From positions 1 through 49,380 of IMG/VR virus record IMGVR_UViG_3300005405_000040: DNA of 49,380 nt; one strand, written 5' to 3'. A program made the translations under genes and the position numbers. Positions within the stretch are counted from its first letter, which is position 1. Each line of letters opens with the position of its first letter. The notes under the pieces were generated by a model that had not been told where the DNA came from, did not search any database, and saw only the letters and a program-made list of their open reading frames with translations. This document shows, piece after piece, positions 1-49,380 of this stretch. The stretch comes from a virus. Taxonomy: Duplodnaviria > Caudoviricetes.

Positions 1-82
1 GGGTGGCGGGTTGAGGGGGGCGAGGGGCCCGCGGGGCGGGGGGGGGGGGGGCGCCGCGGGGGGGTTTTTTTTTTTTTTTTTC

Positions 83-120
<38 letters not shown>

Positions 121-207
121 AAGAAAGAGAAACCAAAAAAGAAGCCTGAGTAGTAGGCTCTCCGTCGGTGAGCCGACCACGTAGGCGCTTCGAGCGGAGC
201 ACGAGCT

Positions 208-283
208 GGCGTAGCCAGCGTCAGGTCCGTTCACGAGTGTCAACTCCCCCCGTCTGGGGTAGTCTACAAGTATACAGTATACA
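208..283. repeat. Left copy of imperfect inverted repeat shared with the right end (49137-49215)
   Basis: 257-283 (27 bp), 219-236 (18 bp) and 208-216 (9 bp) are exact reverse complements of 49137-49163, 49184-49201 and 49207-49215. Confidence 0.9.
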
Positions 284-352
284 AGAGAGCTTACGAGAGA
301 CTTACACGCGCTTACGAGTGTAAGTAGCTGAATTTGCTCGCTTTCTTTGCTA

Positions 353-381
353 TTGACATCTCGAAGTGTAAGTCTTATTGT
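353..381 (+). promoter_or_regulatory. sigma70-type early promoter
   Basis: TTGACA-17 bp-TATTGT upstream of ORF 444. Confidence 0.65.
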
Positions 382-443
382 ATGTCTGTATGCTTCGCAT
401 ACAGCGTAAGTTCTACTAGCTTCGGCTAGCCAAACGAAGGGAG

Positions 444-662
444 GTGATTCTTTTGAAGCTTTCAATTCAGGAGCAAATTACTAATTTAGATGCGGAGCAG
501 AAGAAGGAATTGATTGCGCGGCTTAAGCTGCTCTCTATCGATCTTCTCGTGGAGCGGTTTGAAAAGGCGATTCAAGTGGCCCGCGCAAGTGAAGCTCGGG
601 CGATTGAGGCTGAGGCGCAGGTCGCAGTTTTGAAGGAGCTACTTATAGAGTTCCATCGTTAG
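444..662 (+). CDS. hypothetical early protein (coiled-coil)
   Basis: GGGAG RBS before GTG start; helical sequence. Confidence 0.6.
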   Translation: MILLKLSIQEQITNLDAEQKKELIARLKLLSIDLLVERFEKAIQVARASEARAIEAEAQVAVLKELLIEFHR

Positions 663-725
663 TTGGAATGAGAGAGGCTTTTTCAGCTATCGAACAAGCC
701 TCTCTCTGCTCAAAGGAGCAAAAGA

Positions 726-938
726 ATGGGAGAAATTGAGGTAGTTAAGAATTCCGTCGGAGATTGGGAGTTTCGTGATGGTGAGCGCGTCCTAATGTGC
801 ATTGCCGAGATTTCGGATGATGTACTGACCAACTTCTTTATCCATGTTCCAGGGGATTGTCCGATCTTCCATAGTGCATATGAGAAAGATCCTGGCGCAT
901 GGGAGCTTATTGTTCCTCATAGTAATCCTGGCATCTAG
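726..938 (+). CDS. hypothetical protein
   Basis: AAGGAG RBS, ATG start. Confidence 0.6.
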   Translation: MGEIEVVKNSVGDWEFRDGERVLMCIAEISDDVLTNFFIHVPGDCPIFHSAYEKDPGAWELIVPHSNPGI

Positions 939-1001
939 TTGTAGCTGGCTCTCCAAGCGAGCCCAGCGTGCGGAGCACGCAATGTTTGGATTGGAAAGAG
1001 G

Positions 1002-1847
1002 ATGAGTAATAAGAACAAGAAAGCAAACAGTGAGCCTATGGCTTGTTTCGACCCACGTGCACTTAAGCAAAGCGCCGTGGTTGAGGCGCGAATTGACATC
1101 CGCGTACTCGCTCGAATTGCGGAAGGGATGGCACGAGAGAATTTCCGCTTTTCCACAAAAAGCGAAATGATTCGAAACAGTTTGCTATTCCTTCACGACG
1201 TTTTGGTGCAAAATGGCCTAATCGAACGTTTCGAAACTATTTCAAACGAGGAAGCTGTTGAGATACTCGGAAGGATGGGGATTTATGAGATAAATCGAAG
1301 CGGACGGAACCAGCCAACCCTCTGTCGGCAAATTTCCATCGACCGCACGGCAGAGATGTCGGGCTTTGCCGACTTTAATCCGACTGGGGAAAAATGGGAC
1401 GTTTTGGCAAGAGAAGTTGCAAGGCGAGAAGGACGGCGAATCCCAGATGGTGTTGAAAATGGCGAGCCCTTTTGGCTCCTTGCAGATGGTTCGAGGTCAT
1501 TTGAGTATCCCGAACATGTCGAGCCTTGCTCACCAACGGTTCGAATTGAAGAGGATGTTCAGATTTTCGAGCCGATTCGAGGACGTGGTTCAGACAAGGA
1601 ACGAAACCAAATTGAGAAAGCCGTTCGAGTCGACCGCCAAGAGCAAAGAACAAAAGAACAAAAGGAGAAGTTAGGTAGCTTTACTGAGGAGCTTAGAAAG
1701 AAACAGGTTGGCAATGTTGAACTTGTTGAAGAAACCTTCAACATGAAGGAGTTTACGAAGAAAGAAGCCGAGAAACGCGAACGCCTTCGGGCTTTCGCTC
1801 GACCGCCAGCGCGGACGGAGTCCGAGTCCGAGTCCGAGTCGAATTAA
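1002..1847 (+). CDS. hypothetical protein, charged C-terminus
   Basis: 281-aa ORF in early operon; ends in ESESESES. Confidence 0.7.
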   Translation: MSNKNKKANSEPMACFDPRALKQSAVVEARIDIRVLARIAEGMARENFRFSTKSEMIRNSLLFLHDVLVQNGLIERFETISNEEAVEILGRMGIYEINRSGRNQPTLCRQISIDRTAEMSGFADFNPTGEKWDVLAREVARREGRRIPDGVENGEPFWLLADGSRSFEYPEHVEPCSPTVRIEEDVQIFEPIRGRGSDKERNQIEKAVRVDRQEQRTKEQKEKLGSFTEELRKKQVGNVELVEETFNMKEFTKKEAEKRERLRAFARPPARTESESESESN

Positions 1848-1856
1848 GGAGATAAC

Positions 1857-2102
1857 ATGTCAATAACAATTAGGTTTACACGGCCATTATTCCGACATCC
1901 GTCAGGCGAAAGCATCCAACAACCTGATTTTATTACCAAACTAAAGAGCCTCAAAAAAATCCAACCAGGAGAATATTGCGCCAAGGATATTTCCATCGGC
2001 GATAAAACCTTAGCCGAGTTGGAACGAATCGGGGAAATCCGTCCTATGTGGGACGTAATACAGGGTATGAATTATGTGGATGGAGATATCCATCTGGCTT
2101 AA
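1857..2102 (+). CDS. hypothetical protein
   Basis: AGGAG RBS; operon packing. Confidence 0.6.
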   Translation: MSITIRFTRPLFRHPSGESIQQPDFITKLKSLKKIQPGEYCAKDISIGDKTLAELERIGEIRPMWDVIQGMNYVDGDIHLA

Positions 2103-2250
2103 TATCGGTCAGATGGGCCGGAAACGCAGGATGAGTAGTAAAAAGAGCTTATGGCTTGTTCAGAAGTCGAACAAGCCTCTTTACAACGCGACAACGCAAA
2201 GCGTTGCCTGGCGAATAAGCACTAAACACAAACAAGAAAGAGGTATTAAG

Positions 2251-2439
2251 ATGGAACCCACAAAGAAGAAAGAAACCGTCCTTCTCATTTCTCCAAGACT
2301 CTTCCTCGCGCTGGCCTTCCCGCAGGCAAAATTCGTCGAAGACCAACTCGACGCGAACGCCTATCGGCTTTTCGAGCCAATTGTTCGTGCTCAGCTTCAA
2401 CCTGGCCTTCGAAAGATTAACCGAGTAGTTACACATTGA
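2251..2439 (+). CDS. hypothetical protein
   Basis: GAGGT RBS before ATG 2251, inside ORF 2074-2439. Confidence 0.5.
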   Translation: MEPTKKKETVLLISPRLFLALAFPQAKFVEDQLDANAYRLFEPIVRAQLQPGLRKINRVVTH

Positions 2440-2476
2440 AAGGGATGCTGGGACTGAAGAAGAAGGAGACAACGCT

Positions 2477-2668
2477 ATGTTATACCGCGCTAAGATCTAT
2501 CGTTTTACAAAACAAAATGGAGTAGTAAGTTATCCAATAGTAGGTTCTTCTGTTCGCCGAATCGCTTTGTGGACCACGCCTCCGTTTGATGCTTATCCGC
2601 CTTATTGTTTGGAGATTTACCATGACGAGCAGGAGGAAGTCGTCGAAGAAGAAAGGAGCCGAGAATGA
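2477..2668 (+). CDS. hypothetical protein
   Basis: AAGGAG RBS; ATGA overlap with next gene. Confidence 0.55.
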   Translation: MLYRAKIYRFTKQNGVVSYPIVGSSVRRIALWTTPPFDAYPPYCLEIYHDEQEEVVEEERSRE

Positions 2669-2982
2669 GCCTTGAACCTTGTCCATTTTGTGGTCTTTGG
2701 GTAAATTATGATTCCGAAACCGACCACTTCGCCTCACATGGATGTCATCCAGCATCCGAAAAGCTTCTCGAAGCGCGCCGTCGGACCTTCGCGACGAAAA
2801 CCTACATTCAACTCTTCGAATGTCCCTTCTGCGGCTCCGAACGAACCGACCTCGAACATGATGGGCCGTGGTTCGCCTTCTGTCACGATTGCGATGCGAG
2901 CGGGCCGCAGGCCGAGTCTCCCGAAGAAGCCGCAGACAAATGGAACCGTGCGATTCGAAAGGCGTTCGAAAAAGGAGAATAA
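2665..2982 (+). CDS. Lar-family restriction alleviation protein (Zn ribbon)
   Basis: CPFCG...CHDCDASGP...EEAADKWNR pattern typical of Lar_restr_allev. Confidence 0.75.
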   Translation: MSLEPCPFCGLWVNYDSETDHFASHGCHPASEKLLEARRRTFATKTYIQLFECPFCGSERTDLEHDGPWFAFCHDCDASGPQAESPEEAADKWNRAIRKAFEKGE

Positions 2983-2983
2983 A

Positions 2984-3376
2984 ATGCCTCGATTCATCGA
3001 CAACGGAGATGGAACAATCTCCGATACTAAAACAGGCCTTCTTTGGCAAAAGTCTGATGACGAAGTACGAAGAACCTGGCACGTAGCCAAAGAATATGCA
3101 GAGACTCTAACGCTGGCCGAGCACTCAGATTGGAGGCTTCCTACAATCGAAGAACTTATAGGAATCATAGATTATAAATGCTATGATCCTGCCTGTGCTT
3201 CAATATTCACGTGCCGCTCGAGCCATTACTGGTCGGGCAGTACCTGCGCGGGCTATACTTACTACGCGTGGGCCGTGCATTTCTACGTTGGCTACGTGTA
3301 CGCCTACGATAAGACTTTCAATGACTTCTATGTTCGGTGTGTGCGCGAAGAGGAGTCTTCCTCATGTCAATCCTAA
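2984..3376 (+). CDS. DUF1566/Lcl C-type-lectin-fold protein
   Basis: RFIDNGDGTISDTKTGLLWQ...DWRLPTIEEL...YWS...VRCVR; AAGGAG RBS before ATG 2984. Confidence 0.9.
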   Translation: MPRFIDNGDGTISDTKTGLLWQKSDDEVRRTWHVAKEYAETLTLAEHSDWRLPTIEELIGIIDYKCYDPACASIFTCRSSHYWSGSTCAGYTYYAWAVHFYVGYVYAYDKTFNDFYVRCVREEESSSCQS

Positions 3377-3573
3377 GCTTCATTACCACCTCATCCTCCA
3401 CCCGGCTCCGCGAAAAGCGCCTAAACGAAGAACTTCTCCGTCTTCGCACCCTCTGCGGCTTGCTTGAAGACGACCGTGAAGTTGAGGCCCTCTTCTTGGA
3501 ACTAGCCGAGCTTCGCCTTCAACTCACCGCGCTTCAACAACAAGTCCGAGCGCTTAGAGAAGGAAAAAACTGA
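3364..3573 (+). CDS. hypothetical coiled-coil protein
   Basis: GAGGAG RBS before ATG 3364. Confidence 0.55.
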   Translation: MSILSFITTSSSTRLREKRLNEELLRLRTLCGLLEDDREVEALFLELAELRLQLTALQQQVRALREGKN

Positions 3574-3698
3574 TGGAGCTAACCCTTCTTTTCCCCACTC
3601 TGCTTCTACTTCTCAGTACGATTGCCTTTGTTCAGCGTTCTTGGTTTTTCACCCTTATAGTTCTTCTTTGTTTCTTATTCTGGGGGATAAATAAATGA
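3573..3698 (+). CDS. small hydrophobic membrane protein (41 aa)
   Basis: Hand-translated MELTLLFPTLLLLLSTIAFVQRSWFFTLIVLLCFLFWGINK; overlaps the stop and start of its neighbours. Confidence 0.55.
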   Translation: MELTLLFPTLLLLLSTIAFVQRSWFFTLIVLLCFLFWGINK

Positions 3699-3919
3699 GC
3701 TTAGAATGTTATGATGGCAACAAGTTTGACACAATTAGCCAGGCCATAGAAGCCTACATCGATGGAGCAGATTATGAAAGAGGTGCTGTTGAGACGGCAC
3801 AGAGCACCGCAAATAACGCAGGTAAGTGCTTGGGCAATTTAGTCCAACTGCTAGTTGAGAAAGGTGTCCTTACGAAGAAAGAAGTTGAGGACAAGGTGCT
3901 TGTCGGATTATATTTATAA
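3695..3919 (+). CDS. hypothetical protein
   Basis: ATGA coupling; operon packing. Confidence 0.6.
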   Translation: MSLECYDGNKFDTISQAIEAYIDGADYERGAVETAQSTANNAGKCLGNLVQLLVEKGVLTKKEVEDKVLVGLYL

Positions 3920-3979
3920 TATTCTAAACAAGGCTTGTTCGATAACTGAACAAGCCTATCGCTTAAGGAGGAGGAAAGA

Positions 3980-4207
3980 ATGTTAAACGGAACCAACCCA
4001 AACAACCCCAAATACCAACGTCGAATAAGCCGTGATCCCTCTTTCGACTGGGAAAATCGTCTTCGCCGCTTGGCCGAAATTTGCGTCTCTTTCGAGCCGC
4101 AAAGCGAAGCTTTGCTAGGCACACAGGTGTCAAAAACAAGGGTCTATTCAGCAGCCCGAACAATCTGTAGGATATCTCACGAACACGAGAGAAGGAGGAC
4201 TCAATGA
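3980..4207 (+). CDS. hypothetical protein
   Basis: AAGGAGG RBS. Confidence 0.55.
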   Translation: MLNGTNPNNPKYQRRISRDPSFDWENRLRRLAEICVSFEPQSEALLGTQVSKTRVYSAARTICRISHEHERRRTQ

Positions 4208-4413
4208 AAGCCACTATTCTTTCTATCCGCCGAGAAAGCGTCTGGTTCGTTTCCGATCTCGATGATCCTGAAAACATTATTGGCTCAGACTGTAACATCT
4301 ACGCCCTTAAAGAATGTGGAAATGGTTTCCTTCAAATCGAAGGCTTTCGGCTTTCCGGACCTTATGCTGTCGCAACTTGTCCTTTTTGTATTTTCGGTGC
4401 TCAAATTATCTAA
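4204..4413 (+). CDS. hypothetical protein (CxxC)
   Basis: AGGAGG RBS; ATGA overlap. Confidence 0.55.
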   Translation: MKATILSIRRESVWFVSDLDDPENIIGSDCNIYALKECGNGFLQIEGFRLSGPYAVATCPFCIFGAQII

Positions 4414-4487
4414 TCCTATTCAGCAAAGCGGTCTGTTCAACTTTCAAACGAGCCGCTTTCAAAACGCACTGCCCGTGAATTTTTCTC

Positions 4488-4516
4488 TTGACAGCATTCT
4501 CGCACTATGCTATTCT
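4488..4516 (+). promoter_or_regulatory. strong sigma70-type promoter with extended -10
   Basis: TTGACA-17 bp-TATTCT with TG extension; palindrome copy 4430 lies just upstream. Confidence 0.75.
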
Positions 4517-4608
4517 CATAATCACGATGGTAAAAGGCTCCAACGCAACGTGCGTCGAGCTGAAATCCATCTAACCGCGGGAAACCGCAAAATTGAAGGA
4601 GACGAAAG

Positions 4609-5019
4609 ATGAGTACGCAGGACGTAAAAGTAACCTGTTCCAAGCGCTATGTTACGAAGGAAATTGATGGGAAACAAACCAAGGTCCTCGAAAACATGCC
4701 CAAAATCGAGGGGAAGGTTTCCTACAACATTCCGCAGTCCATGTCCGAAGCTACCGAACAGCTTGGCGAAGCTGTGGCTCTCAGCCTACTCCAGCAGAAA
4801 CTCGTGATCTTCGTTCAGGACACCTGGCGCCGTCTGGTAGCAAACGGCGAAACTCCCGAAAGTGCCACAACGAAAGCTGCCACTTCGAAGCCCGGCGTTG
4901 CAACTCCTCGTGTGACGGTTGACCCCAAAGAGGCATATTTGGCTCAGTTGAAGGCCATGTCTCCCGAAGAGCGAAAGGCCAAGATCAAAGAGCTTCAGGC
5001 CCTCGCTGCGGCCCTGTAG
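4609..5019 (+). CDS. small putative DNA-binding protein, paralog of 48448-48864
   Basis: AAGGAG RBS; own promoter and terminator; shares YxIPxxxxExTExLGE, QDxxRR and DPKExxLAQ with the 48448 ORF. Confidence 0.75.
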   Translation: MSTQDVKVTCSKRYVTKEIDGKQTKVLENMPKIEGKVSYNIPQSMSEATEQLGEAVALSLLQQKLVIFVQDTWRRLVANGETPESATTKAATSKPGVATPRVTVDPKEAYLAQLKAMSPEERKAKIKELQALAAAL

Positions 5020-5044
5020 GCGTTCCGCCTACTAACGAAAGAGC

Positions 5045-5075
5045 CCAGGGCGCGCGAAAGGCCCTGGGTTTCTTT
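5045..5075 (+). terminator. Rho-independent terminator
   Basis: CCCAGGGC...GCCCTGGG stem followed by TTTCTTT. Confidence 0.7.
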
Positions 5076-5255
5076 GAACCTGGAGGTGAACAAGAATGTG
5101 TAGTTGTGGCGGAGTTCAAGAAATCTTAGATTTTCGGCGAAAGCTCGAAATGCGATTTGGTCCTGCTACTACGTGGCAGAAAGGCTCAGAGCCGCTTCGT
5201 CTCCTAATTTCGTTCAAAGAGACGAAGAAGGATTGCATAGGAGGCTCGAAGGCTT

Positions 5256-6149
5256 ATGGTAATTAATCAAACCCCAAGCGACTGGCATCGAACAGGACGG
5301 CGAACAGGAATCCAATTGGCTTATCCATTTGAGGAAAAGCGCCTTCTCCGCTGGAACCCTCCCTTCCTCATCCAGCCTAAACTCGATGGCGAACGATGTC
5401 GCGTCGTGATCGACTCTGAAGGAGTCGTTCGGATGTTTTCGAGCGAAGCAAACCTTATCGAAAGTGTTCCCCACATCCAAGGCGCATTCGAGGCCCTTTC
5501 CGAGCGCCTTTCCCTTCGCTCGGTCGAACTCGATGGCGAACTTTACTGTCACGGGCTTCCGCTCGAAACCATCCACTCAATTGTTTCTCGGAAAGTTGAT
5601 TTGCACCCCGAGTTCGAATCCATCCAATTTCACTGCTTTGACTTGGTTGACGAAGACCATCCACAAATTCAACGACAAACCCGACTTCTCGATTTCTTCT
5701 CCAGTGTCTCCGTCCTCACTTATGAGCTTTCTCTTGTTCCTTTCCAAATTGTCTACAAACAAAGTGCTGTACTAGCTCAACTTGACTGGGCTCTCGAAGA
5801 GGGCTACGAGGGAATCATCGTGCGGCACATTGATGCGCCCTACGTGCGTCGGCGCTCAACCTTTATGATGAAGTTTAAACCGAAGAAGGAGGACATTTAT
5901 GAAATCATCGCTGTAACAGAAGAACTCTCTCAGCATGGCGAGCCAAAAGCCCGCCTGGGCGCCCTTATTTGCCGTGCACAAGAAGGTGAAGAAACCTTCC
6001 GCGTCGGTACAGGTTATTCTGCTGAAGAGCGGGCCGAGCTTTGGACGAAGCGAGTTTTGTTGCCTGGTAAGCGAGTCCGGGTGAAATACCAACATCTGAC
6101 AAGTGCCCGCGGAGTTCCGAGAAGCGCGGTTTTTGCTGAGATCCTATAA
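5256..6149 (+). CDS. lig: ATP-dependent DNA ligase
   Basis: KLDGER (motif I), LDGELY, FDL, EGIIVR, KFKP, OB-fold VGTG. Confidence 0.95.
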   Translation: MVINQTPSDWHRTGRRTGIQLAYPFEEKRLLRWNPPFLIQPKLDGERCRVVIDSEGVVRMFSSEANLIESVPHIQGAFEALSERLSLRSVELDGELYCHGLPLETIHSIVSRKVDLHPEFESIQFHCFDLVDEDHPQIQRQTRLLDFFSSVSVLTYELSLVPFQIVYKQSAVLAQLDWALEEGYEGIIVRHIDAPYVRRRSTFMMKFKPKKEDIYEIIAVTEELSQHGEPKARLGALICRAQEGEETFRVGTGYSAEERAELWTKRVLLPGKRVRVKYQHLTSARGVPRSAVFAEIL

Positions 6150-6164
6150 TCAAGGAGGAAAGAA

Positions 6165-6500
6165 ATGCCTATAACAAAACAAGAGGATTGGCAGAAGTGG
6201 GTAGAGGCAAACCAAGACCCATATGGCGCTACCTGTATTAATGTGGCACGACAGGTGATGAAGATCTTGGATGAGGAACAAGAATTTGATCCGCACGTTA
6301 TTATTTGTCGTGCTGATGAGGAAACAAATACTGGTGGGATAACTGGCTTTATGGCCGGAGCTGTGGCCCAAATGGTGTCCCAATGTCATAGTCGTGGTGA
6401 GGAATTCCGTAAAGCATGGAATAAAAACATTGGTGGAGACACAAGGCAAGAAGAATCAGAAGGTGTCCTTAATCCTGCCATATTAATTATTACCGAGTAG
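6165..6500 (+). CDS. hypothetical protein
   Basis: AAGGAGG RBS. Confidence 0.65.
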   Translation: MPITKQEDWQKWVEANQDPYGATCINVARQVMKILDEEQEFDPHVIICRADEETNTGGITGFMAGAVAQMVSQCHSRGEEFRKAWNKNIGGDTRQEESEGVLNPAILIITE

Positions 6501-6514
6501 TCTTCATCCACTCT

Positions 6515-6694
6515 GCTGCGGTGGCGGAAGCAACATACCCTAGGGAAAGATCCTAGGGCCTATAGGGAGACGCACTCCAAAGGACGCCCCCCAACAAGAC
6601 ACGCCAGCCTCTGTCGGGAATTGAGGGAGTTTGGAAGTTATAAACGGACTGGCTAAAACTTCCAAAATTGAGGGTTCGAATCCCTCCCGCAGCA
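6515..6694 (+). ncRNA. tRNA-like RNA (class II/Leu-type scaffold) with expanded D-loop and anticodon region
   Basis: Acceptor stem GCTGCGG/CCGCAGC+A; TGGCGGAA...GGGAGACGC D-arm; T-arm GAGGG-TTCGAAT-CCCTC; 10-bp variable-arm stem; no 7-nt anticodon loop. Confidence 0.8.
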
Positions 6695-6755
6695 CTACTT
6701 CAGACAATAGGCTTGTTCGATTCTTGAACAAGCCAAACAAAGAAGGAGAACAAAG

Positions 6756-7010
6756 ATGCCCATCTCAGCCGAACAAAAAAACGGTCTGCTTCAAAACTCC
6801 TCCGCCATGCTACTCATGTCAAAGGCTATCCTCGACGATGCCCAATCCAACAAGAAGACCCGAGAAGAAGCCCTCGCTATGATCGCCGCCTCAATCTCAA
6901 TGCTTAACATAACGCTTGCTTCTCTCACTCAAGCCGTCGTAAGCAATATGGAAGAGACGCTTGTTTTGTCGGCGAAGCAGATGCCGCCGAATCTGGCACG
7001 GCCCAGCTAA
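6756..7010 (+). CDS. hypothetical protein
   Basis: AAGGAG RBS; flanked by palindrome copies 6710 and 7014. Confidence 0.6.
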   Translation: MPISAEQKNGLLQNSSAMLLMSKAILDDAQSNKKTREEALAMIAASISMLNITLASLTQAVVSNMEETLVLSAKQMPPNLARPS

Positions 7011-7068
7011 GTCGGTCTGTTCAACTTTCAAACAAGCCTTCGTGCGAAGCATGAGAAAGGAGCCCAAC

Positions 7069-7233
7069 ATGCAAGCAACTGTTTATAGGGACGATTTCCA
7101 GTCCTTAATAACAGCACTCACAAATAATGGCTATATTATCACAAATATTGAAACTCTTCCTCCAGATAAGCATAACATGTTTACCTACTCGATCACTTAT
7201 GAAAAACCCACAAAAAAAGGAGAGTCAAAATGA
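7069..7233 (+). CDS. hypothetical protein
   Basis: AAGGAG RBS before ATG 7069. Confidence 0.5.
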   Translation: MQATVYRDDFQSLITALTNNGYIITNIETLPPDKHNMFTYSITYEKPTKKGESK

Positions 7234-7577
7234 CACGCCCCGCGTGTCCCAAGCGAAACGTCTGGATCGTTAACCGCTCCACCCACGACTTCTCCGACGC
7301 GGAACGGTTTGGCTCGTTGCGTTACCTAAGCGAAGGCTTGCTCCGGAAGCGAAACATAGCCTTCATGGTGCGGAAGTTTGAAAAAGCCCTCATGTGTTCA
7401 CACGCGGAGGATTTTCTTCTTCCCACCTCCCTAACCATCATGTGTATGATCGCAGCAGTTTGCTTCGTCCGTCGGCATGGACGACTAAACTTGCTGCTTT
7501 TTGAGGATGGAAAATACAAGGCCCGGTCGATTGTTTTCGACTCGGAGGAAAAAGGAGACAAGAATGAAGCTGATTAA
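7230..7577 (+). CDS. hypothetical phage protein
   Basis: AAGGAG RBS; coupled to neighbours. Confidence 0.65.
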   Translation: MTRPACPKRNVWIVNRSTHDFSDAERFGSLRYLSEGLLRKRNIAFMVRKFEKALMCSHAEDFLLPTSLTIMCMIAAVCFVRRHGRLNLLLFEDGKYKARSIVFDSEEKGDKNEAD

Positions 7578-7878
7578 ATGTGGCGCAATTTCCGTCGCAG
7601 GAGTAAAATTTCATTGCGATGTGGCCTTACTACGCACCATGAAACCCGGCCACTTAGTCCAGCTCATACGAGAGCCTGAAAACAAATTTGATCCTCATGC
7701 GATTGCCCTCTCTTACGACGGAAAGGAAATCGGCTACATTCCCGCAAAACTCTCCATCCACTTCTCTCCGCTTCTCGATAGCGGACAGCAATTCACTGGA
7801 GCAATTCGAAAGGTCTCTCCTGAGAAGCTGGAAATTATCATGGAACTCCTGTTTATCTCAAACAAGGAAGACGACTAA
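7564..7878 (+). CDS. HIRAN domain protein
   Basis: VAGVKF...LIREPENKFDPHAI...IGYIP; RBS before ATG 7564. Confidence 0.85.
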   Translation: MKLIKCGAISVAGVKFHCDVALLRTMKPGHLVQLIREPENKFDPHAIALSYDGKEIGYIPAKLSIHFSPLLDSGQQFTGAIRKVSPEKLEIIMELLFISNKEDD

Positions 7879-8870
7879 TGGAACTTCATCCCTCTCTTCA
7901 AATAATTGATAGCAGTAAATTGCAGGACTACGTAACCTGCCCTCGTATGTTCTTTTATCGTCACGTTCTCGGTTGGCGCCCGGAGGGGGCTCAATTCGAT
8001 CTGATTTTCGGAGAAGCCATGCACGCGGCGCTCGAAACCCTCTACCGCTTCGGCTTTGGAAACGCCTACGGCCCCGAACACACTCGAACCGTTCGTGATT
8101 TGGCCTACGCTCGATTCCTTGAAGTCTACCGCGCTTCGTTCAGTGAAGAAACCGACGATGATCACCTCGCAAAAAATCCCTTCTCCGCTGCGGAAGCAAT
8201 CGAAGGCTATTGCTCCGAGTATCAAAGTGACTTCGACCGATATGAGGCTCTCACTATTGAAAACCAACCCTGCGTCGAAGTCTCAGGATTCGTTCCAATT
8301 TCCAACTCTCAGCGCCTCTATTTCCGACAAGACGCGATCCTTCGAGACAAGTCTAACCAGAAGCTTTTCTGCCTCGAACACAAGACCGCCTCCCGCGGAG
8401 GCCGCATTTGGGCCGCACAATGGGACCTTTCAATTCAGGTCGGAACCTACGTCCATGCCCTCTACTCCATGTTCGATCGGAATGAGGTCTGGGGAGCGCG
8501 CGTGAACGGGCTGATTTTCCTCAAACGCTCGCAAGAATTTGAAAGAGTTCCTTGCGAGAAAACGTATCCGCAGATGCAAGTCTGGCATGAAATGGTGAAG
8601 TATTGGTGCCATCGTCTGCAAGACAACCTTTACGGCTTGTCTGGGCTGTATGAGATCGAAAGTTCTAGGGATGTTATGGGACTTTTCCCTCTTGACCCTC
8701 TCAACTGCACTAAGTGGAACCGGGTCTGCTCCTATCACGACTTCTGCACGAGCTGGCCTAATCCGCTCCAACGATGCGACGAAGTCCCATTAGGATTTGT
8801 GCAAGAATACTGGGACCCACGGGACCGAGCAAAGAAGGAACAGTGTGCATTGAAGACAGGCAACGAATAG
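7878..8870 (+). CDS. PD-(D/E)XK (RecB/Cas4-like) exonuclease
   Basis: SKLQDYVTCPR, GEAMH, QD...EHKT, Q..TY, C-terminal C...C..C cluster. Confidence 0.85.
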   Translation: MELHPSLQIIDSSKLQDYVTCPRMFFYRHVLGWRPEGAQFDLIFGEAMHAALETLYRFGFGNAYGPEHTRTVRDLAYARFLEVYRASFSEETDDDHLAKNPFSAAEAIEGYCSEYQSDFDRYEALTIENQPCVEVSGFVPISNSQRLYFRQDAILRDKSNQKLFCLEHKTASRGGRIWAAQWDLSIQVGTYVHALYSMFDRNEVWGARVNGLIFLKRSQEFERVPCEKTYPQMQVWHEMVKYWCHRLQDNLYGLSGLYEIESSRDVMGLFPLDPLNCTKWNRVCSYHDFCTSWPNPLQRCDEVPLGFVQEYWDPRDRAKKEQCALKTGNE

Positions 8871-8915
8871 CCTCGTTCAATAACTGAACAGACCAAACAA
8901 CGAAGAGGAGTAAAA

Positions 8916-9764
8916 ATGCCGCCCGATCAATCTCCTTCCAACCTCGCCGCTCTTGGCGCGTTCCACCGCGAGGTCGCTCAGCTCGACAAGATCTACGCTT
9001 CCGACACCCGCGGCGACACCTTCCGCGGAATCATCGTCGGAGCCCAAGGAAGTGGCAAAACGTCCCTTGCCGCGACTTCGCCCGCCCTTGTTCACATCGA
9101 TTCGTTCGACCCTGGTGGAACCCTCGTTCTTGAGGATGAGATCAAAGCTGGACGAGTAAAAGCCGACACTAGGTTCGAGGTCGACTCCCTCGACAATCCA
9201 GTCGCCTTCAACGCCTTCGACGCCTCGCTCAAGCGTCGAATCGACACTGGTTATTTCAACTACATTAACACCTATTTCCTCGACTCCCTCACGACACTTG
9301 GAGTCGCCGCCTTGAACCTCGTAATCAACGAAAGGATAAAGAAAGGAAAGCACCTAAGCGAAACGCCGCAGAAGGACGACTGGATGCCGCAGATGACCAA
9401 AATAAAGAAGGTCATTCAGAAGGTAGCCTCCCTCCCCTGCAATGTAATCATCACAGCTCACCTACAGATGAAGGAGGACAAAGTAACCGAACAGTTTCAC
9501 AACCAGCTTCTCGTAACAGGCAATCTGCAACAACTCATTCCGATCCTCTTCGGAGAAGTCTATGTAATCGTTACGAAGGACTCTCCAGAAGGAACCAAGC
9601 GCGCCCTACTCACCCAGCCGTGGGGTGAATTCTCCAAGATTGCAAAAACGCGACTTGGTCGCAAAGGAAAGCTCGAACAGTTTGAGCCGCCAAACATTGC
9701 GTCCCTTTTAAAAAAAGCAGGAAAGCCCTACGAGGATCGGATTCCAGTGAAGGAAGGAGAGTAA
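8916..9764 (+). CDS. AAA_24/Sak4-like ATPase
   Basis: Walker A GAQGSGKT, Walker B LDSLT, VIITAH, AKTR; next to exonuclease and SSB-like gene. Confidence 0.8.
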   Translation: MPPDQSPSNLAALGAFHREVAQLDKIYASDTRGDTFRGIIVGAQGSGKTSLAATSPALVHIDSFDPGGTLVLEDEIKAGRVKADTRFEVDSLDNPVAFNAFDASLKRRIDTGYFNYINTYFLDSLTTLGVAALNLVINERIKKGKHLSETPQKDDWMPQMTKIKKVIQKVASLPCNVIITAHLQMKEDKVTEQFHNQLLVTGNLQQLIPILFGEVYVIVTKDSPEGTKRALLTQPWGEFSKIAKTRLGRKGKLEQFEPPNIASLLKKAGKPYEDRIPVKEGE

Positions 9765-9811
9765 CTAACCATGGCAAAACGAACCCAAACATCAACAAGG
9801 AGATCAACTCG

Positions 9812-10185
9812 GTGGAAGCGAGATATGGAAATAATTGGTTGCCAAGGAATGCAGCTAAAATCGCAGAGGATTTTTGGCGAAAGGTTAAAAGAGGAAGGAC
9901 AACAGATTGCTGGATTTGGCTTGGTTGTAAAATCATAGGGGATATGGACATGTTAGGATAAATGGGAAATGTGTAATGGCCCACAGATTCTCCTATGCAC
10001 ATACCTATGACGAGATTCCAGACGATCGGCAAATCAACCATATTTGCCATAACCCTTCTTGTGTAAACCCGGCGCATCTATATTGTGGCACCCAAAGCCA
10101 AAATGTAAAGGACTCTTACAATTCTGGACGACGATTGTCAATAGCAGAATACCAACAGAAGAATAAAGGAGAAACAAATGACTGA
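9812..10185 (+). pseudogene. HNH homing endonuclease, frameshifted
   Basis: FWRKVKRGRTTDCWIWLGCK continues in the -1 frame as NHRGYGHVRINGKCVMAHRFSY...HICHNPSCVNPAHL...N; break at AAAA 9929-9932. Confidence 0.8.
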
Positions 10186-10666
10186 ATTCGATACAGAAGC
10201 CACCGGAAACGACCTCCTCAGCGATTTCGCAAACGCCGGCGCCTCCACCGACGACGATGACGTCGTGGACATGTCCTTCGATGACGTTTATGAAGAAACC
10301 GTTCATCCGACCGGAACCGAAGTCAAGCTCCGCTGCATCGGTGCCTCCAAGGGCGTGGACAAGAACGAAGCCGACTATTGGAAGCTCCGTTACGAGGACG
10401 TGAACGACCCGCACGTCAAGCAGATTAGCGTCTTCATCGGCTTCCCGAAGAAAGGTGTTCACGACGTTCGCCAAGTGAACAACAAGAAGAAAAGTTTCAT
10501 GGAATGGAAACAAGCCCATGGCCTCCCGTTGAACGAACCCGTCGCCCTCTCCCAGTGCATCGGCCTTGAAGCCTGGGCGATTCTCCGCCAGACTGAAAGC
10601 GAACAGTACGGTTTGCAGAACGATGTGAAGCGATGGATTCTTCCTTCGAAGCAAACTGGGTTCTAA
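10178..10666 (+). CDS. putative single-stranded DNA-binding protein
   Basis: Follows the Sak4-like ATPase; acidic N-terminus; DUF669-like pattern ending YGLQNDVKRW. Confidence 0.55.
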   Translation: MTEFDTEATGNDLLSDFANAGASTDDDDVVDMSFDDVYEETVHPTGTEVKLRCIGASKGVDKNEADYWKLRYEDVNDPHVKQISVFIGFPKKGVHDVRQVNNKKKSFMEWKQAHGLPLNEPVALSQCIGLEAWAILRQTESEQYGLQNDVKRWILPSKQTGF

Positions 10667-10773
10667 GTCGAACGGCTTGTTCAACTTCTAAACAAGCCTA
10701 ACAAAGAGTGGTCCGCCTGAAAGGGCGGGCCGCCGCTTAACTCGGTGTTAGGTCGCAAGGAAAGGAGAACGAG

Positions 10774-10971
10774 ATGTCCGTACCATATAAATGCCCAGCC
10801 TGCGACGGTTTCGGTGTCCTGTGAATGCCTGAACAGATCAAACTGGGTGGGAGCGCATTGGAGTATGTCGCTGAGCACGATGTTAGTTGTCCTGCATGTC
10901 ACGGCACTGGAATTGTCTGGGATATGGAAGCAAACTTACTAGGAGAAAACAAACATGCCCAACAATCATGA
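10774..10971 (+). pseudogene. DnaJ-type CxxCxGxG zinc-finger protein with in-frame TGA
   Basis: MSVPYKCPACDGFGVL*MPEQ...CPACHGTGIVW; TGA at 10822-10824; AAGGAG RBS. Confidence 0.65.
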
Positions 10972-11404
10972 TTCCTACTACATGCACCTCGCAAATGAGG
11001 TCGCCTCCCGAAGTAAATGTCTTTCTCGAAAAGTCGGTGCGGTCCTCATCCGAGACGACTCGATCTTAGCAACAGGCTTCAACGGTCCTCCTCGCAAGGC
11101 GCTTCATTGTAACTACAAATGCCCTCGGCAAGTAGCCGGCTTTGCTTCAGGCGAAGGCCTCCACCTTTGCCCAGCCACTCATGCTGAAGCGAATGTTATT
11201 GCTCAGGCTGCAGCAAATGGTGTCTCAACAAAAGGAGCCACCCTATACTTAACAGGCGGTATAATGCCTTGCAAGTCTTGCGTCTCTCTCTTAGTCAACG
11301 CTTGCATCTTCGATGTAGTCTGTGACTCTCTTGTTGCCTACGATGAACTCAGCATTCGTCTGATGCTTGAGACAGGACTAACTGTACGAAAACCCAAGGA
11401 GTAG
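10955..11404 (+). CDS. dCMP deaminase
   Basis: RSKCLSRKVGAV, TGFNG, HAEAN, PCKSC. Confidence 0.93.
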   Translation: MPNNHDSYYMHLANEVASRSKCLSRKVGAVLIRDDSILATGFNGPPRKALHCNYKCPRQVAGFASGEGLHLCPATHAEANVIAQAAANGVSTKGATLYLTGGIMPCKSCVSLLVNACIFDVVCDSLVAYDELSIRLMLETGLTVRKPKE

Positions 11405-11410
11405 TCATAC

Positions 11411-11671
11411 ATGAAAACAATGCCTGACCTTTACTCACTATCCCTAGAAGAACTTCTAATTCTCCGAGATAAGTGTAAGGAAAACTATAAAGTTCTCAAA
11501 ATACAATACAAGCAAACCGCTCCAAGAAGTTCCAAACGTAAAGCTGCCTATTTACGCTTACGTGAAAACGGCCTAATAAAAGGCACACTAGACCGCGCAA
11601 TCGGTTGCCGTAAGAGTGCTATAATAAGCCTTCGAAAACGCTTACTTAATCAGGCGCTTAAGGAGAATTAA
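11411..11671 (+). CDS. basic hypothetical protein
   Basis: AAGGAG RBS. Confidence 0.55.
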   Translation: MKTMPDLYSLSLEELLILRDKCKENYKVLKIQYKQTAPRSSKRKAAYLRLRENGLIKGTLDRAIGCRKSAIISLRKRLLNQALKEN

Positions 11672-11674
11672 CGA

Positions 11675-11923
11675 ATGTCCTATCCATCAATCAAACCACG
11701 CCTCTCGGTTGAAATAACCGAAGCTCAGGACGATGCTCTTAAACGCCTAATTCCCTATGCGCTGAAGTCTCCTCTTGTCCGGGCCATGCTGGACACGCTC
11801 ATTAGGTTGCTTGAGAAGAACCATGAGACCCGTCATAACATCATAACCTTCATCATCAGCGGTGAGTTGGACATTGCGAAGGCAACGCTGTCGCAAGTCG
11901 TAGGAGAGGAGTCTTCCTTATGA
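11675..11923 (+). CDS. putative ribbon-helix-helix DNA-binding protein
   Basis: PRLSVEITEAQDDALKRL strand-helix pattern. Confidence 0.5.
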   Translation: MSYPSIKPRLSVEITEAQDDALKRLIPYALKSPLVRAMLDTLIRLLEKNHETRHNIITFIISGELDIAKATLSQVVGEESSL

Positions 11924-12147
11924 GCAAACTCGCCCAGTTAAAACCCAGCTTTTCCGAACTCGACCGGGAAGCGAGGCTTGCTCTGATCCTCACCATCCGT
12001 GCTTCTCGACGGATTTCGAAGCGATCGCCTCCAGTCGAACGCAAACCGCGAGCTGCCTCGACACGAGCGAAGAAGCAACCAACACTAACCCCCGAACTTG
12101 CTGCTGAACTCCTGGCATTGCTCGGAGAAGAAGGAGACACTGAATGA
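11920..12147 (+). CDS. hypothetical protein
   Basis: GAGGAG RBS; ATGA overlaps. Confidence 0.6.
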   Translation: MSKLAQLKPSFSELDREARLALILTIRASRRISKRSPPVERKPRAASTRAKKQPTLTPELAAELLALLGEEGDTE

Positions 12148-12332
12148 AAATAATAAGTTGTGAGGAATATACCTACGAGTATATAATCACCGATGCTTCG
12201 GAATATAATACATTCCGTCGGCATTCCGCTGAGGGCTGGGAGCAACTCCTTGGTGATTCTTGGGAGCCTGAATATGAGCCTATAGAACTTGAAGCAGCCT
12301 ATCAGGAATTTAAGAGGAAGGAAAACGAATGA
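12144..12332 (+). CDS. acidic hypothetical protein
   Basis: AAGGAG RBS; ATGA overlaps. Confidence 0.55.
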   Translation: MKIISCEEYTYEYIITDASEYNTFRRHSAEGWEQLLGDSWEPEYEPIELEAAYQEFKRKENE

Positions 12333-13723
12333 CCCCAAACCCAACCGAGTCCAAATCCGTCTCCTACGGCCCCTATCAACTAACCTTCTCCATGCTTCCA
12401 ACTGGCCTGATTGAACCTGGCGAACGCTTCCGAAAAGTCTACGAAGACGGAGGTGAGCTTGAGAATTCGATCCGGGAGCACGGAGTGCTCCAAAATCTCC
12501 TCGTCTACGCGCGTCCAAATCAGCCCTACCTACTTCTCGCTGGAGGCCGAAGGCTTCATTATGCTACGAAAGTCGGACTCGAAAGCGTCCCCGTTCTCAT
12601 CTCAACCCGCGAACTAAGTGACCTTGAAATCCGAACCCTCGAACTGGTCGAGAACATGCACCGTAGGTCGCTAGCCTACGAAGAAGACCTCGCCCTGAAG
12701 TGCGAAATTCACCGCCTGCAGCAGCAAATTCACGGGGAGGCTGTCGGAGGTGGAACTGGAAACGAGAAGCGTGGCTGGGGATTGCAAGACACCGCCAACA
12801 TGCTTGGCGTTTCAAAAGCCACTCTCAGCACGGACATTAAACTTGCTAAGGCCATGGAAAGCTTTCCTGAGCTTCGTGGCCTGAAGGACAAGAAGCAAGC
12901 GGCAAAGGTTCTCGACAGCCTTGTAAAGAACTACGTCCAGGAAGAGAAGGCCAATGAATACCGACAAAAGATGTCATCAGACGAAGGGCCTAAAACGAAG
13001 CTTTGTGCCTCTTATATTGTCGGCGACTTCTTTGACCGTGTTGGTGAGCTGCCTGCTGGTGCTTTTGATTTTGTGGAGGTTGACCCATTTTATGGAATAG
13101 AACTTCTTGATCTTTATGTGAAACGAGCCAATGGTGCTTGCGTTTATCAGAAGGAAAACTACACCGACGTCCCCAAACCTGTCTACGAGTGGTACATTCG
13201 CCAGACGCTTAAAGAATGCTACCGAGTAATGTCTGACAATAGTTGGGGAATTTGTTGGTTTGCTATGGAGCCTTGGTTTGAAACAACTTTCCAGGCAATC
13301 AAAGACGCCGGCTTCTTTTGTCGCCGTGTTCCTGGCTTTTGGATTCAACCAAGTGGTGCTGGTTACAATGTTAATCTTCTCCTTACGAACTCCATTGATT
13401 CCTTCTTTTATTTCCGAAAAGGTCAGCTTCCGTTGAATCAGCCCGGCACTTCGAACGCCTTCCTCTGCGGACACGTGCCGACGAGTCAAAAAATTCACCC
13501 AACCGAACGCCCTGTCGAACTCTACGAGCAAATCCTTCCAACCTTCATCGGCCCAAACTCCCGAATGTTCGTTCCGTTCGTCGGCTCTGGCAACCAACTT
13601 CTCGCCGCAGCGAATCTCCAGATCAACGCGATCGGTTTCGACCTTTGTGAGGATTATCGAAACGGCTTTATAGTTCGTGTGCAGGAAGGGGAGTTTGGCC
13701 ATTATAAATCTTTCAAACAGTAG
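12329..13723 (+). CDS. ParB/Srx + HTH + N6/N4 DNA methyltransferase fusion
   Basis: SIREHGVLQN...LLAGGRRL...ELVENMHR (ParB); QDTANMLGVSKATLS (HTH); VDPFY, HPTERP, PFVGSGN, GFDL (beta-class MTase order). Confidence 0.85.
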   Translation: MTPNPTESKSVSYGPYQLTFSMLPTGLIEPGERFRKVYEDGGELENSIREHGVLQNLLVYARPNQPYLLLAGGRRLHYATKVGLESVPVLISTRELSDLEIRTLELVENMHRRSLAYEEDLALKCEIHRLQQQIHGEAVGGGTGNEKRGWGLQDTANMLGVSKATLSTDIKLAKAMESFPELRGLKDKKQAAKVLDSLVKNYVQEEKANEYRQKMSSDEGPKTKLCASYIVGDFFDRVGELPAGAFDFVEVDPFYGIELLDLYVKRANGACVYQKENYTDVPKPVYEWYIRQTLKECYRVMSDNSWGICWFAMEPWFETTFQAIKDAGFFCRRVPGFWIQPSGAGYNVNLLLTNSIDSFFYFRKGQLPLNQPGTSNAFLCGHVPTSQKIHPTERPVELYEQILPTFIGPNSRMFVPFVGSGNQLLAAANLQINAIGFDLCEDYRNGFIVRVQEGEFGHYKSFKQ

Positions 13724-13732
13724 GAGTCTTCG

Positions 13733-13909
13733 ATGCGAATAGTAATAGGAATAGTATTCCTCTTAGGAGTATTTGACTGTATAGGACGTGTGCGAAACTT
13801 CTATTATGACGACTATCCAATAGTTATCACACGACAAAGGGATATTATAAACTTTTGGTTAAATTTAGGTGTGACCGCTGTAATTGGCTATTGCTTTTGG
13901 TCCTTATAG
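13733..13909 (+). CDS. small membrane protein (58 aa)
   Basis: Hand-translated; two hydrophobic segments; AGGAG RBS. Confidence 0.55.
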   Translation: MRIVIGIVFLLGVFDCIGRVRNFYYDDYPIVITRQRDIINFWLNLGVTAVIGYCFWSL

Positions 13910-13918
13910 GAGTTCAAA

Positions 13919-14014
13919 ATGCTTAACACAATTATCGAAACCTGCCCACTTTGTGGTCACTGGCTTGACAAACACGGCAAATGTCCAAATTGTGGCTATT
14001 GTGAGAGCTGTTAG
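13919..14014 (+). CDS. small Zn-ribbon protein (31 aa)
   Basis: CPLCG...CPNCG; AGGAG RBS. Confidence 0.5.
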   Translation: MLNTIIETCPLCGHWLDKHGKCPNCGYCESC

Positions 14015-14022
14015 GAGGCTTT

Positions 14023-14232
14023 ATGCCTGAGGCACAAATTGATCTTTTTTATTCTAATCCTCTCATCCCATCCTGTCGAAACTGCGGCGCCTTATTGCTT
14101 CGTTGGGGTTGGTATGAGTCGGAAAGCGAACCTGTCGAATACTGGTACTGTCCCAAATGTGACATTGCTGGACGCGAACCTTGTATTCAAGTTTTTCCAA
14201 CTAGAAAAGGAGCAACTAATGAACATAGATGA
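14023..14232 (+). CDS. Zn-ribbon protein
   Basis: CRNCG...YCPKC; AGGAGG RBS. Confidence 0.6.
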   Translation: MPEAQIDLFYSNPLIPSCRNCGALLLRWGWYESESEPVEYWYCPKCDIAGREPCIQVFPTRKGATNEHR

Positions 14233-14461
14233 TCCACATAAGAAACTATATAAAATAACCTTTTCTGCTGCCTTATGGTGCGATGCTTTTGGTCGTCATA
14301 TAAATAGACCAAATGAAGGAGAAATGTTTCGCACAGAAGTGGTGTCTCACGAGATTTACATAGCATCCGCCAATCTTGTGTCCTTATCTCAGTTTTTATA
14401 TCGGGCCAATATACAACCAGATAAAATTGAAACTATTTCATATGGTATCTTTTTATGTTAA
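14219..14461 (+). CDS. hypothetical protein
   Basis: AAGGAG RBS before ATG 14219. Confidence 0.5.
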   Translation: MNIDDPHKKLYKITFSAALWCDAFGRHINRPNEGEMFRTEVVSHEIYIASANLVSLSQFLYRANIQPDKIETISYGIFLC

Positions 14462-14473
14462 AAGGAAAAGAGC

Positions 14474-15136
14474 ATGAGAATCATTAACCAGTATTACGAC
14501 ATTATCACTCCGTTGTATCGTAATGAAATCCTACAAACCCTTGAAAGCATTGGTCGAACCTGCTATAAAAGTGAAGATCGTATTACACCGACATCAGCCG
14601 AGCAGTTTGTCGAACGTATTATTTCAAACGGACATCATTCTGTTCTTGAGCATGTCAACCTATCTGTTCGTTTCGTTACCGATAGGGGCGTTACTCATGA
14701 GCTTGTTCGGCACAGGCTCTGTGCCTTCTCGCAGGAATCCACCCGATATTGCGACTACAAGGGCGAGGTTACTTTCATCCGACCTGTCTGGTGTGAGCCT
14801 TCTATTGTTGGCATATATGACGAGGAAAAAATCTACGCTGAGTTTGATGATACTACTTACGAGTTTGTTCGCGGATTGAGCCAGGCCGCACGACGATACC
14901 AAGAACTTCGAGAACTTGGCTGGATTCCTGAAAAAGCCCGAGTTGTTCTTCCAAATGCACTTAGGACGGAGATTGTCTGTACAACAAACATTCGAGAATG
15001 GCGACATATCCTTTCACTTCGTTGCTCAAACAAGGCGCATCCGCAGATTCGCGCCCTCATGCGAGACCTACTCTCTGAGTTGCAAGAAGAGCTTCCTATT
15101 CTTTTCTCCGACATTGAAGGAGGCGCGGATGAATAA
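14474..15136 (+). CDS. thyX: FAD-dependent thymidylate synthase
   Basis: GHHSVLEH, HELVRHR-x4-SQESTRY, ARVVLPN, LR...AHPQIR. Confidence 0.97.
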   Translation: MRIINQYYDIITPLYRNEILQTLESIGRTCYKSEDRITPTSAEQFVERIISNGHHSVLEHVNLSVRFVTDRGVTHELVRHRLCAFSQESTRYCDYKGEVTFIRPVWCEPSIVGIYDEEKIYAEFDDTTYEFVRGLSQAARRYQELRELGWIPEKARVVLPNALRTEIVCTTNIREWRHILSLRCSNKAHPQIRALMRDLLSELQEELPILFSDIEGGADE

Positions 15137-15488
15137 AGAGCAGAAGTGTGTGGAGGAGTTTCATAAAACCTTCAACCTACCGATCCGAATCATACCAGAC
15201 ATACCACCATTGTCTAGGTGCTCCTTGCGACTTAATCTAATTGAGGAGGAGCTAGAAGAACTACGGGATGCGATTATAAAAAACGATCTTATTTCCGCGG
15301 CTGACGCCCTTGGTGACCTTCTTTATGTTGTCTATGGAGCGGGGTTAGAATTCGGTATCGACCTCGAACCGGTCTTTGCTGAAATCCATCGAAGCAATAT
15401 GACGAAAGTTGGTGGTACGCTACGAGAGGATGGGAAACTTCTTAAACCCGCGACTTACGAGCCTCCGAAGTTCTGGTGGTTGGAATAA
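15129..15488 (+). CDS. MazG-like nucleoside triphosphate pyrophosphohydrolase
   Basis: EFHKTF, LIEEELEEL, DALGDLLYVVYG, IHRSNMTK, REDGKLLKP. Confidence 0.9.
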   Translation: MNKEQKCVEEFHKTFNLPIRIIPDIPPLSRCSLRLNLIEEELEELRDAIIKNDLISAADALGDLLYVVYGAGLEFGIDLEPVFAEIHRSNMTKVGGTLREDGKLLKPATYEPPKFWWLE

Positions 15489-15532
15489 AGTAGGCTCGTT
15501 CAAGAATCGAACAGACCGAATAAGGAGGACTA

Positions 15533-18130
15533 ATGCAAAATCCACTCGACTCCGACACCAACTACGCTGAGGCCCACACACCAAGTAGCACAGAAAACTG
15601 GTGCCCACCGGAGGGCGATCCAACAACCGCAAAAATCGCCCTCGTTGGAGAAGCTCCTGGCCTTCAAGAGCGCCGCCTGCGCAGACCATTCTGCGGTCCC
15701 TCAGGCCAGCTCCTCGATAAGCTTCTCTTGCGAGCGGGAATAAACCGTCGTGATCTTTACATTACTAACACCATTAAGGAGCAACCTGAGCGAAACGACA
15801 TCACACCCTTCCTCGACCTCTCCAAGAAAGTTCCTCGTGAAGGCGAAAAGTGGGACTACTATTGTGACCTGCTCAAGCGGGAGCTTGAATCCTCCACCGC
15901 GAACGTCATCGTCGCCGTTGGCGCCGTCCCCCTCTGGGCTCTCTGCGGAGCCAAAGCAATCACCAAGCGCCGCGGTTCAATCCTCGAATCCACCTTACTT
16001 CCAGGACGAAAAGTAATTCCAATCATTCACCCAGCCGCGGCTCTTCGTGAGTATATGTTCACCCATGTGATTTCGTGGGACTTGAAACGGATCAAACGTG
16101 AGGCTGAGTTCCCAGAGATTTGTCGGAAAGACAACAAGCTCCTTCTTGGACCAAGTTACGATGAGGTAATAAGCTTCGTAAGGCAACTCTGTGCTTTCCT
16201 TCGATACCAAGCTACTAACGCCTACACCGAAATTGACATTGAGGTTTTGAATGAGGAAATCTCCTGTCTTTGTGTAGGGCACGAAGATTTTGGCACGATC
16301 ACAATTCCATTCGTTTGTGATAATGGAGACTACTTTTCACCTGAAGAAGAGGAAGAAATCTGGTCCGTTCTCACTCTACTCCTTGAAGACTCAAACATCA
16401 AAAAGCTCGGACATAACATAACCTTCGACGCAACCTTCATTTTTCGTAAGCTTGGAATACGAACTTTTCCCGTCCTTGACACTATGGTCGCACAAGGTGT
16501 TGCCTTTCCCGATGCTGTGAAAAAAGAAGATAATAAAGCTCGGATTGATAGTGGAACGGATAAGAAGGAACTTCGAGCCTTACGCCTAGGTCTAGATTTT
16601 GTAACCTCAATTTACACAGACGAGCCATACTACAAAGATGATGGAAAAAAGTGGTTTAAGCTCGGCGGTTCTCCTCAGGACCTTTGGCGATACAACGCAA
16701 AAGATGGAGCTGTGCTTCCTGAGATCCACCGGAAGCAACTCTTGGAGTTGCGGAAGCAAAAGAACGAACACGCCTACGAGATGCAACTTCAACTCATCGA
16801 GCCTCTCGTTTACATGGGCGAGCGTGGGATTCGTTGCGATACTAGCGGACTTAAGAAAGCCAGTATATATGCCTGCGAGGAACTGGATTGTCTTGTAGGA
16901 GCCCTCCACGAACTTTGTGGCTTCGAACTAAACCCAGCGTCACCAAAGCAACTTGCGGAGTATTTCTATGAAACAAAAAAGTTCAAACCTTACCTCAATC
17001 GAAAGTCCGGAGCCGTCTCTACCGACCGTGACGCACTTAAGAGATTGGCTCGAAAGGGCTCGAAGGAAGCATCGCTACTCCTCGAAATACGTAAACTTAG
17101 TAAGCTTAAAGGAACATATCTTGACATCAAACTTGATCCTGATTCACGTCTGCGATGCGCTTTTAACCCAATTGGAACATCAAGTGGAAGACTTAGCTCT
17201 TCTCAGACGATCTTTGGAACAGGCGGGAATATGCAAAACCTGCCAAGCGACTTCAAACAATTCCTCCAATTCGACTCCGGATTCATAGGCTACAACGTCG
17301 ACCTCTCACAAGCGGAGAACCGCACGGTTGCCTGGGTTGCCCCGGATGAACTCATGATGCGGGCCTTTCAAGATGGGCTTGATATTCACTCGCTTACGGG
17401 GAGTCTAATCTTCAACATCCCTTATCAGCAAGTAAAAGAGGAGGACGAACGTGGCATATTTTGTGAGATTGGTGGCGGAATTTACACACGACGTTTCTGG
17501 GGAAAGAAGGCAAACCACGGGCTTAATTACGACCTTGGGTTCCGAACCTTCGCCTTCTACTATGAAATCCCAGAAAGAGAGGCTCAGTTTATTGTTGAAC
17601 GCTACCATCGCGCATATCCAGGCGTACGACAATACCATGCTTGGGTCCGCAATAAGCTCTCACAGGGCCGCACTTTGGAGAACTGCTTGGGGCGTAAGAG
17701 GCTCTTCCTCGACCGCTGGGGCGATGACCTTTTTAAAGAGGCCTATTCCTTCATCCCGCAAAGCTCAATCGCGGATAAAGTGAACCATCACGGACTGATT
17801 CCGCTCTATTATGACTCCGACTTTCGAAAGGTCGATATCCTCAATCAGGTCCACGACTCGCTTGTTTTTCAAATTCCTCTCAGCCTTCCTATCGAAAAAC
17901 ACGTCGAGATCCTTCTCAACTTGCGTAGCAGGCTCGAAGAGCCGATCACTTTCGACGGTCGCTCGTTCTCCATTCCGATGGACATCGAAGCCGCACCCGA
18001 AGGTGGAAATTTAGGCAAGTTCCATCCTGAGAAGAACGCGCTTGGTCTGCACAAATGCAAGGGCCGAACGCAAGCGGAGCTTGCAAGAGAGGTTCGTTCG
18101 ATTGTTGAACAAGCCAAGATTGGAGGTTAG
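15533..18130 (+). CDS. polA: DNA polymerase family A with N-terminal uracil-DNA glycosylase domain
   Basis: UDG: VGEAPG..E, PFCGPSG, HPAA; exonuclease: DIE, HNITFD, YNAKD; polymerase: GRLSS, DLSQAENR, KKANHGLNY, VHDS. Confidence 0.95.
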   Translation: MQNPLDSDTNYAEAHTPSSTENWCPPEGDPTTAKIALVGEAPGLQERRLRRPFCGPSGQLLDKLLLRAGINRRDLYITNTIKEQPERNDITPFLDLSKKVPREGEKWDYYCDLLKRELESSTANVIVAVGAVPLWALCGAKAITKRRGSILESTLLPGRKVIPIIHPAAALREYMFTHVISWDLKRIKREAEFPEICRKDNKLLLGPSYDEVISFVRQLCAFLRYQATNAYTEIDIEVLNEEISCLCVGHEDFGTITIPFVCDNGDYFSPEEEEEIWSVLTLLLEDSNIKKLGHNITFDATFIFRKLGIRTFPVLDTMVAQGVAFPDAVKKEDNKARIDSGTDKKELRALRLGLDFVTSIYTDEPYYKDDGKKWFKLGGSPQDLWRYNAKDGAVLPEIHRKQLLELRKQKNEHAYEMQLQLIEPLVYMGERGIRCDTSGLKKASIYACEELDCLVGALHELCGFELNPASPKQLAEYFYETKKFKPYLNRKSGAVSTDRDALKRLARKGSKEASLLLEIRKLSKLKGTYLDIKLDPDSRLRCAFNPIGTSSGRLSSSQTIFGTGGNMQNLPSDFKQFLQFDSGFIGYNVDLSQAENRTVAWVAPDELMMRAFQDGLDIHSLTGSLIFNIPYQQVKEEDERGIFCEIGGGIYTRRFWGKKANHGLNYDLGFRTFAFYYEIPEREAQFIVERYHRAYPGVRQYHAWVRNKLSQGRTLENCLGRKRLFLDRWGDDLFKEAYSFIPQSSIADKVNHHGLIPLYYDSDFRKVDILNQVHDSLVFQIPLSLPIEKHVEILLNLRSRLEEPITFDGRSFSIPMDIEAAPEGGNLGKFHPEKNALGLHKCKGRTQAELAREVRSIVEQAKIGG

Positions 18131-18131
18131 C

Positions 18132-18341
18132 ATGTTTATATCCGCCTATGATTATCAGCTGTGTGTCCTAGTAGGAGGTCCTTGCGATGGAAGTATTGAG
18201 ACCATTGCAACAATTGGCAAGGACTCTCCATGTGATGTTAAGATCTTTCCTGACTCGACCTATCGCATAAGGCTAGAAACTCCCACAAAACGGGCAAGGG
18301 ATTCCCAAGGACGTTTTATACTTGATTGGGTGGAAGACTAG
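18132..18341 (+). CDS. hypothetical protein
   Basis: GGAGG RBS before ATG 18132; LVGGPCDG motif common in small phage proteins. Confidence 0.55.
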   Translation: MFISAYDYQLCVLVGGPCDGSIETIATIGKDSPCDVKIFPDSTYRIRLETPTKRARDSQGRFILDWVED

Positions 18342-18350
18342 GAGGCTTGT

Positions 18351-19529
18351 GTGCTATCAACACGCCAATGCTACGATTGGATAACCGACTATGTTAGATT
18401 CACCGAATACAACACGGAGCCTCCGCTTTTATTCCGAAAATGGACCGCCATTTCTGTCATCGCCGCTGCACTCCAGCGCAAGGTCTTCCTCCAATGGCAT
18501 GACCAGATCTTCCCCAACATGTACATATGCCTAGTTGGGCCGCCAGCATGCAGAAAGGGCACGGCAATGGGTCCAGGTTACAAACTCCTAACCGAGAAAG
18601 GAATTCGACTCGCCGCCGAAGCAACCACCCGCGAATCCCTCATTCGATTCCTCCGCGAATCTGGTTCGATGGACGTAGACAACGAGGGGAATGCACATAT
18701 TCATGCTTCTTTAAGTGTGTTCTCAAAAGAGTTCACCGTTTTTCTCGGCTATAACAACCAGACTCTAATGAGTGACCTCACCGACTGGTTTGACTGCTCC
18801 GACCGTTGGACCTATCGAACGAAGCACGAAGGCGAAGACGACATCATTGGCGTTTGGCTCAATATCATCGGCGCAACGACTCCCGAACTTATCCACTCCG
18901 CACTTCCTGCCGACGCAGTTGGCTCCGGCCTTACGAGCCGAATGATCTTTGTTTACGAGGAAAAGAAGGGTCCGAAGTGTGCTATTCCCCTTGTTCAGAA
19001 AGAACATAAAGAAATTCTCCGAGCCGTCTCCAACGACCTCAGCCAAATCATGCTCCTCCGTGGGGAGTTCAAAGTAACCCCAGACCTAATCGACAACTGG
19101 ATTGATTGGTATAATGAAGAAGGAACTCCCTTCACCGATGCTCGTTTCGAAGGCTACTTTGAACGCCGCCCCTTGCACCTCCTCAAACTCTCCATGATTA
19201 TGAGCGCAAGTCGCGGAAACGATCTTCGCGTAACAATCGAGGACTTTCGCAGAGCCAAAGCCCTTCTTGAAGAGACGGAAAGAAAAATGCCAATGGTCTT
19301 TATGGGACATGGTCGGAATCCCTCCGCTGACACCCTCACAAAAGTAATGGCTTTCGTTGGAACAAAGGGCTCTGTTCGTTTTAGCGAACTAATGCGGAAC
19401 TTTTATCGGGATATCGACCAACGAGGCCTTGAAGGAATCGTAACGAGCCTAGCAAAAATGGGAATGCTTCGGGTGAACAACTCGGAGTCTGACGCAATTA
19501 TCCTCTACGTTAATAGGAGCCAAAGGTGA
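18351..19529 (+). CDS. DUF3987/YfjI-like P-loop protein, putative replicative helicase
   Basis: FPNMYICLVGPPACRKGT, LNIIGATTP, GLTSRMIFV; C-terminal winged-helix-like tail; downstream of polA. Confidence 0.75.
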   Translation: MLSTRQCYDWITDYVRFTEYNTEPPLLFRKWTAISVIAAALQRKVFLQWHDQIFPNMYICLVGPPACRKGTAMGPGYKLLTEKGIRLAAEATTRESLIRFLRESGSMDVDNEGNAHIHASLSVFSKEFTVFLGYNNQTLMSDLTDWFDCSDRWTYRTKHEGEDDIIGVWLNIIGATTPELIHSALPADAVGSGLTSRMIFVYEEKKGPKCAIPLVQKEHKEILRAVSNDLSQIMLLRGEFKVTPDLIDNWIDWYNEEGTPFTDARFEGYFERRPLHLLKLSMIMSASRGNDLRVTIEDFRRAKALLEETERKMPMVFMGHGRNPSADTLTKVMAFVGTKGSVRFSELMRNFYRDIDQRGLEGIVTSLAKMGMLRVNNSESDAIILYVNRSQR

Positions 19530-19972
19530 TCCGAAAACTCTCTCAACAAAGCGCGACTACCATCCTCGAAGCACTTGTTTCGAATGGTCTTATTACACAG
19601 GATCAGATTCTCCAAACTCTTATGTCGAATCCTTCGACAGAAATGAAACGTGCGGTGGATTTTGTTCATCGGTTGTTCTGTACAAAGAAGCATGACAAGG
19701 GCGATACTGAGAGTGGTTTTACTGGCCTCTGCTCCTACGACCTCGAAGACCACTTCGACTCTTGCTGGACCGAACCTGCTCACATCGAGTGGCTCGAACG
19801 AACCTCCTCTCTTATGAGGGAACTCGAAATTTTCTCCGAAGAAGTTCTCCTCCGAACCTTCAACGAGGCCTCTCCTCTTATCAACCTCATCAGCCAGATG
19901 GAAATAGAAAAGCCAACCGCTCTCGCGTTGGCTCTTCGGGTGAAGAATCTTGTTTGGCTTGAAGAGAAATAG
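19526..19972 (+). CDS. hypothetical protein
   Basis: GTGA overlap; last gene of the + arm. Confidence 0.6.
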   Translation: MIRKLSQQSATTILEALVSNGLITQDQILQTLMSNPSTEMKRAVDFVHRLFCTKKHDKGDTESGFTGLCSYDLEDHFDSCWTEPAHIEWLERTSSLMRELEIFSEEVLLRTFNEASPLINLISQMEIEKPTALALALRVKNLVWLEEK

Positions 19973-20000
19973 GCTTGTTCAATTTCCAAACAAGCCTGAG

Positions 20001-23000
20001 TTAAAACCCATACGCCTTCCTCAACTCCATCTCCCTCGCAACTTCCGCCGGCCGACCGACTTGCGGCTTCAGCCTCTGCATAATCGACCGCTCCGGATCA
20101 AACATCATATCTGGGCGCCCTTGTGCGCCCCAGATAATATTCCAAGCGTCCATTTCATCCAGCACGCGCTTAGTTTCCTCCGAGTCTCCTCGATTAATCG
20201 CATGAGCAAAGCGACTTGCAAGCCTTGCCTGCGCAACCTGACGCTCCTGCTTTGACTTCTCAAGCACCTTAAATACACGAAACGCCTTATCCATCTTCAA
20301 CGGAGGCAAGCCCATCACCTTTGCCTGAGCTTCTCCCTCCGTTAGCCTTAGCGACTCCAGTCCTCCTTCCGCTGTCGGAACAAGCACCTGCTTCCCACTA
20401 AGCGTATACTGTCCCTTCTCCTTCAACCTCCCAGCCGCCAACCAATTCCTAAGCAACATGGTCGGTGCGAGAAACTCCATCGCTCGCTTTGGGTCTCCAT
20501 TTGCCCAAGCATTGAACCCTCCAACCACATCCTGCGCCACACCTCCGACAACTCCCGACGCCTCACTCAACGGCGACTCGCTAAACTGTGGAGCAAACGG
20601 CCCGCCTCGCGCAGCAACAGCTCCCGCACGAATCAATTCAACAACCGAATCAGGCAGCGTAAACTCCACCGAAGAACCAATCGAAATCTTTGGCAACGCT
20701 CCTCCAAAACCATGCGCTTCGACTCCATAAAGCAAACCATCCTGCCAATCATTTGACATCCCAGCCGAACTCAAACCCTCTCGAATCTCCTTCTCCGGAT
20801 CATCCTCTGAGAACGCCCCATACATAGACATCAAAACAGAGGCAAGAGGAATTCCCCTCAGCGCCCCACCAACAAACACTTGCCCTGCAATTGAAGCGGC
20901 GAACGCTTTCCTTCCTCTCCCTCCGCTCTTCAGCATATCCCGCCAAAGTTCCATTAAATTATGCGAAAAGTGCCGGAACGTATAGCCAACCGAGAGCAAC
21001 TTCCCACTCGTCCCGCTTCGAACAATCGGCGGACGATTCTGGGCATTGTATTCTGCATGGGTATCAAGAACAATCTCTCGGGTGAACTCTCGAACACGAG
21101 GATCACTTGTGGGAAGCTTCTCGCCCTCTTTCAACCCGAAACGTTTCAACATCTTCGGATCATCAATCCGTCCATCCGAAATAGTTCTCATCGCTGCTAC
21201 CGCAAGCGAAGACCGCGAGAACCACTCTGACACTTCAAGTGGCGAAGCGCCAATGTTATTAACCAATCTTGCTCCACTTCCAAGCACTCGCGTAATCATC
21301 CACTGTTGTTGCGTACTATAATGTTCTCGAAGCCTATTTATCATCTCCCATGTTTGCTGCGGCATAACTGTTCCATCATCCTGCAACTCTCGCATCAGAG
21401 TAATCTCGGCATCCGACAAAATGTTCTTCCCATTAGCTACGCCATAAATTCCCAACTTCCGAAGCTTCTGCTTTGACTCAAGGCCGAACTGCCTAACCAA
21501 GTCCGCCGAAGCTTGCCCGAACTGTCGCCCTGGATTCTTCGTAAATTGTGAGAGTCGGGGAATCGAAACGACAAGAGGATTTAAAGTGTTCAAAAAGAAA
21601 TGCTTCGGAACGCCCCACATATAACGAAAGAAGAGCACCGCTCTTGCAGCACTCGTAATCCGATCAACCATTCCCTTTGGCGCAATCATGTCCTCAAAGT
21701 GCTGCATGATCATTTCCGATTGCTCGCGGTTCGGCTTCTTCTCCAGCATCGTGCGAGATAGTTCTTGCGCTAATTCCATCCGCTTAAGCGAGCCGAACAA
21801 TCCAACATTATAATCCGTGAGCACTTTGAGCAAATCTTCCTGTTCATATCCAAGGATTCCATCTCGCTTGGAAAAGTTCCCAAACCCCTTCGTCTTAAGA
21901 ATACCAAGCACCTCACTGGGAAGCTTCGCTCGAAAAGCTTTTGCTGCCTCCGCTGTCTCCTCCTGTCCTTCAAGCGTCTTTGCTGCCTCATCGAGCACCC
22001 TCCCAATTACTTCGACTGAGACCGGTGTGTTAATATACCAACGTTCGAGTTCGCTTGCGGACTTTGGCTTGGGATCCCAAGTAAGCCCCGCATATTCTGG
22101 CATCTTCGAAAGCACCGCAATGTAATCCTTCGGAAGCATAGCCTTGCCTAGGGTCTTCCCAAGCATTCCTACATCAATAGGAAGTCGAGCTTTCAACTCT
22201 CCCTTCGCGTCGAAACCTTCAAGAAAATGTGACCCATAAAAGTTATGTGGAAGGTAGTTTGGAATAAACCCTGTCCGAGCCGCCTGCTCCTCTAGCCAAG
22301 TCTTGTCAACGTGTGGATTCTTTGCGTGGGAATTATACCAGGTTTCAAATCCAAGGTGTAAAAGTTTTCGAATCTGGAGAATGGCGTTGGTTGAATCCTT
22401 TGAAAAATCTCGTGTCTGAAGAAAGCGTTCTAATTCAGTATAAAACTGTGGATTTCCTCGAACCGTCTTCCTTCCCTGTGCGTCAGTTTCCGAAAGGATC
22501 TCCGGCGAAGGAGTAGCCTTCAGCTTCTTCCCTTCGGCCTGCCAAAGAAAAGCCGTTGTTTCTTTATAATCCTCAGGACTAAGCTTAATAATAGGATCAA
22601 GCCTTGAAAGGGCTTCGCGCTTTTGTCCGTCCCGCTTATTTATAATTTGGGAAGTCTTATTGTAATACTCACCAAAATCCTCTTTTACTTTTGCTGCCCA
22701 ACGGGGAATATTTAGCTTCTTCTGATAACCAGAACCAAGCCGCTTAAGCACGTTGCCCTCTGGCAAATCTCCAAGAACCTTATTCGCCTGTTCGACTCCT
22801 GCAAAAAGATCCGCCGTAAAAAGCTTAATCGTATCCCTCATCGCCTGTGTATCAACCTGGCCACTGCGCACTTGCTCTCGCACCGCTTCCAGCGGCATAT
22901 CAAGGGTCTCAGCGACCCACCTATAAGAAAGTTCCGACTCGTCATCCGAGTCAAGCCACTCTTCCGCAGACCGCTTAATCTCAGGATTCCGACTCTTAAA

Positions 23001-25166
23001 ATCATCCGCCGTCTGAGCCAGCATAGCCGTCGCAAGGCGCTTTGCGTCTCGGACCTGTTCTTGCTGCCTAGCCTCACCACTCTCATAAGAAGTAAGCTGT
23101 GCAGAAGGACCCTGCTTCGCCTGCTGTATTTGCCAAGAGTCTCCCTTCTCACTTCTAGCAATCCGAAGCTCTGCGATTGGGTAGGATTCTTTCAACGAAC
23201 TAAGAGCTTTCTCCGCCTCGCGCAAGGAAGGATACTCACTCATTAACAATTCTTCTGGGACTACTACTTGCGCAGGCTTAACTTGCCTCATCGCTCCAAG
23301 CTTTCGCTCCGGATTAATCGGAGCTGTTCCTCCTGCTGGAAGCCTAGCCAATTTCGGCGTAAGAACCTCCCGAACTACAAACTCCTCTCCTCTCGGCCTA
23401 ACCTCAAACTTTCTCTCCGGATAATCCTCCCTCATCGCAGCAACATCTCGCCCAGCGCTCAAGCGCGAACCATAAGTCCGCGCTAGGCGCTCGTCGAGAA
23501 GGGGAGGCTTCGCAATGGGCTCAACGGAAGGCTCAATAGGCTTGTTCGTTTCTTGAACAGACCTATTTAATAACTCTTCTTGCTCTTGCCCTTGCTCCGT
23601 TCTTTGCTCTTCAACGGCTTGGACATCGGCATTTGCTTCTCCTTCATTCCCGTTCCCTTGCCCTGCGCTTGCATCGAATGCTGTCCTTTGTTCTTCATCT
23701 TCTTTTATCCTTTCTTTCTGTGTAGGTGTTTGAACTACGTCCTCTCTGATCGGTGCGTTCGATTCTTGAACAAGCCTATCGAACTCTTCCTCCAACCTGT
23801 AAAACTTTGCCAGGTCCCTCGAACCACGCGCCAGGATCGCCTGTTTTCCGGCTTCGGATATTACTTGCTTTGGTTTTTGTTTAGCTGGCTTTGGTGCCTG
23901 CTCCGCCGCTTCCATAATACGCCGAGCTTCAGGAGGAGTCGTATCCTCCTGAACTGTTGTTTCTATTGGTGTGGACATTCCAGGTTCCACCTGAGATTCA
24001 GCAGAACTTTCCGGCCTAAGTGGAACAGGCGCTTCTGGAAATTGCCTAACCTCAAACGGCTGTTGGATACCAAAGCCCTCTTGCTCAGCAGGTTCATTCT
24101 GCCTACGATAATCAGTCGAGTCTGGAACGCTAACCCGCTCTCGCATTTGTCGATAGCGGGCCTCAATCGCCTCATCTGAGTAATCATCTAAGGAGGCCTC
24201 AGGCGTACCAACGAAATCAGAATTACTTATTTTTCCTCCTTCTGTTTTAGTTTTAAACTTATGTCCTAAAAGTGCTCCGGCCACAAATCCTAAAACACCA
24301 CCGGCAGCCCCAGCCTCATATGTATCAATCAAAACATTTCGATCCTCATCATACATCTGCTTGGCAATTGTATTGCCTCCGGCCGTTTGAAGAAACTCTT
24401 GTAAGCCCTCTTCAATGCCTGTAACCCCTCCTTGCAAGAGACGTTTTTTTAGCTCCCCTCGCATAAGCTCATCAAGTTTTGCTACCACACCTGCTCCTCG
24501 TGCGGCAAGTTGTGGAGACATCTTTCTCGCTACTTTTCCAATCACATTTGAATAAGGCAAAACATCCGTCATACCAAGCAAGCTCCCACCAATCGCAGCA
24601 TTCGCCGCGGTTTGATCACTTGCCTGATTTTGCTTAGCGTCCTCAAATTGCTCAACACTACCAGCCGAAGAAGCCCCAAGCAAAGCAGCTCCTGGATTAA
24701 CAAGAGCCGTTCCAAGTTGCGCACCTAATTGCCCAGCTCCACTAGGAATTGTTGAAAGCCAGAAGCTATTCTCATATTCTGGATTTGTTCGCAAACCTAA
24801 CTGTGCTTTTTCTTGCACAGCCTGGCCTAACTTATACAAAGGCTTTTCTTGTATTGGAATGTTAGGCGCAACGTGTCCCTGTAACATCCTTTGGGCTTGT
24901 GGATCTGTTGGCTTCCAATTATCCCAACGACTTCCCTCAATAGCAAGCTGCTTTGGTACGCTTCCTAAGAAGCTTCCAACTCCACCAAGGACCTTTGCTG
25001 TGATGTGTTCAGACTTTCCAACATTGCCTCCATACTGACTATCGAACTCCTCCAACGACATTTCCTTTGGTGTTGCCAATGGGACCGATTGCTGCGACGT
25101 GCCTCCAACTGGTGCCGTCGAAGTAGGAAACAATTTCTCAAACTCGTCCAAGCTCATCTCAGGCAT
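20001..25166 (-). CDS. large internal virion / DNA ejection protein
   Basis: 1721 aa; last gene of the structural arm; Gly/Ala-rich hydrophobic N-terminal region as in podovirus ejection proteins. Confidence 0.7.
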   Translation of the reverse strand: MPEMSLDEFEKLFPTSTAPVGGTSQQSVPLATPKEMSLEEFDSQYGGNVGKSEHITAKVLGGVGSFLGSVPKQLAIEGSRWDNWKPTDPQAQRMLQGHVAPNIPIQEKPLYKLGQAVQEKAQLGLRTNPEYENSFWLSTIPSGAGQLGAQLGTALVNPGAALLGASSAGSVEQFEDAKQNQASDQTAANAAIGGSLLGMTDVLPYSNVIGKVARKMSPQLAARGAGVVAKLDELMRGELKKRLLQGGVTGIEEGLQEFLQTAGGNTIAKQMYDEDRNVLIDTYEAGAAGGVLGFVAGALLGHKFKTKTEGGKISNSDFVGTPEASLDDYSDEAIEARYRQMRERVSVPDSTDYRRQNEPAEQEGFGIQQPFEVRQFPEAPVPLRPESSAESQVEPGMSTPIETTVQEDTTPPEARRIMEAAEQAPKPAKQKPKQVISEAGKQAILARGSRDLAKFYRLEEEFDRLVQESNAPIREDVVQTPTQKERIKEDEEQRTAFDASAGQGNGNEGEANADVQAVEEQRTEQGQEQEELLNRSVQETNKPIEPSVEPIAKPPLLDERLARTYGSRLSAGRDVAAMREDYPERKFEVRPRGEEFVVREVLTPKLARLPAGGTAPINPERKLGAMRQVKPAQVVVPEELLMSEYPSLREAEKALSSLKESYPIAELRIARSEKGDSWQIQQAKQGPSAQLTSYESGEARQQEQVRDAKRLATAMLAQTADDFKSRNPEIKRSAEEWLDSDDESELSYRWVAETLDMPLEAVREQVRSGQVDTQAMRDTIKLFTADLFAGVEQANKVLGDLPEGNVLKRLGSGYQKKLNIPRWAAKVKEDFGEYYNKTSQIINKRDGQKREALSRLDPIIKLSPEDYKETTAFLWQAEGKKLKATPSPEILSETDAQGRKTVRGNPQFYTELERFLQTRDFSKDSTNAILQIRKLLHLGFETWYNSHAKNPHVDKTWLEEQAARTGFIPNYLPHNFYGSHFLEGFDAKGELKARLPIDVGMLGKTLGKAMLPKDYIAVLSKMPEYAGLTWDPKPKSASELERWYINTPVSVEVIGRVLDEAAKTLEGQEETAEAAKAFRAKLPSEVLGILKTKGFGNFSKRDGILGYEQEDLLKVLTDYNVGLFGSLKRMELAQELSRTMLEKKPNREQSEMIMQHFEDMIAPKGMVDRITSAARAVLFFRYMWGVPKHFFLNTLNPLVVSIPRLSQFTKNPGRQFGQASADLVRQFGLESKQKLRKLGIYGVANGKNILSDAEITLMRELQDDGTVMPQQTWEMINRLREHYSTQQQWMITRVLGSGARLVNNIGASPLEVSEWFSRSSLAVAAMRTISDGRIDDPKMLKRFGLKEGEKLPTSDPRVREFTREIVLDTHAEYNAQNRPPIVRSGTSGKLLSVGYTFRHFSHNLMELWRDMLKSGGRGRKAFAASIAGQVFVGGALRGIPLASVLMSMYGAFSEDDPEKEIREGLSSAGMSNDWQDGLLYGVEAHGFGGALPKISIGSSVEFTLPDSVVELIRAGAVAARGGPFAPQFSESPLSEASGVVGGVAQDVVGGFNAWANGDPKRAMEFLAPTMLLRNWLAAGRLKEKGQYTLSGKQVLVPTAEGGLESLRLTEGEAQAKVMGLPPLKMDKAFRVFKVLEKSKQERQVAQARLASRFAHAINRGDSEETKRVLDEMDAWNIIWGAQGRPDMMFDPERSIMQRLKPQVGRPAEVAREMELRKAYGF

Positions 25167-25175
25167 TTTCGTCTC

Positions 25176-26492
25176 CTACTCAATGCGCACCTTTTTCGTT
25201 GTCGGATTAAAATAAACCTTCCTCCCAGCCCGCTTTGACATTTCTTCGTTGTAAACAAAACCGCCTAAGGTAGTAGAACTAGGCCTCTCAACAATCTCTC
25301 CTGCTACATCGGGATAAACCTGCTGCGCATACTCATTCGCCATCTCAAGCGCTTTATCATGGCCGCGCCAAGCATTTGCTTCGTAAACACGTCGGTGCTC
25401 CGACTTGGCAGTTTTCTTCCTATTCTCAACAGCCTTTTGCTCAGCTCGATTCTCTTTCAGTCTCTCCTCTTCTTGCTCCCAAAGCTTACCCATATTAAAC
25501 AGCTGCCCATAAGTATAAGAAGAACCAGGATATTGCTCATTCCACTTATCCTTAATTGACTCACGAAGGGCTGCTATTTGTGCAGCCTTCTCTTGTTTAT
25601 CTTTGGTCCTTGCCTCCCAGTCTGCGGCTTGAGCCTGCCTAAGAGGTTCATTTTGCATAACCTGTTGTTGATGATATCCTGCTGCTTCTCGTGCTCGCGC
25701 TTCGGAAGCATTATAGTCCAACACATCGTTGTTGAACTTTAGGTACTCATCCATGGTTAACGAGCGAGGAACACCATCAATCTCAATGTTCACTCTTCGC
25801 TGCGCCTGATTCAGCTGTTCTCCAAGCACATCCGACATTCTCTGCTGGTACTGGGCCTTCACTGGCAAGTAGGCTGCTTCTCTTCCTGCCTGCTGTGCAG
25901 CAAACAACTCCTCTGGACTAAGTCCCCAACCCGTAACACCACTTCTTTGTGCTACTTCTTGTGAGTTAGGGACGGAAGTAGGGTTTACACCACCACTCCC
26001 AAGAGCAGCGCTAATAGGCGTCTGCTCCGCAATTGGCAAATCAGAGCCAGTCTGTGCTGAATAAGACATAGGAGCAAGCGTAGGCAACCCTTGCGGAGCT
26101 ACCATTCCCGTTCCAGTTTGTGCAGGAATGGGCTGAATTGGAGCCTGTACTTGCCCAGGAGCTTGAACTTGCCCGGCACTCACTTGCGCTTGCAGATTCT
26201 GAGCCTTAGCCAAGTCCGACTGTGGCGTGGCCTTTATTGAAAAACCACCATCTGGCTTTACAGAAATTCCCGCAACATTTGGGTCGGCTAGCAATTTACT
26301 AAACTTTTCCTGCTCCGAATCCGCAACTCCTTTTGCTACCTGCCCCTTAGTACTCGGAATAAAAGCATCGGCAATCCCAGCACCAACCGTTCCTTGTGGT
26401 GAAATTCCCTTTCCTGCTTGAAGCAACTTTAGTTGGTTTTCAGGATTTCCCAACCAAGAAGAAAGTCTATTTTGCAATCCTTCAAAAGCCAT
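25176..26492 (-). CDS. internal virion protein
   Basis: Position; Q/A-rich, coiled-coil. Confidence 0.6.
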   Translation of the reverse strand: MAFEGLQNRLSSWLGNPENQLKLLQAGKGISPQGTVGAGIADAFIPSTKGQVAKGVADSEQEKFSKLLADPNVAGISVKPDGGFSIKATPQSDLAKAQNLQAQVSAGQVQAPGQVQAPIQPIPAQTGTGMVAPQGLPTLAPMSYSAQTGSDLPIAEQTPISAALGSGGVNPTSVPNSQEVAQRSGVTGWGLSPEELFAAQQAGREAAYLPVKAQYQQRMSDVLGEQLNQAQRRVNIEIDGVPRSLTMDEYLKFNNDVLDYNASEARAREAAGYHQQQVMQNEPLRQAQAADWEARTKDKQEKAAQIAALRESIKDKWNEQYPGSSYTYGQLFNMGKLWEQEEERLKENRAEQKAVENRKKTAKSEHRRVYEANAWRGHDKALEMANEYAQQVYPDVAGEIVERPSSTTLGGFVYNEEMSKRAGRKVYFNPTTKKVRIE

Positions 26493-26510
26493 TTTCTTCT
26501 CCTATTTTCA

Positions 26511-27536
26511 TTATCCAAAAAGCCCGCCTATTAGGCCAATCGCCCCACCTATAGCAGCGCCAGCAGGACCCCCAACCGACGTCCCAGCGAATATTGCCGC
26601 TCCTGCTCCTGCTCCACTCAGCGCACCGCCCAATGCTGAGGTAAACTTATTATTTTTCACACCTTCATGAACCGTCCCACCTGCTGCACTAGCAAGCAGA
26701 TTGGCACCATATTTGAAAACCTCCAAATCCCAACGAGCGTCCTTCTCATCGATTTCAAGGTTTGCCTCTGACTCTTCTTTCTTAGCTATGATTTTTGTTT
26801 TCGTAAAATCCATCAAGCTAGTCACAACAGCCCGTTGAAATTCTATATTTGAAACCGCCATTCGATACGCCAAGTCTGAGTCACTTTGCAAAGCCTGCAA
26901 CTTTAGCTGTACTAGACTTAATGCAGTAGCCACAGCTTGTTGAGACTTATTCTGATAATTTTGCAACCTTAATGAACTCCCATACTTCGCAATATCTCTT
27001 GTCCTTCCGGCTTCAATTAACGAAGCCCCAATAACAAAAGCATTAGACTGCACTGCGTTAATGTCCTGCATCCCACGCCTAAATCTTGGCAATACCGTCT
27101 CTTCAATTTGAGCATCAAGTAGGTCTGCATAAGCCTCTATATCTGCGTTTACTTCTGTAGGAGAATAAAGGGTTTCAACCGCAGCCTTAGTCGCTATTAG
27201 TGTTGAGGTAAAGTCTGTAGTAGGAATAAGGTTCGTCTCAGTGCTTCCGATTATTTTCTTATCATAAGACATAAACTCATTATTTAAAACCATATTCGCC
27301 AAGGAAACAAAATGCCCTCCAACATCCGCTAGATCAGTGTCAGGATCATAAGCCAATGCAGTAGCAAAAGGACTTCCAGCTAAAGCTGTATTCATCACAT
27401 CTGTTATTGAAGCAGAGACTTCATCCTTACCACTTCCATCTTCTCCAGTATGCGCCAGCCAGTTAGCATGAATGACCTTAATATAAGTAGGATAATCTAC
27501 TTTTCCTGATGATCCTCCACCACCACTGCTCCCCAT
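26511..27536 (-). CDS. internal virion / pilot protein with C-terminal glycine zipper
   Basis: MGSSGGGG start; GGALSGAGAGAA...GAAIGGAIGLIGGLFG end. Confidence 0.65.
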   Translation of the reverse strand: MGSSGGGGSSGKVDYPTYIKVIHANWLAHTGEDGSGKDEVSASITDVMNTALAGSPFATALAYDPDTDLADVGGHFVSLANMVLNNEFMSYDKKIIGSTETNLIPTTDFTSTLIATKAAVETLYSPTEVNADIEAYADLLDAQIEETVLPRFRRGMQDINAVQSNAFVIGASLIEAGRTRDIAKYGSSLRLQNYQNKSQQAVATALSLVQLKLQALQSDSDLAYRMAVSNIEFQRAVVTSLMDFTKTKIIAKKEESEANLEIDEKDARWDLEVFKYGANLLASAAGGTVHEGVKNNKFTSALGGALSGAGAGAAIFAGTSVGGPAGAAIGGAIGLIGGLFG

Positions 27537-27538
27537 GG

Positions 27539-28003
27539 TTATTTCTCCTCTTCGCTAGGACTAATCTCCAAGACACCAAAAAGATGTGTGGTTAGGAAGC
27601 CAAATTTCTTAGCAATGTTACACAGCGCAGGCTGCTGAGTGTAAAAACTTATGCCTGTGCAATTTTCGGAAACAGCATACTTTTTTAGTTCCCTAAATCC
27701 CTCTTCCCAGTCCTGCTGTGTAACCGCATCCCAAGAATAGGCACTAAAAAGCACCAAGGTTCTAACCTGTGTAATTGCATCCGTTACTATCGTAGTAGTT
27801 ACCGCACAGAACGATTGAGGAGGATATTTTAAATTCCGTACCGCTAGCCATACTTGCATCTTACCAGCTAGAATTTGCATCAGGAGTGAGACTCTCAATC
27901 CTTTTACTTTTGTAACTCCTGGAGGAAGCGACGCTAGTATTGCTTGAGCAAAGAACTCCCAGTGTTCTGCAACCTTATCCGGCCGTACCTTCAGCAGGTG
28001 CAT
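27539..28003 (-). CDS. virion assembly protein, GNAT-like (P22 gp14/T7 gp13 position)
   Basis: Position after nozzle; GKMQVW...YAVSENCTGISF...KKFGF pattern. Confidence 0.5.
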   Translation of the reverse strand: MHLLKVRPDKVAEHWEFFAQAILASLPPGVTKVKGLRVSLLMQILAGKMQVWLAVRNLKYPPQSFCAVTTTIVTDAITQVRTLVLFSAYSWDAVTQQDWEEGFRELKKYAVSENCTGISFYTQQPALCNIAKKFGFLTTHLFGVLEISPSEEEK

Positions 28004-28496
28004 ATGCTCCCCTTATCATACGCTTGTCGTTTACTTGGTAGGTAATTGAGATTCCACTTTCTAAATCCATTGTAGCCGTAATAGGAACTCGCACTACTAC
28101 ACGAAACTCAACTCCTTCTACTATCGGTTCGCAAGTGCCTTCTGGATTTAAGGAAAAAAATCGACTCCTCTGAAAGTCAGAACTTGTCGTATTTCGCCAA
28201 TCTAGGGCTACTTGCACCGATTCATTACTGATAACACCTAGAGTGATTGTCCGAATAGTTTTTCTTCCACGTAGACTAAAGTCAAAAGGATTCGATACAA
28301 CAAATCGAAAGTCTCCTATATGTTTTGTTGAGCAGCCTACAAACTCTCCTTCAAATAATGCCCCTCCTGTAATACTTTCTTGGATATGTGCCAAGGCTTC
28401 TCTACAATAACTAAATCCATGATCGGATTTTGATATAAAGAAAAGGTCCCTTACTTCATTATATAAGATGGCTACTTCATTAGACAAGTCTGGCAT
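27975..28496 (-). CDS. probable C-terminal part of tail nozzle/stabilization protein
   Basis: beta-rich; SNPFDFSLRGRKTI...VEFRVVV resembles nozzle C-termini. Confidence 0.5.
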   Translation of the reverse strand: MPDLSNEVAILYNEVRDLFFISKSDHGFSYCREALAHIQESITGGALFEGEFVGCSTKHIGDFRFVVSNPFDFSLRGRKTIRTITLGVISNESVQVALDWRNTTSSDFQRSRFFSLNPEGTCEPIVEGVEFRVVVRVPITATMDLESGISITYQVNDKRMIRGAYAPAEGTAG

Positions 28497-28510
28497 TTTA
28501 TATTCCAGTT

Positions 28511-31072
28511 CTATGCGTCAGGACCACCATAGAAGGCACCATATAAATATCTGGCAGGACCCTCCTCATACTTTTTCATTTCCCAGGTATTGCCCCCATC
28601 CTCAGAGATGTGTATGGAACCTTTGTAGCAACCGCCGCCAGAAACGACAAATATGCCGTTATGATAAGATATGACATAATGATCGTTTTCAACCCCGGCA
28701 TCACAAGCCACACCCAGATGCCTAGTGTCGAGAGGATCCCACGCTTGTCCTGTTGTAGAAACAGTTATTACACTGGTGGGGTAGTTCACACAAATCACCA
28801 GTTCTTGCCCATCATACTGCCCCGTGACAGCATCGTAAGTACAAACATATGGATGGAGCGCGCCAGTAGACCAATTTATTCCATCTGAGGAGACAATAGT
28901 TTTTTGGGAAGCAAAGCAAAAACCTACTAATTGACCTCCTATCCTAGTTATAGCAGATATTCCATAAGGAGTAAGTTCGGTGAGTGGGTTATTTCGTTTG
29001 GTCCATGTGCTTCCATCAGGAGACGTGTATATGTAAGGGCCTACATATCCATATGCATACGTTCCGATAATCCACAATTGCGTAACAGAATCATAGTAAA
29101 GAGCCTGTAGGCCAATTTCGCTTCCATCTGGACAAGTCGTTACCGTCCAGTCCACAAGATTCTCCGACGTTGCTATCTGGCCACCATTAATTCGGCTTCC
29201 AACAGCCACAACCCTGGAACCACTGCTTTTTATTTTATAAACAGAAGGAGGAAAACTACAACGCTGAGTCCATGGAGCAAGCCCGGTCGGAGACGTGTAG
29301 ATATACCCGAAACCACCTCCAGACACGTACAGTCCATTGTGATACCCTATTGCATGCCGACATTCCGTAAACCACTGTTCCACTTTTGTCCAAGATATCC
29401 CATCAGGGGAATGAAAGAACTCAGCGCTTTCAACTCCAACGACTCCACCACCGGTGACCCAACCTAGTGCTGCGGTAATCTCTGCTTCGATCGAATCACT
29501 TCGTCCGCAAGAGTCAGTACAAGTAATGGTAATGAGACCAGGAATAAAATCCCCAGGAACTGTAACAAGTCCTGTAGTTTCGTTTATTGTTGCTGCAGTA
29601 TCGCCTGCTTCTACTGACCAGGAATAAGGAGCAAGCCCCGAAGTAGCAGAATACTGATAAGTGCCAATATTATGTAATATCGTTGGACCAGCGGCGATTG
29701 GAGCCGGAATCACAATACATCCAGTAAGTGTGATTTCAATCGAAACCTCTGAGCCCTCACAGATATCAGAGCAAGAAAGTGTTATAGTTTCTTCTGCTAC
29801 CGTATCTGCTACTGTGAGTAAACCTGTAGCACTATTAACAGTAACTCCATCTACAGGTGGAGTAATACTCCAAATATAAGGTTCAACCCCACCATTTGCT
29901 GTATACTGATAAGTTCCAGCTTCGTAAATATTGTAAACACCTGAGATGTATATGGGAATATGGTCTGCACAAGGATCAATAATTGTAAATACTACTGAGA
30001 CCTCTTGCAAGGACCCATCACATACATCATAGCAACCAACATTAAAGGTACCACTAACTGCTTCTTCTGTTATTATTAAGTCTCCAGTCGAAGGAACAAT
30101 TGAAACGCCTACAGTTGCTGGCGATAAGGTCCAAGTATAAGGCGGCACACCTCCGGTTGCTGTGAAATTATATGTACCTACTTCAGTAATCAAAGATTGG
30201 CCAGAAATAACAATCGGAGTATAATCTAAACAAGGCTCTAATGGTGAAGCTGGAACACTAAAAAACTCCTTATAAAATGGAGGACCTATTCCAGCAGGAG
30301 TATGAACACGAAATTGGCCAAATTCATCAATAAAAATGTGTTTTCTAATCCCACCTCCTACCGCACCTTTTGACAAAATCCCATATCGAGCAAGCTCCTC
30401 AAGAGCATAAGTTGAAATAGGTACACTAACCGAAACCAAGCTATAAATGGAATTACTTGTGTAAACAATTACTTTATTTCCCAACTGCCGAACCGCTAAG
30501 ATATCACAATCTGAAGGAAGTACCATCCCCCCAGCTTCATTACTATGATCTTGTGTGAAGTTAAAGCTGCCTATTGCACTCCAACGAAGCCAGTTAGTTC
30601 CTTCGATAGTGTTTCCTATAATGACCTGCCCATTATAATTACACATGGTTAAGCATAATGGAAAGACGACGGTCGAGGCGATTGAAAATACACCCGTACT
30701 TACGTCCCGAAGAAGACCAACACTACCATTAGTAAAAGCAACAAAGGATTGAAAGTCTACGGCATCCCAAGTGTAGCCTTCTGCAACAGGACCAATTTCA
30801 AGTGTTAGGCTCCAATCTATTCCTACTGAATAAAGAGCCGTTCTAGTAGCCAAATAAGTCGCATCAGTGAACTTAAACAATTGTGGGAAAGGCCAGTCAA
30901 CAATAGCAACTGGGTTGGAGAATAACCTTTGAATACCTTCAAAGGCTTCTAACCCATAATCACCTCCTACTAAGCCATAGGAGTCAACCAAACCCGGCTG
31001 ATTAAGCTGATTCTTATCATGCTTTCTAAGCCCTGTTTGAAACAGGGCTAGTTTTGTGCTAAAGCTCCGCAT
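28511..31072 (-). CDS. tail nozzle-like N-terminus fused to three Ig-like repeats and an Asp-box beta-propeller
   Basis: LRWSAIG...AVRQLGNKVIVY; three (A/T)GGxxPYxW repeats; SxDGxxW repeats. Confidence 0.65.
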   Translation of the reverse strand: MRSFSTKLALFQTGLRKHDKNQLNQPGLVDSYGLVGGDYGLEAFEGIQRLFSNPVAIVDWPFPQLFKFTDATYLATRTALYSVGIDWSLTLEIGPVAEGYTWDAVDFQSFVAFTNGSVGLLRDVSTGVFSIASTVVFPLCLTMCNYNGQVIIGNTIEGTNWLRWSAIGSFNFTQDHSNEAGGMVLPSDCDILAVRQLGNKVIVYTSNSIYSLVSVSVPISTYALEELARYGILSKGAVGGGIRKHIFIDEFGQFRVHTPAGIGPPFYKEFFSVPASPLEPCLDYTPIVISGQSLITEVGTYNFTATGGVPPYTWTLSPATVGVSIVPSTGDLIITEEAVSGTFNVGCYDVCDGSLQEVSVVFTIIDPCADHIPIYISGVYNIYEAGTYQYTANGGVEPYIWSITPPVDGVTVNSATGLLTVADTVAEETITLSCSDICEGSEVSIEITLTGCIVIPAPIAAGPTILHNIGTYQYSATSGLAPYSWSVEAGDTAATINETTGLVTVPGDFIPGLITITCTDSCGRSDSIEAEITAALGWVTGGGVVGVESAEFFHSPDGISWTKVEQWFTECRHAIGYHNGLYVSGGGFGYIYTSPTGLAPWTQRCSFPPSVYKIKSSGSRVVAVGSRINGGQIATSENLVDWTVTTCPDGSEIGLQALYYDSVTQLWIIGTYAYGYVGPYIYTSPDGSTWTKRNNPLTELTPYGISAITRIGGQLVGFCFASQKTIVSSDGINWSTGALHPYVCTYDAVTGQYDGQELVICVNYPTSVITVSTTGQAWDPLDTRHLGVACDAGVENDHYVISYHNGIFVVSGGGCYKGSIHISEDGGNTWEMKKYEEGPARYLYGAFYGGPDA

Positions 31073-31529
31073 TTTCAGACTCCAATAAAGCGGCTCGAAG
31101 AACTTGGTGTTTTTGTCCTATTTCAAGGTCAGGAATAAACAGGGCTGCAAGCTCAATATTAATTCTGTTAGCGCTAGGAGACCTAATCAACAATCGACTA
31201 CCTTCTTTAATAGGAAGATTAACATCTACAACAAGCCGGTCTTTGGTTACTACCACGTCTACAAATTGTCCAGCTGTTTCATTTATTAGTTCTGCTTTAA
31301 GTTCAAACGGAGGATCTTCTTTAGACTTAGGACAAAAAACAAAGATCTTAGTAATAGTTCCAGCAACCGCAAACATATAACGAAGAACTATACCATCTGC
31401 GGGAACGGAAGAACAAAAAGAATAAATTGAATTAGCTGGAGCAAAGCCTACTACATGCTTTGGTTGTCTTCGTTCGATTCGAGCTAAGAGAATCTCTAAA
31501 TCCTTAACCGTAGTCTTTCGCGTTTTCAT
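31059..31529 (-). CDS. virion-associated hypothetical protein
   Basis: Position in tail module. Confidence 0.55.
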   Translation of the reverse strand: MKTRKTTVKDLEILLARIERRQPKHVVGFAPANSIYSFCSSVPADGIVLRYMFAVAGTITKIFVFCPKSKEDPPFELKAELINETAGQFVDVVVTKDRLVVDVNLPIKEGSRLLIRSPSANRINIELAALFIPDLEIGQKHQVLRAALLESENAEL

Positions 31530-31530
31530 C

Positions 31531-32274
31531 TTAGCCCTCCATTATTATTACGTCTGTGCCACCTTCGTCTGCGCTGTCTTTATCTAAATCTGCTAATTGT
31601 TCCTTAACAGCGTACTCCCAGTCTTTTACTCCTTCAGTATTACGATGAAAAACCTCTATCATTCTAAGCGCAGACATAAGAAGAGCCTCCGGTGCTCGAA
31701 CACTCCAGTAGGACTCCTGTGTTTCAGAGAGTAATTGGGGAGAATAAAAATGCCCCCAAACCTCAACTACATATTCTTTGTCCGTAGGAGGCATAAAAAT
31801 AACACCATCATAGATCTGCCCCTCCGATTGCATCGGAGTAACATCTGCAAAGCCTAAGTAAGTTTGAATGTCTGCGATGGTTGGATTGTGTGGAAAAATG
31901 CGAAGAAAAGCGGGATGATAATAAAGAGGAGTTCCAGAAGTAAGCACATCAGGCAAGCCGTCATACTCTTCTCGAATCCAAGTGGGGGACTTTTTTTCAA
32001 GAAGTGTTCGGGTTCCTTCTTCAGTCTCCTGCACCCAAACTTGAAGAATCACACGACACCACTCAAAAACAACCCCAATTGCACCGGCTTCAACCTTCTT
32101 AAAGCTTCTCCGAACTGAATACTTATCATCGAGCTTTCGGTCAAGCCAACGCTGACCAGCATTCAAAAAGAAATCGGCACCATTATCAGCCCAAGAAGTA
32201 GTATCGGTTACTAGGTCATATTTCCCACTCAGCTCAACTAACTTTCTTCTAAGCTCAAGGAGAGTCATTTGCAC
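31531..32274 (-). CDS. head-tail adaptor / tail tubular protein
   Basis: MTLLELR, FLNAGQRWLDR, GTPLYY, PPTDKEYVVEV, PEALL; directly after capsid gene. Confidence 0.7.
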   Translation of the reverse strand: MQMTLLELRRKLVELSGKYDLVTDTTSWADNGADFFLNAGQRWLDRKLDDKYSVRRSFKKVEAGAIGVVFEWCRVILQVWVQETEEGTRTLLEKKSPTWIREEYDGLPDVLTSGTPLYYHPAFLRIFPHNPTIADIQTYLGFADVTPMQSEGQIYDGVIFMPPTDKEYVVEVWGHFYSPQLLSETQESYWSVRAPEALLMSALRMIEVFHRNTEGVKDWEYAVKEQLADLDKDSADEGGTDVIIMEG

Positions 32275-32353
32275 TCCTAGTTACACTTGAAGTAGGCTTG
32301 TTCAATTTTCAAACGAGCCTACTTCAAGCGGTCTGTTCAATTCTCAAACAAGC

Positions 32354-33643
32354 CTATGAGTTTTCACCAAATCCCCACAGGGCCATCATGGTGTCAACAT
32401 GGTTGACTTCAAGTCCACACTCGGTCAGGTAACCCTCTTTAATTCCATCAAGAGCCACCCAAGTTCCCTCCTTCAGTCGATCATCTTTCTGAAAGAAGGT
32501 ATCATCAATGTAACGGTAGCGGATGTACTCAGGACAAAACAGGAACATCGAGCCACGATTTGAAGGCTCGTGCGAAAAGAGCGGATGAACGAACATGTCG
32601 ATCGTACCAAAGGGTGTAATCCACTCCATGATGTTAATACCATAGGCGAGAGTTTTCGGCGTGAACTGAAATTCCCCTCGATCTTTTACGAGCTTATTGA
32701 TGGCCTTAATCGTAGCAGTGCCACAATAAGCCGTGCGCTGCTTCGGACCATAGCGGAAGCAAACTTCGAGCCACTTGTCAAGCCATTCCTCACCTCCCTG
32801 AAGCCAGGTTTGCCCATCAAAGTCCGCATCAGTAACGAAAGAGGACTTGTTTGCGGCGGGAATGAAAGAATAAAGTCCTCCAGTTGTCCGCTCGGGCTGC
32901 CCATTCGCACCAGTGCCATCCGTCATCACGGACCAGAGGAAGGCTTTTTCCAATTCAAGCCCATGAAGTTCCAGGCAATCTCGCTTCGCCTCCTGATACG
33001 CGGTCGTGCCATAGCGAACCTTCGTCCTCATCCGAGTACGGGTCAGGGAAAGCGAGGTACGAAAAATCTGCGTGAGGTTGTAATGCTTCGTCGGATCATA
33101 GCTGACCGAGTCTGGCATCTCGCTACCCTCAGGATTGATATTACCAATTACGACCACGCGGTCACAATCGCTAAGGTCGCCGAGGCTGGAATTATCATCC
33201 GCTTCGAGAAGCTTCACGGTAAGGTAGGTGGTTGTGGTCGAACCTTTTTGTACTCCGATGACCTTTGCGTTGACATCAACAGTAAGGTCACTCTCATCTC
33301 GGAGAAGGACCTGATGTCCAACTCGAAACTGAGATGCGCCGGAGTCTGCCTCAGTACAGGTTAGGTAAAGAACATCTCCTGCAACAGCGCCAGAAGCATA
33401 AGCAGAACTACGAGCAGCATTGGTGTGTCGAGCTGTAACAGTTGCAGCCTGAGAAGGCAAGCCCTTATCGAACCAATAAAACTGCGGGTCATCAACCGAT
33501 TCGCTCGGCATCAAGGCGGTGAGTGCGGTGAGGGAGACCGAACCATTCGGATAGAGACGAAGAATTTTCTCGCGCCAACTTTTCGGACGGAAATCCGAAT
33601 CAGCATGAGAAGCACTGGAACGCATGTTCAAGAAAGCCTGCAT
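32354..33643 (-). CDS. major capsid protein (SU10/DUF5309-like)
   Basis: YNLTQIFRTS, LELEKAFL, RTTGGL, ITPFGTI, ECGLEV; downstream of scaffold gene. Confidence 0.85.
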   Translation of the reverse strand: MQAFLNMRSSASHADSDFRPKSWREKILRLYPNGSVSLTALTALMPSESVDDPQFYWFDKGLPSQAATVTARHTNAARSSAYASGAVAGDVLYLTCTEADSGASQFRVGHQVLLRDESDLTVDVNAKVIGVQKGSTTTTYLTVKLLEADDNSSLGDLSDCDRVVVIGNINPEGSEMPDSVSYDPTKHYNLTQIFRTSLSLTRTRMRTKVRYGTTAYQEAKRDCLELHGLELEKAFLWSVMTDGTGANGQPERTTGGLYSFIPAANKSSFVTDADFDGQTWLQGGEEWLDKWLEVCFRYGPKQRTAYCGTATIKAINKLVKDRGEFQFTPKTLAYGINIMEWITPFGTIDMFVHPLFSHEPSNRGSMFLFCPEYIRYRYIDDTFFQKDDRLKEGTWVALDGIKEGYLTECGLEVNHVDTMMALWGFGENS

Positions 33644-33661
33644 TGTTGTTCTCCTTAGAAA

Positions 33662-35269
33662 TTAGGACTGCTCGTAAATCTCATGGACATCAGTGGCAAG
33701 GGTGGTGTAGACACCTACCTTCGTACTAGCAATTGTTCCTCCAGTCTGACCCGTTACTTTGAAAGTAAGCACCTGCCCACTTCCGTTACTAATAGTATAA
33801 ATCTTTCCGGGAGTCGCAGCCGGCAAAATAGCATTAACCCCACCATTCGCATTCGTAACACTGATATAGCTACAGGCTGCCTCAGCAGCGGTCAACGTCC
33901 AGTCGGCCGCACCAGCTGCATAATCATGTGAGGCGGTGCAATTCATGTCAACTGTCCCAGTAGTATCGGGAATTGTCCAAGTCCGATCTGCGAGAAGCTC
34001 GGCACTTGTAATGGTCCCCTTAAAAGTACCAGCTCCTCCTGTGGCAGGCTTTAGCGCAAGCGTATCAGCATTTGCGGTGTTGGTTGCAATTCCTATTTCA
34101 CCGTCCGTCGAATTACCAATAGTCTCGCTATTAGCTAGGGTCATTACACCTAGTCCAGAAACCTTAAACTGAGAGGCATAGAAATAGTTAGTAAAGCCTC
34201 CTCCTCCATCTACAACACGAATTACATCATCTACGGCGTCATCAGCATCAGCATTCGTTATAGCAATTGCTGCATCGAGACCTTCAGTTGAAGCCTCATT
34301 AGTCAGACTCAAACCAAACTGGGTCGTAACTGCGGAGGTCGTATCTGCGGCAGTTACACTCAAAGCAACGGCATTCTCGGCAGTATGATCTGTAAGTGTT
34401 CGAGTAATTGTGATCGTCTCTGCTGCGGTTCCAGTGATTGCAATAGTTGAGTTTGCTGTAATAGAGCCATCAAAAGTAGCAGCTCCGTCTACTTCAAAAG
34501 TTCCCTCAATATAGGCATCCTCACCATTCTGAGTGACATCAGGGGTACCATTCCCAACCATAAGGTTGCCGGTAGTAACACCAAATCCATCTCCAGCAAC
34601 AGTAGTGATGGTTAGAAAGCCGGCGTCAGCTTTCGAAAAAATAGCTGTCTCGTCCGTAGCATCAGTAAACGTAAGGGAAGGAGAAGCACCAGAACCATCA
34701 TCAAGGGTAACATTTCCAGCGCCAGTAAGCGTCCCATCAAACGTAACCGCACCATCAACTTCTAAGGTTCCTTCAATATAAGCATCTTCTCCATTTTGTG
34801 TGACGCCAGGAGTTCCGTTGCCTACTTTAAGATTACCTGTTAGAAGATTGAAACCATCTCCGGCTACGGTGGTTAGGCTTATAAATCCCGCATCAGCCTT
34901 AGAGAATACTGCGGTTTCATCAGTTGCGTCAGTGAAGGTTAGTGAAGGAGAAGCCCCACTGCCATCATCTAGTGTTAGGCCTCCTGCTAGAGAAAACGTA
35001 GAACTGAAGACCACAGCACCATCGAAGCGAGAAGCACCATCAACCTCAAAGGTGCCTTCAACGTAACAATCTTCGCCATTCATTGTCACAGTCGGTGTGC
35101 CATTCCCAACTTTCCAATTTCTGGGATTTGTTACGGTAAGCGTATTTCCGCTTACGTCAATGCCCGCTTTTGCAAAATCCCCCAAGTAGGAGGCCCAGGC
35201 GGAACAAGGAAAGGTACCGAGCAGTAGGAGCATGAAAAGAACCAAATAAGCGCCAAGCTTTTTTCGCAT
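33662..35269 (-). CDS. repetitive beta-rich fibre-like protein with N-terminal signal peptide
   Basis: Likely start MRKKLGAYLVLFMLLLLGTFPCSAWA; three GNGTPxVTxNGEDxYxEGTxEVDG repeats. Confidence 0.65.
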   Translation of the reverse strand: MRKKLGAYLVLFMLLLLGTFPCSAWASYLGDFAKAGIDVSGNTLTVTNPRNWKVGNGTPTVTMNGEDCYVEGTFEVDGASRFDGAVVFSSTFSLAGGLTLDDGSGASPSLTFTDATDETAVFSKADAGFISLTTVAGDGFNLLTGNLKVGNGTPGVTQNGEDAYIEGTLEVDGAVTFDGTLTGAGNVTLDDGSGASPSLTFTDATDETAIFSKADAGFLTITTVAGDGFGVTTGNLMVGNGTPDVTQNGEDAYIEGTFEVDGAATFDGSITANSTIAITGTAAETITITRTLTDHTAENAVALSVTAADTTSAVTTQFGLSLTNEASTEGLDAAIAITNADADDAVDDVIRVVDGGGGFTNYFYASQFKVSGLGVMTLANSETIGNSTDGEIGIATNTANADTLALKPATGGAGTFKGTITSAELLADRTWTIPDTTGTVDMNCTASHDYAAGAADWTLTAAEAACSYISVTNANGGVNAILPAATPGKIYTISNGSGQVLTFKVTGQTGGTIASTKVGVYTTLATDVHEIYEQS

Positions 35270-35336
35270 CTCTTTTCCCTTCTCTTTTATTCTTAGGCTC
35301 GTTTGAGAATTGAACAAGCCTAAGTTGTTCTTCCTT

Positions 35337-35693
35337 TTACGTTGTATAATCAGGCGAAATGATCGTCCATCTCTTTCCGTCACTCTGTAGAACCACGCGA
35401 TCAAGTGCCGCGGTCAGTGCGCCGGGAGCGTTCCAGTCCAAAGACTCATTTGAGGAGTATTCTGTAATGGTAATGTCATTCGTACCGAGTAGCTCGGTAA
35501 TAGAAAAAACCATCCCCTTGCACTCAGCAACAGGCGGCATTTTGATTGTTCCAATTCCGGCGGTCGAAACGACCTCAACAATTCGTTCCCACGGACGAAG
35601 TTGATATGAGTAGGACCCAGTGGCATCAGTCGTAATTGTTACCTTTTCCTCGATCCCGTTTCCATAATGCTGAATAAACCCGCGTTCTCGCAT
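35337..35693 (-). CDS. capsid decoration / fibre-like small protein
   Basis: TIKMPPVA..GMVFSI...LQSDGKRW pattern; head module. Confidence 0.5.
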   Translation of the reverse strand: MRERGFIQHYGNGIEEKVTITTDATGSYSYQLRPWERIVEVVSTAGIGTIKMPPVAECKGMVFSITELLGTNDITITEYSSNESLDWNAPGALTAALDRVVLQSDGKRWTIISPDYTT

Positions 35694-35712
35694 TTGTTAC
35701 TCCTTACCTAAA

Positions 35713-36522
35713 TTAGAAAGAATCTGGCATGTTTGCGATATCCTGCTCCAACGCACTCAAGGTTCTCCCAACCGAACTTCTCCTCTGTGAAACCCGCCCT
35801 CCTCCAGGCAAGGCTGGCTTAGGTTGAGACGCACGACTCGCTCGAACCAAAGATGGCAAGCGGCTCTTAGCAAGCCTTGCTGTTTCTTCCAGAACCTTCT
35901 CCCGTGGCCAATCTACATGAGAGGCTTCTACCTGCCTTGCACAATAACTTACGAAATCCTTGTAAGGGACAAGTTCAGGATTCGCCTGATAAAACTTAGA
36001 AACCATTTCAGCATGGTCGATTACTTGTATTGCTACTTGTCGGGAAACCTTTGGCAATTGTAGCAGGGCTGCTTCGGTAGCTCGTTGTTCAACCTTAGTC
36101 AAAAGCTCTAAGAACTTTTCGGGGCTGTTAAAGGCTTCTTCCATCTCCTGCACAGTTGCTACAGCAGGACGATGAATCGGAGTTGCAACAGTTGTAGGCT
36201 GGGAGGCTTCTAAAGACGTACTAGCCTCAGACTGTTTTATTGTTGCCTCACGAGCAAGGTCGTTAATGAAGGAGAAATCATAATCAGACGGTTCGTCGCT
36301 CGAAGCCTCAGACACATTAGGTAGAGAAGCTTCTACTACTTCTGTGGTGGTCTCCACCGCAGGTGCTGCTTCTTCTATGGCTGGGCTTATCTCATCGCCT
36401 ATTGACGATTCAGATTCTCCTACTTCGTCCTCCTTTGTGTAAATTTGGTCCATTTCCTGTATTTCACTTTCCATATCTGATGCTCTTTTCTTCCGCAATT
36501 CTTCCCGCTCTTCCGGCGTCAT
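35713..36522 (-). CDS. head scaffolding protein
   Basis: Acidic disordered N-terminus; FYQANPEL; between portal and capsid genes. Confidence 0.7.
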   Translation of the reverse strand: MTPEEREELRKKRASDMESEIQEMDQIYTKEDEVGESESSIGDEISPAIEEAAPAVETTTEVVEASLPNVSEASSDEPSDYDFSFINDLAREATIKQSEASTSLEASQPTTVATPIHRPAVATVQEMEEAFNSPEKFLELLTKVEQRATEAALLQLPKVSRQVAIQVIDHAEMVSKFYQANPELVPYKDFVSYCARQVEASHVDWPREKVLEETARLAKSRLPSLVRASRASQPKPALPGGGRVSQRRSSVGRTLSALEQDIANMPDSF

Positions 36523-36537
36523 ACTACCTCCTTTGGC

Positions 36538-36987
36538 TTAAGCCCTATAAGAACGCATAACTTCTATCCAAATACCATCCACAGAACTATCTGGGTCGCC
36601 TCCTTCATTGAGTAATATGATAAAATCCTTAGCAGTCATTAGGTAATCTTGATCTCCCCCAAGGTCCAACTTAGTCGCATCGTATTTAAGGGTAATATTA
36701 CTTGTCACAGCTTTTACGACAACATACTGGCCTTCAGTGCCTCCTGTCAATTGCTCAATATCAACCGCAACAGAGGCGCTCGCGACAAGGGTATGAAGAA
36801 GTCCAGCCCCGGAAAGCTCTATTTCTGTGGCTCCGGCCGAAATAGCAATCGTCTGGTAAGTAGCACCACCTCCTACAGCGGCTATTGCAGACCAGAGTAA
36901 ATTCACCTCACTTCGAGTTTCTCGAAGAATCGAAGGAAGGTCTGCTCCGAGCGTACTACTGGTTGGTATCGTCGCATCTACGGTCAT
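36538..36987 (-). CDS. virion-associated hypothetical protein
   Basis: GGTEGQYVVV...WIEVMRS fibre-tip-like motif. Confidence 0.5.
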   Translation of the reverse strand: MTVDATIPTSSTLGADLPSILRETRSEVNLLWSAIAAVGGGATYQTIAISAGATEIELSGAGLLHTLVASASVAVDIEQLTGGTEGQYVVVKAVTSNITLKYDATKLDLGGDQDYLMTAKDFIILLNEGGDPDSSVDGIWIEVMRSYRA

Positions 36988-37255
36988 TTTCTAGCTCCAA
37001 TATTTGGTCCTCTGGAAAAGCTAGGACGCTTCGTAGGACTTTTAGTCCACCTCGAAGTGCTTCGTCAGACTCCTGTATACTACGCTCATTTGGGGCCAGA
37101 GAAAGAAGGTCTTTTGCATCTTCAACTGACCCAGACATAAAAAATTCAAGATCCTTCCAACATCGGCTCATTAAAAAGCGCTTCCACTCCTCAATACTAG
37201 CCAAATACCCCTTCTGCTCTTCCGCGGCCTCACATGGCTGGCACAAGATTCCCAC
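36956..37255 (-). CDS. small protein downstream of portal
   Basis: Position; overlaps the portal stop. Confidence 0.5.
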   Translation of the reverse strand: MGILCQPCEAAEEQKGYLASIEEWKRFLMSRCWKDLEFFMSGSVEDAKDLLSLAPNERSIQESDEALRGGLKVLRSVLAFPEDQILELENDRRCDDTNQ

Positions 37256-39212
37256 TTTGAACCTCCTGTTGTACTAGCTCGTCTGACATGGTGGTTGCTT
37301 GAATTTGAGGTGCTTGTCTCAACTCAAATTCGTCTACATTTTTTGCTCCTGTCTGACTCATCACAAACTTAAAAAGTTTAAACACATCTACACGAGACTG
37401 TAAGACCTCACTGGCTCCAACAGCTTGAAGCATTTGGACATAGGTTTGATTGAAATTTCCTCCAGGTACTGAGCCATCACGCACGGTGACATCAAAATCA
37501 ATCGCCAAGTCTAAAGGAGAAACACCAATCCGACCTTGTTGAACACGTGGACCAAGATAGGCAGTGAGACGTTTTTCATTCTCACCTATTACTTTTATGT
37601 ATGTTTCCTTAGTCATTAGCTGTTGGGTATGTGAAGCAAACATATACCCTATATCTTGCATAGCCTGAAGTCCGATCATCCTTGCTATTCGTTCGAGCCG
37701 GTTCATTGCACTTGACTGAGTTCCTTGAAACTCAGCAGCACTTCTTCGTTCGCTTCCTGGACGCATAACTCCCATCATATTATGCGTTGCAGAAGAGGTT
37801 CGGTCCATAACATCCATAATAGCTGAGACATCTCGCATATTGTTAGCGGTGATATCATTCACCTGAAGCTGTTGAACAGCATCCTTCGCTGCGTTACTAC
37901 GGCCCCAGGCACTTTTTCTCAAACGGATAAGCTTCCCAGGCGCAGGATTTGCCAAGTCATCCATGTTAATAAGATAGGGGTCTACGATTAACATATCATT
38001 TATGGCTTTGCGCACATTGGCAACATGGGAGTTGAACATGAAATTTAGGGTATGCTGCAAGCCATAAACAATCTCGATTCGAGAAAGCGGAGTTACACTA
38101 CGCCCATCAAAATCAGGAGCACAAGTGCAAACAGGAAAGCGATTGTGATTCAGCCCAAGAGGCTTGGCTGCAATTATTACCTGATCGGCCGCAAGTTGAA
38201 AATACCACTTTTCAGGATATTCACCATCAGGATTAAACGCACTTCCTGAAAGATTAAATTCCTTTGGAATAAGCTTTTTAAACATATGTATTACATCAAC
38301 AGGCTTAGAAACTGTCTCGGTTACTTGGTCTCTAGTATTGCCACCTGTTTTCACACCTCGATTCGAATCATCTGTGGCGAACATAGCACTTCGCCGACTT
38401 GCCAGACGACTTAGGTATTTTACATTAAAAAGGTCAGGGTCATGGCGCTCCTGTTCAAGTAGGTCCATATATCCAATGGTTTCTACCCAGCCAGTGTATT
38501 CACCTTTTTGAACCTGCTCAATCCCATAAGAAGGATCAGGAAGGAAACGGTAGGGATCAATGTTGCTTAGTGTGTTTCCTTCGTAAATAAGCTCTTCAAC
38601 CGTCTTACGTGTTTTTGTAAAGCCAGCATCCTGCCCAAAAAGAGAAAAATTTGGCCTGTCAACAATACGTTCTCGCAGGCCCCATTCTTCATCCCAAGAA
38701 GGTGTTACTACGCCAATCCCGTAGGCGAGCGCATCTCGAAGCATGGTATGTAGTTGGAGTCCTACTTTCGACCGATTGCATTGCTGTTGGACTAGAAGTT
38801 CTAAAAGCAACGCACCGGTCGTATCCTCAGGGCCAACTCCCTCGTATTTGAAAATTGGGTCCTGCAAGAAGGCTGCAACCAAATAAGTAAGCACCGTCTC
38901 CATTGTTGCATAAGAGTAGGGAACAACTATGGAAATAGGCCGCCTTGTGTCTTTTTCCTGAACTTTTTGCTCTGCTTCGTCTGCTGGAATATAAGCCGTA
39001 AGACTTTCGTCTATACGATTCCAGCTTGCGTGGCGAGACTGCATAATTCGGTAGCTTTCTTGCGCACAGATGAAAAGCTCCTGTTTTAATTTCTCATGTG
39101 TAGACGAGCCGGGAGAAAGGTCAAGACTAGCAGGATAATTGTAATCAAACTTCTCCTGCGCTAGGCTCGAATAAGACTTAGTATAGATTGATCCTTGTAC
39201 TTTTGGAGGCAT
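37230..39212 (-). CDS. portal protein
   Basis: 660 aa; DALAYGIGV, IDPYRFLPDP, PGKLIRL, RSAAE; podovirus portal pattern. Confidence 0.88.
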   Translation of the reverse strand: MPPKVQGSIYTKSYSSLAQEKFDYNYPASLDLSPGSSTHEKLKQELFICAQESYRIMQSRHASWNRIDESLTAYIPADEAEQKVQEKDTRRPISIVVPYSYATMETVLTYLVAAFLQDPIFKYEGVGPEDTTGALLLELLVQQQCNRSKVGLQLHTMLRDALAYGIGVVTPSWDEEWGLRERIVDRPNFSLFGQDAGFTKTRKTVEELIYEGNTLSNIDPYRFLPDPSYGIEQVQKGEYTGWVETIGYMDLLEQERHDPDLFNVKYLSRLASRRSAMFATDDSNRGVKTGGNTRDQVTETVSKPVDVIHMFKKLIPKEFNLSGSAFNPDGEYPEKWYFQLAADQVIIAAKPLGLNHNRFPVCTCAPDFDGRSVTPLSRIEIVYGLQHTLNFMFNSHVANVRKAINDMLIVDPYLINMDDLANPAPGKLIRLRKSAWGRSNAAKDAVQQLQVNDITANNMRDVSAIMDVMDRTSSATHNMMGVMRPGSERRSAAEFQGTQSSAMNRLERIARMIGLQAMQDIGYMFASHTQQLMTKETYIKVIGENEKRLTAYLGPRVQQGRIGVSPLDLAIDFDVTVRDGSVPGGNFNQTYVQMLQAVGASEVLQSRVDVFKLFKFVMSQTGAKNVDEFELRQAPQIQATTMSDELVQQEVQSGNLVPAM

Positions 39213-39226
39213 TAAAACTCTCCTAA

Positions 39227-39925
39227 CTAGTCTAATATAAAAGGCGCTGTGGGAGCAGTAAAAACAGAAGTATAACGAGCAAAATTGGAAACCCTTAGCT
39301 CGTCAATATAACCATTTAGGCTATAAGACCCATCCCAGTCCCTACCAAGAACTAGCGAACTACCATCATACACATAACCATAGGCTCCGTCGTTTGCGGT
39401 ACTTCCTCTTTGTACGCCGTCAACAAAACAACGAATGAGGCCAGAAGCTTTTGTTACGGCAATATGATACCAGGTGGAAATAGATAATGTATAACTTGTA
39501 GGCCAACCAGGACCGAAAGATAAAACACCATTCTCAGTCCTAATAAAAAATTGCATCTGATAGGCTTTAGGTTGGGCTACAAAAGAGTGTCCGCCTGACA
39601 CATTCTCAAGACGACCAAAAAATTCAATTGTAAAATCCCCAAGCATTGGAAATGACTGGCACAGCACATAATCCCCAGAACCATCAAAATAACCACTACT
39701 GCCACCAAACTTACTCTGAGTAGTACTTATTTGAGCATTTGCGTAAGCTTGGGTAACCTTACCACAAACATCTGTAAATGTTGTCGAACCATTAGTTCCG
39801 TCCATATGAAGCAATAGTACTGTGCTAACAGCAGTGGCTCCTATAAGGCTAGTTAATTGTGGGGTAGTTCCAGCTGCCTTAGACACACCATCTACAATTC
39901 GTGAACGATAAAAGCCACCAATCAT
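39227..39925 (-). CDS. LamG/concanavalin-A-like domain protein
   Basis: LLLHMDGTNGSTTFTD, SKFGGSS, WYHIAVT, GYIDELRVS, ARYT..FTAPTAPF. Confidence 0.85.
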   Translation of the reverse strand: MIGGFYRSRIVDGVSKAAGTTPQLTSLIGATAVSTVLLLHMDGTNGSTTFTDVCGKVTQAYANAQISTTQSKFGGSSGYFDGSGDYVLCQSFPMLGDFTIEFFGRLENVSGGHSFVAQPKAYQMQFFIRTENGVLSFGPGWPTSYTLSISTWYHIAVTKASGLIRCFVDGVQRGSTANDGAYGYVYDGSSLVLGRDWDGSYSLNGYIDELRVSNFARYTSVFTAPTAPFILD

Positions 39926-39934
39926 ACTAAAATC

Positions 39935-40297
39935 CTACGAATTGGTAATCCGATTAACTTGCCCATAGGCTATTAGAACATTTGTTACTGAGGCGTATGC
40001 TCGAATCTCAAGGGCATTTTGGATACGAAAACCAGGAATAACACACTTTACTGTGTCTTGTGCCAACACCGTATACTTAATATCATTGTCTGGACTTGTA
40101 GTCCCACCCCACTGCACAGTTACTACAACACTAGCTGTATGTGAGTTGTAAAAATGTAGGACTACTTCATCACATTGAGTAGTGGTGCTAGCAACAGCGG
40201 TGTGAAGAAGTGTGCCAGAACTAGCTGTGGCTGCGATTTTCACGCCTTTTCCATACACACTTTCGCTAATAATTAGTGCTGTTGCGGTAGAGGCCAT
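39935..40297 (-). CDS. virion-associated hypothetical protein
   Basis: beta-rich; ends YGQVNRIT. Confidence 0.6.
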   Translation of the reverse strand: MASTATALIISESVYGKGVKIAATASSGTLLHTAVASTTTQCDEVVLHFYNSHTASVVVTVQWGGTTSPDNDIKYTVLAQDTVKCVIPGFRIQNALEIRAYASVTNVLIAYGQVNRITNS

Positions 40298-40305
40298 AAA
40301 AGCTC

Positions 40306-40692
40306 CTAATAACCAAACACTTGCGCTAAGGCATAATCAAAACCACCACCACTACTCAAGGCGGAATCAATTCCCTTAAGATGTGCGGCTAAATGATCTA
40401 CATTTCCCGCTTCAGCCAGAGAACTATCAGGAGAGTAATTCGTTGGAGTAAAGTCAATATCCAAGCGATCTCCGTCTATTTCATCACTACCATCTTTAAT
40501 ATGCGTAGAAGCATGTGTAGCAGTTGAAGGTGTCTGTGCGACTAAATTCCCGGTACCATCATTGTATAGGTAACCAGGAGTGGCCGAGCGAGGAAAGTTA
40601 TAAGTATAAGCGTCAACTGTTAGATCTGAGAACTCAGCATCGTCATATAGATAAGGACCATAAGACCCGAAAGAAATCTCTTTAGTGGCCAT
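40306..40692 (-). CDS. tail-fibre-like hypothetical protein
   Basis: HASTHIKDGSDEI motif typical of fibre proteins. Confidence 0.5.
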   Translation of the reverse strand: MATKEISFGSYGPYLYDDAEFSDLTVDAYTYNFPRSATPGYLYNDGTGNLVAQTPSTATHASTHIKDGSDEIDGDRLDIDFTPTNYSPDSSLAEAGNVDHLAAHLKGIDSALSSGGGFDYALAQVFGY

Positions 40693-40969
40693 CTTGGGAT
40701 CTCCTACAGTGTTCCTCTAGCTTTTGTGCATTTGTGGTAGTAGCTTGTGTTGTAACTGCAATTTTCTTATCCATCTCTGCTATGTAAACCAAAAGGGCGA
40801 TAATAAGAGGGGTAAGTAGTACAACTAAAGCAGTAATAATAGAAAGAAACCACTTTCCAATGTTAGCCAGCCAAGCTACATTAGTAGAGAGTTTTTGTAG
40901 AGCTAAGAGTAAGTCTTCATGATACTCACAAGGATTAGGCAAGCTAAACTCTCCTTTCTTATAGGACAC
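40682..40969 (-). CDS. single-TM membrane protein (holin-like)
   Basis: WFLSIITALVVLLTPLIIALLVYI hydrophobic span. Confidence 0.5.
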   Translation of the reverse strand: MSYKKGEFSLPNPCEYHEDLLLALQKLSTNVAWLANIGKWFLSIITALVVLLTPLIIALLVYIAEMDKKIAVTTQATTTNAQKLEEHCRRSQDGH

Positions 40970-42443
40970 GCCAGTTGTCTTCTAGTTCTGGGAGTGATTT
41001 TTCTCCTACATTCCAATCATCAAAAGGTTCAAGGTCGTCATCGTTGTAGAAGTATTTCATACCATGTTCTAGGAGTTCTACGATGTAAGCAAGCGCGTCA
41101 ATGGCATCAAAGCGTTTGCATTTTGGAAAGGAGAGGAGTTGTTGTTCGATTACCGTGCAAACGGCTTTGTTGTGAAAAACCTGTCCTCTTCGATAGAAGG
41201 GAACAAGAGCTGGAATACGTTTTTCAATCTTGCCAGTTCGGGCGTTTAGGGGATGGTATTCAAGCTGAAGCCCACTTTTAGCTATGGCTGCTTTGATTGG
41301 ATAGGAGATAAACTCATTTAGGCTTGTTTCTTCCACCGCGAGTACGCGGGCCTTAAGCCGGCGACACATGTTAATGGCCTGGTCTATCGTCTCATCTGGG
41401 TGCATTTTTGCTGCTATTACATCACGGATGTAAAGCTCACCATTTGTCCGATTAATGCCAACTCCAATAATGGCGCTCTCAGCGGAGTGCGGCTTAACAG
41501 TTTTAGCTGGGTCGAGAAGGACTACGTTTTCAATATCATGGTTTGCGTCGAGTTCAAAATCATTGGTATAATATTTGAAATACTCGCGGCGAAAGGTAGC
41601 ATCAGAAGAGGCAATAGGAATGTTTCTGAGTTCCATGAAGAAGGTATCGAGCATTCCTGCTTCTTCGTAGGCATTATATTCAGCCTGGATTTGTTCATTG
41701 GACATATAATTGGGGGCATTTGAATGGAGTTCATCGTCGCAAATCTCAAGGGTTAGTGTTTTCCAATCCTTGTGTTCGATTAAGTTCTGAAGAAGGGAAT
41801 CCTCGTGTTTAATGGTGTCGATGTAAATTATACGCCAATCGTTCTTGTAATGGTTTACACAACGGAGAAGATCGGAAAAGAACCATTCTTTAAGCTTTTT
41901 TCGGTTTTCCTCATTTTGAATCGTTTCCTTATTCTCAAGGTCGTCAACAATTATAAGCTGAGGACGGTGATTGTTCCAATTCATTCCTCGAACTTGCTGT
42001 CCAGCACCACGAGGGAGAACGAGAGTGTTGCCAAAGGCGACCCAGGTTAGTTTTGAAAAGGAGTCATCGAGCCCCTCAGCTTCGGAATACTTGATGTCTC
42101 CAAACAATTCACGGATAATAGGACTGGTTCTTAGGTCGCGCTTTAGGTTCTCTGTTTGCATTTCTGCAACGGTTGAAGAGTTTGAGACATAGAGGCAGAA
42201 GTTAATGTCCCGATAGAGGATTCCTTTTGCTGCAACGGTTCGAGCTATTGAAGTCTTCCCAAGGCCGCGTGGCGCGGCAATAGCTATCTTATTGTAGCCG
42301 CTATCGACCAGGTCGAAAATTTGATCGTGAAGACCAGAAAACTCGGAATAAAAAATATCAGGAAACAGCTCAGTTGCTGTTAGCCGAGTAGAGAGGCTAC
42401 AAAGTCCTAAAAAGTCTTGTATTTCCGGAGAGTGCTTAAGCAC
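40959..42443 (-). CDS. terL: terminase large subunit
   Basis: Walker A APRGLGKT, QVRG...RPQLIIVDDLE, nuclease LDPA...DAIDALAY. Confidence 0.93.
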   Translation of the reverse strand: MLKHSPEIQDFLGLCSLSTRLTATELFPDIFYSEFSGLHDQIFDLVDSGYNKIAIAAPRGLGKTSIARTVAAKGILYRDINFCLYVSNSSTVAEMQTENLKRDLRTSPIIRELFGDIKYSEAEGLDDSFSKLTWVAFGNTLVLPRGAGQQVRGMNWNNHRPQLIIVDDLENKETIQNEENRKKLKEWFFSDLLRCVNHYKNDWRIIYIDTIKHEDSLLQNLIEHKDWKTLTLEICDDELHSNAPNYMSNEQIQAEYNAYEEAGMLDTFFMELRNIPIASSDATFRREYFKYYTNDFELDANHDIENVVLLDPAKTVKPHSAESAIIGVGINRTNGELYIRDVIAAKMHPDETIDQAINMCRRLKARVLAVEETSLNEFISYPIKAAIAKSGLQLEYHPLNARTGKIEKRIPALVPFYRRGQVFHNKAVCTVIEQQLLSFPKCKRFDAIDALAYIVELLEHGMKYFYNDDDLEPFDDWNVGEKSLPELEDNWRVL

Positions 42444-42490
42444 CTAAGATCCTTTTGGTCTGTTCGATTCTTGAACAAGCCTATTAGTTT

Positions 42491-43279
42491 CTAACCCACG
42501 CTAACAAACATTTCAGTTGCCCACAAGAAACGCTTTGTGAAGGGTGGAAAGGTTTTATTCCAATGGGCTGCATTCAAATTGCCGATTAATCCAAGCTTAT
42601 TAGCTAGATACCGCTCCAGCCGCATGATATTCTCAACACCTACGTCCTGACTACAGAACCATGCCGCCGCGATCACGCATGTCATCCACCGATTGCCGTA
42701 GTAGTTGGCCCCCAAATTGCATCGGTTAAACGTGCCGCTTGCATTGGTTCCGCCTGCCACGGAAAGAACACCCTGCCGCTGAAAGCTCTTCCCGCCCGTG
42801 CTGTTTCGCATGGAGGCGAAAATCCACGAGCTTGCGTTGAGATCCCCACCCACGGAAACTCCCTGAACGTCTCCATATGCAGCAGTGGACCCGCCTCCCG
42901 TCTCGATCCGGCAAAGCTGCCTCGAAGCAGGGTCAAAGCCAGTCGTAAGGGATATCGGATTTTTCCACTCTTGCGCGGTATTGGAATAGACCAGGCACCC
43001 GAAAGAGAAATTGTTTGCTGCTACATCCCCCACGTTTCGCGTCAAGAAAGTGTTGAAACCATTCGAGAAAGCGGCGCCGCGCACACCGCCGACCGATACT
43101 TGCCAGGGCTGTGAACCGTAGTAGGCGAAAGATCCCGAACCGTGGACAGCATTCCAGGTTGAAATATACGAGCCATCCGAAGGAAGCGTGTCAGGATCGG
43201 CATAAATCACAAGGCCGGGCAGGCTTGCCGGTGTCCACCCTTGCCACTCAGTCGAGGGTTTTGAAACGTTACTTGCCAT
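42491..43279 (-). CDS. ConA/LamG-like virion or receptor-binding protein
   Basis: WTPASLPGLVIYAD...LERYLANKLG; paralog of the next ORF. Confidence 0.6.
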   Translation of the reverse strand: MASNVSKPSTEWQGWTPASLPGLVIYADPDTLPSDGSYISTWNAVHGSGSFAYYGSQPWQVSVGGVRGAAFSNGFNTFLTRNVGDVAANNFSFGCLVYSNTAQEWKNPISLTTGFDPASRQLCRIETGGGSTAAYGDVQGVSVGGDLNASSWIFASMRNSTGGKSFQRQGVLSVAGGTNASGTFNRCNLGANYYGNRWMTCVIAAAWFCSQDVGVENIMRLERYLANKLGLIGNLNAAHWNKTFPPFTKRFLWATEMFVSVG

Positions 43280-43292
43280 TTCTTGCCCCTCC

Positions 43293-44099
43293 CTATGCCG
43301 CGCTCAGAAAGACTTCAGCGCTCGTGAATGTCCGGTTCTGCTTTTGATAGTACGGATGTGCAGAGTTAAGAGCCACGTTGCTAAAAGCTGCCAAGTAGCC
43401 TTCAATATCTTCTATTTGAGTTGTGGTTAAATTGGCAGCGGCGCCTTGTAAGTGCAAGCAGTCCAGAATATTGACATTACTGAGGTAGTCAACAATGGAA
43501 TTGTATACTGCATTGCACCCGATATTTAGAGTGTTTGTCGGGTCTACTCCGGCAACCGTGCTTACACTCTGTACCTGAATGCCATTCAATCGAAAGCTAA
43601 CTGTGCTTGGCCCGGGCAACCATTTCAGAACAGCTATACTCTTGCCCGTCCTTAGAGTTTGATTGGTCCCTGCGCCAGTGCTAGCAACGGTAGGCCACTG
43701 AAAGCTAATCGTGTTATTGCCTACAATTATCCCCAGATGCCCCCGCCAACCACTTGAGTTCCACGCACCTTCAATGATGCTGCCCGCCGCAATAGCAGGA
43801 TTAGGCACATCAATGACAGCTACAAACAGATGCTGTGTGTCGTTAGGGTTACCCAACGAAGACATGTCGTATTGCTGCACTCCGGTGAACACCGCTTCGC
43901 CATTCGTCAGTGCTGCTCTTTTTGCATCCGTGGCTTGTGTTCTTGCTCCACCACTTCCGAGATTAGTGAAAGAGGAAATCTTTCCATTTATCAGGGTGTT
44001 CGCGGCCTGCACCGTGGAAATCCAATGCCTTATAGTAGCAAAGGTTAACGGATTTTGCGTAGGCCAGTATCTTGCTGCCTTGGATACATTGTCAGCCAT
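43293..44099 (-). CDS. ConA/LamG-like virion or receptor-binding protein
   Basis: RLNGIQV, LNIG, IEGYLAA...HPYY. Confidence 0.6.
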   Translation of the reverse strand: MADNVSKAARYWPTQNPLTFATIRHWISTVQAANTLINGKISSFTNLGSGGARTQATDAKRAALTNGEAVFTGVQQYDMSSLGNPNDTQHLFVAVIDVPNPAIAAGSIIEGAWNSSGWRGHLGIIVGNNTISFQWPTVASTGAGTNQTLRTGKSIAVLKWLPGPSTVSFRLNGIQVQSVSTVAGVDPTNTLNIGCNAVYNSIVDYLSNVNILDCLHLQGAAANLTTTQIEDIEGYLAAFSNVALNSAHPYYQKQNRTFTSAEVFLSAA

Positions 44100-45397
44100 T
44101 AGGGCACCTCCACGAGAACCACTTTAGCCGTCGATATAGTCCGGGCATTCATCTCGATGAGACACTTGGCTGTGCGATTCGGAGCCGATCCCGTCAACGA
44201 ATAAACCATAAAATTCAGCTCGGTACCCAGGTCATCACGAAAACGTAGACCTCCAGAATCGTAAGCCGCGGGAGGGAATTCAATGGCCTCGCCGCTCAGA
44301 TGAAACTGAAAGCCAGAGGCATTAACCGACTCGCCCACATTGAGCTCGATAAGATCCCCAGCAGCCAGGTTGAGCACTATACTATTCCGGGTTACGGTCG
44401 TTCGGATGTTAATGTTGACGAAGAAGGTCGTTTTGAATGTTTGCCACGATCCCCACGGAAGGGGAATGACACGCCCGTCTTTATTGATTTCGTGGCGCGC
44501 CCTCCAATGATGCTGCGTCACACCGGCGAGATTTATCAGTGTCGGCACGTCTACGGCGCCGTCAAGCGACCGATCTGATACAATCACCTGATCTGATGCA
44601 CGACGAATTTGCACTTCAGTTTTCGATACATCGTAGTCAAGGGTTTTGGTAGCGACATACGTGCCTTTGGCCGCGCTCATAGTCGGAGTGAGCGAAACCC
44701 CAACTGCTCCCGCAGCAGGACTACTCTGCACAATTGTGGGGAACACAAGATCGGCAGGAAGCAGCGCAACATGCTCTTCCTTCTGTCGATCAACAGCCCT
44801 CCAAGGTTGCGAAAAGTCGGCATTTGTGATGAGGCTGAAATTCGCCGTGCTCATAAGCATCCCGTGAAACTCAGCGCCCTCAGAGTAATCAAGGATCGGC
44901 AGGTCAATTTTCACTTCCGAATTGGCTGGAAACTTAGAGGCTGGATACGCCTGAGAATACACTAGAGGTCCCGTGTCATCATGGCCGCGATGTATCGTGA
45001 ATGTTACCGGCTGAGTAGCGGCAATGGAGCCAGTCTTGTAGTACAAAGCACTTGCCATGTAACCCTGATTGGGAACGGTGTTGTAATCGTAATCCGTACC
45101 GCCCCATTCATGAGTGAAATCGCCTTCCACTTCAGGATCGTCCCCGGCCACGCCATGCGTCACTACCCGCATTTCCTTAGCGCTGATAACCGGCATGTAA
45201 ACCGTACCGTTGCTGCCGCTGTCGGATACTGGGGTACCAGCATAAGTGGTCCAAAAAGTGGCACCAGGAGCCTGGCTTGACAAGTGATGCCCTGTCATTC
45301 TTAACTTAGTATTAAGGAGGGTCATAATGCCAGTAGACGCCTCCACGCTAAAAACATTTGCTGCTACAGCAGAAGGACTTCCCTTTTTTATGGCCAT
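44099..45397 (-). CDS. virion-associated protein with FN3-like segment and DUF2341-like C-terminus
   Basis: HWRARH...WGSWQTFKT; DSGGLRFRDDLGTELNF. Confidence 0.5.
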   Translation of the reverse strand: MAIKKGSPSAVAANVFSVEASTGIMTLLNTKLRMTGHHLSSQAPGATFWTTYAGTPVSDSGSNGTVYMPVISAKEMRVVTHGVAGDDPEVEGDFTHEWGGTDYDYNTVPNQGYMASALYYKTGSIAATQPVTFTIHRGHDDTGPLVYSQAYPASKFPANSEVKIDLPILDYSEGAEFHGMLMSTANFSLITNADFSQPWRAVDRQKEEHVALLPADLVFPTIVQSSPAAGAVGVSLTPTMSAAKGTYVATKTLDYDVSKTEVQIRRASDQVIVSDRSLDGAVDVPTLINLAGVTQHHWRARHEINKDGRVIPLPWGSWQTFKTTFFVNINIRTTVTRNSIVLNLAAGDLIELNVGESVNASGFQFHLSGEAIEFPPAAYDSGGLRFRDDLGTELNFMVYSLTGSAPNRTAKCLIEMNARTISTAKVVLVEVP

Positions 45398-45408
45398 AGG
45401 CTTATTCC

Positions 45409-45729
45409 TTATACATAAAGAAAATCCACACCCTCACCAGCAATTTCCGAATCAATGTAAAAATTACTAGGATCTATACAATAATCAGACTGGGCTAGGT
45501 CTATTGATACATCCTGACCAGCAGTTAAGATAATCTGTGGCGCGGTTAACTTATTTACTGTAGAGGTGCCAAAGTAAATATTATTAGTATTTGTTGTTTT
45601 TGCTCTTACATAAAGCATCCGAATATTAATACTCACGTCACTGAGAGGTTCAGCACTACCAGAAATCGATACAAGTTTACTTCCTGCAATTGGAATAAGC
45701 TTTGTTGGAACTATAGAAGTTGTAGGCAT
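45409..45729 (-). CDS. hypothetical virion protein
   Basis: VRAKTTNTNNIYFG...GEGVDFLYV; common small phage fold. Confidence 0.55.
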   Translation of the reverse strand: MPTTSIVPTKLIPIAGSKLVSISGSAEPLSDVSINIRMLYVRAKTTNTNNIYFGTSTVNKLTAPQIILTAGQDVSIDLAQSDYCIDPSNFYIDSEIAGEGVDFLYV

Positions 45730-45740
45730 TAGATCTCCTA

Positions 45741-46250
45741 TTACTGAGGGTCGTTCAATTCTCGAACAGACCGTTCGATGTATTCTACATCCACAATGCC
45801 ACTTTCAATTGCGCGTTGTTTCGCACGCTCTTTGATGGCTATCACCTCATCCCCAGTTAAGTGTGCTACGGCTCCCTGAACTTGGACTCGTTGCGGCTTT
45901 ACATGACCTGCGATGCCTATTGTTTCGAAGGCATATTTTAAGCGAAGAGCGCTGGGTTGGTTTGGATCTCGAATTAGGTCCTTTGCTATGTCCCACGCTT
46001 CTGCGGCGAAATCTTGAATATCCTTTGCAATGTCGAGAGTTGCGGCGTCGCGGACGCCACGAAGAATGGCTAGTTGCATTCGACCTTTTGAGCCGTTCGT
46101 AGCATTGCAAACGGTTGCTTCGGTTACACCAAGCAACTCGGAAATTTGCTTCGGCTTGAAACCGAGTAAGCTTAGGCGAATGATTTCATGGTGGGAATTG
46201 TTTAGATCTTTAAGCTGATAGGCTCGTTCCTCACACGCTTGACGGCCCAT
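45741..46250 (-). CDS. terS: putative terminase small subunit
   Basis: N-terminal HTH (KQISELLGVTEATV), helical core, VDVEY tail; upstream of terL. Confidence 0.55.
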   Translation of the reverse strand: MGRQACEERAYQLKDLNNSHHEIIRLSLLGFKPKQISELLGVTEATVCNATNGSKGRMQLAILRGVRDAATLDIAKDIQDFAAEAWDIAKDLIRDPNQPSALRLKYAFETIGIAGHVKPQRVQVQGAVAHLTGDEVIAIKERAKQRAIESGIVDVEYIERSVRELNDPQ

Positions 46251-46583
46251 TTTAAGCTCCTTACTTTTAGGCTTGTTCAGGGAATGTACAAGCCGGCTTT
46301 GTTGGTTCGTTTAGTCCGTCTTCTTTGGAAGGTTCAGAAGTCTCAGGAAAGAAAAGCTGCCCACCCCGGGCGGTCCAGAGTTCTTTGAGTTCCATTTCTT
46401 TCTCCTTTGTTTAGCTTCGGCAATGGGTGGGTAGCGGCAGTGCCTAGTCACCACTCACAATGGCTTCCACCCATCTTGCCTCTCGCTAACAATCCAGCAG
46501 CCACTTCTCGCCTTCGGCAATTTGGCCTCGCTGTGTGCTAGGAACGAAGCGCCGAGCGGAGCGGAGCTGGAGATTACTCCGTA

Positions 46584-47039
46584 TCAGTGTATGTCCTCAT
46601 GATCCGAGTCGATGTCGAAGAAGCGAATCCGGCCGATTTGCCGAACGAATTTCTCTTTCGTGGCCCAGCACGGGGCGCTGATTGAAGTGTCGAAATAGGA
46701 GTCTGCGCCTGGCGCGGGGTTCTCACTAGAACCGCTTAGGACTTCGCACGCAATCCGCAACGCGCGGAGCCAACTTGCGTCGCTCGAATCAGAGGGCCAA
46801 GTCGTGAGCTGCGGGTCGCCCTTGAACGTAAGACTGGAATATTGAAGGCGTTTGAATAGTACCGAACAGATGTCGGAGCCCCACCATGCCGGTCGAGCAA
46901 CCCGATTAAGAATCGAAAAAGCAACGGCTCGTTGGCATTCTTCGCTCTCTCCGCGAGCCTCACGCCAAACGGTTAGCGCGAGAAACGTGAGTTCGGCTTG
47001 CGCTGTTAGACACTTATGGAAGGCGGAAACGATTGGCAC
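46584..47039 (-). CDS. cell wall hydrolase (SleB/Hydrolase_2) endolysin
   Basis: LALTVWREARGE...AVAFSILNRV...QYS...GADSYF...PCWA...IGRIRFF. Confidence 0.9.
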   Translation of the reverse strand: MPIVSAFHKCLTAQAELTFLALTVWREARGESEECQRAVAFSILNRVARPAWWGSDICSVLFKRLQYSSLTFKGDPQLTTWPSDSSDASWLRALRIACEVLSGSSENPAPGADSYFDTSISAPCWATKEKFVRQIGRIRFFDIDSDHEDIH

Positions 47040-47051
47040 TTCGTGCTCCTC

Positions 47052-47252
47052 TCAGCTCTTTCGATTTGACTGCAAGTAACCGAGCAGCCCGGTCGCTATT
47101 GGCAGCGCAACTTCTGTTGCTCGGTCGAGAAAAACCGATGCGAGTGCAACAAGCGCTAGGGCGAAAACGGTTAGGGCCTCACTCGTTGGCGGAGGCCAGT
47201 TTTCTGGAATTAGTCGGTTTGGTCGGTTTGGTCGGTCGACTGAGAACTCCAT
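47052..47252 (-). CDS. small membrane protein, possible holin
   Basis: Two hydrophobic segments; GAGGAG RBS; immediately upstream of the endolysin. Confidence 0.5.
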   Translation of the reverse strand: MEFSVDRPNRPNRLIPENWPPPTSEALTVFALALVALASVFLDRATEVALPIATGLLGYLQSNRKS

Positions 47253-47653
47253 TCGTTCGGCTCCTCTTGTTAATTCTAATTCTTCCTATCTACTTTTGCA
47301 CACTTGTCTTGAAAAAGCAAGTAATATTATTCATGTGTATTAATAACATTCTTGTTCACTACACCGACCCAGCAATTCGCAGAATTGTGAATCGCAATTC
47401 GCGCGGAGCTCGAAAATAGGCTTGTTCGAAAGTCGAACACACCTATTTCGCATTCTGTTTCGCAGAATGCGAAACGCACCTGACTTCGAAAGTTCTCACA
47501 AGAGTTAACAAGAGTCATACCCTTTCGCACTCCAACTTTTCCTGCACCCAACGAGCGGGGGCTCATTTCCCCTAAGGCCAGGCCCTCCATGTGACTCATT
47601 TCAGGCGCATCGCGCTTCCGAGTGCGAGCGGCGTTGCGGCGGAACTCGAATAG

Positions 47654-47682
47654 TTGACAAGAGTGAACCATTCTGATAGTAT
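47654..47682 (+). promoter_or_regulatory. strong sigma70-type promoter
   Basis: TTGACA-17 bp-TAGTAT. Confidence 0.8.
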
Positions 47683-47759
47683 CCTCAGCAAGTGAGCAGT
47701 TCGCTGCAAGCGAACGCAGTTCGCTGCAAGTGCAGCGAGCGAAAGCTCACACTCTTACG

Positions 47760-47772
47760 GGTTCTTTGACAT
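47760..47772 (+). promoter_or_regulatory. boxA-like antitermination element
   Basis: GGTTCTTTGACAT (cf. boxA TGCTCTTTAACA / GTTCTTTGAAAA), preceded by a hairpin leader. Confidence 0.6.
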
Positions 47773-47781
47773 ACTGCTTTT

Positions 47782-48105
47782 CAACTAGCATCTCGACTAC
47801 ACGCAACGCTTGTGCAGCAGAGCTGCACAATGCGTCTGAGAGAGCGTCAGAGCGTGTGTGAGAGCGAGTTCTTTCGCTCGACGTGCTGTAGCACGTCGCT
47901 AGAAAGCGATCGCTTGAGAGAGCGCTAAACAGCTCTCAAGCGCGATCTGAACTTCGCTCACTGAGTATGACGATAGTGTCTAGCAGACACGCTTCGCGTT
48001 TCTTGCGCGTAAACACCGCGCAGTAACGAAGCGCTCTTCGAGCGAAGCTCGAAAGAAGTCCGTTTCATTCTACTCATCCTCGTTGTCTAGTTCGCTAAAG
48101 CGAAC
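47782..48105 (+). ncRNA. large multi-branched structured non-coding element
   Basis: No ORF; nested stems AACTAG/CTAGTT, CACGC/GCGTG, GAGCGA/TCGCTC and TGAGTA/TACTCA enclose about 7 hairpins. Confidence 0.65.
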
Positions 48106-48159
48106 GGTCTGTTCGAAAATCGAACGAGCCTACTTGCGCGATGCGCAAAGGAGCGTTCG

Positions 48160-48327
48160 ATGAGAGGTACATTTAGACACCGAAGAAAGTTTACTGGTTG
48201 GGATTATCCGATCAATGATAGTGGTTGGTTTATTTACCGTTGTGTTTACAAAGACTCAAACCTTGAGATAGTAGTGTTTAGCTTGGCACTAAGGTATGAT
48301 TGGATATCCGTAGACTTTGATATTTAG
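48160..48327 (+). CDS. hypothetical protein (55 aa)
   Basis: Hand-translated; AAGGAG RBS; bracketed by palindromes 48106 and 48339. Confidence 0.5.
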   Translation: MRGTFRHRRKFTGWDYPINDSGWFIYRCVYKDSNLEIVVFSLALRYDWISVDFDI

Positions 48328-48447
48328 TATTCCAGACAGGCTCGTTTGATTCTTGAACAGACCGTTCGTTTCAAGCCAATCCAAGAAGCGCGTAGCGATG
48401 CTACGTAGCTGCATCGAAGCGCGCAAAGCGCGCAGAGGGAGAGTAGA

Positions 48448-48864
48448 ATGAAATCCATGAAGATCACAATTTCGACAAAGTTGGAGAACGGAACGAAGTG
48501 GGAATTGAAAGATTGCGAATATTCGATTCCTGAAACGCTTAAGGAATGGACCGAATACTTGGGGGAAGAAAAGATCATCCTCACGCTGGAAACCTATGAT
48601 GGGATTCGCCGGCAGGATGCCGGGCGACGCGCCAAAGTTGGCGGAAAAACTCTCGCCCCGCTTTCGGATTGGAAGATTCGGAAAGAAATCGTGCCCGGAT
48701 TCAAACTCTTCGAACGGACCCGCGTGAGCGCGGAGAAGCGAGATCCAAAAGAACAGATTCTCGCGCAAGAGCGGGAAAAAGCCCTCGCCGATGTGCGGGC
48801 AATGGCAGAGGCGTTGGGGATTTCGTTGGACGAAATCGTTGGAGCGGAGAAGAAGAAGAAATAG
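48448..48864 (+). CDS. small putative DNA-binding protein, paralog of 4609-5019, H-NS-like C-terminus
   Basis: Shared motifs with the 4609 ORF; EREKALADVRAMAEALGISLDEI. Confidence 0.7.
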   Translation: MKSMKITISTKLENGTKWELKDCEYSIPETLKEWTEYLGEEKIILTLETYDGIRRQDAGRRAKVGGKTLAPLSDWKIRKEIVPGFKLFERTRVSAEKRDPKEQILAQEREKALADVRAMAEALGISLDEIVGAEKKKK

Positions 48865-49136
48865 CCGTTCGCACATCGTGCGATCGCATCGCGGTGCGCG
48901 ACGAGGGTGGGTAGAATGAAGCGGACTTTTTTCGCGCTTTGCGCGAAAGCGGGCGCGTTTTGCGCGTGAAACGCGCAAAAGAGTATACAAGCGTACACTG
49001 TATGCGATGTATGTGTAAAGTGTATGTGTGTAGACTCTTTTTTCGCGCTTTGCGCGAAATGCTCGAAATGCGCTAAGTGTGCGTTTTTGCTCGCTTTCTT
49101 CGAAAGCGTATGTTTGTATGCAAAGTGTATGCAAAA

Positions 49137-49215
49137 TGTATACTGTATACTTGTAGACTACCCATGTGGGGGGGGCGCGAGCGTCGTGAACGGACCTGAC
49201 GGCGACGGCTACGCC
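49137..49215. repeat. Right copy of the imperfect inverted repeat
   Basis: Reverse-complement blocks matching 208-283. Confidence 0.9.
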
Positions 49216-49267
49216 GACGGGCGGGCGCAGGGTCGGACACGGCGGGCGGTTGGGTCTTTTTTTTTTC

Positions 49268-49326
<59 letters not shown>

Positions 49327-49380
49327 CCGTAATCAGGGCAAGGATCGTCGCCAGAACGAGCAGGCCAATATTGCGGATGA

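Follow-up and report, generated by a model that had tools for sequence, protein, structure and literature searches.

The hairpin-rich stretch at 47782-48105 of the window (the whole phage sequence of 49,380 nt that was analysed) is probably the expanded leader of the first early transcript, organized like that of a ribosomal RNA (rrn) operon, with a 5' arm that is predicted to block the ribosome-binding site of a 138-aa early gene until the trailer of this gene has been made (Table 1). An earlier note had described this stretch as a self-contained structured non-coding RNA of about 320 nt. Parts of that description hold, namely that the stretch is most likely plus-strand RNA made from an early promoter, that a boxA was correctly called and that the sequence belongs to no Rfam family. 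The autonomy of the RNA is not supported: the last third of the element forms one arm, the 5' one, of a long helix with the trailer of the 138-aa gene and is also a predicted anti-Shine-Dalgarno (anti-SD) sequence.

Table 1 Features of the first early transcription unit, in window coordinates
Feature	Position	Strand	Remarks
Sigma70-type promoter P1, TTGACA-17-TAGTAT, extended -10	47654-47682	+	10/12 consensus matches
Pre-boxA hairpin leader, GG/CC-poor	47689-47760	+	GG/CC 1 seen versus 11.7 expected
rrn-type boxA, GTTCTTTGACA	47761-47771	+	Kept behind the early promoter in relatives
GG-free hairpin expansion from boxA to the helix arm (domains 1 and 2, hairpin GTGTCT/AGACAC)	47772-48003	+	
5' arm of the leader-trailer helix	48004-48086	+	Core 48037-48085, extension 48004-48028
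Predicted anti-SD/anti-AUG in the 5' arm	48064-48081	+	Pairs with 48435-48452
Nested cassette of two inverted copies of the genome-wide palindrome	48098-48371	+	Copies 48098-48131 and 48338-48371; 33 pairs, 3 G-U
Putative 55-aa ORF inside the cassette, between arm and gene	48160-48327	+	AAGGAG site
Shine-Dalgarno (48435-48439) and 138-aa early gene (48448-48864)	48435-48864	+	
3' arm (trailer)	48898-48977	+	Paralogous to the 5' arm, in inverted orientation; includes a copy of the SD/AUG region
Long hairpin and downstream T run	48978-49043	+	Read by eye; the terminator scan lists 49092-49108 instead

The phage has a genome of ~49 kb that encodes an SU10-type capsid and portal, a family A polymerase, Sak4 and Thy1. 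It is present in a groundwater metagenome run that is its possible source. Among named records the nearest is Desulfofustis phage LS06-2018-MD01 (48% identity in the terminase and a similar order of genes), whose host assignment derives, in the accessible part of the source, from CRISPR spacer matches, one of them below 80% identity (10.1101/2023.02.06.527410). The gene content further includes a Tad4-like inhibitor of type I Thoeris defence (window 6165-6500; Pfam PF25186, E 1e-11), a ParB-N and DNA methylase fusion (window 12329-13723) and a UDG-like domain fused to the N terminus of the family A polymerase (window 15533-18130). The late genes run leftward from ~47250 and P1 points rightward into the hairpin element. 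Both the promoter and the boxA reported ahead of the hairpins are in place (Table 1). The boxA lies 78 nt past the -10 box of P1, and the promoters of relatives occupy the same relative position. From the promoter we infer a transcript start at ~47689, and the hairpin and T run behind the trailer are the probable end of the P1 transcript. A second early promoter (TTGACA-17-TATTGT, window 354-382) serves the next early genes; downstream of it, by eye, comes a GG-free leader with a cUUCGg hairpin directly before the Shine-Dalgarno of the ORF at 444 (window 354-445).

The boxA is of the type found in rrn operons. Specifically, the strict motif occurs in 10 of the 20 16S leaders that belong to the same phylum as G001 (the L099 genome, titled Nitrospirae), the remaining 10 being within 2 mismatches, versus 0/20 control windows; it also occurs in 3/14 16S leaders in each of two other phyla. 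For this set, 50 of the matched loci were examined, 2 of which had too little upstream sequence. An exact copy of the window's boxA 11-mer GTTCTTTGACA is present in the 16S leader of L245, and L125 shares with the window the boxA plus the 8 bases after it. These sequence matches support the boxA motif and give no host assignment. The unit behind the phage boxA encloses protein ORFs and no rRNA, and searches within it returned no tRNA or Rfam match. According to the folding predictions, the boxA is largely paired (unpaired probability 0.28-0.41), which would hinder NusB.

Much of what had been reported about the element itself is borne out. It contains no ORF of 50 aa or more, GG and CC are nearly absent (0 and 3, respectively, versus 45 expected; P 4e-16), and its folding energy departs from that of dinucleotide shuffles with z -4.35 on the plus strand and -4.68 on the minus strand (-3.0 to -5.5 against 3- and 4-mer shuffles), a level of -4.4 to -5.0 being reached by 4 of 114 genome windows of 150 nt. 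The search against Rfam 15 gave 0 hits at the gathering score and, by E-value, chance hits only, and the palindrome at 48106 is present as one of at least 16 genome-wide copies. All eight arm pairs named for the proposed helices exist as exact reverse complements, but the topology and boundaries built from them were not confirmed. The closing stem AACTAG/CTAGTT has a probability of 0.58 in the isolated 324 nt and of 0.00 in 3/3 folds starting at 47689; 47782-48105 is thus not a self-contained unit, and the stem was rejected as its boundary. The domain-2 helix CGCTTGAGAG/CTCTCAAGCG reaches a probability of at most 0.07, being outcompeted by a slid register. Of the three hairpins of domain 3, two melt when the trailer is present in the full-transcript fold. 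The motif TAAACA does occur twice (47926 and 48010), but it was dropped as a meaningful recurring loop, since by our estimate a repeated 6-mer is expected by chance in 324 nt and one copy melts in the full fold. On the opposite strand, a 36-codon frame with a Shine-Dalgarno-like site (window 47962-48072) is present as a by-product, because the ribosome-binding region is copied there in inverted orientation. Contigs aligned over the element show no variant letters, and a 183-nt contig of run X2 matches window 47992-48035 (44 nt, 5 differences) before continuing into unrelated GG-free repeats; it is possibly the leader of a relative.

Could the hairpin region nevertheless be a stable RNA with a function of its own, such as acting as a sponge for a host defence or regulatory protein that binds RNA, ~375 nt long and freed by cutting of the helix? 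We regard this as unlikely. The folding of 47689-47962 is strong (z -3.7 to -6.1, with a 12-bp closing helix in the predicted fold; -3.0 to -4.3 for 47782-47962 alone), but alternative folds of this region compete and the fold of the element has no strand preference. The pre-boxA leader (47689-47760) is able to pair with 47857-47879 and 47949-47962. The extreme GG/CC depletion would suit a dedicated RNA, and a cut in the helix would free exactly a piece of ~375 nt, yet the same GG/CC-poor hairpin style pervades neighbouring non-coding DNA (47689-47760, 48372-48433, 48865-49160 and 261-430) while being absent from other intergenic gaps and coding sequence. Long non-coding stretches behind boxA do exist elsewhere: in L144 (minus strand, ~2610-1500), a promoter and boxA precede a 329-nt GG-poor leader before the first gene, with z only -1.2, and in phiEco32, by eye, boxA copies lie behind early promoters together with a 1.9-kb gene-free stretch. 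The element had no homolog in phage records (blastn, E <= 1), among 104 loci (blastn/nhmmer) or among 120 promoter-boxA loci (nhmmer), and no significant similarity to phiEco32 or L144 (best E 0.11). Protein-anchored scans with single proteins or a small-terminase-like alignment found nothing in viral or genome contigs, and a metagenome scan recovered two copies of the same phage plus two short contigs without the region. Given this lack of a hairpin homolog, the same genomic position was examined in terminase relatives instead, and the leaders scored there are short (43-143 nt from boxA to ATG). No positive evidence emerged for the sponge, anti-defence, primer or antiterminator roles that the earlier note had listed.

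Two downstream stretches of the same strand are complementary to the last third of the element. First, 48037-48085 pairs with 48899-48947 over 49 columns, with 41 Watson-Crick pairs, 6 G-U pairs, 2 mismatches and no A-C; by eye, the two mismatches amount to one compensatory change inside a local hairpin. The resulting leader-trailer helix contains 37 contiguous pairs at p 0.98, and the duplex is worth -74.6 kcal/mol on the plus strand versus -54.6 on the minus strand. Second, the arm is predicted to cover the Shine-Dalgarno and start codon of the 138-aa gene: the 17 anti-SD pairs form with p 0.96-0.97 in transcripts ending at 48500 or 48870 and with 0.00 in the full transcript, and the cost of opening the SD/AUG region falls from 22.8 kcal/mol with the arm to 8.3 without it, these and the helix values being equilibrium folding predictions. 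The motif GAGG..GTAGAAT was considered as a DNA site and set aside, as its occurrences in the window are the ribosome-binding site of the gene, the complement of that site and its trailer copy. The few GG/CC dinucleotides of element and trailer lie mostly within the switching arms, which fits an avoidance of competing pairings, the weakest step of the reading.

The same layout recurs in relatives. We examined 80 viral and 19 genome terminase loci, together with six promoter-boxA loci that have a small-terminase-like gene, and found a recurring order of promoter, boxA, leader arm, small first gene and trailer arm. With G-U and A-C scored alike, a helix score of at least 12 was obtained for 18 of 19 units (17/18 relatives plus the window) versus 5 of 317 control ORFs; across the family helices G-U outnumbers A-C by 36:2, versus 193:154 in the controls. 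The exception is L078, where boxA is present and the helix score falls below 12. In this set, L001, L017 and L021 had escaped the promoter filter and were therefore included manually (L001 is closely related to L017), and the gene of the window was also set by hand, with 450 nt upstream instead of 150. L140, a duplicate, was removed, and no gene was scored in L010 or L144. Two of the control hits (L006 and L102) are themselves first genes behind a promoter, and the other three belong to one second-gene family (L037, L048 and L052). Arm sequences are wholly different even between clear homologs of the first protein (L019/L110 and L088/L181). Counting the best ORF per locus, the helix is found in 16 of the 49 terminase loci with at least 4 kb upstream and in 14 of the 23 that reach early genes: the leader-trailer layout is common, not universal. 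On the early side of L037, L048, L052, L021, L032, L060 and L092, a second early ORF also scores a leader-trailer helix of its own, which suggests nested or tandem helices.

This pairing pattern weighs on accounts at the level of DNA, in which the tract is a feature near the first-entering genome end (an ssDNA origin, an entry signal, or restriction-site or PAM avoidance) or a neutral pile-up of quasi-palindromes. With DNA parameters the element folds equally well on both strands (z -5.2 and -5.4), it contains triloops of the GCGAAGC type, known as stable DNA mini-hairpins, and arm and trailer are inverted paralogues. The family helix, however, keeps its G-U pairs on the transcribed strand, behind a promoter and boxA and bracketing a gene, a bias that disfavours the ssDNA origin which the earlier note had offered as its alternative; strand-biased C-to-T or A-to-G mutation could be an alternative source of the 6:0 G-U bias in the window. 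Coding sequence in the same tract is, moreover, not depleted in GG/CC (56 seen versus 56.6 expected). Contig depth in run X1 is 38 over 47423-49248, versus 24 to the left of it and 21 in the contig of the left end. Such a rise would be expected from a terminal repeat covering the P1 unit; a second strain could also contribute to it. A better candidate at the level of DNA, an inverted repeat beside homopolymer runs, adjoins the tract. We hold an explanation of the tract in terms of DNA to be very unlikely. This 65-nt repeat (window 219-283 and 49137-49201) joins the contig ends beside the homopolymer runs where the assembly breaks, and is a candidate origin or genome-end signal; in L001, by eye, runs of G and A at the corresponding position (~43060-43440) are likewise surrounded by an inverted repeat. 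A second phage is also present in run X1, at a depth of 6.6; near the endolysin gene (window 46770-47397) it shows 47 differences in 368 nt, and it extends into the region upstream of P1.

Occlusion of the ribosome-binding site is predicted in relatives too, with p values that overstate independence because the loci are related: opening the site costs 9.7 kcal/mol in 16 first genes versus 6.5 in 150 controls (p 2e-4), blocking the arm lowers this cost by 4.4 kcal/mol versus 0.9 for equally placed control blocks (p 1e-4), and after blocking the two groups stand at 5.3 and 5.6 kcal/mol (p 0.45). The window, L078 and L017 were left out of this comparison, and the controls were drawn from 604 candidates. 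A drop of at least 5 kcal/mol is seen in 6 of the 16 relatives versus 7 of the 150 controls, and the drop is near zero or reversed in L012, L024 and L170. The predicted switch is not universal among relatives.

The enclosed 138-aa protein has 15 hits at E <= 0.001 among 1.84 billion cluster representatives, no Foldseek match at E <= 0.001, no PHROG or Pfam family match and no usable Atlas hit; a match to the H-NS N terminus (E 0.0017) lay below the cut-off and was not taken up. Homology to the first genes of relatives was considered and discarded (hhalign probability 5.7%; the one phmmer signal, within a set of 19, was to L125 at E 0.007), so that the gene is a positional equivalent only. Between arm and gene, the predicted 33-pair palindrome duplex loops out the putative 55-aa ORF, which has no PHROG or Pfam hit. 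The palindrome itself, AGGCTTGTTC-N7-GAACAAGCC, occurs at 16 sites or more, many of them at gene boundaries, in early and late regions (for example 675, 3931, 6709, 19971, 23538, 32294, 42456, 47418, 48106 and 48338). It is a candidate operator, RNA hairpin or processing site; the pattern was found in none of the viral contigs, and in L125 the corresponding region contains repeats of another palindrome.

The succession of promoter, boxA, leader, small first gene and terminator-like hairpin parallels the lambda order pL-nutL-N, and the 138-aa family has a conserved basic IRxxDxxR helix. The leader might accordingly serve antitermination in the manner of lambda nut or HK022 put, with the 138-aa or 55-aa product acting like N and binding a hairpin. 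Hairpins do flank the window's boxA, but by eye no boxB-like hairpin is conserved among relatives; the 138-aa protein lacks an N-family match and is predicted to be folded, not disordered (pLDDT 85.7; 50.9 in an earlier model); and the next early genes have their separate promoter at 354-382. Antitermination would, in addition, leave the leader-trailer helix unexplained, and we consider it highly improbable.

Among the closest parallels to the expanded leader proposed here is the rrn operon itself. In the accessible parts of PMC10250234 and PMC8632103, rrn operons are described as having a boxB-boxA-boxC leader, an rrnTAC complex (NusA/B/E/G, SuhB and S4) and a 16S leader-trailer helix cut by RNase III, and the suggestion is made that the Nus complex keeps the leader close to the exit channel; the same portion of PMC10250234 places the rrn boxA ahead of the leader-trailer helices that RNase III cuts. 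The phage unit resembles this arrangement in its strong promoter, rrn-type boxA, variable leader hairpins and one strand of a long helix whose partner lies past the enclosed gene, and also in that the arm sequences vary freely while the pairing is kept. It differs in enclosing a protein gene and in having an arm that doubles as a predicted anti-SD. The distance from boxA to the 5' arm is 265 nt in the window, versus 1-96 nt in relatives and 18-19 nt between boxA and boxC in enterobacteria (PMC10250234, in the part available), and Nus loading and RNase III cleavage are only predicted for the phage unit.

Three other groups of known systems share some of these features. As reported in the accessible text of PMC5725501, Nus factors repress translation downstream of boxA and are proposed to loop the RNA, and lambda N is repressed through nutL; pL-nutL-N is similar in having a boxA in a long structured leader from which the first early gene is repressed. 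Unlike lambda, the phage leader shows no visibly conserved boxB and has no N homolog downstream, its boxA is of the rrn and not the lambda type, and the predicted repression is by base pairing, with the trailer lifting it. The mRNAs of type I toxins (aapA/IsoA and hok/Sok) also rely on anti-SD uncoupling and a long-distance 5'-3' interaction, in the portion of PMC6733600 available; there, by contrast, the full mRNA is held inactive by the long-distance pairing and becomes active on 3' trimming, whereas in the phage the pairing is predicted to activate. Neither an antisense antitoxin nor a small toxin was identified in the phage unit, and the promoter scan lists no opposite-strand promoter. Finally, the element is long, ORF-free and rich in hairpins like GOLLD, ROOL and OLE, as these are presented in the available part of PMC12286853, but differs from them in having no Rfam match, homologs or defined ends, in its competing folds, and in that part of it pairs with mRNA.

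Under the leader model, host RNA polymerase would start at ~47689 and the boxA would load the host Nus/SuhB complex, which would shield the long untranslated RNA from Rho and keep the 5' part of the leader close to the exit channel. During transcription of the gene, the arm would pair with the SD/AUG region and keep ribosomes off. Once made, the trailer, with its longer copy of the site, would displace the SD/AUG region from the arm and form a duplex of ~50-80 bp. With the site freed in this way, translation would be limited to complete messages. An RNase III-type enzyme would probably then cut the duplex, so that the gene is released on a processed mRNA. The GG-free hairpins that separate boxA from the arm may serve as a compact inert spacer, with G/C runs almost all confined to the switching arms; this is again where the model is weakest. 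The best reading of these hairpins is a lineage-specific expansion of the leader. A compound version, in which a completion sensor built on hijacked rRNA machinery also frees a ~375-nt GG-free RNA that works alone, for example as a decoy for a defence protein, appears quite unlikely.

Our searches of open-access literature, judged from result lists and the openings of abstracts, showed no report of this layout in phage early genes. If the model is correct, lytic phages surround a protein gene with signals reused from the host's rrn operons, namely boxA and a leader-trailer helix, and set up a translation switch that is released by the gene's own 3' end. Translation would then be separated from transcription in bacteria by a mechanism that is conserved but independent of sequence, which would offer a small model for the Nus complex as an RNA chaperone that brings leader to trailer. 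More generally, ornate ORF-free stretches behind early phage promoters can be leaders and not new classes of non-coding RNA.
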